Positions 1-55,748 of a DNA stretch of 55,748 nt are shown here, piece by piece. The stretch's first letter is position 1, and the number at the start of each line of letters is the position of its first letter. The translations under genes were made by a program, and so were the position numbers. This DNA is from a virus (lineage: Duplodnaviria > Caudoviricetes), in the IMG/VR virus record IMGVR_UViG_3300044981_000063, positions 1-55,748 of that record. One strand, 5' to 3'. Under the pieces are notes generated by a model. It was given only the letters and a program-made list of their open reading frames with translations. It did not search any database and was not told the origin of the DNA.

Positions 1-117
1 TTCATCAGGCGTGATTATCCAATCCGGCTCGTTGTAAACGTTGCCGTCCAAAAGCAGGAGCGCGCCAGCATCCGTCTTAGCCTTGAGCGCCCTTGCAATA
101 TCGTGAACGGATCGCAT
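1..117 (-). CDS. Hypothetical protein, truncated at left edge (MRSVHDIARALKAK...)
   Basis: ATG at 117 preceded by AGGAG; frame open to position 1. Confidence 0.6.
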   Translation of the reverse strand, partial: MRSVHDIARALKAKTDAGALLLLDGNVYNEPDWIITPDE

Positions 118-131
118 CCCGGCTCCTATTT

Positions 132-428
132 TTACCAAAGGTCTTCTGAGAACAATCGGCCGCCAACATTCAGCGCAGGATGGTCGATCTGTGGTTGCCC
201 TGCGGCCTTCACGATGCGGAGCGCCTTGGTCCGACTTACAAAGCGCCCACGGCTGGTGAGGAAACCTTGAGCGCCGGGACCGATGAATGCATTCTCGTCA
301 ACGGTATCGAATATGTGCCGCATGACGGTGTGATGCCGCGCGGGGGGCGGCAGGTGGTAGACGGTGCCCTTGTAGACACAGGCAGCCGCTACGACTGTCT
401 CAACCGGCTGTGTTTCTAAGACCTGCAC
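132..428 (-). CDS. Conserved phage hypothetical protein
   Basis: ARHH...QGFLTSRGRFVSR..A...LFSEDLW pattern typical of a recurrent phage family; GTG start after AGGAG. Confidence 0.75.
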   Translation of the reverse strand: MQVLETQPVETVVAAACVYKGTVYHLPPPARHHTVMRHIFDTVDENAFIGPGAQGFLTSRGRFVSRTKALRIVKAAGQPQIDHPALNVGGRLFSEDLW

Positions 429-438
429 GAAATCGCTC

Positions 439-675
439 CTATTTTGGTTGTGGTAGTTGGTCAGACCATTCGCGCGGGGCCTGCGTCGGGTCGTACTTGC
501 ATGCTTGCAAGATATTCCCGCAGCCACCCTTCGCTTCGTCATGGTGGCCATCGCGCGTCAGAGAGAAAATCAAAATGATCGCAGGCACCGCGGTGGCTGC
601 GAACCCGACGAATGCCCCATGGATGAACGCGACGGTTTCGCGCGCCTTCCGATCCCGTTCTTCTAAAGTCATCAT
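439..675 (-). CDS. Small membrane protein
   Basis: One hydrophobic segment (FIHGAFVGFAATAVPAIILIFSL); packed in operon. Confidence 0.65.
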   Translation of the reverse strand: MMTLEERDRKARETVAFIHGAFVGFAATAVPAIILIFSLTRDGHHDEAKGGCGNILQACKYDPTQAPREWSDQLPQPK

Positions 676-686
676 CCGGTCGCTCC

Positions 687-920
687 CTACTTCCTCAACA
701 TTGCTTTTAGAACTTTAAGGCTTGCCGTTTCTGCGGCTCGGTCAATCTTGATCCCCAGCGCCTCGCAGATGCGAACCACGGTCGAAAAGCCAGGGTCTTT
801 GACGTGGCCGGTTTCGATTTTGGAAAGGAGTGCGTTCGATATGCCACATTCCTTTTCCAACCGGCGCAGCGTCCACCCTTTACATTCACGGCCTATCGCT
901 AGAAGTTCGCCAAGGCGCAT
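687..920 (-). CDS. XRE-family HTH transcriptional regulator
   Basis: RECKGWTLRRLEKECGISNALLSKIETG..DPGFSTVVRICEALGI. Confidence 0.9.
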   Translation of the reverse strand: MRLGELLAIGRECKGWTLRRLEKECGISNALLSKIETGHVKDPGFSTVVRICEALGIKIDRAAETASLKVLKAMLRK

Positions 921-928
921 CGGGCCTC

Positions 929-1273
929 CTATTCTAAGTATTGTTCAACCCAGACGCCATCAATCAGGCGCAAATGCTTGGGCCGAACGGTTTCAACAAA
1001 AGCAATAATCTCATCGCAGCTTGTCGAGAACCATTCCCGACCACGGACTGCGGATTTCTTAAATTCCTTTATCACCGCGCGCTCTACAATCGAGGGACAA
1101 CCGGCGATCATCAGCCAAACCTTCACCATTCTCACAGGCGGCAGATGCTTGCGCCTTGAAGGCGACGTAAGGTTTTTGATGCGGATTTCCGGCTGGCTCG
1201 TAATGCCGATCTTTGTGTAGGTACCATCACTGGCGACATACAGGTACGGCAGGAGGCCGGTGCTGATACTCAT
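929..1273 (-). CDS. GIY-YIG nuclease family protein (T5orf172-like)
   Basis: YLYV...TKIGIT..PE.RI..L...E...GREWF motifs; ATGA overlap with upstream gene. Confidence 0.8.
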   Translation of the reverse strand: MSISTGLLPYLYVASDGTYTKIGITSQPEIRIKNLTSPSRRKHLPPVRMVKVWLMIAGCPSIVERAVIKEFKKSAVRGREWFSTSCDEIIAFVETVRPKHLRLIDGVWVEQYLE

Positions 1274-1812
1274 TTCGGACGCCTCCCCGCCGTGACGCCA
1301 CGCGCGCCCAAGACCTTGTAGGCCGTAGCTGGCCGCCAACCGTGCATAAGATCAATGGCTTCGGCCACGCTGAACTTGGGATTGCGCCAGATAATGAGGG
1401 CCTCCCGCTCTGCCATCTGGCCGTTTTCCCTGCGGCGCGTAGCGGCCCGCTGGCGGGCAAGTTCGGCCATGTACTCAGGAGAGGGCTTGGGCGGATCAAG
1501 GGCTTCGTTCATCATCTGCACACCACTGGCGCGGCTATTCCGGCCCGTCTCAACATCCAGCACCGTAGCGCCCCAGGAATGCACCAGCTTGATAGCCGCA
1601 TCTATGGAGCGCCTGCCTTTGCCGAAGGCCAGAAGGCCGTCCACGACCCCTAGAAACTCGTCTTGGCGCATCTTGAACTTGCCGGGTGTTTCGCCCTTGT
1701 CTGCCCGGTAAATCTGGCGAGGAAGTAGGCCAGATTCTTCAAGCCGCTTGGCATCCTTCTGGTCGCGGGCATAGCCTCGGACGGCGTGAGGGGCTGTTTT
1801 GGCAGTTTTCAT
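1270..1812 (-). CDS. Degenerate serine-resolvase-like protein with C-terminal HTH, catalytic Ser absent
   Basis: GYARDQ in place of GYARVS; L..SG....IY.ADK; GATVLDVETG; C-terminal SVAEAIDLMHGWRPATAYKVL resembling the resolvase HTH. Confidence 0.6.
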   Translation of the reverse strand: MKTAKTAPHAVRGYARDQKDAKRLEESGLLPRQIYRADKGETPGKFKMRQDEFLGVVDGLLAFGKGRRSIDAAIKLVHSWGATVLDVETGRNSRASGVQMMNEALDPPKPSPEYMAELARQRAATRRRENGQMAEREALIIWRNPKFSVAEAIDLMHGWRPATAYKVLGARGVTAGRRPK

Positions 1813-1818
1813 AGAATA

Positions 1819-1859
1819 TTTCTACACGCATTGACAATCCGCTGTCAAGGGCGTATATG
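1819..1859. promoter_or_regulatory. Divergent sigma70-type promoter pair built on the palindrome TTGACA-N6-TGTCAA
   Basis: Plus: TTGACA 1831-1836, 17 nt, TATATG 1854-1859. Minus: TTGACA 1848-1843, 18 nt, TAGAAA 1824-1819. Confidence 0.7.
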
Positions 1860-1865
1860 AGGCTC

Positions 1866-1985
1866 TGCGGTAGTGGCGTCTAACCAGCGTCCGCACGTAG
1901 CTCAGAGGTAGAGCGAGCGTCGAAAGCCTTATGGTGAGGTGAGTAGCAGCGAAGGTCGGTGGTTCAATTCCACCCGTGTACCGCA
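1866..1985 (+). ncRNA. tRNA-like RNA with canonical D and T arms and a non-canonical anticodon domain
   Basis: TA-GCTC-AGAGGTA-GAGC D arm 1898-1914; GGTGG-TTCAATT-CCACC T arm 1958-1974; CACG/CGTG plus TGCGGTA/TACCGCA terminal pairing. Confidence 0.7.
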
Positions 1986-2009
1986 CTGAATTTTGTAGAA
2001 AGGGCCGCC

Positions 2010-2201
2010 GTGGAAGACGCAACGCCAATCGAAGTAAACTTACCGTTTCAACGAGTGCCGGTATGCGCCTGTGACCCAGGCCACGGCGAGGCGCCTAAAC
2101 TATGGCAGAGATTAGAATGCGGTTTGCGCGGTGGGCCATGTTCGCCACGCTACGCGAAAGATCACCCAGAAGCGGCAGATGCCGCGCAACCTCCAAAATA
2201 G
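2010..2201 (+). CDS. Small hypothetical protein with 4 Cys
   Basis: GTG start after AGAAAGGG; stop 7 nt before next ATG. Confidence 0.5.
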   Translation: MEDATPIEVNLPFQRVPVCACDPGHGEAPKLWQRLECGLRGGPCSPRYAKDHPEAADAAQPPK

Positions 2202-2208
2202 GCCCGAA

Positions 2209-2700
2209 ATGAGCGAACACGCAGCAGCACAGGTCATCGGAGCAGCAACGCTTGGCGCGCGCGGCCCCAGCAGGGCTCTAAAGCCCGACGCACAGGGCTT
2301 CGATGAAGTCAGGATTATTACCGTCCCGCGCTTCAAGGAAAGTGGTCTGAGCGGAGACGAATGGCGCATATCGGCCAGCATCCAAGTTTTCCGCAAGGGA
2401 AACCTGATCCATGAACAGGATTATAGGAACGTTGAAACTGCCGCTGCATATCTCCCCGCGCTTCTGGGAACCCTGAATGATGACGGGAAGGCTTTCTATG
2501 CTGGCGAGGGTGATGTGTGCGACCAGGAGGGCTGCTGCGCGCCCGCTACGGTGACTTACAAGCTCAAGGCACAATATTGCCGGGATGGCCATAAGTCGGA
2601 GTTGTTTGGCCCTACCATCCGCAAGTTCTGTGAGCGGCACAAGCATCGCGGCGATTGCGGATTGGAAGACTCCGACGACAACTACGAACCATTTGTTTAA
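2209..2700 (+). CDS. Conserved phage hypothetical protein with Cys/His-rich C-terminus
   Basis: VPRFKESGLSGDEWRIS...CDQEGC...FCERH.HRGDCGLEDSDDNY. Confidence 0.75.
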   Translation: MSEHAAAQVIGAATLGARGPSRALKPDAQGFDEVRIITVPRFKESGLSGDEWRISASIQVFRKGNLIHEQDYRNVETAAAYLPALLGTLNDDGKAFYAGEGDVCDQEGCCAPATVTYKLKAQYCRDGHKSELFGPTIRKFCERHKHRGDCGLEDSDDNYEPFV

Positions 2701-2712
2701 AAAGGCCCCAAA

Positions 2713-3060
2713 ATGGCTGAACAGACCGAGCGCGATCGCCCATCACGACACGGCCAAGCCCTCGGGGATGCGCTATGGCTCCTGATGGAGGCAGGCAAGA
2801 AAGACTTCCCAGGCACGCCGCCGGAATGCTGTGCAACCTGCGCCTTCCGCCGCGCGGCGGATCATGCAGTTTGCGCAGAGAACACCTCCGTCCAAGGGAT
2901 GGATCGCAAGCCATTGTTCACGCGGCAAGACCAGATCACAGGCCATCAGCTTACTGTAGTCTCCGCGACAATCGAAACATCTTACCAAGCGGCTCACAAA
3001 ATCCTTCGCTTCCGGCATTCGATGCTCCCTATTTATCCCCGACGCATTGCAGCGCCGTAA
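2713..3060 (+). pseudogene. Probably truncated hypothetical gene (protein-like only to CCATCAFR, about 2850)
   Basis: Overlaps the convergent gene 2773-3018 head-on. Confidence 0.4.
2773..3018 (-). CDS. Zinc-finger-like hypothetical protein
   Basis: CFDC...DLVLP..QW..I.P..GGVLCANC; AGGGAG RBS. Confidence 0.65.
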   Translation of the reverse strand: MPEAKDFVSRLVRCFDCRGDYSKLMACDLVLPREQWLAIHPLDGGVLCANCMIRRAAEGAGCTAFRRRAWEVFLACLHQEP

Positions 3061-3217
3061 GTTTATTTCCCAACGCCGTATCAATCTGATGAACGGCAGT
3101 AAGTACGTCCTGCGGCACATACCCACCGCCCATTTCATGCCGAAACAATAGAACATCACGCGCTGTCTTAAGCGCGGACTTTTGTTCTCTGTAACGGGTG
3201 AACTTAAGTGGCATCAA
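3029..3217 (-). CDS. Hypothetical protein
   Basis: AAGGAG RBS, operon packing. Confidence 0.55.
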   Translation of the reverse strand: MMPLKFTRYREQKSALKTARDVLLFRHEMGGGYVPQDVLTAVHQIDTALGNKLTALQCVGDK

Positions 3218-3226
3218 CCGCTCCTT

Positions 3227-3508
3227 TTATGCCGCCGTCTGCGCCGGCAATAGCCGCGAAATCTTCGCGTGGGCCGGACTTTCCCGATCCATTTCCTTGT
3301 AGATTTCCACCACCGTCAGAAGATAGCGCAGCGCGCACCAGGCGAGCGGCGTCGGCCGGAAAGTTGGGTCTTGTTCCCAATTGCGGATTGTGCGGGCGCC
3401 GCGGGAGCCAAAGCCCAGCGCGTCGGATAGTTCATTCTGGGAAAGGCCAAGATGCTCGCGGATCTGGCGAAGCTCGGGGCCGGTTGGAATTGCGCTTGTG
3501 ATCACCAC
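3227..3508 (-). CDS. XRE-family HTH regulator
   Basis: ELRQIREHLGLSQNELSDALGF...RTIRNWEQ. Confidence 0.85.
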   Translation of the reverse strand: MVITSAIPTGPELRQIREHLGLSQNELSDALGFGSRGARTIRNWEQDPTFRPTPLAWCALRYLLTVVEIYKEMDRESPAHAKISRLLPAQTAA

Positions 3509-3575
3509 CGCCAGAGAACCCCCGCTGCAGCCAATATCGTGATTATGAGCATGAGGATGTTGAAATTCCGTTCGC

Positions 3576-3755
3576 TCAAGAAAATGCCCACCCCAGAAAA
3601 GCTATAGCGGACACCAGCAGGCATATGCAGGCCAGGCGGAAAACCTCCAGCCACCAGCCTGAATAGGGCTGTGAAGGCTCCGGTGCATCCCCAGAATGAA
3701 CCCGAACGAATTTGTCCTGATAGTCAGCCATGAGGCTAGGAATGGGGCGGCTCAT
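3576..3755 (-). CDS. Small protein with C-terminal TM helix
   Basis: ATGA coupling; hydrophobic C-terminus. Confidence 0.55.
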   Translation of the reverse strand: MSRPIPSLMADYQDKFVRVHSGDAPEPSQPYSGWWLEVFRLACICLLVSAIAFLGWAFS

Positions 3756-3940
3756 GGGCCATATCCTTCGTCGCGGTCTGCGCAAGCGTCGCACTGATAG
3801 CCTTGTGCTTTGTCAGCCGGCGTCAGGCGGTTCGGTTCCCCGCAGGTAGGGCATAGAAGATTGCGCGGGTTTCTGGGACCGGAGGCGCGCAGCGCGCTCC
3901 GACCGCTCGGGTCTTCAAACATCCTGTTGCGATCGGTCAT
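3752..3940 (-). CDS. Small zinc-ribbon phage protein
   Basis: NPRNLLCPTCGEPNRLT..D...GYQCDACAD. Confidence 0.75.
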   Translation of the reverse strand: MTDRNRMFEDPSGRSALRASGPRNPRNLLCPTCGEPNRLTPADKAQGYQCDACADRDEGYGP

Positions 3941-4230
3941 GGAAATGCCGCCCAAATAGCTGCGCCCTCGATCGCCATAACTTCATCGGCATGATCATCA
4001 GCAATCCGGTGGGCATTGGCAAAGCCGCCGCGAAATGGATCGGAAGTATCGGCGGTATCGTAAACCGTCTCCTGGGCCACAACCCGGAAATGCTCTCCGA
4101 TGCGCCCGTGCTTGACGCTGTAGCGGTGCCATTCGTCGGCATAGGCCTTGGCCTGCTCAAGATCAGGCGAGGGCCCGAAAGCTATCTCGCGCTCTCCTTG
4201 CAGGTTCAGGATAATGTATGTCTTGCCCAT
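3937..4230 (-). CDS. Hypothetical protein
   Basis: GGGAGG RBS before MGKTYII; ATGA coupling downstream. Confidence 0.65.
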   Translation of the reverse strand: MGKTYIILNLQGEREIAFGPSPDLEQAKAYADEWHRYSVKHGRIGEHFRVVAQETVYDTADTSDPFRGGFANAHRIADDHADEVMAIEGAAIWAAFP

Positions 4231-4252
4231 AAAAGCCTCCCGATTGTCTTCA

Positions 4253-4283
4253 AAACTATGCCATAGTTTCGCACAGCGCGCAA
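4253..4283 (-). promoter_or_regulatory. Putative promoter overlapped by palindromic operator AAACTATG-C-CATAGTTT
   Basis: Perfect 8-bp inverted repeat 4253-4269; TTGCGC-17-CATAGT on minus strand. Confidence 0.5.
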
Positions 4284-4312
4284 CGCTAAAGATTTGCCGA
4301 ATTTCCGCTATT

Positions 4313-4795
4313 TTAGACGTTTGGATACCGCATAGGACCGTTAATAACATCGCAAATAATTTCACCTTCTGGGACATCGGATTCCAACCATCCGGGCTGC
4401 CAAAGCTGCTTGGCCTGCATCCACCAGAGCATCGGCCTGCCTGCAAATCGGTCTGGCGCCCGCTGTCCTTTAGCGCGATCGGCTGCATCAGCGCGCGTCC
4501 GCTCAATCGCAAAGACAATATCGCCAATCTTGGGGAATTTCGTGCGCGCCACATCACGACGCCATGTGCCGGCGAACGCCTCAAGCTCCGGCGTGCGGTA
4601 CTTCGCTAAATCCTCCAGGTAATCCGACAGCAGTTCCTTGGCCTGGGCGCGCGTGAAACTCGGCGTCCAGTAATGCGAGCCCAGCTTGAGCAAGATCATC
4701 AGCTTGCGTTCATTTTCCGTTGGATCGCAGTTCGGCTGCGAGGTCGGCTGCACCAGCAAGCCAGTTATCGTTGTTTGATGGTTTTCCGTGTCCAT
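4313..4795 (-). CDS. Replication-associated protein (position of lambda P / helicase loader)
   Basis: Follows initiator-like gene; Y.EDL..Y...W......FPKIGDI pattern. Confidence 0.55.
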   Translation of the reverse strand: MDTENHQTTITGLLVQPTSQPNCDPTENERKLMILLKLGSHYWTPSFTRAQAKELLSDYLEDLAKYRTPELEAFAGTWRRDVARTKFPKIGDIVFAIERTRADAADRAKGQRAPDRFAGRPMLWWMQAKQLWQPGWLESDVPEGEIICDVINGPMRYPNV

Positions 4796-5198
4796 TGGGT
4801 TTGCTCCTGTTTTGCTCTTTTGCGAGCCATCGGTTTATAAAACTCGGCATTCCGGTGAGCGTCTTAGCGTTGCTGCGATTATGGATTAGCCAGCCTTCCA
4901 TGTTGCGAAGGTGCTGGGCGATATCGACGGCGGGGTAAAGCAGGACGAACTTCTGAAATTGGCTTTCATGCACACAATAGAAAACGCGATCTTGATTGGT
5001 GGGCAACGAAATAAAGACTGGGTCATTGATTGCGATCGCATTGGATTTACCGGGGCGCTTTTTCTTGTCTGGCGCTGCGTCCAGATATGCCGTCACCACC
5101 TGCAGGGCCAAAGCCGTCACCGATATTTTTGGGTCATTGATATAGGGGCGCAGGATGGCCTCGGCGGCTAAGATTTGTTCTAGATCCGGCGATTTCAT
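4710..5198 (-). CDS. Replication initiator-like protein (DnaT/DnaD-like C-terminal domain)
   Basis: LYPAVDIAQHLRNMEGWL..N...KT..GM..FINRWLAKEQNR. Confidence 0.65.
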   Translation of the reverse strand: MKSPDLEQILAAEAILRPYINDPKISVTALALQVVTAYLDAAPDKKKRPGKSNAIAINDPVFISLPTNQDRVFYCVHESQFQKFVLLYPAVDIAQHLRNMEGWLIHNRSNAKTLTGMPSFINRWLAKEQNRSKPNGHGKPSNNDNWLAGAADLAAELRSNGK

Positions 5199-5363
5199 TT
5201 AATATTTCCCCTCGTATTCTTTCGGGTCAATTCTTCTTACGCCGGATGCGGGGCCGAACGTTCCCCTTACCTTTGGTCGCGCTGCTTTCGATCCTGCAAT
5301 ATATTGGATCAATTTCGGTGCTTTTCCAGCAGCTCTCAAAAGCTTGTTCTTCCGGTTTTTCAT
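5199..5363 (-). CDS. Small basic protein (54 aa, MKNRKNKLL...)
   Basis: Fills the gap exactly between neighbouring genes with ATGA overlap. Confidence 0.55.
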   Translation of the reverse strand: MKNRKNKLLRAAGKAPKLIQYIAGSKAARPKVRGTFGPASGVRRIDPKEYEGKY

Positions 5364-6124
5364 GCTGCGAGCGCCCTTGGAAACGCTTTGTGTTCGACCC
5401 CATCAACCAAACACCCCGTCGCTTTGCCGCGCACCCCGCCGTTCTGTTTGTGGTGGAAGGCGATACCGAGGTCGCGACACTGGTCCCGGAGATAGCGAAC
5501 TGCATCTATGTCCAGCGGACGAAAGCCGAGGCCGCTCTCGCCGCCCGTGATGATCCAGTCCAGGTTCGCCTTGGCGTCCTTATGGTCAAGGACGATGCGG
5601 CCAAGCAGCGGTTCGGCGCTGACCCCACGCCAGGGTGCCGGTACGGCGGACAGCTTGAGCCTGTCCCGGTCGTATTCCTCTTGGTTGACCATCGTGGCCA
5701 TGATCCCCACATGGGCAAACGGCCAATCCGTGGGGACCATCCTCAAGACGTTCCCGATGCGCTTGGTCAAGAGAATCCACCGCAGGTTCGGCGTCTCGCG
5801 GAGAAGCTGCCATAGGTCAGCGCGCCATTCGTCTGGCACTTCATTGTCGAACACATCGGCCAGCGAGGCACAGAATACGCGCGGGCGGTATCCCGTCTCT
5901 ATGGCCTTCCGGTTCCAGCGTAGTGGCTGCTTCCACGTAGAAACTGATGTTCTGTGCCTTGGCTGCCCTGATCCCCATTTCGCCCAGCCATATCTTTGGG
6001 ACAAAGTCCGAGCATAGCAGTTGTCACAACCGCCGCCGCCAGTCTTTTTGATGCTAACCTCTGTGCATCCTATCCACGGGTTCATTGTACAGTCGCACCA
6101 GGAAATGTTTGTCGTTTCAGCCAT
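5360..6124 (-). CDS. DUF5131 / phage Gp37Gp68 family radical-SAM-like protein
   Basis: T.ISWCD.T.NPWIGC...GCDNCYA; VFCASLADVF; LLTKR; SAEPLLG; WIITGGESG; FHHKQ.GG. Confidence 0.93.
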   Translation of the reverse strand: MAETTNISWCDCTMNPWIGCTEVSIKKTGGGGCDNCYARTLSQRYGWAKWGSGQPRHRTSVSTWKQPLRWNRKAIETGYRPRVFCASLADVFDNEVPDEWRADLWQLLRETPNLRWILLTKRIGNVLRMVPTDWPFAHVGIMATMVNQEEYDRDRLKLSAVPAPWRGVSAEPLLGRIVLDHKDAKANLDWIITGGESGLGFRPLDIDAVRYLRDQCRDLGIAFHHKQNGGVRGKATGCLVDGVEHKAFPRALAA

Positions 6125-6342
6125 CAGATGAGCCCTTCTTTCTCCGCAAACCAGCGGCGGACTTGGAGTTGGATATCATCCCCTTCAGAGCCATCTAAAA
6201 GCCGGTCATCACCGCCATGCACGCAAGACCGCGGGCACCAGCATATCGTGCCATGGTCGTCTTCGATCTGCACCGCCTTTGGCCGCACAGCTAAAACCTT
6301 GCAGGAAATTGTTGTGTATGGATCATCGTAGTCAAATGGCAT
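6124..6342 (-). CDS. Small conserved phage protein
   Basis: KAV......WCPRS.....WFAEKEGLI pattern. Confidence 0.7.
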   Translation of the reverse strand: MPFDYDDPYTTISCKVLAVRPKAVQIEDDHGTICWCPRSCVHGGDDRLLDGSEGDDIQLQVRRWFAEKEGLI

Positions 6343-6646
6343 CAGAAACCTCCGCAGGCTGCATTTCAGCCGCGCGCTGAATTAAACTCTTTATCTGATC
6401 CAGATGCTTTCGTGAAAGATGAAACCATTCTCCGTTACGGCGCTGCTTGTAGAAAATATTGTGGGCGTATTTTTCGATAGAGCGAGCATGTGCTGGTGAT
6501 TTGCATTTAACCGTGCCGAGTAATGTGAGCTTGTATGGGCTGCCGGTCTGGAGCCTTCTAAGCCGTTTTTCTGGGTTCGATGACGAGCCAATTTTTATCC
6601 GCTTTAATTCTTGCTGGCGTAGAGCGGTGATAAAATAGACATACAT
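6332..6646 (-). CDS. GIY-YIG nuclease family protein (T5orf172-like)
   Basis: YVYFI...IKIG.S.NPEKRL..LQTGSP..L.LL...E...H......NGEWF. Confidence 0.88.
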   Translation of the reverse strand: MYVYFITALRQQELKRIKIGSSSNPEKRLRRLQTGSPYKLTLLGTVKCKSPAHARSIEKYAHNIFYKQRRNGEWFHLSRKHLDQIKSLIQRAAEMQPAEVSDAI

Positions 6647-6975
6647 CTAGACTTCTCCATAGCTCTGCATTTTCCGCCTGCCGGAATACCCCGGTCAGAG
6701 ACCGCCTGATGGCCTAGGGGAGATATTCCCCCGCGTACTAACTGATTTGGGCCTCCGCCCCGGCGCTGTTCCCATGTCGCCGTCCACCATCTGGGGATTT
6801 CATCGGCTCCCCAAACATTTTGACTACACAGGCTATGGGCCTCGCCAAAATGCTCCGATACCGCTTTGTAACCGTCTAGGCCGCCCGTTCCATGCCTGGA
6901 GCGCGGGCAATTTTTGACAGAAATAGGCTCTGCCGAGCCGTTGGGACACGACGGGTTTCAAAATGATGGCGGGGC

Positions 6976-7004
6976 TTGTTTTTAGAACGGGTCGGCTATA
7001 AATT
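6976..7004 (+). promoter_or_regulatory. Antisense promoter
   Basis: TTGTTT 6976-6981, 17 nt, TAAATT 6999-7004. Confidence 0.5.
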
Positions 7005-7010
7005 AAGCCT

Positions 7011-7089
7011 TCCACTGCCCGTTCCTGATGCCGCCAGCATCTTGAACCGCCCTCGGTGTCTCCCAAGACTCCGGGGGCTTTTTCTTTCT
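7011..7089 (+). ncRNA. Putative about 80-nt antisense sRNA
   Basis: Promoter upstream; hairpin GATGC/GCATC 7027-7041; terminator at 3' end; opposite to surrounding operon. Confidence 0.5.
7049..7089 (+). terminator. Rho-independent terminator
   Basis: GCCCTCGG-T-GTCT-ccca-AGAC-T-CCGGGGGC followed by TTTTTCTTTCT. Confidence 0.75.
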
Positions 7090-7172
7090 GGTTCCTCCTG
7101 CTCAGTCGGGTGTCTCCCGGGCGATTTGGAACCAATTCACGAAATAACCATAAATCCACTAGCCCTAGGGGG

Positions 7173-7541
7173 TCAACGGCTAGGTGTTGTGGGCTCGCCA
7201 GCGTTAACCACAACTATTGGCGATCTAGCCATTTTGGCGCTGGAACCGGTTAGAGCGGCTCTGGAAGGCCAGCGGAAGGCGGGGTCGTTTGGATGGCGTG
7301 GGCGACCGGCAGAACCTTGCCGCGCCTGGGCGGGCACCAGAATTGATTTGGTGGCTGTTTTGGTCTGATCCTCGGCTTCTAGGGCTTTGAGTTTGGACCG
7401 TAGCGCACTGAGGGTACGCCCCGTAATTGTGGCAATATCGTCTAAAGCGCATATGCCTTCGTAAAAACTCAGCGTCATGGCAGCGCGTAGGTAGAGGATT
7501 TCGACCTTGGACCAGCCGATGTTTTGGGGTGGCCTGGTCAT
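7173..7541 (-). CDS. Hypothetical protein, possible Myb/HTH-like N-terminus
   Basis: WSKVEILYL...DIATITGRTLSALRSKL; ATGA coupling. Confidence 0.6.
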   Translation of the reverse strand: MTRPPQNIGWSKVEILYLRAAMTLSFYEGICALDDIATITGRTLSALRSKLKALEAEDQTKTATKSILVPAQARQGSAGRPRHPNDPAFRWPSRAALTGSSAKMARSPIVVVNAGEPTTPSR

Positions 7542-7759
7542 GTCCTGCCTGCCCGAAACTCCGCGCTGCGGAGCTGGTGGCGCGCATGGCGGTCAGGGTC
7601 GGTCAATGTACATTGATGTACATCGGCGTACATTGGGGGCCTCAAATGCTCTGCCGGCCGTTCACCCTGCAGGTCCAAAATCACCGCCCTTCTCCGCTCC
7701 GCAAGCTGCTCTGCGGCCTTGCTGCGGAAGCGGCGGAAACAATGGCTGCATTTTGGCAT
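7538..7759 (-). CDS. Hypothetical protein
   Basis: AGGAGG RBS. Confidence 0.55.
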   Translation of the reverse strand: MPKCSHCFRRFRSKAAEQLAERRRAVILDLQGERPAEHLRPPMYADVHQCTLTDPDRHARHQLRSAEFRAGRT

Positions 7760-7770
7760 GCGACCTCCTA

Positions 7771-8625
7771 TCAGTGAAGTTCAAAGGCTATCGCGCGGTC
7801 CTTAAGAACTGGTGCCCAACACAAATGGCATTTCCCACAATTAAGGCCTTTGCCGCCTGATTGTTGTGCTGGGCACATCAGGGCATCACCTTTTTCTGCG
7901 ACGGATTTTATGGTGATGGCGCGCGGGCCTGTTTCGGCGTCAGAGGTGCGAACTGCAAATCTATCCCAGCGCGCCTCGCGTAGCTCGTGAACGGCATCGC
8001 CGATCACGGTGCCCTGCTGCCAATGGGTGTAGCCGAAAATATGCAGAGCCGGAAAGAAGTCCAGCGCATTTTCCCAGAACTGAAAATACTTGAGCGAAAT
8101 GAAGTCGCCGAGCACGTGAAGACGAATTACAAAGCCGCCAGGATGCTTGCGCTGCAATTGTCCAAGCTCAAGGCCAAGCTTTGCAATCAATTCTGGCCCG
8201 TATTTATAACGCTTTGCGTGGCCCATCGCATTGCCCATGCAGTTGAGAAAGAGATCGCAGGAGCGCGGGCATGTTTCGCGTTCAACCAGGGTGAGTGAAT
8301 AAATCGGAAAGCCCTTCCACTTGCCCTTCGTCACGACTTTCCCGAGTTTGCGCTGGTTGTCGCCGGATTTCAGCAGCGTTGTTTGGCGAGTGACGGTGTA
8401 GATGCGCCCTTGGAAGACCGTGGTGCCGTTGACGTAGGCAGGGTGGGCTTTCGTGATCGCGCGGCCAGTTCCGCTCGCGTGGAATTGCAGACCAAGCGTC
8501 CGCGACTTCCCGTCTATCGAGCCGCGCGTTCGGCCCATTTCCTTGGCTATCTTGCGAAAATGCCCCCCATGGATATCCCAAAGCCGCCGCAATTCGGCTT
8601 CCTGCGCTGCATCCCATGCTGGCAT
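7771..8625 (-). CDS. GcrA-type HTH fused to GP88-like (radical-SAM-like) domain
   Basis: W......LRRLW......IAKEMGRTRGSI.GK...LGL; N.KLGK; TCPRSC.....C; IRLHVLGDF; GYTH; CPAQ......CGKCHLCW. Confidence 0.75.
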   Translation of the reverse strand: MPAWDAAQEAELRRLWDIHGGHFRKIAKEMGRTRGSIDGKSRTLGLQFHASGTGRAITKAHPAYVNGTTVFQGRIYTVTRQTTLLKSGDNQRKLGKVVTKGKWKGFPIYSLTLVERETCPRSCDLFLNCMGNAMGHAKRYKYGPELIAKLGLELGQLQRKHPGGFVIRLHVLGDFISLKYFQFWENALDFFPALHIFGYTHWQQGTVIGDAVHELREARWDRFAVRTSDAETGPRAITIKSVAEKGDALMCPAQQSGGKGLNCGKCHLCWAPVLKDRAIAFELH

Positions 8626-8755
8626 GAATTCCCCTCCCAAAATAGGAAACCGTGAGCGGCCCCGGCAGGGGGCTGGGGAGGCTTGTTCCGAAAGCCGCCC
8701 ACCGTTCCTATGCACCGAGTGATCAAGCCCGGCGCGAATCTCTTAGACATGTCCT

Positions 8756-9085
8756 TTAGCTTTTGCAAGCCTCAGCGCGAAGGTCCAGATCGGCCCCGAC
8801 GCGGGCTATGGCCCCTAAGGCCGATTGCGGTGCGCCCAATTCCCCACTCCCGAAAGCCTTCACCAGATCGCCCATGGTCATTCCATTTTGGAGCAGCAGA
8901 GACAGGCAAATCGCGGCATCGACCATCAGGGCGCTAAAGTCGTTGCCCTCCTTGGTGCTGCGCATAAAAGCCTCGCGGACGTGCAAATCAGAGCCGAAGC
9001 TGAAAGTGCAATCGAAGGTCATGCCCCGATGCTCGACCGGGACGGTCACGCCGTGGCGGCGGTTTGGCAAAGGCGTGCGGGTCAT
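8756..9085 (-). CDS. Stand-alone TSCPD-like domain (class II RNR C-terminal-like)
   Basis: RTPLPNRR...REAFM....G.....DAAICLSLLLQNG. Confidence 0.75.
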   Translation of the reverse strand: MTRTPLPNRRHGVTVPVEHRGMTFDCTFSFGSDLHVREAFMRSTKEGNDFSALMVDAAICLSLLLQNGMTMGDLVKAFGSGELGAPQSALGAIARVGADLDLRAEACKS

Positions 9086-9783
9086 TGTGCGACGTCCAAC
9101 AACGGCGCAGGAGATTCTTTGGCGAAGCGCCGTGCGTCAGCCGGGCGGTGCAGGCGAGCCTTGGTGCCAGGCGGGATGGCGGTGATCGGCATGGGCACGG
9201 CGCCCTTGAGAAAGAAAAACCAAGCATGGCAACTGGCTTGGCTGGCGACCGGGTCCCATTGGCCCAGCACCATGGAAACCCGGTCGGAAAACACGGCGCA
9301 CAGCGTGAGGCGGTTCGGCCCCTCAAAAAGCGCAGAATACCGCTCTTTTCCCTCAAGAAATGCCACACGGCAAAGTAATGCCACGCCCCGGCGCGCACGG
9401 CGCAGGCCTTCGGCAAGGAATTGTTCGGCCCGGTCGAATGGTGGGTTCGTAACCACCCAATCGACCGGCCCTGGCGCGTCGCCCGCCATCAGGAAATCCA
9501 CCACATCGCCATAGCCGTGGGCGTGAATGTCGGAGGCGTGGACGGTCCGGAAATATTCATCCAGTGCTGCCGCCATATGGCCTTCGCCGCAGGCTGGTTC
9601 CCAGACCGCGCAGGCTTCTGGGTCCAGTTTCAATAAGATTTCCGCGCCTGCCCGTGCCGCCCATGGAGGCGTAGGGTAATAATTCAGAACCCGGTAAAGC
9701 GCGGTCTGCGGGTCGTCCGCCTCATGCACCTTTGGTCCTCGTTGCTGGCGCACGGCAGACGATTTATTGGGCCGCTTTTTCAT
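9082..9783 (-). CDS. SAM-dependent DNA amino-methyltransferase (N6-A/N4-C type)
   Basis: YYPTPPW; WEPACGEGHM (motif I); ASDI; VTNPPF (motif IV); FLEG..R. Confidence 0.9.
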   Translation of the reverse strand: MKKRPNKSSAVRQQRGPKVHEADDPQTALYRVLNYYPTPPWAARAGAEILLKLDPEACAVWEPACGEGHMAAALDEYFRTVHASDIHAHGYGDVVDFLMAGDAPGPVDWVVTNPPFDRAEQFLAEGLRRARRGVALLCRVAFLEGKERYSALFEGPNRLTLCAVFSDRVSMVLGQWDPVASQASCHAWFFFLKGAVPMPITAIPPGTKARLHRPADARRFAKESPAPLLDVAQ

Positions 9784-9817
9784 CCCCGTTTCCGCCTCTG
9801 GCGCACGGTGGGGGCGG

Positions 9818-10306
9818 TCATGGCTTGATCCTATCGAGCAGTGTGAATTGATCCAACGCCCAAGTCAGGATGCACATGGCCTCGGCAGCATCGTGTTCGG
9901 CTATTTCCCGCCCACGGCGCTTGCAGTAGTCCAGCGCGGCCCTTTTGGGGTTATCCGGGAACCCGTGGCCCAGAACCTTTGCCCGCCATGTGCTTGGCCC
10001 TGGCAGCCGCAGCCAGCCAACCCCGGCATTCGAGGCCGCAGCCTGGGCGGCGCCGGACAGCATTGTCAGGACGCGGCCCGTGTGGGCGGATCGGCCCCCA
10101 AGGCTCAAGGGGGCCTCAATCGCTACCCCGCCGATCCCGTTCGCCTTCGCAACTGCAAGAACGGCAGAATAGATGCTGCCCAAGGACTGGGGCCGTTTTT
10201 CGTCAGAAAACCCCGGAAGCCGCCAAACACCGCAATGAGCGCTGGCAAAGCTATCGCCATGCGCCCATCCCGTGTTCTCAGCGAGGTCTAGGGCCAAGAT
10301 TTTCAC
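9818..10306 (-). CDS. RuvC-like Holliday junction resolvase
   Basis: ILALDLAENTGWA; IEAP; PSTWR; HDAAEA. Confidence 0.8.
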   Translation of the reverse strand: MKILALDLAENTGWAHGDSFASAHCGVWRLPGFSDEKRPQSLGSIYSAVLAVAKANGIGGVAIEAPLSLGGRSAHTGRVLTMLSGAAQAAASNAGVGWLRLPGPSTWRAKVLGHGFPDNPKRAALDYCKRRGREIAEHDAAEAMCILTWALDQFTLLDRIKP

Positions 10307-10833
10307 GCTGCAGTCTTGCCGCCCGTGATGATCTCAGCCTGGGCATCGTTCCAGCGCCGCATATATTGGACGTGGCCCGGCGCGCCTTCTGGCCAGCGCT
10401 TGGTATCGGGCGTGCGGCCCGTGCTGCCCGCTTGATACCCCTCGGCACCGGCTTGTTCCTCAATAGTCCCATATTTGGGCTCGAACAGGGAGATTTGGAC
10501 GGGCAGACCAGCCTCAGCGGCCATTGTCGCCAGCTGGCGCAGCTGGGCGGCCATATCCAGTGGGTCCATGCGTTGGAATTTCAGGAAAGACATGATCGCG
10601 GCGACATCAACCCCAGCCTCTTTCGCCTTTTTCTTGGCGTCAGAAACCTTGCCTTGGGCGGTGCTGGCCTTGTCCATCCAGCCAGCAATGTTATCGACGT
10701 GGTACATCAGGTCTTTGGTCGGGGGCTGATTGCCAGACAGGAGGGAAAGGTTAACGGTTTCCACTTCCTCGTCTTTGCTGGGCTTTGCAGCCTTTTTGCC
10801 GGTTTTCTTGGGTTTTGATGCTTTCTTTGCCAT
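10303..10833 (-). CDS. GapR/DUF2312-like DNA-binding protein with Lys-rich N-terminal tail
   Basis: VSDAKKKAKEAGVDVAAIMSFLKFQRMD; MAKKASKPKKTGKKAAK tail. Confidence 0.55.
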   Translation of the reverse strand: MAKKASKPKKTGKKAAKPSKDEEVETVNLSLLSGNQPPTKDLMYHVDNIAGWMDKASTAQGKVSDAKKKAKEAGVDVAAIMSFLKFQRMDPLDMAAQLRQLATMAAEAGLPVQISLFEPKYGTIEEQAGAEGYQAGSTGRTPDTKRWPEGAPGHVQYMRRWNDAQAEIITGGKTAA

Positions 10834-10883
10834 TCTACTCTCCTTGGGTTGTAAAATTGTTTCACAGAAACATAGGATTGATT

Positions 10884-11132
10884 TTATTGAGATTTTTTCG
10901 CTCTTGGGAAATATTCAGGGCACAACTCATGCTCTGTCGGAAACTTTCTTGCTTTGGCTTTTCGGACTGCGGCGGCAACGGCCACGACCCTTTCCCGCGG
11001 GCATCGCCGCCATTGAGTTACGGCTTGGGGGGTGCAGGGGCGCTCCGGCGACGCTTCATTGACGATCTTGGCCAGGGCTGATTTCCCGCCAAGGATATCA
11101 ATTGCAGCTTCTAGGGCCTCTTCCGGGGTCAT
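10884..11132 (-). CDS. Cro/YdaS-like regulator
   Basis: ALEAAIDILGGKSALAK...TPQAVTQW...P.ERV...HELCPEYF; at the strand switch. Confidence 0.85.
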   Translation of the reverse strand: MTPEEALEAAIDILGGKSALAKIVNEASPERPCTPQAVTQWRRCPRERVVAVAAAVRKAKARKFPTEHELCPEYFPRAKKSQ

Positions 11133-11279
11133 ACATCTAGGCCTTGGGTGATTTGCAGATCAGGACGCTATGCCTAGGCTTTCGGCGAGTAAAGGCCGTC
11201 GCTTGGAATTATTTAAGCCAGCCAGTTGCGGCCTATGCGAAAGTCTGGCACATTCTGCGTCGAAACAGGGAGACTGGAA

Positions 11280-11513
11280 ATGGGCAATTTAAGCATGGCT
11301 GAGGTAGTAGACCGGGGCATGGCGCGGCGTGAAATGCCCGCTGTTTGCCCATTTTGTGGGGATGATCCGCCACTAGCGGCCGTCGGATATTCTTTCGGTC
11401 GAAGCCCGCGCTACATGGTCGGATGCCAGAATGATGACTGCCCGGCCCAGCCCAGCGTTTCTGGGGATACAATTGACGAGGCCTGGGCACGCTGGAACCG
11501 GCGCGCACCATGA
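11280..11513 (+). CDS. Lar-family restriction alleviation protein
   Basis: CPFCG...V.C....C........EA.ARWNRRA. Confidence 0.75.
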   Translation: MGNLSMAEVVDRGMARREMPAVCPFCGDDPPLAAVGYSFGRSPRYMVGCQNDDCPAQPSVSGDTIDEAWARWNRRAP

Positions 11514-12448
11514 AAATCACCAAGGCTGGCCTTTACAGCGGCGTCCCCATGTCTGCCTACCAGGGTGATCTTTGCGGCGAGCCGTCGATTTCATCGTCTG
11601 GCCTTCGCACGCTATTCCTCGAAAGCCCCAAGCATTACTGGCGGGATTCTTACCTCAACCCCCATAGGCCAGAACAGAAAGACAGCGACGCTTTTGTGTT
11701 GGGGCGGGCTGCGCATCATTTGCTTTTGGGCGAGGACGCCTTTTCCACCCTATTCATCATGCGCCCCGATAAGTTCGATTCCTGGCGCACAACCGCATCC
11801 AAGGAATGGCGTGCAGAACAGGAGGCGGAAGGCCGCACCGTGCTGCTGCCCGCCCAGCTTGAGCAAATCCGGGGCATGGCGCGGTCGCTGGCTTCTGAGC
11901 CGCTTATTTCAGCCGGCATACTCAATGGGCAGATCGAGCAGAGCTTGGTCTGGAAAGACAAGGAAACCGGGGTTTATTTGAAGTCCCGGCCTGACGCAAT
12001 TCCTAATGACAGCGGGGATTTTTGCGACCTCAAAACTTCTGTGAACTATGGCTTTGATCTGGACCGCGATATTTCCAAGTACAGGTACGATATTCAGGCT
12101 GCATTGTGCGGCATGGGCGTGCGCGAAATTCTCAAGCGCGAGATGGAAAGCTTTTCCTTCTGCTTCGTGGAAAAGGACGCGCCATTCAGTGTCGAAATCC
12201 TAACCCTCAAGAAAGAGGACATTGCCGCCGCTGAGCAAGATATCCGCGTGGCGCTGGATACCTTCGCCTGGTGCCTGAAAACGGGGGATTGGTTTGGCCC
12301 AGCCGGAACGCAGCGCGACGCGCGGCCTGTGTTTATTTCGGATTGGGCTCGCCAGCAGGCAGAATTCCGGCGCGACTTTCTTAAGCGGGAGATCGCGCGG
12401 GCAACTATGGACGGCCCGACACAGGCCGATTATTTGGGAGCAGGTTGA
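11510..12448 (+). CDS. recE: Exonuclease VIII / RecE-like PD-(D/E)XK nuclease
   Basis: ISSSGL; G.AAH..LL; EQSLVW.D.ETG..LKSRPD; DLKT; Y.IQAA; FVEK.APF. Confidence 0.9.
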   Translation: MKITKAGLYSGVPMSAYQGDLCGEPSISSSGLRTLFLESPKHYWRDSYLNPHRPEQKDSDAFVLGRAAHHLLLGEDAFSTLFIMRPDKFDSWRTTASKEWRAEQEAEGRTVLLPAQLEQIRGMARSLASEPLISAGILNGQIEQSLVWKDKETGVYLKSRPDAIPNDSGDFCDLKTSVNYGFDLDRDISKYRYDIQAALCGMGVREILKREMESFSFCFVEKDAPFSVEILTLKKEDIAAAEQDIRVALDTFAWCLKTGDWFGPAGTQRDARPVFISDWARQQAEFRRDFLKREIARATMDGPTQADYLGAG

Positions 12449-13582
12449 ATGGATATCGACAAACTGGAAGGCAAGATTGACCGGGTTGCGGCCGGCGCTA
12501 CCGAAATCCACATGGGCTTTGGCGGTGTGAAATTCCAGACCATGATGGAATTGATGGAGTTCTCGAAGTTGATGGCGGTTTCTGGCTCTGCTGTTCCTTA
12601 CCATCTGCGCGGCAATCCGGGCGCATGCCTCGCCATTTGCACCAAGGCGCTGCGGTTTGGCTTCGACCCCTTTGCCTTGGCAGAACACTCTTTTGCGATG
12701 AGCAAGGAAGTTGACACCACGGTCACCCAGCCAACGGGAGGCCGTACCACTATCAAGGAAAAGGTCGAAACTATTGCCTACGATTCCTATGTGCTCCGGG
12801 CGATAATAGAATCCCATGCTCCGATTAAGGGGCGGCTAAAATATTCTTATGCAGGAGAAGGCGACGAGCGGACCTGCACAGTCAGTTGCATACTGTTGGA
12901 AACAGACGAGATTATTTCCCTCACATCAGTCACGCTGGGCAAGCGGAAAAAAGACATTGGCACGAGCGAGAAAGGCAATCTCAAGGGCTCGTCGCTATGG
13001 ATCACGAAGCCAGATCAGCAGCAGGGATATGACACCGCCCGCGATCTATGTCGCCTGCACTTTCCTGAAGTCTTAATGGGATGGTACGACAAGGACGAAT
13101 TTGACGAATACGCCAAGGCTGCGGCGGCTACGGACGTGACCCCCGCATCTGGCCTTAAGGAACGGCTGGCTGCGGGCACCAAAGGTGAGGCCAAAGGCTT
13201 TTCCGCTGCCCATGTGACCGAACAGATAGGCCACTCCCCCGGAACTGTCCTAGACGCCAGTATGCCCGCGAAAGAACCGGCACTGGCTGGCGAGGCCGGG
13301 GAGGGTGGCACCAAGGGCCGCAAGCGGAAAACAGCCGCCAGTGAGGCTCCTGAGCCTTCCAATGCTGCACCCGCGAACGAACCTCTAGCCGATCTGACCG
13401 CCGAATGGCTGGACGAGAAGATCGCCGAGGCCAATAACCTGACGGCCATGGCGCTGCTGGATGAACTGGACCCGGCGGTTTGGAAGCGGCTGGATATCGA
13501 CGGGCGCAAGAAAGACCTGGGCCCGAAATGGGAAGCCGAGGGCTTTGAACCAAACCGCGCCCGCCTTATGAGCGCCACATGA
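12449..13582 (+). CDS. recT: RecT-family single-strand annealing protein
   Basis: Adjacent to RecE; VPYHLRGNPGACLAI...GFDPFALA; W..KPDQQ; R.HFPEVLMG.Y..DE. Confidence 0.85.
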   Translation: MDIDKLEGKIDRVAAGATEIHMGFGGVKFQTMMELMEFSKLMAVSGSAVPYHLRGNPGACLAICTKALRFGFDPFALAEHSFAMSKEVDTTVTQPTGGRTTIKEKVETIAYDSYVLRAIIESHAPIKGRLKYSYAGEGDERTCTVSCILLETDEIISLTSVTLGKRKKDIGTSEKGNLKGSSLWITKPDQQQGYDTARDLCRLHFPEVLMGWYDKDEFDEYAKAAAATDVTPASGLKERLAAGTKGEAKGFSAAHVTEQIGHSPGTVLDASMPAKEPALAGEAGEGGTKGRKRKTAASEAPEPSNAAPANEPLADLTAEWLDEKIAEANNLTAMALLDELDPAVWKRLDIDGRKKDLGPKWEAEGFEPNRARLMSAT

Positions 13583-13842
13583 CCAAGAAAAAGATGGGTC
13601 GCCCCCGCACCCGCGCAAAGCCCAACAGGTTCGACCGGGAAGTTGGTGCCCGCATCAAGGCAGCGCGGGAGAAGGCTGGGCTAAGCCCGACTCAGGCGGC
13701 CATCCAGGTCAAAAAACATCTATCCACTCTGATGCGGTGGGAGGCAGGCGACGTCTGCGTGCCTATCAATATGCTGGCGTGGCTGGCGAAGATTTATGGG
13801 TGCCAGATGCAGGATTTCTTGGACGGTGTGAGGCCGCGATGA
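13579..13842 (+). CDS. XRE-family HTH regulator
   Basis: VGARIKAAREKAGLS......LMRWEAG. Confidence 0.85.
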   Translation: MTKKKMGRPRTRAKPNRFDREVGARIKAAREKAGLSPTQAAIQVKKHLSTLMRWEAGDVCVPINMLAWLAKIYGCQMQDFLDGVRPR

Positions 13843-14105
13843 GCGAAATGGTAGATCGCGTGGCCGCCGCAATGAAAGATGCTTTTAATCGGCATGACGG
13901 CAAAATTTTAAACCTCAAAGATTGGCAAGAGGAAGGAATACAATTGGCGGCTCTCGCGGCTATCGCCGCCATGCGCGAACCAACTGGGATTATGTACATT
14001 ATGGGCGCTAACGCAATTCCTGGTGACCCCACGACATATGAAAATATGATTGATTATTTGTCTGTCGCCTGGAAAGCCATGGTTGATGAGGCACTCCGTG
14101 ACTAA
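13839..14105 (+). CDS. Conserved phage hypothetical protein
   Basis: MSEMVDRVA...AAIAAMREPT..M...W.AMVDEAL. Confidence 0.75.
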   Translation: MSEMVDRVAAAMKDAFNRHDGKILNLKDWQEEGIQLAALAAIAAMREPTGIMYIMGANAIPGDPTTYENMIDYLSVAWKAMVDEALRD

Positions 14106-14478
14106 ACCCGTCAGCCGCAAGATGGCCGTGGACGCGCTGCTGTTTTACATGCGGGCGCACCTCTGCACGACGCATGATGAGGCCGGGAAACTGGTGGCCT
14201 TCATTCCCTGTCCCGAATGTGGCCACCCATTGCTGGCCGGCCAAGCGATCCAGTTTGATCATCACCACGCGGACGGAATGGGTGGCCCGCACGAATACCA
14301 GAACCTGCGCCCAATCCATTATGATCCGTGCCACAAGAAAAAGACGGCACGCGATGTTGGTGCCCAGGCGAAGGTTCGCCGCATCACCGGCCAAAACAAG
14401 CCGCGCCCTAAGACCAAGATTGCAAACAGGCCGTTTCAGAAAACCCATCGGCCATTCCGAAGGAGTCCGAAGCCATGA
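14098..14478 (+). CDS. HNH endonuclease
   Basis: CPECG...FDHHH...GG.....NLRPI....CHKKKT..D. Confidence 0.8.
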   Translation: MTKPVSRKMAVDALLFYMRAHLCTTHDEAGKLVAFIPCPECGHPLLAGQAIQFDHHHADGMGGPHEYQNLRPIHYDPCHKKKTARDVGAQAKVRRITGQNKPRPKTKIANRPFQKTHRPFRRSPKP

Positions 14479-14786
14479 CATTAGCGGATAGGCTCTTTAG
14501 GGTTGCAATAACAGGCATGGTTCATAAAGATGACCCACACGTGATCGCCGAAGCGCAAGGCGAGATCGAGAGACTTAGCACATGGGAAAAGATGGTTGTG
14601 GCAGCCGCCGATGCGATATTAGCCATTCTGGGGCTGCGGCGCGGCGCCTCCCTGGATGACGTGCAGAGGAAATTTCGCGAACTTGCGGCTAAGCGCCATC
14701 CAGACACGCATGGCGGCAGCACGGCAGCATTTCAGGATTTGGAGCGCGCCCGCCGGGAGGCGATGAAGCAATGCGTGAGTTCTTAG
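14475..14786 (+). CDS. J-domain (DnaJ-like) protein
   Basis: ILGL...AS.DDV..KFRELA.KRHPD..GGS..AF. Confidence 0.85.
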   Translation: MTLADRLFRVAITGMVHKDDPHVIAEAQGEIERLSTWEKMVVAAADAILAILGLRRGASLDDVQRKFRELAAKRHPDTHGGSTAAFQDLERARREAMKQCVSS

Positions 14787-14845
14787 AAGCAATGGCGTGG
14801 ATTGCAGTGGTGATACTGTTTGCGCATCTGTGTGGGGTTTGGTGA

Positions 14846-15283
14846 ATGGCCACGTATATTTTCGATATTGACGGTACGTTGGCGGACTGTTCTCATCGGC
14901 TGCACCACATCCAGGCCAAGCCGAAAGACTGGCGCACGTTCTTTTCCGAGTGCCACGGTGATTTCCCCATCCAGCATGTGATCGACGTAGCCCGCTCTCT
15001 TTGGCTGGCGGATAACCAAATCGTCTATGTCTCCGGGCGTTCCGACGAGTGCGAGGAAAAGACCCGCGCATGGCTGTTGAAGCATGGTCTACCAGAAGCG
15101 CCGCTCTATATGCGCAAGGCTGGTGATTATCGCGCCGATGACATCGTGAAGGGGGAACTGCTGGACCAAATCATTGCCGATGATATTCGGCCCGTCATGG
15201 CCTTTGATGACCGCGACCGGGTTGTGGCGATGTGGCGGGCGCGAGGCATTCCGTGCGCTCAAGTCGCGGCGGGAGAATTCTAA
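14846..15283 (+). CDS. HAD-family 3'-phosphatase (T4 PNKP phosphatase-domain-like)
   Basis: FDIDGTLAD; VSGR; T..WL..H; LYMR..GDYR.D..VK; FDDR..VV.MWR..G..C.QVA.G.F. Confidence 0.9.
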   Translation: MATYIFDIDGTLADCSHRLHHIQAKPKDWRTFFSECHGDFPIQHVIDVARSLWLADNQIVYVSGRSDECEEKTRAWLLKHGLPEAPLYMRKAGDYRADDIVKGELLDQIIADDIRPVMAFDDRDRVVAMWRARGIPCAQVAAGEF

Positions 15284-16035
15284 TGGACGCCAAGACCATC
15301 GCAGACGAAAACACCATCCTCCGGGGCCTTGTCGGATCGACGGCACACGGCACCGGCCTAGACGGTCACGAAGACCGCGACGAAATGGGCATCTGCATCG
15401 AGCCGCCAGAAACTGTGGCGGGGATCAGCACATTCGAGCAACACATATTCCGCACCCAACCAGAAGGCGTTCGCAGCGGTCCAGGCGATCTTGACCTTGT
15501 GGTTTATTCGCTACGGAAGTTTTGCCACCTTGCCTACAAGGGCAACCCGTCAATCCTGATGCTGATGTGGCTCCCCGAATATATGACCAAAGAGGTCTTG
15601 GGCGTTCAGCTTATCCAAATCCGGGACGCCTTCGTGTCGCGCGAAGCGGGGTGGCGCTATCTGGGCTATCTGACGGGCCAGCGCGCGGGACTGACTGGGC
15701 AGCGCAGCCCCAAGGTAGCGCGGCCGGAGTTAGTCGAGCGGTTCGGCTATGACACGAAGTATGCCATGCACGCCCTGCGGCTTGGCCTTCAAGGCATCGA
15801 ATACCTGACACACCGCCGAATCAGCATCCCCATCCAAGAGCCTGATCGGGAATATCTGCGGTCTGTGCGACGCGGGGAATTGTCCATGACCAAGGTGATC
15901 GAGGACATTGACAGGATCGCGGCGGAACTGAAAGACCTCACGGAGCGCAGCACAGCGATTGCGGACCTTCCAACCATCAACCGCTTTCTTGTCGAGGCGC
16001 ATCAACGTCATTGGAAAAATCGCGGTCTGGTTTGA
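15283..16035 (+). CDS. Pol-beta superfamily nucleotidyltransferase (RlaP/YcgL-like)
   Basis: VGSTAHGT.....DRDEMG; Y.L.KF..L..KGNP; YDTKYAMHALRL. Confidence 0.88.
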   Translation: MDAKTIADENTILRGLVGSTAHGTGLDGHEDRDEMGICIEPPETVAGISTFEQHIFRTQPEGVRSGPGDLDLVVYSLRKFCHLAYKGNPSILMLMWLPEYMTKEVLGVQLIQIRDAFVSREAGWRYLGYLTGQRAGLTGQRSPKVARPELVERFGYDTKYAMHALRLGLQGIEYLTHRRISIPIQEPDREYLRSVRRGELSMTKVIEDIDRIAAELKDLTERSTAIADLPTINRFLVEAHQRHWKNRGLV

Positions 16036-16058
16036 TTAGCACCACTAAGGGGCACACC

Positions 16059-16178
16059 ATGAGGCACCGGGGCCAGTTTGAGGAAGAACGCGAAGGCGGC
16101 GCTGTATGCTTTTGGATCATTGGCGCGCTGATGTTGTTGTGGAGCGCGGTGATTACCTGGACCGTTTTCTTTAGCTAG
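16059..16178 (+). CDS. 39-aa membrane peptide
   Basis: AAGGGG RBS; MRHRGQFEEEREGGAVCFWIIGALMLLWSAVITWTVFFS. Confidence 0.5.
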   Translation: MRHRGQFEEEREGGAVCFWIIGALMLLWSAVITWTVFFS

Positions 16179-16191
16179 GTGGATCGGTCAG

Positions 16192-16353
16192 ATGGTTACA
16201 GACCAACAATTGCGCGACGGGCTTAAAGCGGTCGTGAACGATGCCGCCGCTACACTCTGCCATGAAATTGACGCAGCGCCAGACCGTCCAGCATTAGAAG
16301 AAATCGCCAAGCGCATTTCCGGGCTTCCGGCAATGCTGACGCCCGCGAAATAA
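16192..16353 (+). CDS. 53-aa hypothetical protein
   Basis: MVTDQQLRDGLKAVV...; ends at the terminator. Confidence 0.5.
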   Translation: MVTDQQLRDGLKAVVNDAAATLCHEIDAAPDRPALEEIAKRISGLPAMLTPAK

Positions 16354-16383
16354 AAAAGCCTCCCGCCGGCTAAGGCGAGAGGC
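16352..16383 (-). terminator. Terminator ending the late/lysis operon at the convergence point
   Basis: GCCTC..CGCC/GGCG..GAGGC stem with A6 on plus strand (U6 on minus). Confidence 0.7.
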
Positions 16384-16407
16384 AAGGTGGGGAGGTAGGC
16401 TGCGGAA

Positions 16408-16794
16408 TTAGGGGGCGGCGGGCGTCAGGGTTGTTGCAACGGCGTGATAAGCCTGCTGGGCGAGCATCTGAGCATCTTGCTGCAGAACGGTCTGGCCAGC
16501 CGCTTTTGCCGCCGACATGATTGTTGCGGCCGTGATGGTGTTTTTCTGGGCGCCTGTGAGATTATTGAACTCCTGCGTCGCCAGCGTCATCACCATCGTG
16601 GTGGCTACCGACCGGAACTGGCTGAGAACCAGCATGATGTCCTGCTCGACAACGGGGACAATCTTGCCTTCAGCCGCAACGGCTTTCCCTTGCACAGATT
16701 GCCAAAGATTGAGGGCATCGGTTTTCAGTTCATCCCATAGACCTGCGAAGGTCGATACAGGGGCGACAGTGACTGGGGTGGCGGGTGAGGACAT
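16408..16794 (-). CDS. Hypothetical protein, last gene of lysis region
   Basis: AGGAG RBS; Ala/Thr/Gln-rich helical sequence. Confidence 0.7.
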   Translation of the reverse strand: MSSPATPVTVAPVSTFAGLWDELKTDALNLWQSVQGKAVAAEGKIVPVVEQDIMLVLSQFRSVATTMVMTLATQEFNNLTGAQKNTITAATIMSAAKAAGQTVLQQDAQMLAQQAYHAVATTLTPAAP

Positions 16795-16874
16795 GCGGGG
16801 GATCTCCTAGGTTATTCGCTCTGCAAAGCGGGGCTGGAATATGCGCGTGAAACCTTTTGCCGTCTAGGGATAAT

Positions 16875-17276
16875 CTAGCTATGAGGGTCTGCCACTAATG
16901 CCGAGTGGTCCCGGTTGGTCAGGCCGGTGATGCATTTTGCTAGAATGACGATGGAATCCTGCCCAGTAATACCGATCCCGGCCATGGTGGCCGTTGCGGC
17001 GCCGCCGACGGCCCCGGCTGCTGGGATCAATGGATTTAGAACGGCTTCCGCTGCGTTGCTCGTGGCGCCCGTCACGGTGGCCTGGGCGACGGTCCCCGTG
17101 TCGAAGCCGGGCGAATAATTGTCTGCCACAGAATGACATTTCCGCAAATCAGCGGCGTACTGTGCCGGATCGGTCACTTCGACCGTTACCGGGACATAGG
17201 TAGTTGAATTCGGAAAGATAGTCGCACAGCCAGCCAAAGCGAAGCAGAAGGGCGCGAGGGCTATCTTACGGCCCAC
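16875..17276 (-). CDS. Lipoprotein with glycine-zipper-like segment
   Basis: Lipobox LAGC; GAVGGAATATMAGIG; two further Cys. Confidence 0.7.
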   Translation of the reverse strand: MGRKIALAPFCFALAGCATIFPNSTTYVPVTVEVTDPAQYAADLRKCHSVADNYSPGFDTGTVAQATVTGATSNAAEAVLNPLIPAAGAVGGAATATMAGIGITGQDSIVILAKCITGLTNRDHSALVADPHS

Positions 17277-17586
17277 AGATAGCCTCACGGGCGGCATTGA
17301 ACCTTCTAATGGCCTTCACGGTATCGGGCGTATCGAAGGCGTTGCTGGGGTCTGGGAGGGTGCCTGCAATCCATGCCTTGGCTTGGGACAGATCCAGCGG
17401 TGCGTGAAATCGAAGCGCCTCCAGCGAGACGCAGGGAACGGCTTTGACCGGGCTGCTAATGATTGGGCCCGGTGGCGGGGCCGCTATTGTCATTGTCCCG
17501 CACGATGGCAGCGGCGCTATCATCAACAGCAGTGCGAGCGTCCGAAGCCTTCTGGATGTTCCGCAGTTCGGCTTGAGCATCGGCAT
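17266..17586 (-). CDS. Putative o-spanin (Rz1-like lipoprotein)
   Basis: LALLLMIAPLPSC lipobox-like; Pro-rich; overlaps i-spanin candidate. Confidence 0.6.
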   Translation of the reverse strand: MPMLKPNCGTSRRLRTLALLLMIAPLPSCGTMTIAAPPPGPIISSPVKAVPCVSLEALRFHAPLDLSQAKAWIAGTLPDPSNAFDTPDTVKAIRRFNAAREAICGP

Positions 17587-17659
17587 TTTCGACCTCCGAT
17601 TTTCCAAGGTCTTCCCCAGAAAAGAGAAGGCGCAGGAACTTCATAAGCATGGCCCACAT
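17456..17659 (-). CDS. Putative short i-spanin (Rz-like)
   Basis: Hydrophobic N-terminus then helical acidic domain; overlapping Rz/Rz1 arrangement. Confidence 0.5.
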   Translation of the reverse strand: MWAMLMKFLRLLFSGEDLGKSEVENADAQAELRNIQKASDARTAVDDSAAAIVRDNDNSGPATGPNH

Positions 17660-17691
17660 GCTTAGAAGTTACGCCCGGATGGCCTGGCTGT

Positions 17692-17898
17692 CTAGCGCAG
17701 ACGCAAGGATGGGCCGCCCGTGCCAATCAGGCCGAACTGATCAACAACCATGAAGACCTCAACCAGCACGATCAAAACCCAAACCACGGTGGCGATAGGC
17801 TCGGGGACTGCGAATGCAGCGAGAAGCTTCCTGGCCGCCCAAACAATCGCACAAAATACGATGAGCAGAACCAACAGACCGACAATGGACATGGGCAT
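17692..17898 (-). CDS. Small two-TM membrane protein
   Basis: IVGLLVLLIVFCAIVW...P.PI..VVWVLIVLV. Confidence 0.7.
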   Translation of the reverse strand: MPMSIVGLLVLLIVFCAIVWAARKLLAAFAVPEPIATVVWVLIVLVEVFMVVDQFGLIGTGGPSLRLR

Positions 17899-18019
17899 AG
17901 CCTTCTGAGGCGCATAGGAACGCGCCATGACCCTGAAAGTTCATTATGGGTGTGGTCTTAGCGCCAGAGCGCCTACGATCCGCATAGTCTCGGAGGGTGA
18001 CTTCGCTCACGGCTGAAGC

Positions 18020-18349
18020 CTATTTGCTGGCCGGATGCGGGCAGTTGTCGGTAGGAAGGTCTTTGAATTGCGGCATTGGAACATTGTCCACGTTGGCGGA
18101 AAGAATTGCCTGGCCGGCGATACTAGCGGTCTTATTGGCGCGATTATGTTCGCAAGCCGCTTCTTTCTGCACGACCGCCGCCTGCTGTTGGACAACCGGC
18201 AATTTGGCGGCCTGCTTTTCGAGATTCTGCGTGCCGTGATAAACATTTGCCAGCATCCAACCCACTAGCACTAAGCCAACCCGCTTGGACCAGCGGGTGA
18301 CCCAAGTATCGACCAACTCCGAGGCTTTCATGGTAGCGTCTGCGCTCAT
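18020..18349 (-). CDS. Single-TM protein in lysis module
   Basis: One TM followed by Gln-rich coil; ATGA coupling. Confidence 0.6.
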   Translation of the reverse strand: MSADATMKASELVDTWVTRWSKRVGLVLVGWMLANVYHGTQNLEKQAAKLPVVQQQAAVVQKEAACEHNRANKTASIAGQAILSANVDNVPMPQFKDLPTDNCPHPASK

Positions 18350-18774
18350 GGGCCACCTCCGTTTGACTTGTTCCCTGGAGCATACTTGGTGAATACCGAC
18401 GAGATTGTGTCCATAATCCATTGGAAACCTTCCGGGCCACGCACGCCCATAATCAAGAGCAGACCGCCCAATGCGGCATCAGCATCTATCTTACCAACGT
18501 GCGCCGCGAGAAAAACAACACATGAGGCCACGGCCGCGAGCGGAACACAGCACAGCAGCATGGCTATGGCCTTGTAGAAGTCCTTTAGGGAAACGTCTGA
18601 TGGGCCATCAAGTTTCTTGTAAAGCGTAAGGCCAGTACGCGCCATGCAACCGCCAAAGAAACAGCCGCCGCCCAGAAAAAGGGTTGTCAGCGAGACGCCA
18701 AACGGCGCGAAAGTGAGAACGGCTGCTATGCCAACCACGGCTCCGCTGCCACTCGTTATTGCTGGATCGGCCAT
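18346..18774 (-). CDS. Putative holin (multi-TM)
   Basis: 3-4 hydrophobic helices; directly after endolysin. Confidence 0.55.
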   Translation of the reverse strand: MADPAITSGSGAVVGIAAVLTFAPFGVSLTTLFLGGGCFFGGCMARTGLTLYKKLDGPSDVSLKDFYKAIAMLLCCVPLAAVASCVVFLAAHVGKIDADAALGGLLLIMGVRGPEGFQWIMDTISSVFTKYAPGNKSNGGGP

Positions 18775-19241
18775 TATGTAATCCCTTCTTTTATCAGCGC
18801 TTGGATTTTTGGACCGCGACTTCCAATCTGTTTCCACCACAGAGTGGTCTGCAAATCATCTGCAGCCTGACCATACTGGCCAGCCTGCATGAGAGACAAG
18901 AAAGTGTTGAAGCCGAGAAGGCCAGACACCCCGAGGTTATAAGCCATATTCGCCAAGGCCCGCTGACATGGTTCCGGGATATTCTGTGCCCAAGGGATTT
19001 GAGCCACCAAGCTATTCCAAGCATCAGTGGCTCGGCCTGTCAGGATTGGAAGGGCTTCGGCCTGGGTTAGAGGCGCCGTATCGAGCGCAAATCCCCAACC
19101 GATTGTTGGATGGCCCTTTACAGTTGATCCTGGTCCTATTCGCGCGCCATTCGCGTCGTCATAGAGGTGGCCAACCCATCCTTCGGCATCTTGGAGATCA
19201 GCGACGAGCTTTTCGGTATCCATGTCAGTAATATTCATCAA
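18774..19241 (-). CDS. Endolysin, T4-lysozyme-like muramidase
   Basis: AEG.....YDD...TIGWG; AL.NMAYNLG..GLLGF; A......LWWKQ...R. Confidence 0.9.
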   Translation of the reverse strand: MMNITDMDTEKLVADLQDAEGWVGHLYDDANGARIGPGSTVKGHPTIGWGFALDTAPLTQAEALPILTGRATDAWNSLVAQIPWAQNIPEPCQRALANMAYNLGVSGLLGFNTFLSLMQAGQYGQAADDLQTTLWWKQIGSRGPKIQALIKEGIT

Positions 19242-20145
19242 CTATGATGTACCCGCCGCCGCCAGCGCCGCCAGTAAATCCAGACGTTCCTGGATTGCCG
19301 CCAGCGCCGCCAGCCCCCACCGAATAAGCATAAGTTGCGGCTGGCTGATTGATTATCAACTCAAGATATTCACCTTGACCGCCGCCGCCTGCGGTTTGCC
19401 AATTTGCAAGATCTGTAAAGGTTTGGCCGGCAGCGCCAGCGCCAGCGCCGCCAGCGCCGGTTCCAGCGACGGCAGCGGCACCGTTGCTGCCTGACACAGG
19501 AGTGCCACCACCTTGTCCGCCGCCTTGTCCGCCGCCCGGCTGTGCCAGCGCCGCGCCTATAATCGCTGTAACGGCGTTACCGCCGGGCTCTCCTGCCAAT
19601 CGAAACGACGCAGGCCCAACGCCGCCAGATCCTCCAGTCCCACCTTGGCCGCCCTGCACGTTATTCGAACCGCCGGTCCCGCCTGCTGCTGTGCTGGTAC
19701 TAAAGGCGGTAGCTTGGCCACCGGGCCCCGTAGTGTTTCCCGATGTCCCGGTGCCAGCGCCGCCACCGCCGCCGCCGATCATTCGTATCCGCAACTGTCT
19801 GCATCCAGCGGGCGTGATGTAATTCGCGGCACCGGAGAGAAATACTTGTCGTGTCGATAGCGTAGTCGGCGCCCCTTGGACTGGATCTGCGGTCCAAATC
19901 TGATTGCCTAATGAATCCGTCAGGACTGCCGCATAAGCTGCGGCCTGCAGGAAAATACTCGGGAACTGCCCTCCTGCGTTCGCGACCACGGGATTAGTGT
20001 TTGGAATCGTGAGAGCGGAATCCGAATAAGTCGTCAGCGGGGTGGACGTTCCTGACTGATAGAAATTCAGCAGCGCGCCAGGGATCGGAACGCCGGCCGC
20101 AGTGATCACCGTCTGATATGGAAGAACGAATCTCGTGCTGGCCAT
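19225..20145 (-). CDS. Short tail fibre with podovirus adaptor-binding N-terminus and Gly-rich domain
   Basis: G.PIPGA.L.FY.SGTSTP..TYSD...TIPNTNPVV.NA.G; GGGGGGAG repeats; G.IIVDEYY end. Confidence 0.8.
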   Translation of the reverse strand: MASTRFVLPYQTVITAAGVPIPGALLNFYQSGTSTPLTTYSDSALTIPNTNPVVANAGGQFPSIFLQAAAYAAVLTDSLGNQIWTADPVQGAPTTLSTRQVFLSGAANYITPAGCRQLRIRMIGGGGGGAGTGTSGNTTGPGGQATAFSTSTAAGGTGGSNNVQGGQGGTGGSGGVGPASFRLAGEPGGNAVTAIIGAALAQPGGGQGGGQGGGTPVSGSNGAAAVAGTGAGGAGAGAAGQTFTDLANWQTAGGGGQGEYLELIINQPAATYAYSVGAGGAGGNPGTSGFTGGAGGGGYIIVDEYY

Positions 20146-20483
20146 TATTGGCTCCCGGCGGTTTGCAAGATGCGCGGCCGTTCTTGGGGATGCGCCTGTC
20201 TTAATAGCTCGCCAGGCCTTACCAGCCTCGCCATGCGGGAGAATATATCTCTTATCTGAAAAGGCACGACACTGCTAGGATGGGCGCACCAATCGTTAAA
20301 AGCTGCCTCGATGGATTCCCAGATTTTATTCTCTGGCGAAAAACCATTGGCACCATATCGGCCGATCCAGTTTCCGGCTCTGGCAGCGGCTTCAACGGTC
20401 TGCTGATCTTCCTCCGGAAGATTGGCGAACGCTTCCGCAGGCGTGAGCGGTTCCCATTTGCGTAAGTGCAGCGTCCCTCTCAT
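20145..20483 (-). CDS. Hypothetical protein
   Basis: Translationally coupled on both sides. Confidence 0.6.
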   Translation of the reverse strand: MRGTLHLRKWEPLTPAEAFANLPEEDQQTVEAAARAGNWIGRYGANGFSPENKIWESIEAAFNDWCAHPSSVVPFQIRDIFSRMARLVRPGELLRQAHPQERPRILQTAGSQ

Positions 20484-23400
20484 GGACTGGCCATCAAAGC
20501 GGCTGATGCTGTGGTGGCACGGATAGCGCGCGCCAAACCATTTCCAGCTTTGGGCGTCGCCTTGGTTGGCGCCTTCGATAGCAATTGCTTTGCAACAGAA
20601 GGATTGAGCATGGCCTTGGTCACAAGCTGGTCGACGCGATCGACGCCAGCGGCGCGGAGGCTTTGGATAGCGTCAGCGCCAAATCCGCCAAGGAATGTTC
20701 CAACCGGCCCCCCAAAATGTGCCCCAATGCCAGCGCCAAGAATATCAATGAACCGGCGCGTCGCCGGAGATGACTGCTGGTCATGGGTGCGGACCCCAGT
20801 GATATCCTGGGCAGTGTTGGAACCGCCTGGAAGTTTGATCGCGTTCTCCGACCGCTTAGCGCGGTTGATGTCCGCTGCAATGGCTTCGATATTGGCGACT
20901 TCTTCCGGCTTAAAGACGGCGTTCAAGGCGATGCGGTTTTGTTTGACGAAAGACTGGAATGCGTCGGCTTTGATCAGATTGGTCCCGGACGTTCCGGCTT
21001 CAGTATTCGAAATGAACCGCTTGGCGATATGGTCAGCTACTGCTTGGCGCAGGCCTTCCATGGCGAGGGGGTCTTTAGACGCCACGCGGGCCAGTTCGCG
21101 CATATCGGCAACCGCTGTTTTTCCGCTGAATAGGCCGCCAACAATCCGGGTGACATCATCGGAATTTGTGGCCCCCATGATGCGTCCAATAGCACCCTTC
21201 TGAGCATCTTTCAGGGTAATCTCTCGCAGCCTGGTCGCGTCGGTAACAGCGCGCGAGGCATCCGCCGCAGTCGCAAAAGTCTTTTGGATGTCGTCTGGTA
21301 AAGCACGCAAGGCGTCGGCATGGGAGGCCTTCCACGCAGCATATTTCCTCGGGTCCAATGTGCCATCATCGCGCATCGCGGCGCGGCGCAGACTGGATGC
21401 AGCGTAATCTTGGATAATTGGAACGGCGCGATCCTGCCCCACAGACCGGTAAAGCGCCTGCATATCGTTGAAGCCAGTCGGACCAGGATGAAAGAACCGC
21501 TGCGGAACGCGCGCCTCTTGGAGTTTGTAAAGATCGCTCGCGCCAGCCTTTGCCAGCACCGGCCCAACAGGATTTTGCCCGAAGGTGCGGGCGCGATCCC
21601 TGGTGGCAGCGGTCGCAGCGGCTAGGCGCTCGGCTCCGGCGGCGTCGAAAGTGGGGGAAATATAGCTGGGCTGTTTTTCGGTTTTGGCGATCTCATCCAG
21701 CGCGGCTTCCCACGGCTTTTCAAAGCCGCGCGGAGGCTCAAACTCACGACGCACGCCAGCGACTGACCCCATTTCGGCGTAGGCCTCGCCAACGCGGCCA
21801 ATGAGTTGGTTTATTTGCGTCGAATTCTTTAGGCCAGCAGCCGATATCGCAGCCGTCATTTCTGATTTTGGGAGGCCAGCCTCAAGATCGCGTACACGGA
21901 CAATCGGAACGGAGCGCAGACCAAGTTGTTGCGCTGCTGCCAGTCTGTGCTGGCCCTCGATAACATTGCCGTCTTGGTCAGCGATAATCCGTTCAAAGTA
22001 TCCTTTCGGAGACTTCATCTGTTCCGCGATCTTCGATACGCGCGCAGGATTGTCCCCTTCAGACGTTCCGCCGACTAGGCTTTCCGTCGGAACGGTTTCG
22101 TTCCCCACGACTTTGCCGTTGGTGAAATTTGCGTCCACCACGTTCGACAGGTCTTCCTTGGGGGGGCGAATATCCCTTAATGGCCCAACATCTCCCGATA
22201 GTCCTTCAATGCCCGCAGCACCGATAGATCGCCCCGCTGCCGGAACGACTGTTCCATCAGTGCCAGTTGCTTTAGCTGTTCCTTTTCCGGCAGGTGCGCG
22301 AGCACTGGCACCACCGACATCCCCGGTCGCGTCACGGGTTGCATAGAACTCATTTTGCCACTCCTGTAATTTGGCAAGCGTTGAATTGGCTGGGCTGATT
22401 TCGCCGCGGGCTACTGCCGGGGCTTCATTGGCGATGCGCTCGCTGATCGTGTTATTCAGATTGTCCTGGATCGCGCTGCGCAATTGGGTGAGTCGCGCAT
22501 AGGACGGTGAGCGGCCATTCGTGATCAGTTCGTTGCGCATTTCAGTCGAAACGCGGCTGCGTAAGGCAATGAGGTCTTGAACCGGTGCCAAATCCGGCAT
22601 GGCCTTCGCCGCATCGAATATCGCGCCTTCCTCACCGGACATCGGCTTGGCGGTCTTTGGAATATCCTCGGCGATATCGTTGGCCGCGCCTCTGGTCTGG
22701 GTGACGTTGCCTGTCAGATCACCATGAGGATCGACGGCGGTCCATAAACCTTTCTCGCGGGCTCTCGCGGCATCTTCGGCAGTCTGTACGGCACCCCGGA
22801 CTTGCTCGCCATATTCGTCGGCCGTGAGATTGCCACCGGTATTGGCCGCCGCCCCTTGGGCCTTGGTCAATAAGTTATCCACATGCTGGTTGGTTTGAGC
22901 TTCGAGGTCGCGCCACTGACCGTTCAAAGCCCCCGCCAAGGCGTTGGGATCACCGCCCTGCTGGACCTGGCTTAAGGATTGAACTCGGGCCTCATTCTGC
23001 TCCCCGCGGCGCTGGGCGAACAAATCCGGGTTTTTGGTGGCAACCTCCCGCTCAAGGCTACCCAAGCCCTCGTCACCGGTCTGCTGGAAGGTGGTGGGCT
23101 GGGAACCCGGGACTATCTCCTGTGGCCCCTGCGCCAGCATATCCCGGACAGTCCCGACATCGCTTGCCCTTTTGGCCAGCAGAGCACCCGCCTGGGCCTC
23201 AGCAGCGCCTTGGGAGAACCGGGCGGCTATCGGGGCCACAACCGGCGCAGCGGCGTCAGCGACCGCCCCAGCGGCCCGTCCGATTAGTTTAGGGGCAGTA
23301 TGTGTGATGGCTGCGGTGGCTAGACCCCCTGCTAGGGCTGCGGCTGGCTTCAAGGCATCTGGGGCGAGTTCTTGGGCACCGGTGGCACCCGTCACCACAG

Positions 23401-23836
23401 CGGCGCCGGTCATCATGTTCCGGAGCATATTGGCGACGCTGATCTCGCCCTCACCGGGGATCAGGGTCTGGGGCAGCACGGTCCCAAGGCCTTGGGCAGT
23501 TTTTTCCAAGAAAGTATTGGCGCGAACCTTATCCAGTCCCGTAGCCTTCAAAACTCGATTCGACGTTGCCCTTCCTGCATTCTCGGCATCTCGCGTCTGA
23601 AACGGCATCGCGTCTGGATTGGAATTGGCAATCATGTTCACGAAACTGCCAGGGATTTTGGCTACGCCGGCCAAGAAGTTCTGACCTAGACTGGACCATG
23701 AGTTGGAGGTGTCCGGGGGATTCTCGACATCGTCCATCTGCTGGAAGACATTTCCGGATGGCGTGTTGCTATTGGCAGGTGCCGAAGCGGACGCAGGTGT
23801 GGCAACCCCATCCATCTGGGCGAAGACGTTAGGCAT
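20480..23836 (-). CDS. Large internal virion / DNA-ejection protein with inserted ParB-like domain
   Basis: 1118 aa Ala-rich, last of ejection gene trio; IIADQDGNVIEGQHRLAAAQQLGLRSVPI. Confidence 0.75.
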   Translation of the reverse strand: MPNVFAQMDGVATPASASAPANSNTPSGNVFQQMDDVENPPDTSNSWSSLGQNFLAGVAKIPGSFVNMIANSNPDAMPFQTRDAENAGRATSNRVLKATGLDKVRANTFLEKTAQGLGTVLPQTLIPGEGEISVANMLRNMMTGAAVVTGATGAQELAPDALKPAAALAGGLATAAITHTAPKLIGRAAGAVADAAAPVVAPIAARFSQGAAEAQAGALLAKRASDVGTVRDMLAQGPQEIVPGSQPTTFQQTGDEGLGSLEREVATKNPDLFAQRRGEQNEARVQSLSQVQQGGDPNALAGALNGQWRDLEAQTNQHVDNLLTKAQGAAANTGGNLTADEYGEQVRGAVQTAEDAARAREKGLWTAVDPHGDLTGNVTQTRGAANDIAEDIPKTAKPMSGEEGAIFDAAKAMPDLAPVQDLIALRSRVSTEMRNELITNGRSPSYARLTQLRSAIQDNLNNTISERIANEAPAVARGEISPANSTLAKLQEWQNEFYATRDATGDVGGASARAPAGKGTAKATGTDGTVVPAAGRSIGAAGIEGLSGDVGPLRDIRPPKEDLSNVVDANFTNGKVVGNETVPTESLVGGTSEGDNPARVSKIAEQMKSPKGYFERIIADQDGNVIEGQHRLAAAQQLGLRSVPIVRVRDLEAGLPKSEMTAAISAAGLKNSTQINQLIGRVGEAYAEMGSVAGVRREFEPPRGFEKPWEAALDEIAKTEKQPSYISPTFDAAGAERLAAATAATRDRARTFGQNPVGPVLAKAGASDLYKLQEARVPQRFFHPGPTGFNDMQALYRSVGQDRAVPIIQDYAASSLRRAAMRDDGTLDPRKYAAWKASHADALRALPDDIQKTFATAADASRAVTDATRLREITLKDAQKGAIGRIMGATNSDDVTRIVGGLFSGKTAVADMRELARVASKDPLAMEGLRQAVADHIAKRFISNTEAGTSGTNLIKADAFQSFVKQNRIALNAVFKPEEVANIEAIAADINRAKRSENAIKLPGGSNTAQDITGVRTHDQQSSPATRRFIDILGAGIGAHFGGPVGTFLGGFGADAIQSLRAAGVDRVDQLVTKAMLNPSVAKQLLSKAPTKATPKAGNGLARAIRATTASAALMASP

Positions 23837-25980
23837 TATTTATCCCCCAGAATGACGGAGGAAAGGCCTTTGCCATAATAGGCGTCGAAGTCCTTGGCGG
23901 CTTTTGGATTGGCCTTGAGATATTGGACGCGCGATTGCGGCACGCCAGCAAGCAGCGCCATATTCGTATAATGCTGGACCGGATAGGCTTTGTTGAAAGC
24001 GACATCGGCGCCCATCGTATTTGCATGCGTCTGCGCCCAATTTTGCAGATATTCGTAATAGTCGGACTGACGCTGGGCAGCGGTGTTGAGGGCACCGAAA
24101 ATCAGTCTCGCACCGCGAGGCGTGTTTTCAAGACCAGGCACAGCGCCAACCGCCTGCTGCACGATCATCATGGCTTCGCGTGAACCTAACTGGCGAGCGA
24201 GATCGAAGCCGAGGCGTGTCGTGCCCTTCACGATATCTTCGCCGGAAGCTACCTTATTGGGATCGAACAAATTCCTCTTAATGTAATCGTCACTCATACC
24301 CGCAGCGCTGGCCAATGAATTGATGCGCTTTGCGAACGCCAGCCGCGAAGTATCGCCCGTGCCTGGCGTGAGAAAACCAGAGGTCCCCATTTGATTCAGC
24401 TGATCCTGCATATTGGCAAGCTGAAGCTTCAGATTCTGGGCGCTCTGATAACTTTCCTCAGCCTTCTCGAATTGTGCTGGCAACTGCTTGGTTTGAAGTT
24501 CGCGCTCTTCTGGCGACAGAGTGCGCGGCGAATTTCCCGGTGTCGGAATTCCGATGTCTACCGGTTGCACACCAAACTGCGCTGCGATCGAGCGCGCATA
24601 TCCACCGGCAGTTTGGCCCTTCAATTCAGGATTGGCCTTCAAGACTTCTGGCGAAACAATATCCTCCATCTTGGCATCTGGAGGGGCATCGAGAATCTTT
24701 GATGCCCCATCCGGTCCAAACCGATGGGCGAGCGCCAAGGTCGTGCCATTGACGGGCTGTCCATCTGCGACGAGTTTCGCGCCATTGGCTTTCGCATAAG
24801 CCGCCGTCATTTCCTGGGAGAATGCAGGATCGCGCCGCATCTGTAGGATTTGCTGGTCGTTCATTCCCTGCACGACATCGGGAAGCGACGCCTTGGCAGT
24901 TTGAAGCCAAGTGGAATCGGTGAACTGACCATTTCCGGTCGCGGTGGAGCGAGGATTTTGCGCCGTGCGATCACCGGTAGCATTCTCGGCTTGGTTCATC
25001 TGCCCAGCCCATGTCGTGACTGGAACTGCAGGAGGTGCATTGGGATCAACCGGATCACCAGCGATGGTTTTCCCAGTGTGCGCGTCGACCAAAATAGGAC
25101 GGCCCTGCGCATCCGTCTGATTGGTGCGCGCATAGGAGGGCGTGGATGCCAGATTGACAGCAGGCGTCCCCGGCGGCGCATACGGATTGACTTCGTAAAT
25201 CCCAGCGTCCGTCTTGATGATGTTGCGCGGAATTGGAACACCAAGCCCAGATTGCATCCGCGTGGTGGCGCGCTCCATGGCGTCCCTTATAGGCGTCATG
25301 TTTTTGATGAGCCGCGCCGCTGAGGCATAGTTGAGCGGGTTCCATTCCGTGTTGGGCAGCAATTTATCAATGGGAATTCCATTCTGCCGCAAAGTCTGGA
25401 TTTCAGCGTCCCAGCTTTCTTTATCCTTCACGTTGTTGAAGGACGAAATCGCCCGGTTCATATTGCCAAGAGACTGCGCAATCTGCTGCGGCGGCAATTG
25501 CGAAATCTGCATGTCCAGCATCTTGGGATCGGGCCCAGCAGGTGCCTGACTATTTGCCGATTGGCTTCCAGACTCGCCAGCAGCAGGCGCACCATAGACC
25601 GCGCTGATCTGGTCGGCTTTGGCAGGATAATAATGACCGATGAACTGGCGCGCGGCAGGGTGGCCGGCATCAGCCGCTTTCTGCATTCCTGCATCCCATA
25701 CCGAAGGCGCATCCGCAGGATCAGCCGCCTGCGCATCTTTGGCGGCTTGGGCAATCATGTCGTTCCCGGCCTGCGTCTGTGCCAGCATGGCCTCGCGCTT
25801 TTTGGCTTCGGTGGCCAGTGGGATAAGTTGCGATTGCTGTTCCAGTTCGAGGGGCTGGAGTGTTTGCTGCCTTTGCAGATTGAGTTGCGCCAAGCCAGAT
25901 TGTGCCGCGGCCTCATTGGCCGTAGCTCCAAAGCCTACGGGATTAACACTGAGTGCTGGCAGGCCGGACAAATCTGGCAT
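23836..25980 (-). CDS. Internal virion / ejection protein with lytic transglycosylase-like domain
   Basis: AE..G...AQNPRSTATG.GQF..STW...LAHRFGP.GA. Confidence 0.8.
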   Translation of the reverse strand: MPDLSGLPALSVNPVGFGATANEAAAQSGLAQLNLQRQQTLQPLELEQQSQLIPLATEAKKREAMLAQTQAGNDMIAQAAKDAQAADPADAPSVWDAGMQKAADAGHPAARQFIGHYYPAKADQISAVYGAPAAGESGSQSANSQAPAGPDPKMLDMQISQLPPQQIAQSLGNMNRAISSFNNVKDKESWDAEIQTLRQNGIPIDKLLPNTEWNPLNYASAARLIKNMTPIRDAMERATTRMQSGLGVPIPRNIIKTDAGIYEVNPYAPPGTPAVNLASTPSYARTNQTDAQGRPILVDAHTGKTIAGDPVDPNAPPAVPVTTWAGQMNQAENATGDRTAQNPRSTATGNGQFTDSTWLQTAKASLPDVVQGMNDQQILQMRRDPAFSQEMTAAYAKANGAKLVADGQPVNGTTLALAHRFGPDGASKILDAPPDAKMEDIVSPEVLKANPELKGQTAGGYARSIAAQFGVQPVDIGIPTPGNSPRTLSPEERELQTKQLPAQFEKAEESYQSAQNLKLQLANMQDQLNQMGTSGFLTPGTGDTSRLAFAKRINSLASAAGMSDDYIKRNLFDPNKVASGEDIVKGTTRLGFDLARQLGSREAMMIVQQAVGAVPGLENTPRGARLIFGALNTAAQRQSDYYEYLQNWAQTHANTMGADVAFNKAYPVQHYTNMALLAGVPQSRVQYLKANPKAAKDFDAYYGKGLSSVILGDK

Positions 25981-26217
25981 TTACATCCCCGGAGGGCCAC
26001 CAGGACCAGCGGGACCAGCCGGCGCAGGAGCAGCACCGCCGCCCATTGCGGGAGGCGCGGCGTTCGGATCAAACGCGGGCGCACCCGGCGCGGACGGGAA
26101 TGCTGGTGCTGGCGCGATGGCTCCATATGCAGATTTTCCCGTCGAGGAAAGTTTACGCATTCGGATATGCGGTTTTGTCGTGCCGCGTTTTTCAGCGTGT
26201 GGCTTGGCGATTTTCAT
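25981..26217 (-). CDS. Small basic then Pro/Gly/Ala-rich protein
   Basis: Fills gap exactly between ejection genes. Confidence 0.6.
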   Translation of the reverse strand: MKIAKPHAEKRGTTKPHIRMRKLSSTGKSAYGAIAPAPAFPSAPGAPAFDPNAAPPAMGGGAAPAPAGPAGPGGPPGM

Positions 26218-27407
26218 TATGCGGCCCTTTTCATCGGAGGAAGGTTAGAAATCCTGCGGTAATTTACGCGGTCGAAATTGTCATAGCCCCGGCGGACTGC
26301 GCCCGGATCAACGCGCCTGACTTCGTCAGCCATCACGCCTAACTGAGTCTGCGCCATGCCTTTGAGCCTGTAGGAATACACGGCCAATCCAGATTCCAGC
26401 CTTCCAACCTTCTTGATATCGGTCTTGGCGCGACGATCAGACAGCATGTCGAATTCGCCGTTTCCATCGCCGGTATAGGTCGGCGTTGTGGGAGGTGGCT
26501 GAAAGAGCGCCTGCAGCGATGAATTATTAAGCAGTGTCCCAAAATTGTTTGCTGCTCCTGCATAACCACTGGCTGCGGCAGTTCCGGCATTGGTGAGCGA
26601 ATTGCCAGCGTTCAATGCGCCAGTTGTTAAGGCCGATGCCTGCTGACCAGCACCTGCGGTAAGTGCACTGCTAATTCCAGAAGCAGCAGCAGACCCAGCA
26701 TTACCGGTCATGGCAGCGGCATTCTCGCCCAGGTTTGCGATGCCGGCGATTTCATTGCCATAGGTACCGTACTGGGAGGCGACGCCGCCAAGACCTGCGC
26801 CGTAACTCCCCAGCTGCGAACCGTAATTGCCGAATTGATTGAGAGCGGTTCCATAAAGCTGAGAGGCCATTCCCTGACCGAAAGATTGCGAATCCTTGAG
26901 TTGGCCGCCCGAGAGCAATAATCCGCGCGATGCTGCCGACCGGTCAAGTGACTGCTGGCCCTGCTGCAAGGCGAACTGATAGCCGGGATAATTCTGGAGA
27001 GCCGAATTCATCCCAGCCGCTCCTTGCGGACCCAATCCGAGCATCGACGAAATCGGACCGTTGGAACCATAGAGGCTCGCCAATGGGCCACCTGGACCAT
27101 AGAAGGACGAAAGTTGCCCAAGAGTGGAATTGACCGGACCCTGGGGCCCCAGGAACGACATCAGTCCAGATTGGGCAGTTTGGCCGTTCTGATTGTACGG
27201 TGCCAGATTCGCACTCGTCTGGTTGTACATCTGCAGCTGGGCGGCGGTAGCTTGCTGTGATGCTTGGGCAGATATCTGGGCAGATTGCGTGGCGGCGTTA
27301 GCCTGCGTATTGGCTGCGGCCTGCGCGCCGCTCGCCTGCGTGTTGGCAGAGAGCAAAGATGCGCCGCCACCAATTACCGCCCCGCCGATGGCCGCCGTGA
27401 TTGCCAT
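26217..27407 (-). CDS. DNA-ejection/pilot protein (P22 gp7-like) with C-terminal S74 chaperone-like domain
   Basis: Gly/Ala/Gln-rich; PGYQF..QQG......SAA.RG.L.SG; SDRRAKTDIKKVG...GVMADEV. Confidence 0.8.
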   Translation of the reverse strand: MAITAAIGGAVIGGGASLLSANTQASGAQAAANTQANAATQSAQISAQASQQATAAQLQMYNQTSANLAPYNQNGQTAQSGLMSFLGPQGPVNSTLGQLSSFYGPGGPLASLYGSNGPISSMLGLGPQGAAGMNSALQNYPGYQFALQQGQQSLDRSAASRGLLLSGGQLKDSQSFGQGMASQLYGTALNQFGNYGSQLGSYGAGLGGVASQYGTYGNEIAGIANLGENAAAMTGNAGSAAASGISSALTAGAGQQASALTTGALNAGNSLTNAGTAAASGYAGAANNFGTLLNNSSLQALFQPPPTTPTYTGDGNGEFDMLSDRRAKTDIKKVGRLESGLAVYSYRLKGMAQTQLGVMADEVRRVDPGAVRRGYDNFDRVNYRRISNLPPMKRAA

Positions 27408-27979
27408 TAGGCGGGTTCCTTCAACAGTTTACCGAATTGATTTTCGGTGTGGCCATAGCCAAGCACCTGCAAAACGTTGCCAAGCGTGAGATCAGTCCCG
27501 AACATGCTGTCTGGAATATCTTGGCCGGTAATTTCTTCGACCTCATGAATATCCGAAATCGTCTGGAGAGAATCGCCATATTCTCCCAGAAGCGCATCGC
27601 TCTTGGCATGGTAAAAAACCTTGGAAGCGCCCATGGCACGTAAAGCCTTTTCCACTTCGATGATCAGTGCGATCCCGGTTGCCCCACGCTCTTCTTTGGT
27701 CAGGAAAATCACATCATTGACGGCGAATACATCGCCTTTGTAATGCCGATGGCGCATGACGTAGAAGGCATTATAACCGACGAGATCACCGTCACGGCGT
27801 GCGGACCAAGTGATAAACCGACCTTGCCGCTCATCTTCCAGATAACCGGGCCAATCCGGGTCGAGAGCGATAGCGTCCCTGTTATGCGCCACCTCTTCCC
27901 AGTGCTCGCGCAAGAGCGCTTCAAGGCCGGAATCCAAAAGGCCGGCCAAAGGTTCGCGCGCGATGACGATGGCGCTCAA
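27407..27979 (-). CDS. GNAT-fold acetyltransferase-like virion-module protein
   Basis: L..HWEEV...LDPDW..Y; AR.DG.LVGY; H.HY....A.ND.IFL.KE.RG..G..L. Confidence 0.8.
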   Translation of the reverse strand: MSAIVIAREPLAGLLDSGLEALLREHWEEVAHNRDAIALDPDWPGYLEDERQGRFITWSARRDGDLVGYNAFYVMRHRHYKGDVFAVNDVIFLTKEERGATGIALIIEVEKALRAMGASKVFYHAKSDALLGEYGDSLQTISDIHEVEEITGQDIPDSMFGTDLTLGNVLQVLGYGHTENQFGKLLKEPA

Positions 27980-28545
27980 TGCACGACCTCCGGCTTGCGA
28001 ACATCGACAATCAAATGTATGCGCGGATTATTTCCAAAATTGACGGCAGAGTGCAGCACGCGATTGTTGAGGAAGGTAAGCTGGCCAACAGGCAAATTAA
28101 GTGCCATCCCGCCGCAGAAAGTCAAAGCACCAGCCGACGGTACTAGGCAGACGTGAAACCGATCATGCGCCTGGGCATATGGTCCCTGATCAGTGTGCCA
28201 ATCGACCCACCCGCCAGCCTTGAGCGATACAATCATGGCCTTGCCAAATAGCGGTTCAACTCCGGAACGCTGGATATGGGATTTGGCAATCGCTGCCATT
28301 ACCTGCTGAGCGCTTTGCCAATCGTTGAAAACCTGAGTATCGGCGTGGGGGATATCCTCAAACCAGGATTCGGTGGTGATCTCGCCTATAGGGACACGCA
28401 AGTAGATAGCCTGAGTATCATGATGGGGAGAACCTGGAATTTCCTGGCGGCGCGTTTCGTCCGTGAAATGCACGGCTTTTTTCAGCACTAGCGTCGCGGC
28501 CATGCGCGACACATCAATGAAATCCACAGGAAGAATGAAGTTCAT
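27976..28545 (-). CDS. Aspartyl/asparaginyl beta-hydroxylase-like 2OG-Fe(II) oxygenase
   Basis: L.AGG.V.WHTD.G.Y....RFH; NN...HSAVN.G...RIHLIVD (HxD...H triad). Confidence 0.88.
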   Translation of the reverse strand: MNFILPVDFIDVSRMAATLVLKKAVHFTDETRRQEIPGSPHHDTQAIYLRVPIGEITTESWFEDIPHADTQVFNDWQSAQQVMAAIAKSHIQRSGVEPLFGKAMIVSLKAGGWVDWHTDQGPYAQAHDRFHVCLVPSAGALTFCGGMALNLPVGQLTFLNNRVLHSAVNFGNNPRIHLIVDVRKPEVVH

Positions 28546-28744
28546 GGTCAGACTGGCCTATTCTGCTGGGGAACGGGGCTATCTGACTGGCTGGACTACG
28601 AGATACCACAACACGCCAAAATGGGGAAGTGGAGCAGATGGCAGAACAATCACCCCCTGCGTACCAAGGCTGGGCACCTTGCGACCATGGTTCTGGCCCA
28701 CATCCGCAGCGCAATTAATATCCGAGTTCTCAATGGATTGAAAC

Positions 28745-28906
28745 TTAGCGCGCACCACGGCCAGGAAGCCGCTGAGTCTTCTGCTGGATGGCCGGCGGTT
28801 TCTGGGCTTTTGTTGCCGCCTTGATGCCAGCGCGATCATGAGGCTGGGTGCTCCAATGCGCTGTCGAACATAAACGGCAATATGGTGGCGAACACGCTTT
28901 TGTCAT
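28745..28906 (-). CDS. 53-aa protein with CRLC..AHW..QPH motif (not in ORF track)
   Basis: MTKACSPPYCRLCSTAHWSTQPHDRAG...; TAATG coupling with upstream gene. Confidence 0.6.
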   Translation of the reverse strand: MTKACSPPYCRLCSTAHWSTQPHDRAGIKAATKAQKPPAIQQKTQRLPGRGAR

Positions 28907-29202
28907 TACCCTATCCTCCAAGCTGCGCCATCCGAAAATGTAGGCACGTTATTAGCCCCTCCACCAGCTACAACGGAATTAAAGGTGGTTGCGGTGGCGT
29001 CCGAAACAAAGAACCGTGCCCCAGCTGGATATGGTTGGGCGGGCAGACTTGCCACCGTTACTGGGGTCGTCAAGTTAGTGAGGCTCGTCCAAAGCTGCTG
29101 AAGGAATGATATGAATGTCAGGGTTGCGAGGCCGGACGAGACATTAACAATCGGCAGCTTCGTGACAGGTGGTGGTGTGCCGCTGAGAAGTGGACTGACC
29201 AT
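28906..29202 (-). CDS. Small tail-associated protein
   Basis: TVASLP......GARFFVSDA...F...VAGGGAN.VP.FSDG..WRIG. Confidence 0.75.
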   Translation of the reverse strand: MVSPLLSGTPPPVTKLPIVNVSSGLATLTFISFLQQLWTSLTNLTTPVTVASLPAQPYPAGARFFVSDATATTFNSVVAGGGANNVPTFSDGAAWRIG

Positions 29203-30636
29203 TTATTGCATTCCTAACTCAATGTCAGCATATGCGCCGATCAAGACGCGCTTTACTGGATCGGAAATAACGAGCCTAAATGTCCACTGATATGCCTGTC
29301 CTAACGAAAGCCAGCGCAGACGTTTGGTAAATTCTCCAATCTTACCCATAGAACGCCAAGGCTGCAGGACCGACCAAGTTTTGCCGCCGTCCTTGGACCA
29401 TTGTAGCATGGCCTGCGGAGTTGATCCCTGGCCTGATGCTGTTCCTACACCGGTCTCCATGTCGATTTCGAGCCGGGGAATGAAAATTCGGCGCCTGTCC
29501 TGGGCTAATGTGGAGGAGCAAACCAGCATCTGCATGGTGTTTCCATCCTCCGTGTAATTATTCCAGTCCAGAATAAAAATTTTTCCTGTCAGAAAATCTC
29601 CAACCAGGATGCGCGTATAAATCTGGATGGCGCAGTTCCCGCGCCAACGCATCAAATCTGCATTAAACGAATCTCGGGAATATCTCTCATGCCAAAACTG
29701 TGTCGAAATATCATAGACCCAAGAATGCGGGACGGACGGGAATGTCACATGGATCATTTTATGGCCTTCCAATGTATAGGTCATGCAGACCGCATCGGAA
29801 ACGCCGCCATAAGTGGCAAAGGCGTGCTCCACCCCATGCTGAGACACCCTAACCGGAACATTGCCTTGGAGGCGGTAAAAGACCAGATCCTGGCCGAGGA
29901 AAAAAAGCGCCTCGTCTTGGGCGATCACAGTAAGAGGTGAAACACAGCCCTTCTCGATCACGCCGCCAGCATAACGTTGGAATGGAAATGAAGGAGTTCC
30001 AGCGTCGTACCACATCTCGATATGATTCTGGCAGAACAGGAACAGAAGCTGGAGATTCTGAGCAACTGCCACGAGGAATCCTGGCTGCGCTTCTGCGGTC
30101 GCAAAATCAAGACCGGAATAGGTCATCCCGTCATATAGCGCGGACAGAAAGAATTCGTTGGTCCCAACGCGATCAAAAACGAAATATCCATCAAAAAATA
30201 TGACGGTGTTGGCAGGATAGAAATTTAGATTGAATATTTGCTGAAAGCGAAGATCAGGAAAGATATTTGTCCGATTTGGATTGTAGTCCCAGCCTCCAAA
30301 GCCATTGACGATCACAAGCTCAATGCCGTTATCGGCCATTGAGACATTCCCGGTCCCGGTGATGCCAGAACCAATAAATGTCGCAACTCCGGTAAAATCA
30401 AAACTATAAAGACTGGTGCCAATTACGGCAAAGAGAACGCCGTTGAAGTTCCAAAACCCGCGGACATCGACATCCGAAACCTGCGACCATGTGGTTAGTC
30501 CCGGTGCGCCGAATACCGGAACTTGGCTCTTGGCTCCCTCCGGTTGTTTTTCTAGGAAGGCGTTGGACACCTGTTGGGCCGAGAGCGGGATTGATCTGCT
30601 CGTATATGATTGCGTAGCAAATAATATTTGCGGCAT
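29203..30636 (-). CDS. Packaged-DNA stabilization / tail nozzle protein (P22 gp10-like)
   Basis: VSMADNG; F.DGYFVF; LDFATAE..P; W.YD..T..WHE; WS.DGG.TW; G..GE..KR.RW..LG. Confidence 0.9.
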   Translation of the reverse strand: MPQILFATQSYTSRSIPLSAQQVSNAFLEKQPEGAKSQVPVFGAPGLTTWSQVSDVDVRGFWNFNGVLFAVIGTSLYSFDFTGVATFIGSGITGTGNVSMADNGIELVIVNGFGGWDYNPNRTNIFPDLRFQQIFNLNFYPANTVIFFDGYFVFDRVGTNEFFLSALYDGMTYSGLDFATAEAQPGFLVAVAQNLQLLFLFCQNHIEMWYDAGTPSFPFQRYAGGVIEKGCVSPLTVIAQDEALFFLGQDLVFYRLQGNVPVRVSQHGVEHAFATYGGVSDAVCMTYTLEGHKMIHVTFPSVPHSWVYDISTQFWHERYSRDSFNADLMRWRGNCAIQIYTRILVGDFLTGKIFILDWNNYTEDGNTMQMLVCSSTLAQDRRRIFIPRLEIDMETGVGTASGQGSTPQAMLQWSKDGGKTWSVLQPWRSMGKIGEFTKRLRWLSLGQAYQWTFRLVISDPVKRVLIGAYADIELGMQ

Positions 30637-30639
30637 CGG

Positions 30640-31644
30640 CTACCTCGTTTGCGACGAGGCGCGGCCAAAGTAAACTGAGCCTTTTTCACGATCCCAGCCT
30701 TCGATCAATTCCTTTTTCTCCATCGCCATGATTTTAATGCGATCCCAGCGTTCTGCCGGAATGGAATATCCCGGTCCAAGCTCTTTGGCGAGATTCCAGA
30801 TAATGGCGTTCTGCCATTCCTGCGGAAAATCTCCAGTATTGGCCTGTGTCACCCAATCTTGGATAGGACGATAGGCGGTGAAGCGCAGGGCATATGTTGC
30901 GTTGACCGGCACATTCCAAACCCACATCTCACCCTGGTCGCGTGCAGGATTATAGAAAACCTGATTGACCAGACCGGGGGTATTTGGACTAGGCAGGTTC
31001 ATGAAATCCTGCCGGGATGACATGGGGCCTATCGGGGTGACGATGCCGCCCCAATCAGGTGCCGCTACGGTCCCGGCCACCAGATTAGGCGCATATTGAA
31101 GCCTGCGGGCCTGGGGAACGTCCAGGGGCCTAATCAGGGCAGCGGAAGCCGGATAGGTGATCACAGATGCCTGGGCATTGGCTGGGCCCGCAAGGGGCGC
31201 TGCGGGGGTCACATTGCCTCCTGAGGGAGGGGTGCTCACCGTCGTCCATTGCATATTTCCGGCCGCCAGCAGGATACCGAGGTTGTCGCCACTATTTATC
31301 CCCGTTGTGACGCCAAGATTTAGAATGCTCGCGCCCGCGTTATAGGAAACCTGAAGCTGGGAATAGACCCATGAATTGGCGTCGCAGGCCTGATCAGTTG
31401 TCGTGCCACCTAGCAAATAGCGCCGTTGGTATTGCTGGAGGAATAGAACGGCCTCTTGCTCCGTCCAGATATGAATGCCGGTCGCTTCCCACTCCTTGGT
31501 CATGGAATTTAGGGTGGAAAGGCCATCGGCATATTGACCTTGCGTTGGCGTTTCATCCTCGTTGATCACGGCCATCTTACGAAAGGCCTGCGTGATGATC
31601 TGCACCGTGTTTTGGTTCCATGCCGTGATCCCTGAGGCAGTCAT
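30640..31644 (-). CDS. Head-tail adaptor (P22 gp4 / tail tubular A-like)
   Basis: II..A.RK......E.P......L..LN.M..EW; DFPQEW..AI.WNLA.EL.P.Y. Confidence 0.8.
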   Translation of the reverse strand: MTASGITAWNQNTVQIITQAFRKMAVINEDETPTQGQYADGLSTLNSMTKEWEATGIHIWTEQEAVLFLQQYQRRYLLGGTTTDQACDANSWVYSQLQVSYNAGASILNLGVTTGINSGDNLGILLAAGNMQWTTVSTPPSGGNVTPAAPLAGPANAQASVITYPASAALIRPLDVPQARRLQYAPNLVAGTVAAPDWGGIVTPIGPMSSRQDFMNLPSPNTPGLVNQVFYNPARDQGEMWVWNVPVNATYALRFTAYRPIQDWVTQANTGDFPQEWQNAIIWNLAKELGPGYSIPAERWDRIKIMAMEKKELIEGWDREKGSVYFGRASSQTR

Positions 31645-31940
31645 GCCACCACCTCAAGATACTCGCGGGCGATGTGCTCAATGTTCTTGCTTGGCCACAT
31701 GACCTTGACGCGATGCTGGCGCTGCTCGAAACCGATGACCTCGCCGACGATATCTTTATCTCTTGCCCGGCCGCCAGCCTTGGATTGGGAAAGCTTCTTA
31801 TGAGCAGCGGCGTTTAGGACCACTTTCGTACCGTCTAGGAGTGCCACAGCAGGATTTCGTAAGGCAGCATTCTGTGCCTTTAGCGCAGCCACTTCGGCTA
31901 GTATTTCCTCCATCGTCTTCGGTTCTTGTGTCTCGCTCAT
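31641..31940 (-). CDS. Hypothetical protein
   Basis: ATGA-coupled on both sides. Confidence 0.65.
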   Translation of the reverse strand: MSETQEPKTMEEILAEVAALKAQNAALRNPAVALLDGTKVVLNAAAHKKLSQSKAGGRARDKDIVGEVIGFEQRQHRVKVMWPSKNIEHIAREYLEVVA

Positions 31941-32398
31941 GGCCCCACAGATCCGTAATTCACCACATCGTTACCAGATTGCGCCGTATAAGGCATTGGG
32001 GCGGCAATAGTAATTCCAAGCGTAGTTGAAGGGCCGACCTGTGCAGTATTAAACATCACCCCATTGTCAAGCATGATCCCGACGGCATTGCCGGCCGTAA
32101 ATGTATTGACGGCATTCAGGGGAATGAAAGTGGCCCCGATAGCAACATTAGCCGAGATTTGTGCGTAAACGGGGCCATAGAATCCCGGGGGAGGGCTGGG
32201 ACGGGGATTTGGAACGGTTTGTATGTCAGGTACCCCGCGAACGAAATCCTGTGGCTGGCGCTCTTCCCAGAGGTCTTTACCTACGATCAACCCGTTCCAT
32301 TCTTGCTGAGTATCATCAGCCCGTCGCACGAAGCCAGACCGGTCATCGGCCCTGAAAAACGATCCTGGGCGGTATTGAATTCCTCTTTGCCGTCCCAT
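31937..32398 (-). CDS. Conserved podovirus structural-module protein
   Basis: DDRSGF......EWNGL.V....E.RQPQDFVRGV.D.Q..P.PRP. Confidence 0.75.
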   Translation of the reverse strand: MGRQRGIQYRPGSFFRADDRSGFVRRADDTQQEWNGLIVGKDLWEERQPQDFVRGVPDIQTVPNPRPSPPPGFYGPVYAQISANVAIGATFIPLNAVNTFTAGNAVGIMLDNGVMFNTAQVGPSTTLGITIAAPMPYTAQSGNDVVNYGSVGP

Positions 32399-32461
32399 AG
32401 TGGAATTCCTTGTCAATCACTTTTGGACAATAGCATCATCTTCGTCGCCGTTAGGCTGATT

Positions 32462-34369
32462 TTAACTACCGCTTGAAGTTTGCGGCACGATAATTGCCAG
32501 CCGTGCCTTCGTCGCCGCGAGGTTTGTCTCCGCAGATGCAATATCTGACTTAGCTATAGTGAGAGTCGTAGCGGCCGCAGCGGCAGCCAAATTTATCTCA
32601 GCTGCTGCTAGATTCGCCTGCGCCTCTCCCACGAGGAATAATATCTCAGCAATAGGCAGAGTCGAAGTAACGGGCACCGGAGCGGGCGTAGGTGCAGGGC
32701 TTGGCGCAGGGATAGGCGTGGGTGCTGGCGCAGGTGCTGGTGTTGGATTCGGCAGAGTGACGACGCCCTGAGGAGCCACATTGATCGAAACTCGATCCTG
32801 CATGAAATTCTGCTTCAGGATCATCGCGTGGTTGAGCGCATAATCGGCTTCGATGGTCGGCCACGCGCTGAGAATATCCAAGCCCGGCAGTTTCATGCGG
32901 GCAAGCCGGACGGCCAAAGCGAGCGCAGCGTGGGTGTCCAGCAACGAATAGCGGTCCCAATTGATGAACTGGCCACCGCCTGTCGGGTCTTTGACCAGCG
33001 CCGCGACCTGGGCCTGTGTGAGGTTGTTGGAGCCGCCTGCCGTTGCATTCACTGCTGCGACAAGGTTCGTCCATGCAGCCCCCCAGGTCAAGAAATCCAT
33101 CGGCTTCATTGTCGCCAGGACGGCAGTATCCAGGAACGAGTTGGCGAAAGCCGGAGAGACTACGAGATAATACGCCGTCGGCATGGCGACGGGCCAGCCG
33201 GCTTTCCCGTTGACGCGTGGTTGTAGATTACGGGTGATCGTCCAGAGGTAAAACACCTGCCATTCCGGAAAATGCTCCGCGATGAAGGCCAGCGTGATGT
33301 TCATGTAGTCCTGCTCGAAGAATGGGACTTTCGCCACCATCGGGAAGCACCCGAACGTGTCGAACGCCGGGTTGTTCATGTAGGTCGCGGTGAAGAACGC
33401 GAGCTGGTTGTCGAGGATCGTCTTCCAATAGCTGGATGGGTGAAGCCACGCCGGGACGGAGCCGAAGTCTTTTTCGTAGAGAGCCGTCGCATAGGCGGCT
33501 TGTGCGATGTCGCGGAGAATCCAAGCCGCCGTCCGGGTCTGGCCCTGAGAGACATGATAGGTGGTTGACGAACTCCAGAAATTGTCCTGGAGCATGCACT
33601 TCGTCGTGGCGAACTGCATGATCTCCAGATAGTAAATATCATGCGTGGCCAAGAACGCCATGAATGCTGGCGACGGATTATGGCCCGCTTCCCAATTCCA
33701 GCGGCCCGATGTCGATGCACCAGCGGGAGCGTCCGGTCCGATATAATTTGCCGCCCCTTGGGCCGGCCCGTAGTCCTGAATCTGTGGGTGTTTGATGAAA
33801 TCGAATGGTTGTCCCGTCGCCGGATCGATGCACCAGATCGGCGCTGACTGGAACCCCTCCACTGTGTTCATCATCGGGACGGGATCGCCGGTCAGCATGT
33901 AATTGGCGTCCCACTCGGGAACGAATCCGATATCGTTGCGCTCTCCAGTGGTGCCCATGTTCTGGGTGATGCCGTCTGCGGAGCCTGGAACTGGGACGGG
34001 AGCGGTTGGGGGTGACGCCTGCGCTATGTTCGGGATCACGCCATATGGCAGCGTGTCGTTCGCCGCGAGTATCTGCGCCGGGGTGAACTTGATCGAAGCC
34101 GGTGTCTGGCGATAGGTCACGCGCCCACGCCATTGAAGCTGCGGAACGGCTAGGGTCTTGACCAGCGTGGTGCCGCTATAGAAATCAATCGTGAAGGCAC
34201 CAAGATCGAATGCGGGCAGAGGCGCAGCGGGCCATTGCTCTACGCCAAGTTGGAGCGCGGCATAGTTCGGACGAAAGAACGCCTGAAGTCCGGGTAGTAT
34301 GGGGCCATTAGGGACATTGGGAAACGCATAATCCTTGCCGTTGATGTGGGCGACGAGATTGTCGATCAT
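32462..34369 (-). CDS. Large protein, possible glycan-acting alpha-barrel with PAPAP linker and C-terminal coil
   Basis: Trp/Tyr-rich core (TGERNDIG..PEW; H.PS.AF.AFL.T.D.YYLE.MQF; Q.R..AW.LR); PTPAPAPAPTPIPAPSPAP. Confidence 0.55.
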   Translation of the reverse strand: MIDNLVAHINGKDYAFPNVPNGPILPGLQAFFRPNYAALQLGVEQWPAAPLPAFDLGAFTIDFYSGTTLVKTLAVPQLQWRGRVTYRQTPASIKFTPAQILAANDTLPYGVIPNIAQASPPTAPVPVPGSADGITQNMGTTGERNDIGFVPEWDANYMLTGDPVPMMNTVEGFQSAPIWCIDPATGQPFDFIKHPQIQDYGPAQGAANYIGPDAPAGASTSGRWNWEAGHNPSPAFMAFLATHDIYYLEIMQFATTKCMLQDNFWSSSTTYHVSQGQTRTAAWILRDIAQAAYATALYEKDFGSVPAWLHPSSYWKTILDNQLAFFTATYMNNPAFDTFGCFPMVAKVPFFEQDYMNITLAFIAEHFPEWQVFYLWTITRNLQPRVNGKAGWPVAMPTAYYLVVSPAFANSFLDTAVLATMKPMDFLTWGAAWTNLVAAVNATAGGSNNLTQAQVAALVKDPTGGGQFINWDRYSLLDTHAALALAVRLARMKLPGLDILSAWPTIEADYALNHAMILKQNFMQDRVSINVAPQGVVTLPNPTPAPAPAPTPIPAPSPAPTPAPVPVTSTLPIAEILFLVGEAQANLAAAEINLAAAAAATTLTIAKSDIASAETNLAATKARLAIIVPQTSSGS

Positions 34370-34372
34370 GTC

Positions 34373-35677
34373 TTATTCCTCTCCGGCCCAGCGGCGCGGT
34401 ATGAAGTCTTCGTTATCGCCCAGCATAATATCCGCTGGGATCAAGGTTTCGATCAGCCTATGCCGTGCCGTGGCAGACCCGGTACCGATGTCGAACGCGC
34501 TAATCCGAATGCTTATATATGGGCGCTTGGTCGTCGTAGCCGAACTCCACGCCGCGTTTTTCCGCGTGTAATAATCGTTGCTCTGACTACCGTTGAAGGT
34601 GGTGTCCATAGCATTGGCCGCGTCAAAAACAACGTTGGTCGTTGTGATATTTCCAGCACCGGTCGCCACAAAGCCTGCACGATACGCGGTCGCTGCCGAA
34701 AAAGCCGCTGGTGCGTAGCCGAAACATTGCGCGGCTTGATTGAAGCTTCCTGCGCCGCCGCCAGTTGCGCGCGACCATAGCGGGTTTGGGGAAACTGTCC
34801 CCAAAACATTTGGCGTTGAAGCTGTGTCGGTGAGTTCGGCATTGAAGGTTGCAGTGGAACCCGCTACTGCCACACCGCCGCAAGTGGCGTCAATATACCC
34901 GCCAAAATTGAACAGAAGCCCGATACCTGTTTCATTGAACCCGCTGCTGCTGTTATAGGCGTCGGCGTTCGGGCTGTTCCAAATATCGTATGGGTAGCTG
35001 CCCATAAGCGTGGCGATTTTGCCGCTTCCTAGTGTGAAGTAAATGGAAGGCGGTGAGGTGCCGTTATTAGTCCAAGATACTCCGCTATTTGTGGACCCGT
35101 TTAATTGAAGGCCATATCCACCATCGTAAAGTTGAGTAACGCCACCAAGCCGGATATTGCCGGTGTCATAGCCGGATGTTTTCAGATGGACTACAATCGG
35201 TTGACCGTTGGTAACGGTTGGCGGTGTTGTCAAAGCCGGACTTGTCGCCATGCCGCCATTGGGGAATGCGCTGAAAGCTTCCGTTGCCGACGCACCGGCA
35301 GAAACCAACCCGCCAGGATTTACCGGTGGTCCACTCGTGCCCCAATTCTCGATACTCCAAACAACTGACCCGGTGCAGCCAGAACAAGTTTTGGATGCAG
35401 TATTTATGGTAATGGTCGAAATTGTATCGGTGCCGCCGTTTTGAAAAGTTTTATCCTGTCCATAGAGATATCCAACTATGGCGATTTCATTTGTTGCGGC
35501 GCTGAGATTTGTGCCAATGCCGCCGCTGTTCGCCCATGGCCCAGGTCCGCCACTATCCGGGATAGCAGGAAAAACAAGCCCCTGCCCCGGCACCTGCGCA
35601 ATATACGCCCGTGCGGGCAGAGTTTCAGGAAGCACGAACAGCGTAGACGCGAGAAGAATGTTTGCGATCTTCCTCAT
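34373..35677 (-). CDS. Beta-rich appendage-like protein with signal peptide; paralog of 35679-36893
   Basis: MRKIANILLASTLFVLPETLPARA; LTDTASTPNVL; 4 Cys. Confidence 0.7.
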   Translation of the reverse strand: MRKIANILLASTLFVLPETLPARAYIAQVPGQGLVFPAIPDSGGPGPWANSGGIGTNLSAATNEIAIVGYLYGQDKTFQNGGTDTISTITINTASKTCSGCTGSVVWSIENWGTSGPPVNPGGLVSAGASATEAFSAFPNGGMATSPALTTPPTVTNGQPIVVHLKTSGYDTGNIRLGGVTQLYDGGYGLQLNGSTNSGVSWTNNGTSPPSIYFTLGSGKIATLMGSYPYDIWNSPNADAYNSSSGFNETGIGLLFNFGGYIDATCGGVAVAGSTATFNAELTDTASTPNVLGTVSPNPLWSRATGGGAGSFNQAAQCFGYAPAAFSAATAYRAGFVATGAGNITTTNVVFDAANAMDTTFNGSQSNDYYTRKNAAWSSATTTKRPYISIRISAFDIGTGSATARHRLIETLIPADIMLGDNEDFIPRRWAGEE

Positions 35678-35678
35678 G

Positions 35679-36893
35679 TCACTGCCCCGTCGCGTTGTCT
35701 ATGGCGACAATGCCAACAGCCCACCACGGAATTTGTGTTTGCGTAGGGCTTCCCCAAGCGGCGCTGGTCGTGTTGCGTTGAACCATTTCGCACAGATTTC
35801 CGCACCCGAATAGAAGGTTTATCGCTCCCACGGGGATATTCAAAATCATAGTGGAAACATTGTTGGCGGTCGTAGGCGACATCGCAAAAACGTACTTCGT
35901 GTTGCGGGTTATCGTGACTCTGCTGGAACTCCCTGAGACCAGCATAGGAATGCAGGTTTTCCCTTGAGTGCCGCCATTGTGGTTAGCCTGCGTACCCAAT
36001 AAAGACGTAGACGCCAAGACATTCGGCGTTGATGCCTCATCGGTAAGTTTCCAAGTTACGTTAGCGGTTGGTAAAATACTAACGTTGGCGCAGTAGCTGA
36101 TTTCTTGATTATCGAAGGGAGTTTGAAACTCAAGACCATATTCGAGTGGCGTCGAACCGTTGTTCCAGCTTGTTTGCCCGCTCGTATAGTCAAGCGGCAT
36201 GATGCCTTCGAATGTGGCGTAAGTGCCGTCATCGGCTTCGAACATCACGTCAGGAATTTCAGTTCCGCCCGCGCTCACACTTGCAGCGGTATATGTTGAG
36301 CCGCCATTCGACGAAGATATGATTCCGGGCCCGAAAGGAGAGGGATCGGTGCCAAACGGACCATCAGTTGTCAGCGAACCGCTCGTGTATGCGGAAAAGC
36401 TGAGAACTTCTACAAACTCCTGGTAACAATTCACCACGCCAACGGCGGTAAAATTCGGCGACATGTTGAAAGAATTTGCGGTAACCGCAGAGCTTAACAT
36501 TGTCGCAAGCGCGAGGCCGCTACCAAAAGATGTTCCCGTAGGTACGCCAGGATTGCCTGAACCTGTCGAAATAGGATCGATTTCAATTTGAAGGGTCCAA
36601 GTGCCGGATTTTGTTCCGGCCAAAAATCCAGCGTTCTGAATATTTTTTGAACCGCCGTTGCGACAGGCAAGTGTCGGGCTCCAAAGCCGTCCGACAAACG
36701 CACACCTGGAAGTCGAGGTATTCATGGTGCAACTGGTATTAGCTGTACCGTCCTCCAGTGTGCCCATGTTTATAGGCCATTGCGGCCATTCAAGCGGCTG
36801 GCCACCAATCTCCTGCATCGCCGCCAGCGCCGGAGACGTGAACAGCGCGAAGGCGGCGGCCAGCGCGAGGGTGCTGAATTTACGCAGCATCAT
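35679..36893 (-). CDS. Beta-rich appendage-like protein with signal peptide
   Basis: MMLRKFSTLALAAAFALFTSPALA; LTDEASTPNVL; 8 Cys. Confidence 0.7.
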   Translation of the reverse strand: MMLRKFSTLALAAAFALFTSPALAAMQEIGGQPLEWPQWPINMGTLEDGTANTSCTMNTSTSRCAFVGRLWSPTLACRNGGSKNIQNAGFLAGTKSGTWTLQIEIDPISTGSGNPGVPTGTSFGSGLALATMLSSAVTANSFNMSPNFTAVGVVNCYQEFVEVLSFSAYTSGSLTTDGPFGTDPSPFGPGIISSSNGGSTYTAASVSAGGTEIPDVMFEADDGTYATFEGIMPLDYTSGQTSWNNGSTPLEYGLEFQTPFDNQEISYCANVSILPTANVTWKLTDEASTPNVLASTSLLGTQANHNGGTQGKTCIPMLVSGSSSRVTITRNTKYVFAMSPTTANNVSTMILNIPVGAINLLFGCGNLCEMVQRNTTSAAWGSPTQTQIPWWAVGIVAIDNATGQ

Positions 36894-38092
36894 TGGTCGC
36901 ATTCCATATCAATTTGGGCATATTTTGCGGTAGCGACCGTCTTCAACTGAATGCCAAAAATATCGTTCGCGGTCACGGTGGTTGTCCATCCGGTCAAGGT
37001 GGTAGAGTGAAGCGCGGTACCAGTGGAAAGCGCCGGGAGTGCCGATGCGGTGATCGTATTGGTAACGGTAGGAATTGAGGTGCCGGTAGCTATCTTCCAC
37101 ACGTCGAAGGTAACCGTGCCAGCGTCAACGGTGATGTTGTACGCCGATATGGTGCAGGCATACGGCACGGTGAAATAGACGATTGGACCTGAGGTTAACG
37201 CAGATCCAGTCGTGTCTCCGAAGGTAGTGCCGAAGTCACGGATGCGGGTAATAGCCGGGTTACTTGAGAACTTGGTGAAGGTCGCCGGATCAGTGCCAAT
37301 CGTGTTTACGGTCGAAGTGATGATCCATTGGGTCGTTCCATTCACCGTTCCATTGATAACTGGGATAGCCCCCGTGTTGTTAATGTCGCTGGGCTGGTCG
37401 TAATCGAGCGCACGGGTCAAGATCAGTGGCAGCGCAAGCGCCTGGACCTGGGTGACGTAGTAAATCCCGTTGAATGCTCCACTTGGGCTTTGCGTGTCGT
37501 TCTTGACTAGGAGGCGTTGGCCTAGAGCGGTGAAAGTAAATCCATCCACGGTGAGTGCCGTATTATTCGCTCCCGTGAGAGTCGCCCCAATGCCAGAAAC
37601 GCCATTGTTGTAGGTGTAGGCCGATGTATCGCTCGCCTGTGTCGTAGCGGCTTGGACGGCCACCGCAGGATTTACACCCGCCACGGCATTCGCGATCCCG
37701 GTCGTGACATAGGCGGTGGAGGCGGCCTTGGTGCTGTTGTCGGACGCGGCCTGAGTGGGAACAATCGGGCTTCCGGTAAAGGTCGGGCTCACTGTTCCGG
37801 CAGGGCCGCCTGTACCAGAAGAGGCACCCCCTAAAAGTGTACCTACCCCAGTCCCGAGACCGGAAACTCCGGTGCTAATCGGCACGCCAGTAATATTGGC
37901 GCCATTTCCACTAGACGGCGTTCCAAGGGCGCCAGCGCCCTGTAGGCACGTTCCTGTGGTTGTACCGAATGAAGAACATGGGCCAGATGATCCGCTGCCA
38001 CCGCCGCCCGGAATGGTCTGCGCATATGAATTAGATACACAGACACCAAGACCAACAACTAGCGCGAGAAGAAGACGATAGACCTTTTGCAT
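36890..38092 (-). CDS. Tail-fibre-like protein with signal peptide
   Basis: MQKVYRLLLALVVGLGVCVSNSYA-Q; fibre motifs SPTFTG.P..PT...DNSTK.ASTAYV and VDG......RLLVKN......NGIY.V.....TRA.D.D. Confidence 0.75.
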   Translation of the reverse strand: MQKVYRLLLALVVGLGVCVSNSYAQTIPGGGGSGSSGPCSSFGTTTGTCLQGAGALGTPSSGNGANITGVPISTGVSGLGTGVGTLLGGASSGTGGPAGTVSPTFTGSPIVPTQAASDNSTKAASTAYVTTGIANAVAGVNPAVAVQAATTQASDTSAYTYNNGVSGIGATLTGANNTALTVDGFTFTALGQRLLVKNDTQSPSGAFNGIYYVTQVQALALPLILTRALDYDQPSDINNTGAIPVINGTVNGTTQWIITSTVNTIGTDPATFTKFSSNPAITRIRDFGTTFGDTTGSALTSGPIVYFTVPYACTISAYNITVDAGTVTFDVWKIATGTSIPTVTNTITASALPALSTGTALHSTTLTGWTTTVTANDIFGIQLKTVATAKYAQIDMECDQ

Positions 38093-38102
38093 ACCATCCT
38101 GC

Positions 38103-38624
38103 TTATTGGAAATTCGCGGTGAATGTGTCTGTTGCCGTCCCTGTGATGCTCACTTGATCCGTCAAGACACCAAGGCCGCCAACCGCGCACGCTATTGACC
38201 CTCCTGGAGTTGTCGCCGTTCCGGGGGGTAATCCGAAGGCCGTGGCTTTTGTTGCGCTGCCGATCGGCCCGAAAAAAACCCACATCTCGTTAGCTTGGGA
38301 ATTGTTCTGGATCAGGCAACCATTGCGCCCTGCCGTGGAAGCTTGAATGGATTGAAAAGTATTGGTCACCGAAATTGTGCTGGATAGATTTGTCGATGTG
38401 AGGGCGGCAACCGTCACAGTGGCGGAGACGGTCGCGTTGACGCAGGATTTTCCGTTGACATCCTGCGTGATGGCGCGGTTTGTCCCGGCGACATAAGTAG
38501 CCGGAGGTGTGCCGCAGACCGCTACGACTATAGCAGATGAGCTTTGAGCTTCTGCTGGCATATTGCAGGCCGCCAAGACAAAGATGCCCATCACCCACGG
38601 GAGCATGAACAAAAACTTTCTCAT
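38103..38624 (-). CDS. Beta-rich protein with signal peptide or lipoprotein signal
   Basis: MRKFLFMLPWVMGIFVLAACNMPAEA-Q; R.G.LIQNNS. Confidence 0.7.
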   Translation of the reverse strand: MRKFLFMLPWVMGIFVLAACNMPAEAQSSSAIVVAVCGTPPATYVAGTNRAITQDVNGKSCVNATVSATVTVAALTSTNLSSTISVTNTFQSIQASTAGRNGCLIQNNSQANEMWVFFGPIGSATKATAFGLPPGTATTPGGSIACAVGGLGVLTDQVSITGTATDTFTANFQ

Positions 38625-39046
38625 TGATGGATTCCCTTAGTGCCGCGGATTTTCAGCGTGTATTGGGAACTTACCTGGGGTAGCACGGTAGAGAGGAGGA
38701 TTTTTCCGGTGGCACCAACTAAGGTCGGTGGGATCACCAATCCGCCGACCTTATCGAAATTGAATTTCCCATATCCCTCCAGAAGCAGGCAGTTGGCCGG
38801 CGTGGGAGAAGCATCCCAAGTGAGTTTTACGCCCATATTCTGGACGCTATACTCGACTTCCCTAATTTTCAGATGCACGCCAGGATAGAGAGTCTGCCCT
38901 ATGAGGTTCACGCCTAAGGGCCCGGAAGGAGATCCATCCACCTTCACCACATTGGTTTCACCAGTACCGTCGGAAAGATTGGTAAGGACATAAACCCACC
39001 AATTATTTCCATTTTCGACAAGCTGAGATGTCACGACATCTGCCAA
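38621..39046 (-). CDS. Virion structural protein
   Basis: MADVVTSQ..E.G....V..LTN.SDGTGE..VVKVD; GATG.I..ST. Confidence 0.75.
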   Translation of the reverse strand: MADVVTSQLVENGNNWWVYVLTNLSDGTGETNVVKVDGSPSGPLGVNLIGQTLYPGVHLKIREVEYSVQNMGVKLTWDASPTPANCLLLEGYGKFNFDKVGGLVIPPTLVGATGKILLSTVLPQVSSQYTLKIRGTKGIHQ

Positions 39047-39060
39047 GGTGAGAACTCCAT

Positions 39061-39100
39061 AAAGAGAAAGGCCCAGCCCGCATATATCGAGCCGGGCCTT
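39061..39100 (-). terminator. Rho-independent terminator
   Basis: AAGGCCCGGC.../GCTGGGCCTT stem then TCTCTTT on minus strand. Confidence 0.6.
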
Positions 39101-39124
39101 CCCGTTTTTACGCTAGTCCGATTA

Positions 39125-39790
39125 TTAGATCGGGATTTCTTCCCAGATCGCGGTAACGCCCGTTGCGGTCTGGCCCGAGGTGGTGATGGTCGTACCCACG
39201 ATCATCAGGCAGCCCGGCGGCAGGATCAGCGTGCCGTCAAAGTCTTCCGACATAATAGGTTGCTGCGCAGGGGCGGTAATAGCACCTGTGCCCGCTGACA
39301 TGCCGTTGTTGCGGAACATGGTGGCGGCAGAGCCCAGGGTTGCCGCGCTTGCCACGACAGCAACCGAATTGCCGGCGCCTGCCACGGTCGGGATAAGCAC
39401 CGGACCGCGCGTGGCCGTGATCGGGGTAACGGCCGAGACTGGTGTACCAAGGCCCTGACCAGCATTTGGCAGGAACGCATAGCCATAACCGGAAGCCGTG
39501 GTCATCGCAGTGGTTGGCGTAATCTGGACACGGATGATCGACAGGTTCTTGGTCGTGCTCTGGTTCCAGAGAACAAACGTCGGAGAAGTCGAGGACAGGA
39601 TCGGCAGCGTCACGCCAGCAAGAGCAGTCGAGCCCCAATACACGTTGCCGCGATAGGCCTGTGTGTAATATTTGCCGTGCAATTCGCTGACAATCTGGTC
39701 GCCCTGCTTGCCTTGCAGTGCCGGCAGGTTGGTACCGTCCGAGGCCGAGACGTTCGACGGCGGGTTAACTAGTCCATATGAAACAGGCAT
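39125..39790 (-). CDS. Virion structural protein
   Basis: G..G.QIVSELHGKYY.QAYRGNVY; ends WEEIPI; AAAGGAAG RBS. Confidence 0.75.
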   Translation of the reverse strand: MPVSYGLVNPPSNVSASDGTNLPALQGKQGDQIVSELHGKYYTQAYRGNVYWGSTALAGVTLPILSSTSPTFVLWNQSTTKNLSIIRVQITPTTAMTTASGYGYAFLPNAGQGLGTPVSAVTPITATRGPVLIPTVAGAGNSVAVVASAATLGSAATMFRNNGMSAGTGAITAPAQQPIMSEDFDGTLILPPGCLMIVGTTITTSGQTATGVTAIWEEIPI

Positions 39791-39849
39791 TTTCGTCTTC
39801 CTTTCAAACCCCGAGAAGCGCCGGGTACGCCCAGGCCATTCGGCCTAAA

Positions 39850-40059
39850 TTAGTTGGTAGCCCCCGCTACGGGAACGGGAATGCCGAGTTGAACCGCGAT
39901 GTCATTGCGGAAGCGATCGAGGTCATCGACCGCCTGCCCCCCCATCATCTGCTGCAGCAGCATCGAGATGACGCGGCTCTCGATCAGATCCAAATCCAGC
40001 ACGGGATCATTTCCTAGGCTCAAATTGCCTTGGGTATCGCCAGAGAGTCCAGTTGGCAT
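39850..40059 (-). CDS. Small structural-module protein
   Basis: AAGGAG RBS; acidic helical sequence. Confidence 0.65.
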   Translation of the reverse strand: MPTGLSGDTQGNLSLGNDPVLDLDLIESRVISMLLQQMMGGQAVDDLDRFRNDIAVQLGIPVPVAGATN

Positions 40060-40071
40060 GGGAAGTTCTCC

Positions 40072-40401
40072 TTAATCGACAGGCTGCACGAGAGACAATG
40101 AAACAACCGGTGTCCCACTGGTAATGGTCAGAATATTGATTCGGATGGCAGTCGCCGGGAACTGCATCGAGCCGTTTTTCGAGGCCGTCAAATTGGTCAT
40201 GTTGTCCATGCCGTTGACGATAGTGCCGAAGCCCGGAAGCTTAGGATCCTGGCCGGTGACCTCGATGTTATAGGTGCAAGCCCCGCCGGAAAGGTTCGCG
40301 ATCAACCCGCAGCCGACATTGAAGGAATTGAGATTGACCAGCATCCAGGCGCTTGGGCCGACTGCACTCTGCTGCTTGGTCTGCGAAATTGCCATGGGCA
40401 T
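40072..40401 (-). CDS. Small beta-rich structural protein
   Basis: TYNIE.T.QD....FPATAIRI. Confidence 0.7.
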   Translation of the reverse strand: MPMAISQTKQQSAVGPSAWMLVNLNSFNVGCGLIANLSGGACTYNIEVTGQDPKLPGFGTIVNGMDNMTNLTASKNGSMQFPATAIRINILTITSGTPVVSLSLVQPVD

Positions 40402-40519
40402 CCTCTTCCGATTGCTGGATCAGAAGACCGGCCGGCGCACACGATGTGAAGGGCTATGAAAGCCAAGACCCAGAGACATCGAATTGCTAACGACGGTCTT
40501 ACTGGTCTGGCTGGGGAGA

Positions 40520-40548
40520 GTTATCGCGCAAGGGCGCGGACTTGTCAA
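40520..40548 (-). promoter_or_regulatory. Putative promoter for post-capsid operon
   Basis: TTGACA 40548-40543, 17 nt, GATAAC 40525-40520. Confidence 0.55.
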
Positions 40549-40556
40549 TTAAGACC

Positions 40557-40586
40557 AAAGCAAAACCCCGGCCTGGGGAGCCGGGG
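40557..40586 (-). terminator. Rho-independent terminator
   Basis: CCCCGGC-N7-GCCGGGG-TTTTGCTTT. Confidence 0.75.
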
Positions 40587-40600
40587 CGGATAGGATTGGC

Positions 40601-40660
40601 CTATTCCTTTTTCTTCTTCTTTTTCTTCTTCATCTTTTCGTGTTTGTGTTCCTTGGCCAT
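40601..40660 (-). CDS. 19-aa poly-lysine peptide MAKEHKHEKMKKKKKKKKE
   Basis: AAGGA RBS; mixed AAG/AAA codons; followed by terminator. Confidence 0.55.
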   Translation of the reverse strand: MAKEHKHEKMKKKKKKKKE

Positions 40661-40694
40661 GGCGGATTCCTTGCAAGATTACGAGGCCGCCAAA

Positions 40695-41444
40695 CTAGGC
40701 CTGTTTCGCGGGAACCGACAAGGGGGCCGCATGCTTTTCCAGATAGGCGATGGCGGCGCGGAGGGTTTCAATCGAATCGTCTGCACCGCGGCGCCCGATC
40801 ATCGTGTTGCAGCGTCCGCATAACAAACCTCGAACCTTCAATGTCCTATGGTCATGGTCGATGCTCATGCGCCTGGGCTTGCGTTCTGGGTGACGGGGAT
40901 TGACCATACTTTCCGGCTTGCGGCAGATGGCGCATTTGCCGCCCTGTTCCTTAAACATCTCATCGCGGCGCTCGCGCGAAACGCCATACTTGCGCTCATC
41001 GCTCCATGTCTTTCCGTACTCTGAATGATATTCGCGCTGGTCCTGAGTTTCCGGACTGCGAAGGGTGGCGAGCCAGAACATATTAGTCGCAGACCACGGC
41101 TCATCCGCCCTGGCACGGCGCAGTTGATAATCTCCGTCTGGTCGGGTCGGCACATCGGCAATAAATGCCTCGAACTTATCCCAGGAGGTCGGGAATTGGC
41201 CCGGATATCTGGAGCGGAGGTTCTTCCAAGGCTGCTTAAGCGGATGCTCGGCTCGTAGATAATGCTTGGAGCATAGGTTTTTGGAAAAGGCTTTCTCTTG
41301 GCATCCTTCGGCTTTGCATTGGCCGCTATTCACAACATTGATGCGAGCGAGGGTGCCGCGCTTCTTGAGACGATGGTAGCAAGGGCAACAATACCCCCGC
41401 GCCAATATCTTTTCGTTGAAACATTCTGGGTTGATGCATTTCAT
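40695..41444 (-). CDS. Endonuclease VII-family HNH nuclease with N-terminal Cys repeats
   Basis: Q.GKCAIC...IDHDH.T.KVRGLLCGRCN..IG; C..EGC......LCSKHY. Confidence 0.9.
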   Translation of the reverse strand: MKCINPECFNEKILARGYCCPCYHRLKKRGTLARINVVNSGQCKAEGCQEKAFSKNLCSKHYLRAEHPLKQPWKNLRSRYPGQFPTSWDKFEAFIADVPTRPDGDYQLRRARADEPWSATNMFWLATLRSPETQDQREYHSEYGKTWSDERKYGVSRERRDEMFKEQGGKCAICRKPESMVNPRHPERKPRRMSIDHDHRTLKVRGLLCGRCNTMIGRRGADDSIETLRAAIAYLEKHAAPLSVPAKQA

Positions 41445-41470
41445 CTAACTCTCCTATCTTCGATACTATG

Positions 41471-41499
41471 ATTATCGAAAATTGCAGAGATAGTGTCAA
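41471..41499 (-). promoter_or_regulatory. Promoter of the Endo VII gene
   Basis: TTGACA 41499-41494, 17 nt, GATAAT 41476-41471. Confidence 0.7.
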
Positions 41500-41510
41500 G
41501 AGTGATATTG

Positions 41511-41537
41511 AAAAGAAAAGGGCCGCAGAAGCGGCCC
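41511..41537 (-). terminator. Terminator after major capsid gene
   Basis: GGGCCGC-TTCT-GCGGCCC-TTTTCTTTT. Confidence 0.85.
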
Positions 41538-41562
41538 AAATCTAAGTCATTGAAAACATTGG

Positions 41563-42483
41563 TCACACACCGGGCGTTGCCCAGTACGACCGCCAATCCG
41601 TCACGCCTACTGAGAATCTCATATAGAGTGACGCTTTTGCGTTTTTACTATCGAACTCATTGTCAGTATCGAACATAGGCTTATCACGCCACATAAATTG
41701 CGCACCTGCCGGGGCATTTGTGCGGATGTAGAAGGCGGTTCCGGAGAGCAGATAGTGGTTGACCATAATGCCCTTGCGGAACATGCCGGACGCCTTGATG
41801 ACGTTGATGGCGTTGGTCGAGGTGTCGTTCTGCAGAACGGAATGGAGGATGCGGTTGGCGTCATACCAGCCCACGGGCGAGATGCCGAGGGCTTCGGGGA
41901 TCAGGGCGATGCGATTGCCGCGGTAGTCTGTGGCCTGCATGATCTGGATGCCGAGATCCTCGATCGCCACTTCGGAAATGTCCGCACTGGTGTTGAGCAG
42001 GTTGGACTGATTCCCAGAGATGGTGGGATGGGTGGCGGAGAACAGCGCTTGGCCATCGCCGATCGGGAAGGCAGGATTGAAGCCTTGGTTGAAAGGATTG
42101 GCAGCAACGATTTCTTCGGTCTGGCGGCCGGCGAAGGCCAACATGGCGGCGCGGCGCTTGGAGACGACTTCGTAAAGATTATCCCGCAGTTCCTCGAAGG
42201 TGACGATATAGCCGCCGCCGTAAGCGATGTGAGTGTAGCGGGTGACGGAGCCCTGGACTTCAGTGTCGTAGGTGACGGCTTGGCCCTGGTCCTTCTCACG
42301 CAGCACGGAGAAGCCGGAGATTTCGACCTCTTCCTCATAGGCCTTGTCGGAAGTTACGACATCGAACCAGTCGGGATATTCCGCCTCATGTTCGTCGTAT
42401 TCGCGACCCCACCAAAGCTTGATCCCGGGCCACAAGGCTTTGGGGTGCGCGCCTGTGTTAATTACGCCGCCAACTGCTGCCAT
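41563..42483 (-). CDS. Major capsid protein (HK97 fold, Mu gpT-like family)
   Basis: K.LWPG; S.KAYEE; Y.H..Y..G..VT.E...DNLY; GDG.ALFSATHP; R.S.G.TDWR; strong codon bias. Confidence 0.9.
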   Translation of the reverse strand: MAAVGGVINTGAHPKALWPGIKLWWGREYDEHEAEYPDWFDVVTSDKAYEEEVEISGFSVLREKDQGQAVTYDTEVQGSVTRYTHIAYGGGYIVTFEELRDNLYEVVSKRRAAMLAFAGRQTEEIVAANPFNQGFNPAFPIGDGQALFSATHPTISGNQSNLLNTSADISEVAIEDLGIQIMQATDYRGNRIALIPEALGISPVGWYDANRILHSVLQNDTSTNAINVIKASGMFRKGIMVNHYLLSGTAFYIRTNAPAGAQFMWRDKPMFDTDNEFDSKNAKASLYMRFSVGVTDWRSYWATPGV

Positions 42484-42509
42484 GATAATCTCCTCTTAAA
42501 CAGATTGGC

Positions 42510-43112
42510 TTACACGCCGACGTTGGATGAGAATTGCGGGTTATTCAGGGTGACGACCCAATCAGCATTGGTGCCGACCGTATTCCCTGGACCTCGCAGC
42601 AAAGCGATGATCTTGACCTGATAGGTTGGATTTGCAGAGGCGGTGACCGATGAGCTTTGCAGCTGCCAGCCAGAATATCCGGTAATGAGATTGCCGGCAC
42701 CCGCCACAAGATTGCCGACCGCAAATCCGGCGAGGGCAGCCGAAATGGCGCCGCCGACAGAATCTTCCTGGACGACGTACATTTGGTCCGGGCTATCGGT
42801 AATCATGGCGTAATTGAGTAGGCCGCCTTGCCGGTAAATGGGGAGGTCGCGGGTGATAGTCACGCCAGAACCTGATGGTCCGTTGCAGTTGCCCAGCATA
42901 GTGCCGAGAATAGCGTTGCCGGCACCAGCAACTGCAGGGCCTACCAGAGGGACGCCGAAAGCATCCGTACCTCCGACCGCCACGACCGGATCACCAAGGA
43001 AGATGTTGACCAACTGGCTCGCGGGAAACGCAACCATCTTCCCTTGCCCTGACCAGGGCGTGGCGTTTTGATTGATCGGCCGAATGCCGAAGGCTTGATT
43101 TGCATTTGCCAT
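42510..43112 (-). CDS. Capsid decoration / minor capsid protein
   Basis: MAN.N.AFG.RP; IF.GDPV; D.PD..YVVQED; directly upstream of MCP. Confidence 0.75.
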   Translation of the reverse strand: MANANQAFGIRPINQNATPWSGQGKMVAFPASQLVNIFLGDPVVAVGGTDAFGVPLVGPAVAGAGNAILGTMLGNCNGPSGSGVTITRDLPIYRQGGLLNYAMITDSPDQMYVVQEDSVGGAISAALAGFAVGNLVAGAGNLITGYSGWQLQSSSVTASANPTYQVKIIALLRGPGNTVGTNADWVVTLNNPQFSSNVGV

Positions 43113-43204
43113 TGCCGTCTCCGGTCAAGATGAGAGCCAAAGGACAGCGCGACAATCGCGCGGCCCAACATTCTGGCTGGCTATCTTGGGATGGCTTGGT
43201 CTGG

Positions 43205-43876
43205 CTAGGACTGCGAGCGAACCGCCGTCGAGGTCACAGAAATTGCCGAATCCTTGGGGGAATAGAACTTGTCCCTGTCGGATGCCTGTGCCTGACCAGG
43301 ACGTGCCTGGATCGGGTTCTTTTTGATCTCGTCTATCCTAGCTTGTGCCGCATCGTGGCGGGCCTTCATGTCTTCTTCCCAGAAGACTAGGGGTAGTTCC
43401 ATTGCGTAGGCGTACATTGCTCCGCCGTCTCGGCCTCGCCCTACGACTCGCTTGGTTGGCTTGCCTTCCTTGTCGTTGACATATGCCCAGCCATTGCTCT
43501 CAGCTTCGGTCACACGCCCCGGTTCATCGTTGAACCAGTGCCTGTGATAACCCGCTCTCGTCGCCAAAGCAAGTTTTTGCGTGAAGGCACCGAAGGGACG
43601 GCGCAGTTTTCTGATGCGCTCGATGTCGGCATGGAGGTTGGTGGGCTCGCTTTGCGCTACCGCAATACCCGCATCAGCCGTGAGATTTGTCTCGCTCGCA
43701 TCAACGGCGAGGGCTGACAGGGGTGACGATTGTGTCTCCGGCGCGGGAGCGGCAGCAACAGCCACAGGAGGCGCCACGTCCACCTTTGGCTTTGGCTTTG
43801 GGCCCGGCTTTCCCCGCGGCGGAAGCGTGCTGACGGCGGGAGCGTTCGGATCATAAAACCCTTGTTTATCGGCCAT
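43205..43876 (-). CDS. Conserved head-module protein
   Basis: GY.RHWFND.PGR......GW.YV; AY.M..P...WEED. Confidence 0.75.
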   Translation of the reverse strand: MADKQGFYDPNAPAVSTLPPRGKPGPKPKPKVDVAPPVAVAAAPAPETQSSPLSALAVDASETNLTADAGIAVAQSEPTNLHADIERIRKLRRPFGAFTQKLALATRAGYHRHWFNDEPGRVTEAESNGWAYVNDKEGKPTKRVVGRGRDGGAMYAYAMELPLVFWEEDMKARHDAAQARIDEIKKNPIQARPGQAQASDRDKFYSPKDSAISVTSTAVRSQS

Positions 43877-44927
43877 TGGGCTTGTTCCTCACTTTGGACT
43901 GGCGAACCGTGTCGAGAACGTCCCCGTGCGGGTTGTTATAGATGTCCAGATATTCCGCCTCGGTGATATCGGGCATCGAGCGACGGATTTGCTCATAGCC
44001 TTTGCGGGCTTCGGCGCGATCGCGGGGGTCTTGGATGCTATCCAGGCCGGCGCGTTGGGCTGGCGGGACTGGGCGGCGGTTTGACGGCGGTAAGGCCGCA
44101 GCGGGGCGGCGGGGCGGCGGCGCATCGCCAGCGGGAGGTTCGTCATCAATGCCGAATTTCTTGGGATAGCGGCGCATGACGGCCTCCTTGGCTTTTTCCA
44201 GCTGTTGAGCCACGGGCAGTGCGGGGGATTCAGCGATGATGATGTTGTGTTCGCCGATCATCGCCGAATTCAAAACCCGGTCGGTATTAAACCAAGGATT
44301 TTCCGCCACAAAGGCTTCGACGGCGGGATCGATGGTCTGGCGGGGCGTTATTTCCTGGCGCGCGGGCGGCGGGTCACCGACCGGCGGGGCTTCATCGCGC
44401 GCTGCGTCCATTTCGGTTATCTGCCCCTCGATCTGGTCGAATTTTGCCACGTCCCCGTCGGTGACCGCTTGGCGCTGCTGGGCCTTCAAATCCGCCATCG
44501 CGCGGTCATAGCCGGACTGATTGGCACGGCGGGAGAAATCCAGAAGCTTTTTCATGTCCGATTGGGTTGATGCCACCAAGGTGCGCAGGCCTTCCATTTC
44601 GGTCGTCATGTTGCCCATGGTCTGCTTCAACTCGCGGTTTTCTTTCTGGACGAAGGGCAGGTAATCCTGACCGCGCTGGATGAAGGTCTTGGCATCTACC
44701 CAGCCACCGGGCTTGCCGCGGTACTCGCCCAGTGGGCGCCAGCCCTGGAGGCGCGCAGCGGTCTCGGCGGTGTCCTTGTGTTCGGCGGATGTATAGCCCT
44801 CGTCCTGGGCAATGCGCTCCAGTTCGGCTGCGTCGGCTTCGTCTAGCGGCAATTCCTCCTCGAATTCCTCTTCGGTCTCGGCGGCCGGCAGCGAAGATGA
44901 GACATGCGTGGAAGACTGGGGTGCCAT
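43866..44927 (-). CDS. Scaffolding protein
   Basis: A...GWRP..E.RG....WVDA.TF..RG; coiled coil; F..ENPWF..D. Confidence 0.75.
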   Translation of the reverse strand: MAPQSSTHVSSSLPAAETEEEFEEELPLDEADAAELERIAQDEGYTSAEHKDTAETAARLQGWRPLGEYRGKPGGWVDAKTFIQRGQDYLPFVQKENRELKQTMGNMTTEMEGLRTLVASTQSDMKKLLDFSRRANQSGYDRAMADLKAQQRQAVTDGDVAKFDQIEGQITEMDAARDEAPPVGDPPPARQEITPRQTIDPAVEAFVAENPWFNTDRVLNSAMIGEHNIIIAESPALPVAQQLEKAKEAVMRRYPKKFGIDDEPPAGDAPPPRRPAAALPPSNRRPVPPAQRAGLDSIQDPRDRAEARKGYEQIRRSMPDITEAEYLDIYNNPHGDVLDTVRQSKVRNKPNGR

Positions 44928-44931
44928 GGCT

Positions 44932-45423
44932 TCAAGCCTCTTCGTTGGGTTGGGGGGATTCCTCGATCCCGGCCACACAAGTGTATTCCATCATGCGATA
45001 GGCGCGGCCATCCCGGCCCAAGACTTGGCGGCCAGCATAGCGCTCGACGAAGACGCGATCACCGGGGGCGGGTTTGACGTCTGTCCATTTTGTGCCATCG
45101 CCATAAAAGCGAAATGCCGCCTCGCCAAGCGAGATGAGGACGCCTGTCTCTGACGCTATGTTCATCTGCTCGATCTTTTCGGGGGGAAGGTCAATGCCAA
45201 GACCAGCGGTGCTGGCGGACGCCTTCATACCAGCCTCGGCCAGAAGCTCGGTGCCGGCTTGGCCAGACGTGGTGACGGAAACGAGGTCCATGAGAACCAG
45301 GACGCTGGTGCCGATGGGTCGGACACCTGATTCGTTGCTGCCAGGGTATTCGGCGCGCTCGAACTCGGCTTGGATATTTTTAAGGATGCGTGGCTTCAAT
45401 GCGGTGCTGGGTTCTGCGTTCAT
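44932..45423 (-). CDS. groES: GroES-like co-chaperonin
   Basis: VRPIG.SVLV; G.LISLG..AF; PGDRVF..RYAG......DG..YRMM. Confidence 0.8.
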   Translation of the reverse strand: MNAEPSTALKPRILKNIQAEFERAEYPGSNESGVRPIGTSVLVLMDLVSVTTSGQAGTELLAEAGMKASASTAGLGIDLPPEKIEQMNIASETGVLISLGEAAFRFYGDGTKWTDVKPAPGDRVFVERYAGRQVLGRDGRAYRMMEYTCVAGIEESPQPNEEA

Positions 45424-45770
45424 ACCTGTCTCGTGCTAACTGGCTTTTCTGGTTTCGGATCAACACCGTAGAATTGTTGAATATCACCGAGCTTCAAAAC
45501 ACACAACTCTTCAAGCTCAAGGATTCGACCGCGCAATCCTTGCTTGTCCGCATCCGGCAGCATTCCAGAAACATAAAATTCAGCTGCGGAAATCCTCAGG
45601 GCGTCACTGCGATGGGCCAGGAAGAGTAGGAAGCCCTGCGTTATCGGGTTGTGACGCCAGCCCTGAAAGTCCGCTTCCCTCATCTCCACCGCTCGCGGGT
45701 TGTGATATCGCGGCGGCGCTTGCGCCTCCTCCACTGTCGTCTGGGCGTCCGCCATCTGCTGGTCGTTCAT
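45420..45770 (-). CDS. Hypothetical protein overlapping portal C-terminus
   Basis: F..W.HNPIT..F pattern typical of post-portal genes. Confidence 0.7.
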   Translation of the reverse strand: MNDQQMADAQTTVEEAQAPPRYHNPRAVEMREADFQGWRHNPITQGFLLFLAHRSDALRISAAEFYVSGMLPDADKQGLRGRILELEELCVLKLGDIQQFYGVDPKPEKPVSTRQV

Positions 45771-48009
45771 TTGCTATCTCTCTTGCTCGAAGGGCCGTGC
45801 CGGCCAGGTTGTCGTGATGGGTGACGGCATGTCCGGTCATGGCCGCATGATGAGTCAAACTGTCGCTGCGCAATTTTGCATCGACCGCCGCCGCCTTGAC
45901 CGTGGTGTTCATGGCTTCGATGTTGAGCCGCATGTTGTTCAGTTGCGATTCCGTCCATTGGATCTGCGCGTCGTTCATCTCGCTCTTGGCTTTGGCGAAG
46001 TTCAGCATTGCGGTGGTATAGGCCTGCAGTTCCTGGGCTCTCGTTAGGCCAAGCTTGGACTTGGATTCCTGCACCCTGAATTGTAATTCCTGCGCTTCCT
46101 GGTTCGCCTTCATCATCTCAGGCGTTGGCTGCGGCGGAGGCATTTTCTCCGGCAGGAAGTCATCAATCCTTGGGATTTGCGCTGCCTCGAATAAATACCG
46201 CTCGGCCGCCAAAGGATTGACCAGCGGATTGTTCTTGGCCCTGTCGACGATGAGTGCGGCCCGCGTGATCCGCTGCATGTCCGAAACCATGGTGGGATCG
46301 GCCACCGGTTCCACCCCGCCGCCCAACCGGTAATCTTCCGGCGTCACGACAAACCACGAATCACCCACCCGGTAGCGCTTGTCTTCGTCCAGATAGGTGC
46401 GGTTGAGCTTGTAAAGCTTGGAAAGCTCGGATTTGAGGGCCCGGAATATCCGCTTGTAGATCGCGGTGTAGACCTTCATGCCCTGGTCGACGAGGGCGAG
46501 CATGGTTGTGGGGGGCGTATTCGCCATTGAAACGTCACCGGTCAGCACATCCTGGATAGACGCCACTTCCTTGCCGGCGCTGATGAGCAGGCCCAGCAAC
46601 TCGAATAGCACTTGGTTCGGACCAGGCCACGGGATGGTGTAAATGTTGTCCCGGATTGCAGAGCCTTTATTGTTGACCGGTTTATATTCGCCCAGCGAGA
46701 AATTCGTGGTGCCGGCCTGAAGCGATAGACCCGTCCCGATAAAGCCGCCGCCCGCGATCTGCAGATGCCCGGCGTCAAACATCTGGTTGAGGGTGGTATT
46801 GATGGCTTCATTCAGGGGTTTGAGAAAATGCCCAAAGCCGCAGGGATATGAGCCGCCTTTCGGATTGGGCAAGAACCTATAAAGCGTATAATTTTCAATT
46901 GGTTGGATGCGCTTCAATCCGCCGTCCTTGGCAATCTCAATTCCATCCTCTTCGTACCGCGCTACAATACGCACAACCTCGGCACTGCGCTGGTGGACCG
47001 TGACGATGATCGGCTCGGCATAACCGTCTCCGTCTAAATCAAACCGTCGGTGCTGCTCCAGGAAGGTATGCGGGGCCGAGGTGTCATTGGGATCAGGCGG
47101 CGGGGCGCCGTTGTTATTGGCCGGCGCAGATGCCACGTCGCCAGGACCATACATCTGCGGCAGGAACATTTCGTCGTCCCGCTCGAATTCCTCGATCTCA
47201 TGGGGGTAGAGGGATTGTATCTCGGTATGGCGGGGGGCGGACTCGAATGATCTGGCGTCCATGTTCCAGACCAAGTTCATCAGGTCGACCACCTCGCTGG
47301 CGTTACAATCCTTGCGGAAATCCCGGTAGGTCTTCCGTATCCCGCCGCCCACGATCGGGATTTGATGCAGCATCCCATCGGTCTGCTCCTCCCAATAATC
47401 CATCTCATCGAGAAGCTGATATGACATGTGGCCGCCGATGCGCTCGGCACGCCGCGCCTTGGCCCCTGGTGCGATCAGCCAGACCGGTTGGCCATTGGCG
47501 TCGAGCTTGGGAGCCCCATCTGGGGTCCCGTCCTGGGTGGCTGCAGTGCCTTTGTCGTCGCCCCATACCGCGCCCTTGGCAATAGACCGGTTGGGAACCA
47601 GGGCCGGATAAGCCACGGCGCCGAAGCGCATGGCGGCGCTGGTGATGAGGGGGAAGATGATGTTGCTCGCGTCCTGCCATGGGTAAGACTTTGGCGGCGC
47701 CTTCTGGGTGGCAAAATTCAGGGCGTTATCGGCCTCGTCCTTCCATTCCGCCCGGCTTTGCTCGTCGATGTTGTATTCGCGGACGACCAACTGGCCCAGT
47801 TCGGATAGCGTCTCCCGGTCTATTTCCCGGGCGATATTGTGATTGTCGATCCACTTGACGAGGCGCTTTTTGATGGCAGCAGCTGTTTCCTTCTTGGGCT
47901 GCGCCGCGGCCTCATCCAGCCCCTCTTCCTCATCCACATAGTCGCCGCTCTCGGGCAATTCCGAAAGCCTGGCAAGACCAGAGGCGCGGCTGGATTCCAT
48001 TGGCGGCAT
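45604..48009 (-). CDS. Portal protein
   Basis: 801 aa after TerL; D..SR.EW; K.YPW..ASN..FPL; LEQH...DLD.DGY.EP.IVTV; NQ..DAG. Confidence 0.9.
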   Translation of the reverse strand: MPPMESSRASGLARLSELPESGDYVDEEEGLDEAAAQPKKETAAAIKKRLVKWIDNHNIAREIDRETLSELGQLVVREYNIDEQSRAEWKDEADNALNFATQKAPPKSYPWQDASNIIFPLITSAAMRFGAVAYPALVPNRSIAKGAVWGDDKGTAATQDGTPDGAPKLDANGQPVWLIAPGAKARRAERIGGHMSYQLLDEMDYWEEQTDGMLHQIPIVGGGIRKTYRDFRKDCNASEVVDLMNLVWNMDARSFESAPRHTEIQSLYPHEIEEFERDDEMFLPQMYGPGDVASAPANNNGAPPPDPNDTSAPHTFLEQHRRFDLDGDGYAEPIIVTVHQRSAEVVRIVARYEEDGIEIAKDGGLKRIQPIENYTLYRFLPNPKGGSYPCGFGHFLKPLNEAINTTLNQMFDAGHLQIAGGGFIGTGLSLQAGTTNFSLGEYKPVNNKGSAIRDNIYTIPWPGPNQVLFELLGLLISAGKEVASIQDVLTGDVSMANTPPTTMLALVDQGMKVYTAIYKRIFRALKSELSKLYKLNRTYLDEDKRYRVGDSWFVVTPEDYRLGGGVEPVADPTMVSDMQRITRAALIVDRAKNNPLVNPLAAERYLFEAAQIPRIDDFLPEKMPPPQPTPEMMKANQEAQELQFRVQESKSKLGLTRAQELQAYTTAMLNFAKAKSEMNDAQIQWTESQLNNMRLNIEAMNTTVKAAAVDAKLRSDSLTHHAAMTGHAVTHHDNLAGTALRAREIANERPADGGRPDDSGGGASAAAISQPASGGDEGSGLSGLASQPDNAGLPTLPGPSQ

Positions 48010-48182
48010 GTCATGGTCCCCGGAAGGTGTAGTGAACCTTTAGCGCGTCCGGCGAGAGTTTGCACGGGCTTCGGCTATGGAGCGGCCAATATAGGATGGC
48101 GGTGGCGGCTGACGCTTCCAGGGAAACTTACCGGGGATGCGGATGGCGCGCGGCGGGAAGATGCGGTGCCAGAGGGCGGAGA

Positions 48183-48416
48183 TCACTTCCGCTTCTCCGG
48201 GTGGCCAACCTCAGTGTGGTTGTGATTGGCCTTGATCTTGGAATTGTAGAACGACCCAGGCGATGCCGCACCGGTGAAAGCGGCGTACTTTTCGATGGAA
48301 ACTCCGTCGTAATCGTAGGTCTTGCCGCTGTGGAGCTTGACCCGAAGCTTTCCAGTAGCTTGGTCATAGCCGTGGCCGGCGATGACGGACGAGCCTTGGA
48401 CGGGTTCGAGTTTCAT
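48183..48416 (-). CDS. KTSC domain protein
   Basis: V.SS.I...GYD.....L.V..HSG.TY.Y.GV....Y..F..A.S.GSFYN..IK. Confidence 0.9.
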   Translation of the reverse strand: MKLEPVQGSSVIAGHGYDQATGKLRVKLHSGKTYDYDGVSIEKYAAFTGAASPGSFYNSKIKANHNHTEVGHPEKRK

Positions 48417-48418
48417 GA

Positions 48419-48691
48419 TCAGCCAGTCTTTCCAGCCGGATCGGCACTGACCTCGGCGGTGATTTTATGGGCCAGAAGATTGACACCGGCTACGAGGAAG
48501 TGTCGGTGTGCTCGACCCGGGGCCCAGTCTGTTACGACATCGCCGTTGCCTTGAACCGCGGCAAGTCCCAACCCGACGATTTCGCCACGTCGCGCCTCTT
48601 CGAGATACTCTTCGAGCATTTCAATGACGCCCTTGCACGGCTCACCGGTATTTATGACCGCGCCGTGAAGTGCCTTGATTTCAGCGGTCAT
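48419..48691 (-). CDS. Conserved hypothetical protein
   Basis: VIE.LE..LE.ARRGEIVG. Confidence 0.7.
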   Translation of the reverse strand: MTAEIKALHGAVINTGEPCKGVIEMLEEYLEEARRGEIVGLGLAAVQGNGDVVTDWAPGRAHRHFLVAGVNLLAHKITAEVSADPAGKTG

Positions 48692-48700
48692 TGGCCGCCC

Positions 48701-48922
48701 TTACGGCGCGGTTAGCTTGGCGGTCACTTCGGCCTGCATGGCATCGACGGCATCGCCCAGCGGCTGCAAATCAACCGGTGCCGGATTGCTGGGGAGCGCG
48801 ATAAGCTGATCCAGGGACGCCTTCAAGGCGGTGAGCTTGGTCTGAACGGTGGCGAGGTCCATCATGATTTTGACTCCGATGAGAATGAGGATGAAGAGGA
48901 ATATCGTGGCTATGGTTAGCAT
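48701..48922 (-). CDS. Small protein with N-terminal TM and coiled coil
   Basis: MLTIATIFLFILILIGV; GGAG RBS. Confidence 0.6.
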   Translation of the reverse strand: MLTIATIFLFILILIGVKIMMDLATVQTKLTALKASLDQLIALPSNPAPVDLQPLGDAVDAMQAEVTAKLTAP

Positions 48923-48947
48923 GGAATTTGCTCCGGGAGAATGGGGA

Positions 48948-49205
48948 TCATGGGCACCCCGTAGAGCCAAGAAGCCGCCCGGCACCGCTTTCGATCGCCC
49001 ATGTATATGCAGTCGGCATCAAACCGTCTGGAACAATAACCAACTCAAAGCCATGAACGGCCTGTAATTGCCTGGCATTCATCGCATTCCCTCGGGTGGT
49101 GTAAAGCTTGATGCAGTGCAGATAGAGGATTCCAAGTCGGCATGCAGCATCGTCCAAGGACGTTTCTGACAAGTCGCAGGCGGTTGGCATCATCTCAAAT
49201 TGCAT
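48948..49205 (-). CDS. Hypothetical protein
   Basis: TGATG coupling. Confidence 0.55.
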   Translation of the reverse strand: MQFEMMPTACDLSETSLDDAACRLGILYLHCIKLYTTRGNAMNARQLQAVHGFELVIVPDGLMPTAYTWAIESGAGRLLGSTGCP

Positions 49206-49390
49206 CACTTTCCCGTTTCCTGCCGAAAGCGGTCCCATGCTACGCGCTCGGGTTCGGACGGCATTCTCTCTTGGTCTGGCCCCCCATGCTGGACGGCTCG
49301 TTCTAAGGCGGCTTTATCAGTCAGAAAATGCCGATCCCGCTCAACAGAATCTAATGCCTCTTTCCTTTTCCGGCTCATCAAAACTGTCAT
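49205..49390 (-). CDS. Hypothetical protein
   Basis: Fills gap after TerL. Confidence 0.5.
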   Translation of the reverse strand: MTVLMSRKRKEALDSVERDRHFLTDKAALERAVQHGGPDQERMPSEPERVAWDRFRQETGK

Positions 49391-49391
49391 C

Positions 49392-50864
49392 TTAATACCC
49401 CGTCACGCGACTTCTTCCGGTCATATCACGCTGGCGGTTTACCGGGAAGTCGTCGGGGACAAAACTGCGTGTCAGGCCGGCTCCGAATAGCTGCGCCGCC
49501 CTATATTCTAGCCCATCCATCAAATCGCTAGCAGGATGATTTTTCTCTGGTTCGTCGCTGAATCTTTCCGTGTGCGTGGCCATGCGGCGGTAATGATAGC
49601 CGCCCAAGAATGCCTTGCGAATGTTGGTGCAGCGCGGGTGCAGGACAAACCGCGGCTCGCCATTGTCGCCCAGTGTGCGCAGGGCCTTGCGCATGGATTC
49701 AAGGCGAAGCGCGAGGTTCTGGTCGCCGCCCTCGATCATGATGCCCTTACCATGAAGGATGTCGAAACAAGTCTTTTCGTCGGTCTGAGCGCGCTGCTGG
49801 CCGGCTGGGTCGCCGAGATCGTCATATTCTACCTTGGCACCGCGGAAAGATCGGCCACAATGCTCAAGCGCCTGGTCCGAGAAGCGGTCAATGCCCATGC
49901 CATCAGCTATCAGTTCATCGAATATCACCCATTGGCCATTCGGCAGCACTTGGCCGAGAGACATAGCTGGCGTGAGCCCAAAATCCCATTGGCGAAGGAT
50001 AGGTCGCCCTGGGACCGGCTCTTTGGCCTTGAGGTGTATTTCGTCCCGGAACTCAGGAAATACCGCTTTGTCGTCCGACACGAAGCCATAGCGGCCTTCA
50101 ATGTAGACTTTCTTCCATTCGGAGGATTTTCCGATCCCGAGGCGCTGGTAATAGCCTGCTGGTAGATTGGGCAGGTTCTCCGCGTTCGGTGCCAGTCCAG
50201 ACGGTTGGTGGAATATCCGGGCGAAGTCGCTGGCTTTGGTAATTCCGGGCGGCAGAGCGCCTACGTTTCTCAGTTCCTCGAAATCCTTGAGCCAGTCGCC
50301 GTCCTCGAAGAACTTATACCACTTGGAATCCACGTCCGGCGGGTTGGTGTCCATCCATACCCCAGACCAAGTGCAGCCGCCGTCTATGGTGCCAGGATAG
50401 CGGCCGCACCGGCCCATAAGCGCCTCGATGATCGGCCATGGTATTTCGCGCGCCTCATTGACCCACCCGCCAGTGAGATCGAGGGAAAGCAGCTTTTTGA
50501 CATCGTCGGGCTGATCGAGTCCGCGGAACAGAACCTCGAATTCCACGCCGGCAAAGGCCTTGACCACATAGCGGGCGTCTGTCTCGTACCAGCGCCCGAA
50601 ATACTGCGGGGGAAGCCATTGGTGGAAGGTTCGGATCGTCGTATCACGCAGTTCCCTCGCGGTGTTCCGCACGACCGCCCAGCGAGTACGGCGGACGCCG
50701 TCTGGACCAGGGCGCTGCTGCTGTGCGCGATAGGGCACCTCGACCACGCAACCGGATGACTTTCCGCTGCCTAGAGGTCCAATAAGACCGCGCAGAAAGG
50801 CGTCGGAATTGCTGAAGTGTCCGATGGTGGGCGCATTGCCGTAATCATAGCTAATGCTCGGCAT
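49392..50864 (-). CDS. terL: Terminase large subunit
   Basis: Walker A GPLGSGKS; VVRNT..EL..TT; Walker B WVNE; DTNPPD; WDFGLTPA; DPAG; KN..SD..D.L.Y. Confidence 0.95.
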   Translation of the reverse strand: MPSISYDYGNAPTIGHFSNSDAFLRGLIGPLGSGKSSGCVVEVPYRAQQQRPGPDGVRRTRWAVVRNTARELRDTTIRTFHQWLPPQYFGRWYETDARYVVKAFAGVEFEVLFRGLDQPDDVKKLLSLDLTGGWVNEAREIPWPIIEALMGRCGRYPGTIDGGCTWSGVWMDTNPPDVDSKWYKFFEDGDWLKDFEELRNVGALPPGITKASDFARIFHQPSGLAPNAENLPNLPAGYYQRLGIGKSSEWKKVYIEGRYGFVSDDKAVFPEFRDEIHLKAKEPVPGRPILRQWDFGLTPAMSLGQVLPNGQWVIFDELIADGMGIDRFSDQALEHCGRSFRGAKVEYDDLGDPAGQQRAQTDEKTCFDILHGKGIMIEGGDQNLALRLESMRKALRTLGDNGEPRFVLHPRCTNIRKAFLGGYHYRRMATHTERFSDEPEKNHPASDLMDGLEYRAAQLFGAGLTRSFVPDDFPVNRQRDMTGRSRVTGY

Positions 50865-51160
50865 CAGCCTGCCTGCGACTGCTTGATCCTCGGCGGCATG
50901 TCGGTGCGCCGCGGTGCCTTCGCATCGATCGTGATGTAAGGCCTGGCGCCAACAGGATTGGGCCCGCGGGCGGTCTGCTTGCCGGCATGTTCGCCGCTCA
51001 GGATCGTCACGATCCGCCAGTTCCGGTTGAAGACCTCGATGCGGATCTTACCCGCCCGAGCCAACTGGGAAAGCCCAACGCCGTCGATTTCCGTATTCTT
51101 GGGGCAGCGCTCGCCTGCAGCAGCAATGGCGCAGATGCGGTCGAATAGCTTGTCAGCCAT
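50864..51160 (-). CDS. Hypothetical protein
   Basis: GAGGT RBS; GERCP.N...G.I.IE.....R.VTI. Confidence 0.65.
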   Translation of the reverse strand: MADKLFDRICAIAAAGERCPKNTEIDGVGLSQLARAGKIRIEVFNRNWRIVTILSGEHAGKQTARGPNPVGARPYITIDAKAPRRTDMPPRIKQSQAG

Positions 51161-51164
51161 GGCG

Positions 51165-51593
51165 CTACCTCTCGTTTTTCCAACGGGCAACATGCTCGTC
51201 GGCGATCGGTTTTCCTGTCGGCCCACGGCACGTTAGGCCCGGCGATGCCCCGCATTTGGGACAAGTCCGGCGACGGCGATAGTCGTTCGCTCGGCTTTCA
51301 GGCCTTGGCCTTTCATGGGCCATAATACCGGTTTCGATATATTCCTGTTCGCGGATGGCAAAGCCTTTGGGATCGCGGCGCAGGTCTTCATCATACCAGC
51401 CTATGCGCCAGCTTGTCGCCATATCGTCATCAACGAACGGAGGACAATCGTGCAGTGTCAGTCCGATGGCCCGGGCGGCGCGGCCCTCCCGAGTGACAAG
51501 ATGCAACGTCTTTAAGTGAGCCTTCGCAGCCGAGCCAGCCCCTAAAATGGAATCGATTTGCGCATCCGTCATCATAAGGCCAGAAAGATCCAT
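51165..51593 (-). CDS. Hypothetical protein with C-terminal zinc finger
   Basis: CPKCGASPG..C.........H.AR. Confidence 0.65.
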   Translation of the reverse strand: MDLSGLMMTDAQIDSILGAGSAAKAHLKTLHLVTREGRAARAIGLTLHDCPPFVDDDMATSWRIGWYDEDLRRDPKGFAIREQEYIETGIMAHERPRPESRANDYRRRRTCPKCGASPGLTCRGPTGKPIADEHVARWKNER

Positions 51594-51606
51594 TAGCCGG
51601 TTTCCT

Positions 51607-51831
51607 TTATGTGTCTAGATAGGCGCTATGCGGTCGCCCTGTTACCGGCCCGAGATATTCCCAGCCGCGCCGGCGCATTTCGATGGGTGTAACCGGTCCG
51701 ATCTCATTGCTCGGATACCAAGCGTTGCCCATCCACTCGCAGACTGATGGCATGGATGAGCGTTCGGCATGAAGCCAGTGCCAGCCATGAAAGTCTAAGT
51801 ATTCAGGAGGCGGCCAAGTGCCCTTGGTCAT
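51607..51831 (-). CDS. Trp-rich hypothetical protein
   Basis: GWHWL...W....W...GWEYLGP. Confidence 0.6.
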   Translation of the reverse strand: MTKGTWPPPEYLDFHGWHWLHAERSSMPSVCEWMGNAWYPSNEIGPVTPIEMRRRGWEYLGPVTGRPHSAYLDT

Positions 51832-52049
51832 TCTGGGATTTCCATGAATTCTACGAGGTTGGAAACGGTCATAAATCCAACTTTGCGGTCGCCATAGAAG
51901 ATCGCAGACCCAGGGCATGGGAAGAATTGGCCTCGGTTCATAATGACGATATAGGCAACGCGCTGATCATCACGGGCCAAAACCGCGGGTCCGCGCGCAC
52001 CGTCTGGGGCCTGTTCGATCGGATATTCGCTAATTGGCTTCCAGGTCAT
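51828..52049 (-). CDS. Hypothetical protein (DUF551-like start)
   Basis: MTWKPI...APDG...FMEIPE. Confidence 0.55.
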   Translation of the reverse strand: MTWKPISEYPIEQAPDGARGPAVLARDDQRVAYIVIMNRGQFFPCPGSAIFYGDRKVGFMTVSNLVEFMEIPE

Positions 52050-52333
52050 CAGTTGCTCCGATTGCTTGGAACGGCTTCGGAATGCTCGCCAATCATACGA
52101 ATGATGTTGCGCTGGTGAAGAGAGCAGGGGCGCGCGTTCGAGGCCAATATCGGACGGACAAATTCGACCTGCATGTCGTGCCCCACGCCGATAGCCCGCG
52201 GCCGCATGCCGAGCAGTACCACACCAGGCGGCCCGCCAAAGCACTCTCCACCGTTATCGCGGCGCCCAATGTTATCCCAGAACTTGCAGTTTCCGCATTG
52301 AGCGGCGAGAGGGTCGTCGGTGATTTGCGGCAT
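52049..52333 (-). CDS. Cys-rich hypothetical protein
   Basis: CGNCKFW......GEC...PP. Confidence 0.65.
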   Translation of the reverse strand: MPQITDDPLAAQCGNCKFWDNIGRRDNGGECFGGPPGVVLLGMRPRAIGVGHDMQVEFVRPILASNARPCSLHQRNIIRMIGEHSEAVPSNRSN

Positions 52334-52555
52334 TTACAGCTCCAATATTTCTTCCGGGGTTGTTTTCTCTCCTCGCATGATGGCCAGAAGACCTTCGGAA
52401 AAATCCAACCCCATGTCGCAGGGAATAACAATTGTGACTTCCGCGCCGTTATCTTGATTCCAGACGCGGATAGCGCTGCCTGACTGCGGGACAATTTTCA
52501 ATCCACGCGCGTCGTGCTCGATTGTGACAGGCGTTGCGGAAAGTAATTTGCTCAT
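52334..52555 (-). CDS. Hypothetical protein
   Basis: Operon packing. Confidence 0.55.
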   Translation of the reverse strand: MSKLLSATPVTIEHDARGLKIVPQSGSAIRVWNQDNGAEVTIVIPCDMGLDFSEGLLAIMRGEKTTPEEILEL

Positions 52556-52557
52556 GG

Positions 52558-52785
52558 CTATTCCTTTTCTGGCTTCTCGTTAAGGATCGCGTCGGGCAAT
52601 TCAACAATATAGGTCTCGCGGCTTATCGGCTCAGGATCACGCCAACCATCGCCCATCCATATCATGGCCTTTCCATTTACCTTGCAAAGATCACCGCGAT
52701 AGAAAGGGCCATCTGTAGGTGGCTCGGTGCGGTCAGGCATCGCATCAAATAGGCCTTGGAAGTGTTCTGCAGCCTTGGTGCTCAT
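52558..52785 (-). CDS. Hypothetical protein
   Basis: ATGA coupling. Confidence 0.55.
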   Translation of the reverse strand: MSTKAAEHFQGLFDAMPDRTEPPTDGPFYRGDLCKVNGKAMIWMGDGWRDPEPISRETYIVELPDAILNEKPEKE

Positions 52786-53075
52786 TTGAACATATGCCCG
52801 ATGTAGATTTCATTGCGGCAATTCAAGATGCGCGCAATAGCGGTGTGGTGCATCATTTCGTAACTCGTGGGATTGGTGATCTCGTCTCCCTCCGGGTTCG
52901 AAAACACTTTCCCCCGCTTGACCGCAGGAATCTGAGGACCGTCGCCATAGCGGACCATGCAGTTGCACCGCTCGATTGAGGCGCGCCCCATCATCTTATC
53001 GTAGTCGCGTCCGAGCCCAAGCAAACGCTTAGTGAAGGGGTCGGTGGTCATAGGCACCTCTTCGAGCTTGCTCAC
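52782..53075 (-). CDS. Hypothetical protein
   Basis: GTGA coupling. Confidence 0.55.
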   Translation of the reverse strand: MSKLEEVPMTTDPFTKRLLGLGRDYDKMMGRASIERCNCMVRYGDGPQIPAVKRGKVFSNPEGDEITNPTSYEMMHHTAIARILNCRNEIYIGHMFK

Positions 53076-53329
53076 GGCTTACCAGCCAATCCGCAGAATC
53101 CGCCCATTGGTTGATCACGATGAACGCGGTGACGGATTATAGTTACATTTGGATCATCGGGGTCTTGCATCCCGTATAGCGAAGGTCCGCCCCCGAACGG
53201 TTGCCAACGCCACGCCATGCACAAAGAACCAACACACCACATCTCATAAACATCATCTGAATTTCGCTCACCGCGACCGCAATATTGTGGACCGCAGCAC
53301 CGCTTCGTCTTGGCTTCGTCTTCGGTCAC
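53072..53329 (-). CDS. Cys-rich conserved phage protein
   Basis: TEDEAKTK.C...C.GS.CMAWRW...G.CGLAGKP. Confidence 0.75.
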   Translation of the reverse strand: MTEDEAKTKRCCGPQYCGRGERNSDDVYEMWCVGSLCMAWRWQPFGGGPSLYGMQDPDDPNVTIIRHRVHRDQPMGGFCGLAGKP

Positions 53330-53472
53330 CAGAATATCCCCCAGTTACGGCAATGAGCGAAAGTATTATGGGCAGCAATGCAGCGTTCACCGCTGGCGTC
53401 AGCCGCCGCAAATGCCCACCAGCAAAAGACGGCGATGATAGCCCAGCCGATTATCTTGGTGGTGATGGTCAT
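53326..53472 (-). CDS. 48-aa membrane peptide (not in ORF track)
   Basis: MTITTKIIGWAIIAVFCWWAF...; ATGA and GTGA coupling on both sides. Confidence 0.55.
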   Translation of the reverse strand: MTITTKIIGWAIIAVFCWWAFAAADASGERCIAAHNTFAHCRNWGIFW

Positions 53473-53837
53473 GGCGCTGTGCCCTTGAACACCAGTGCCC
53501 GCATGTCTTCCAGATGGGCCTTAGTAGCGCCAAGTTCGCCGCGGTGGTCCTTCATGGCCTCGGGCTTGATCCCGTGCTCCCAGGCAGCATTGACGATGGC
53601 TTGGAGGTAATTGGTGACATCGCCGAGGTTATCGGCGCGCTCCTCGTGGGTCTCCGACAACACTGGCTCCGACACCGCGCCGAAATCGACGGTCTTGAAC
53701 TGCAGCGGCAAGACTGAAACCCGCACGCCATCTGGGCGCCGGGCTGAAACCAGAAGGTGAGTTGAGCCAAAGCTGTCCTGGAAAACCGCTGCGTTCCATT
53801 TCTGGCGGGCGTCATCCGGCCATACTTTCTGGGTCAC
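53469..53837 (-). CDS. Conserved hypothetical protein
   Basis: LQ....AAW..GIKP......GEL.ATK.HLEDMR.LVFK. Confidence 0.7.
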   Translation of the reverse strand: MTQKVWPDDARQKWNAAVFQDSFGSTHLLVSARRPDGVRVSVLPLQFKTVDFGAVSEPVLSETHEERADNLGDVTNYLQAIVNAAWEHGIKPEAMKDHRGELGATKAHLEDMRALVFKGTAP

Positions 53838-54313
53838 TTCTCATCCCCCTTCGCCGGCCGGTTGTTCATGATGAACTGGATTGGCTCGCCATCTGGGCCA
53901 GAATGTTCAACCCGATCACGCCAAACGCCAGGCTTGCGGTTCTTGAGCCAAAAGATCGCAGCGGTCGTGTCGGGGGGGATGTGCTCAGTGTATGGAACTA
54001 TCACCGGCTTCGTCTTGCCCTGGAATATCTTGACTGCAGGATGGCTGTAACCGGTGGCCTTTTTGAACAGCCTGCCTTCTACCATTTCATCACAAAGCTC
54101 TTTGCCGCGCTTTAGGGCTTCCGAAAAAGCCGGGTGGGCATGCTTCCAGCGATAGAGGGTGATGATACCAACCTCAAGGAAATCAGCGATTTCCGCGTCG
54201 GTCGCGCCGAGCGCTGTTAAGCCTTTGGCTTGCTTTATGAAATCAGGGCGGAATTTTGTGGGGCGACCGCGCTTAGTCTCAGCGGTTGGTTTTGCCGATG
54301 CGGCGCGAGGCAT
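53834..54313 (-). CDS. terS: Terminase small subunit
   Basis: GRPTKF; LGATD.EIADF..V...T.YRWK..HP.F.EALKRGK; PPDTTAAIFWLKNR. Confidence 0.9.
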   Translation of the reverse strand: MPRAASAKPTAETKRGRPTKFRPDFIKQAKGLTALGATDAEIADFLEVGIITLYRWKHAHPAFSEALKRGKELCDEMVEGRLFKKATGYSHPAVKIFQGKTKPVIVPYTEHIPPDTTAAIFWLKNRKPGVWRDRVEHSGPDGEPIQFIMNNRPAKGDEK

Positions 54314-54393
54314 TCGATTGGCCTGTCTGTCTGATCTTCCTGATTCCTATGGATATGCGGGGCGCGGGGGAAATGCAAATGGCTGCGGGGAAT

Positions 54394-54636
54394 TCAATCA
54401 GTGCGGGGTGGGTGGTGCGCGAAATGGCTGGGATGGTGCCCAAGTTTGCGGTTCGCCTTGGCGTCAATCTTTTCCTTGGTGGATTCCGACATGCGTCCAG
54501 CCTTTACGGCTTGAGTAGCGCGGGCCTTCGCATTCGCAGCATGTGATGCATCTGGCATTGGATACTTGCGCTCGCCTGGCATCCCGAAGTCAGAAGACGG
54601 GAGGCTATTGCGCTTTGCTGCCTTGAGTTTCGCCAT
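54394..54636 (-). CDS. Small basic protein (DUF6582-like)
   Basis: L....RN.LP.SDF..PGERKYPMPD.SHA.NAKARA.Q. Confidence 0.8.
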   Translation of the reverse strand: MAKLKAAKRNSLPSSDFGMPGERKYPMPDASHAANAKARATQAVKAGRMSESTKEKIDAKANRKLGHHPSHFAHHPPRTD

Positions 54637-54828
54637 AAATCACCTGTCAGGGCTGTTTGTGCGGGGCCCGGGTGCCGACAGCCGGTGTTACGTCCTTCTC
54701 GACGTAGTCGGGGAACTGGCGCTGTGCGGCCCCCTGTGAGGCTGTGGCGGGAAATCCCAACCCCATGCGGTTAGCCCGTTCGGCTTCCTTGGGATCATAG
54801 CCGGAAAGCACCAGGAGCCCAAACACGG

Positions 54829-55176
54829 CTAGACCTCGTCTTTGTAGCCTTCATGCATGCCATGACCGCCGGGATGGGTCGGACCATGATCAGGACTGGC
54901 CTGAGCCGGGAAATGGTTTTTGGCGTGGTGGATGCTGTCCCCGATCCCGCGCTCATGGTCTTCCAGCGCGGGTTTGGCACCCGTCATAGCCTTGGCATCC
55001 GGGTGAGTTTCGGGAGATCCATGCTCGCTGGCGTAATTTTTTACCCCAAAGCTGCCGCCATCCGAAGTCATGCCGGAAGCCATTGCCTTGCGGGGGCTCA
55101 TGCCTTTGCCACCAGCCATTACGCCGCCTTCGTTGGAGATATGGCCGTGGCTGGAGAGATTATGATGCTTTGCCAT
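54829..55176 (-). CDS. His/Gly-rich small protein at start of late operon
   Basis: AGAGGA RBS; MAKHHNLSSHGH...SPRKAMASG. Confidence 0.7.
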   Translation of the reverse strand: MAKHHNLSSHGHISNEGGVMAGGKGMSPRKAMASGMTSDGGSFGVKNYASEHGSPETHPDAKAMTGAKPALEDHERGIGDSIHHAKNHFPAQASPDHGPTHPGGHGMHEGYKDEV

Positions 55177-55380
55177 TTCGCTTTTTCCTCTTGAAATACT
55201 TGCCCTTAGCCATATCGGCTGAATGAAAATCCCGGCCCACAGACTGCGGAACCCCAACCTTGGCTGCGAAGGCCTGAGAGTGACTTATGGCCGACATAAA
55301 TGCCGCTTGGCGTTTCGAGGTCGATGGCATTGCCAATCCCGTTTACCACTAGCCAATGGTTTTTGCCATAGGCAGACCAA

Positions 55381-55617
55381 TTATGGATTTGGCCCGAAAT
55401 GCAGCGCGCCCACGGCGAATAGCTCGGTTAGTTCGCGGCCGGCGAGAAGATCGTCAAACTTGAGCGGATCGGATTGCGCGGTCGCAAGCGCCTGGTGCGC
55501 CGCCTCTTCCTGCCGGCGGGTGAGATTTACGGCGGGATTATGCTTGAGTAGGGGAAATAGCGAAATCCGCTGTTCCCGCGCAAAGGATTCAGCCTCGGGA
55601 ACGGAGGTGGCGAGCAA
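55381..55617 (-). CDS. Hypothetical protein
   Basis: TTG start after AAGGAG. Confidence 0.5.
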   Translation of the reverse strand: MLATSVPEAESFAREQRISLFPLLKHNPAVNLTRRQEEAAHQALATAQSDPLKFDDLLAGRELTELFAVGALHFGPNP

Positions 55618-55627
55618 GTATGCTCCT

Positions 55628-55747
55628 TTATTCCAAAACTGTATCCAGTGCGGCGAACAATTTGTTCGCGCATATTTGGCATAGGTCTTTGTCAAACTTC
55701 GTTTTTGTTCCGCTTGGGATAGTGATGGGAGTAGAGCGAGCGACATC
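55628..55747 (-). CDS. C-terminus of a gene entering from the right edge (...DLCQICANKLFAALDTVLE)
   Basis: Open frame with DLCxxC motif, stop directly before the next RBS. Confidence 0.5.
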   Translation of the reverse strand, partial: DVARSTPITIPSGTKTKFDKDLCQICANKLFAALDTVLE

Positions 55748-55748
55748 T

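Follow-up and report, generated by a model that had tools for sequence, protein, structure and literature searches.

A non-decoding tRNA-Thr-like element, tentatively a rearranged gene remnant, in the predicted early leader of a tailed phage

A tRNA-shaped element near the left end of a tailed-phage genome from soil has, as its leading though tentative explanation, an origin as a rearranged, non-decoding tRNA-Thr-like gene that would still be transcribed as the leader of an early rightward operon. Identity with ordinary tRNA genes shows the core of the element to be that of a Thr-type tRNA and establishes its tRNA ancestry. The features needed for decoding and at the acceptor end have been lost, relatives of like build were found in none of the searches, and a good promoter lies directly upstream. 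The evidence for the architecture, ancestry, and genomic setting of the element is considered here, together with the functional and other readings that compete with decay.

The phage genome and its probable host

The window, i.e., the whole stretch of DNA analysed, is an entire IMG/VR record of 55,748 bases, classed as linear and estimated to be 85% complete, with a G+C content of 53-60%. A single public run, from a DNA soil metagenome that may be the source, holds the stretch, and the listing of holders includes no RNA run; because an independent Logan contig of that run is identical over 1200-2800, with no variants, the sequence is not one assembler's artefact. Neither 1-8000, searched in near mode, nor 1820-2000, searched in distant mode, matched any INPHARED phage.

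Pfam and PHROG scans, run on a greedy set of 86 ORFs of at least 60 codons from which overlapping ORFs had been dropped, identified tailed-phage proteins (SU10-type portal, capsid, and the large and small terminase subunits) as well as a RecT/exonuclease pair, an endonuclease VII, and a lysozyme. A Cro/CI-type HTH protein is encoded near the left end (687-920), the integrase domain PF00589 has no match in the window at E up to 1, and the phage looks temperate. The host is probably an alphaproteobacterium, since the Thr-type core described below matches tRNAs of Alphaproteobacteria.

Several further genes are of interest in their own right. An RlaP-family nucleotidyltransferase is encoded at 15232-16035 on the plus strand (PF10127, E 7e-25; phrog_388, E 2e-55); according to a 2025 preprint, enzymes of this family extend damaged RNA 3' ends by one or two nucleotides and are required for the repair of badly damaged tRNA (PMC12776372). 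Pfam and PHROG scans of the 86 ORFs detected no RNA ligase domain in the window. Two T5orf172/MUG113-domain proteins are encoded on the minus strand (929-1339 and 6332-6646), one of them about 530 nt from the tRNA-like element; some of the PHROG families that they match carry the annotation homing endonuclease or endonuclease. The early region also encodes a DUF5131 protein (5360-6124, minus strand; PF07505, E 1.5e-60; phrog_2045).

Architecture of the element

The tRNA family is the sole Rfam family matched in the window. The match, at 1894-1978 on the plus strand, is marginal, as a check put forward with the original prediction brought out: it scores 30.5 bits against a cut-off of 29 (E = 4.8e-6 in a single-family search), and the alignment is local, covering model positions 4-67 only. 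By comparison, the tRNA matches of one Hyphomicrobiales genome, 46 in all, range from 50.2 to 75.2 bits. The tRNA part of the element is nevertheless far beyond chance. ARAGORN with default settings calls no tRNA anywhere in the window, where a pseudo or undetermined result had been anticipated; with introns allowed it offers only a poor model, in which a 7-nt "intron" falls at 31/32, a G.G mismatch occurs, and the extra arm runs to 17 unpaired nt, and the models obtained with introns or with lowered thresholds are poor and mutually inconsistent.

All parts of the element lie on the plus strand, and sequence checks bear out every coordinate originally assigned to them. From the 5' side, the Rfam alignment places acceptor positions 4-7 (CACG, 1894-1897, identical to Hyphomicrobiales tRNA-Thr(GGU)), U8-A9 (1898-1899), the D arm (GCTC-AGAGGTA-GAGC, 1900-1914), and G26 (1915). 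After the segment that stands in place of the anticodon arm (1916-1952), it continues with the variable loop (AGGTC, 1953-1957), the T arm (GGTGG-TTCAATT-CCACC, 1958-1974), and the 3' acceptor strand (CGTG, 1975-1978). The description of the D arm, variable loop, and T arm as textbook is upheld by an alignment that is canonical in these parts; both arms carry the conserved loop bases, as judged from the alignment and from identity to real tRNAs. The positions that make the core tertiary pairs of tRNAs are all present (U8, A14, G15/C48, G18-G19, G22/G46, G26/A44, and T54/A58).

The remainder departs from a tRNA. Where the Rfam model has a 17-nt anticodon arm the element has 37 nt, as originally described, and in place of a 5-bp stem with a 7-nt loop the best stem that this segment offers has three of five pairs. 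A 21-nt insert (1873-1893) interrupts the 5' acceptor strand, and the acceptor has five contiguous pairs out of seven, reaching 7/7 only when 1873-1893 is looped out, in which case GTA at the end of 1866-1872 would supply acceptor positions 1-3. The acceptor had been described as having only CACG/CGTG; these pairs are real, but a contiguous alternative of five pairs exists between GCACG (1893-1897) and CGTGT (1975-1979). As also predicted, no CCA is encoded, the 3' side reading ACCG. The element accordingly differs from canonical tRNA (RF00005) in lacking an anticodon arm and CCA and in the non-contiguity of acceptor pairs 1-3/70-72, and it scores 30.5 bits where canonical tRNAs reach 50-75. 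Judged from its sequence, it is not a tRNA in the functional sense, having neither an anticodon arm nor a contiguous 7-bp acceptor stem, and it is without the parts on which decoding and aminoacylation would depend.

Other RNAs with a tRNA-like shape but no decoding role are YrlA, tmRNA, and the phage immunity RNAs. In YrlA the T arm precedes the D arm; tmRNA has no true D arm; and the immunity RNAs P4 CI and P1 C4 are processed by RNase P, being cut from early leader transcripts. Over 1780-2080, no Rfam family other than tRNA matches at E up to 10, the YrlA/Y RNA models included, in keeping with the earlier view that the element differs from YrlA-type Y RNAs. A tmRNA was found neither by ARAGORN -m at a relaxed threshold nor by Rfam. 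Nothing found here places the element in a described family; if functional, it would, by analogy, work like other non-decoding RNAs of tRNA shape.

The closing helix and the fold

The proposed perfect pairing of TGCGGTA at the predicted 5' end (1866-1872) with TACCGCA (1979-1985), which leaves 21 nt looped out, is confirmed: the two strands are 100% complementary over 7 bp, and this outer helix forms in both the minimum free energy (MFE) and the centroid folds. It adds four perfect pairs to the acceptor, reaching into leader and trailer, so that the acceptor-side pairs are Watson-Crick in 11 of 11 cases. In 20,000 random draws, the chance of such a 7-bp helix was 0.00475 at offset 0 and 0.0138 over offsets 0-3, figures that were computed post hoc and amount to one coincidence with a probability of roughly 1%. 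The stability of the whole unit is not unusual (z -1.38), and a fold constrained to the cloverleaf reaches -36.0 kcal/mol against -41.3 for the MFE structure, i.e., the cloverleaf is 5.3 kcal/mol worse.

Both odd segments can form small structures. Taken alone, the 21-nt insert folds at -4.3 kcal/mol into a hairpin of GGCGU/GCGUC with a 7-nt loop. The 37-nt segment folds into three pairs (UCG/CGA), an internal loop, and then the hairpin GCCUUA-UGG-UGAGGU, and the entire 37-38-nt segment reaches -7.3 kcal/mol. This hairpin, noted earlier as GCCTTA/TGAGGT (1926-1931/1935-1940), is present but weak, with a 3-nt loop and six pairs of which two are G-U. The 37-nt region contains tandem duplications of GAGC (twice, 1911-1918) and GGTGA (twice, 1933-1942), and AGCGTC occurs both at 1886-1891 and at 1916-1921; to judge from their sequence, these short tandem duplications in the odd segments look like slippage scars.

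The odd segments resemble nothing else in the comparisons made. The 37-38 nt were compared with ten members of the phage tRNA-Thr(UGU) family introduced below and with three cellular anticodon arms; the best p was 0.03, uncorrected over 13 tests, and is not significant. Nothing similar to the 21-nt insert was found elsewhere, and an 18-base piece of the odd segments has no exact match in IMG/VR. Several apparent resemblances were discarded: CGTCGAAAGC does not significantly resemble the insert CGTCGGAAGC of the Thr family, nor does the hairpin significantly resemble the anticodon loops of Thr(GGU) or His; the motif CCTYATGGTGARGG common to the element and to two insert-bearing viral genes (L004 and L053) is within chance for the number of comparisons; and a 12-nt repeat of 1908-1919 at the right end of the contig (55731-55742), with an E of 1, does not lie in a tRNA.

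Ordinary tRNAs as relatives of the core

The core of the element has close counterparts among working tRNA genes. A scan of genome contigs for the combined signature of acceptor 4-7, D arm, and T arm returned four genomes of Alphaproteobacteria/Hyphomicrobiales, in each case at a tRNA-Thr(GGU) gene. The element shares acceptor 4-7/66-69 with Hyphomicrobiales tRNA-Thr(GGU), matches its D arm together with CACG at 20 of 21 positions, and is identical to it over 1957-1978 (22/22); identity with the sampled tRNA-Thr(GGU) genes stops at position 69. In a BLAST search of 1840-2000 against 401 Hyphomicrobiales genomes, 37 had matches at E up to 0.001, all confined to 1943-1982 (the T arm and 3' acceptor strand), and the ten loci fetched from among them are tRNA-His and tRNA-Met genes. 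G26 and the AGGTC loop of the element are the same in tRNA-His(GUG) and tRNA-Met(CAU). Within a comparison that took in the tRNAs of one genome and the ten fetched His/Met loci, the best fit was Thr(GGU) for the 5' part and His/Met for the 3' part.

Viral tRNAs also match closely. Against a phage tRNA-Thr(UGU) family from IMG/VR, the core is identical at 39 of 39 bases (D arm 17/17; variable loop and T arm 22/22), the stretch 1953-1974 being identical at 22/22 in five members (L015, L042, L048, L057, and L146). A sub-family of these tRNAs has, like the element, extra bases in the anticodon region. The family nonetheless keeps a covarying anticodon stem, a UUUGUA loop, and six of seven acceptor pairs, none of which the element has; aligned to the family, it shows no such stem and loop with an insert at 37/38.

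This sub-family merits separate description. Its members, which often lie in Thr-Val-Gly clusters, carry an insert of 10-30 nt exactly between positions 37 and 38 (L042, L048, L057, L015, L072, L116, L146, L069, L070, and L120); the insert varies in length through an internal hairpin, and the anticodon stem covaries, being CCCGC/GCGGT in some members and CCTGC/GCAGT in others. One gene (L285) has the acceptor and stem of the insert family in uninterrupted form, and in one scan 96 of 97 unique Thr genes with the UUUGUA loop were uninterrupted. More broadly, an IMG/VR scan for D and T arms 34-60 nt apart gave at least 107 unique insert-bearing tRNA-like genes (L004-L122). Among the 107 listed, 92 have at least six of seven acceptor pairs and 66 have at least four of five anticodon-stem pairs around the insert; 32 are missed by default ARAGORN, 24 of these with a good acceptor; and the set includes tRNA-Tyr introns of giant viruses or neighbouring tRNAs. 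Three genes have intact acceptors and odd anticodon arms (L005, L025, and L031), and in one phage contig a tmRNA lies beside an odd tRNA-like gene with an anticodon-loop region of 33-34 nt (L053, 7003-7474). The literature searched yielded no account of short inserts within the tRNA genes of phages, which does not imply their absence from print.

Searches for the same architecture

The element stands alone in all of the searches made. The one match in a viral scan that demanded its acceptor and arms was an ordinary tRNA-Val, a second viral pattern scan returned members of the Thr(UGU) family only, and a pattern scan of metagenome contigs had no matches. No second copy of the architecture was found in the 401 Hyphomicrobiales genomes, nor of the element itself within the window. 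Fourteen syntenic loci (two viral and 12 metagenome) were defined by the left neighbour (one viral) and the right neighbour (one viral and 12 metagenome); none contains anything tRNA-like at E up to 1, and their intergenic regions have no DNA likeness to that of the element. Five records related by their large terminase (48-62% identity; three of them complete) contain no tRNA over the cut-off.

Two complete phages among the terminase relatives do carry tRNA 3'-end fragments consisting of T arm, acceptor strand, and CCA (L144, 1500-1570; L145, 1495-1540), which we take to be candidate attP sites in tRNA genes; the L144 fragment directly follows the apparent 3' end of a gene. The element is like such attP cores in being a partial tRNA in a temperate-looking phage, but they are 3' fragments with CCA by an apparent gene end, whereas it has both D and T arms and no CCA.

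The collection of homologues proposed with the original prediction has therefore produced no relative with this architecture among viral sequences, metagenome contigs, the 401 genomes, the 14 loci, and the five phage records. That prediction saw in the element a functional mimic rather than a decayed tRNA. Its description of the element stands; its assignment of function finds no support in conservation, the nearest relatives being ordinary tRNAs and the searches having found no homologue built in the same way. The outcome that it had named as telling against itself, that homologues would prove to be ordinary tRNAs, has come about in part: the core matches ordinary tRNAs, and the odd segments match nothing.

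Promoter, leader, and neighbouring genes

A candidate rightward promoter, aTTGAC-N17-gTATAT, lies at 1830-1858 on the plus strand (aTTGAC 1830-1835; gTATAT 1853-1858). The promoter had earlier been read one base further right, as TTGACA (1831-1836) and TATATG (1854-1859), a register that a scan for E. coli-type sigma-70 promoters omits, position 6 not being T. The sigma-70 consensus of S. meliloti is given as CTTGAC-N17-CTATAT (PMC2873474), and the candidate agrees with it at 10 of 12 positions; the earlier placing of the start about 7 nt after the promoter holds. Within the window, TTGAC-N18-TATAT occurs at a single site when up to one mismatch is allowed, and that site has no mismatches. The element begins about 7 nt past the -10, and transcription is predicted to start at about 1864-1867, at the first base of the closing helix. 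The element is thus predicted to form the 5' leader of an early rightward operon.

The -35 of this promoter lies within a perfect palindrome, TTGACA-ATCCGC-TGTCAA (1831-1848), which is the single exact site in the window; the chance expectation of 1.51 refers to sites with up to two mismatches. The palindrome is operator-like and may serve as an operator. It also offers a candidate -35 to a divergent gene on the minus strand (1270-1812), to which gene and PHROG scans assigned no function. The ATG of this gene (1812) sits about where transcription from a leftward palindrome promoter would start, an arrangement suggesting a leaderless regulator mRNA and an operator shared with the rightward promoter.

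Downstream, the first conserved gene of the rightward operon is Cys-rich and lies at 2209-2700 on the plus strand; it has 12 metagenome relatives, and although homology in a viral relative (L003) begins at window position 2272, the likely start is 2209. Ahead of it is a candidate 63-codon Cys-rich ORF (2010-2201, plus strand), proposed from sequence features: a GTG start, a purine-rich stretch 5 nt upstream, and an end 8 nt before the next ATG. No homologue of this ORF was found at the loci of the relatives. It begins about 24 nt downstream of the element, and about 144 nt separate the predicted transcription start from this first candidate ORF. A scan of the sequence found no terminator or defined 3' end after the element; the region 1986-2275 has no Rfam match and folds ordinarily (z +1.18); and the ORFs overlapping the element (1822-2028, minus; 1959-2201, plus) have no PHROG match.

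Decay, reuse, and other explanations

A tRNA gene gone dead is the reading that we prefer, with the reserve due to a tentative choice. The ancestor would have been a gene of the tRNA-Thr type, such as Alphaproteobacteria and their phages carry. Its structural core (acceptor 4-7/66-69, D arm, variable loop, and T arm) may have been inherited almost unchanged, while the anticodon arm was replaced by or expanded to 37 nt lacking a 5-bp stem and 7-nt loop, and 21 nt were inserted into the 5' acceptor strand. The promoter of the former tRNA gene would still drive the early rightward operon, the remnant being transcribed passively as the first ~120 nt of the early leader, and its changes would be mutational scars (slippage duplications and insertions) in an RNA without a role of its own. 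Such decay fits a marginal, local Rfam score of 30.5 bits where real tRNAs reach 50-75, the absence of a default ARAGORN call, the joint loss of decoding and acceptor-end features, and a core matching ordinary tRNAs (Thr(GGU), His, Met, and phage Thr(UGU)). It also fits slippage-like repeats that fall in exactly the altered parts, the failure of every search to find an element of like build, and a fold that is not favoured (z -1.38; cloverleaf 5.3 kcal/mol over the MFE). It sits less easily with a closing helix improbable by chance (0.005-0.014), with Watson-Crick pairing throughout the 11 acceptor-side pairs, with the ~144 nt that a compact genome has kept between predicted start and first candidate ORF, and with the RlaP RNA-repair nucleotidyltransferase, which implies a phage engaged in RNA-damage conflicts. 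A further difficulty is the bimodal pattern of a perfect core beside wholly replaced identity-bearing parts, a sign of segmental events and not of gradual decay; the same pattern would be expected of a selected mimic. Proximity to the promoter does not discriminate, because a tRNA gene heading an early operon would leave the same arrangement.

It is possible, though to our minds doubtful, that a tRNA gene has instead been reused as a non-decoding, tRNA-shaped module, with only an elbow and an extended acceptor-like helix at the 5' end of an early transcript. It would work by way of host or defence proteins that recognise tRNAs, whether as a decoy or as a signal for processing or stability. The chief grounds for this functional reading are the closing helix and a core left intact next to replaced identity parts. 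In its cis form, which we regard as unlikely, the first 120 nt from ~1866 would be a tRNA-like domain closed by the 5'-terminal heptamer, whose paired 5' end and compact fold protect the early mRNA or whose elbow recruits RNase P or RNase Z to cut the leader. The improbable closing helix beginning at the predicted start, 7 nt after the -10, the complete set of core tertiary-pair positions, and a candidate ORF only ~24 nt downstream would all suit such a domain; yet the element is a singleton that is not conserved at the 14 syntenic loci, its fold is not thermodynamically favoured, and a position close to the promoter is equally expected of a dead tRNA gene. By the measuring-distance rules of RNase P, moreover, the four extra pairs and the 21-nt hairpin would put the measured distance inside a helix, so that cleavage would probably be hindered. 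We think it distinctly improbable that the RNA is released to act in trans, its elbow and acceptor-like helix, free of an anticodon, soaking up a tRNA-targeting defence enzyme or a tRNA-binding factor. Phage tRNAs do counter tRNA-cleaving defences, as described in two papers (PMC10264068; PMC11464382), and an intact elbow beside absent identity elements, a strong predicted promoter, and carriage of the RlaP RNA-repair enzyme (PMC12776372) are what a decoy might lead one to expect. Known anticodon nucleases, however, require the anticodon loop that is absent here, scans found no terminator or defined 3' end, and the searches turned up no homologue and no partner enzyme.

Two further explanations were weighed. 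That the element is an attachment-site relic, i.e., tRNA sequence left from or forming part of the attP of a tRNA-targeting integrase, is very unlikely in our estimation: the CCA-ending tRNA 3' fragments of L144 and L145, the repressor-like HTH gene at the left end, and a record that is only 85% complete leave room for it, but PF00589 has no match in the window at E up to 1, the element includes a D arm of the kind normally absent from attP cores, its identity with sampled host tRNAs ends at position 69, short of the 3' end, and there is no second copy in the window. We give scarcely any credence to a working tRNA from which two intervening sequences (at acceptor 3/4 and in the anticodon arm) are removed post-transcriptionally. 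GTA and CACG would form seven pairs with CGTGTAC once the 21 nt were removed, and many viral tRNA genes have anticodon-loop inserts of 10-40 nt; but no excision yields a 5-bp stem and 7-nt loop, and gene content and tRNA likeness indicate a bacterial host. Bacteria are not known to have the protein splicing endonuclease, and a reading by eye of splicing motifs in the two inserts was dropped, the host looking bacterial.

Significance

The element is short and self-contained. If it is only a broken tRNA gene, as in the preferred reading, it would be an ordinary by-product of the gain and loss of tRNA genes by phages, and its chief use would be as a clue to the host, the core pointing to Hyphomicrobiales-like Alphaproteobacteria. 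Should selection instead have kept it as an elbow mimic, it would offer a rare example, in a bacterial virus, of a tRNA given new use as a structural RNA heading an early mRNA, and would bear on how phages meet tRNA-targeting defences.
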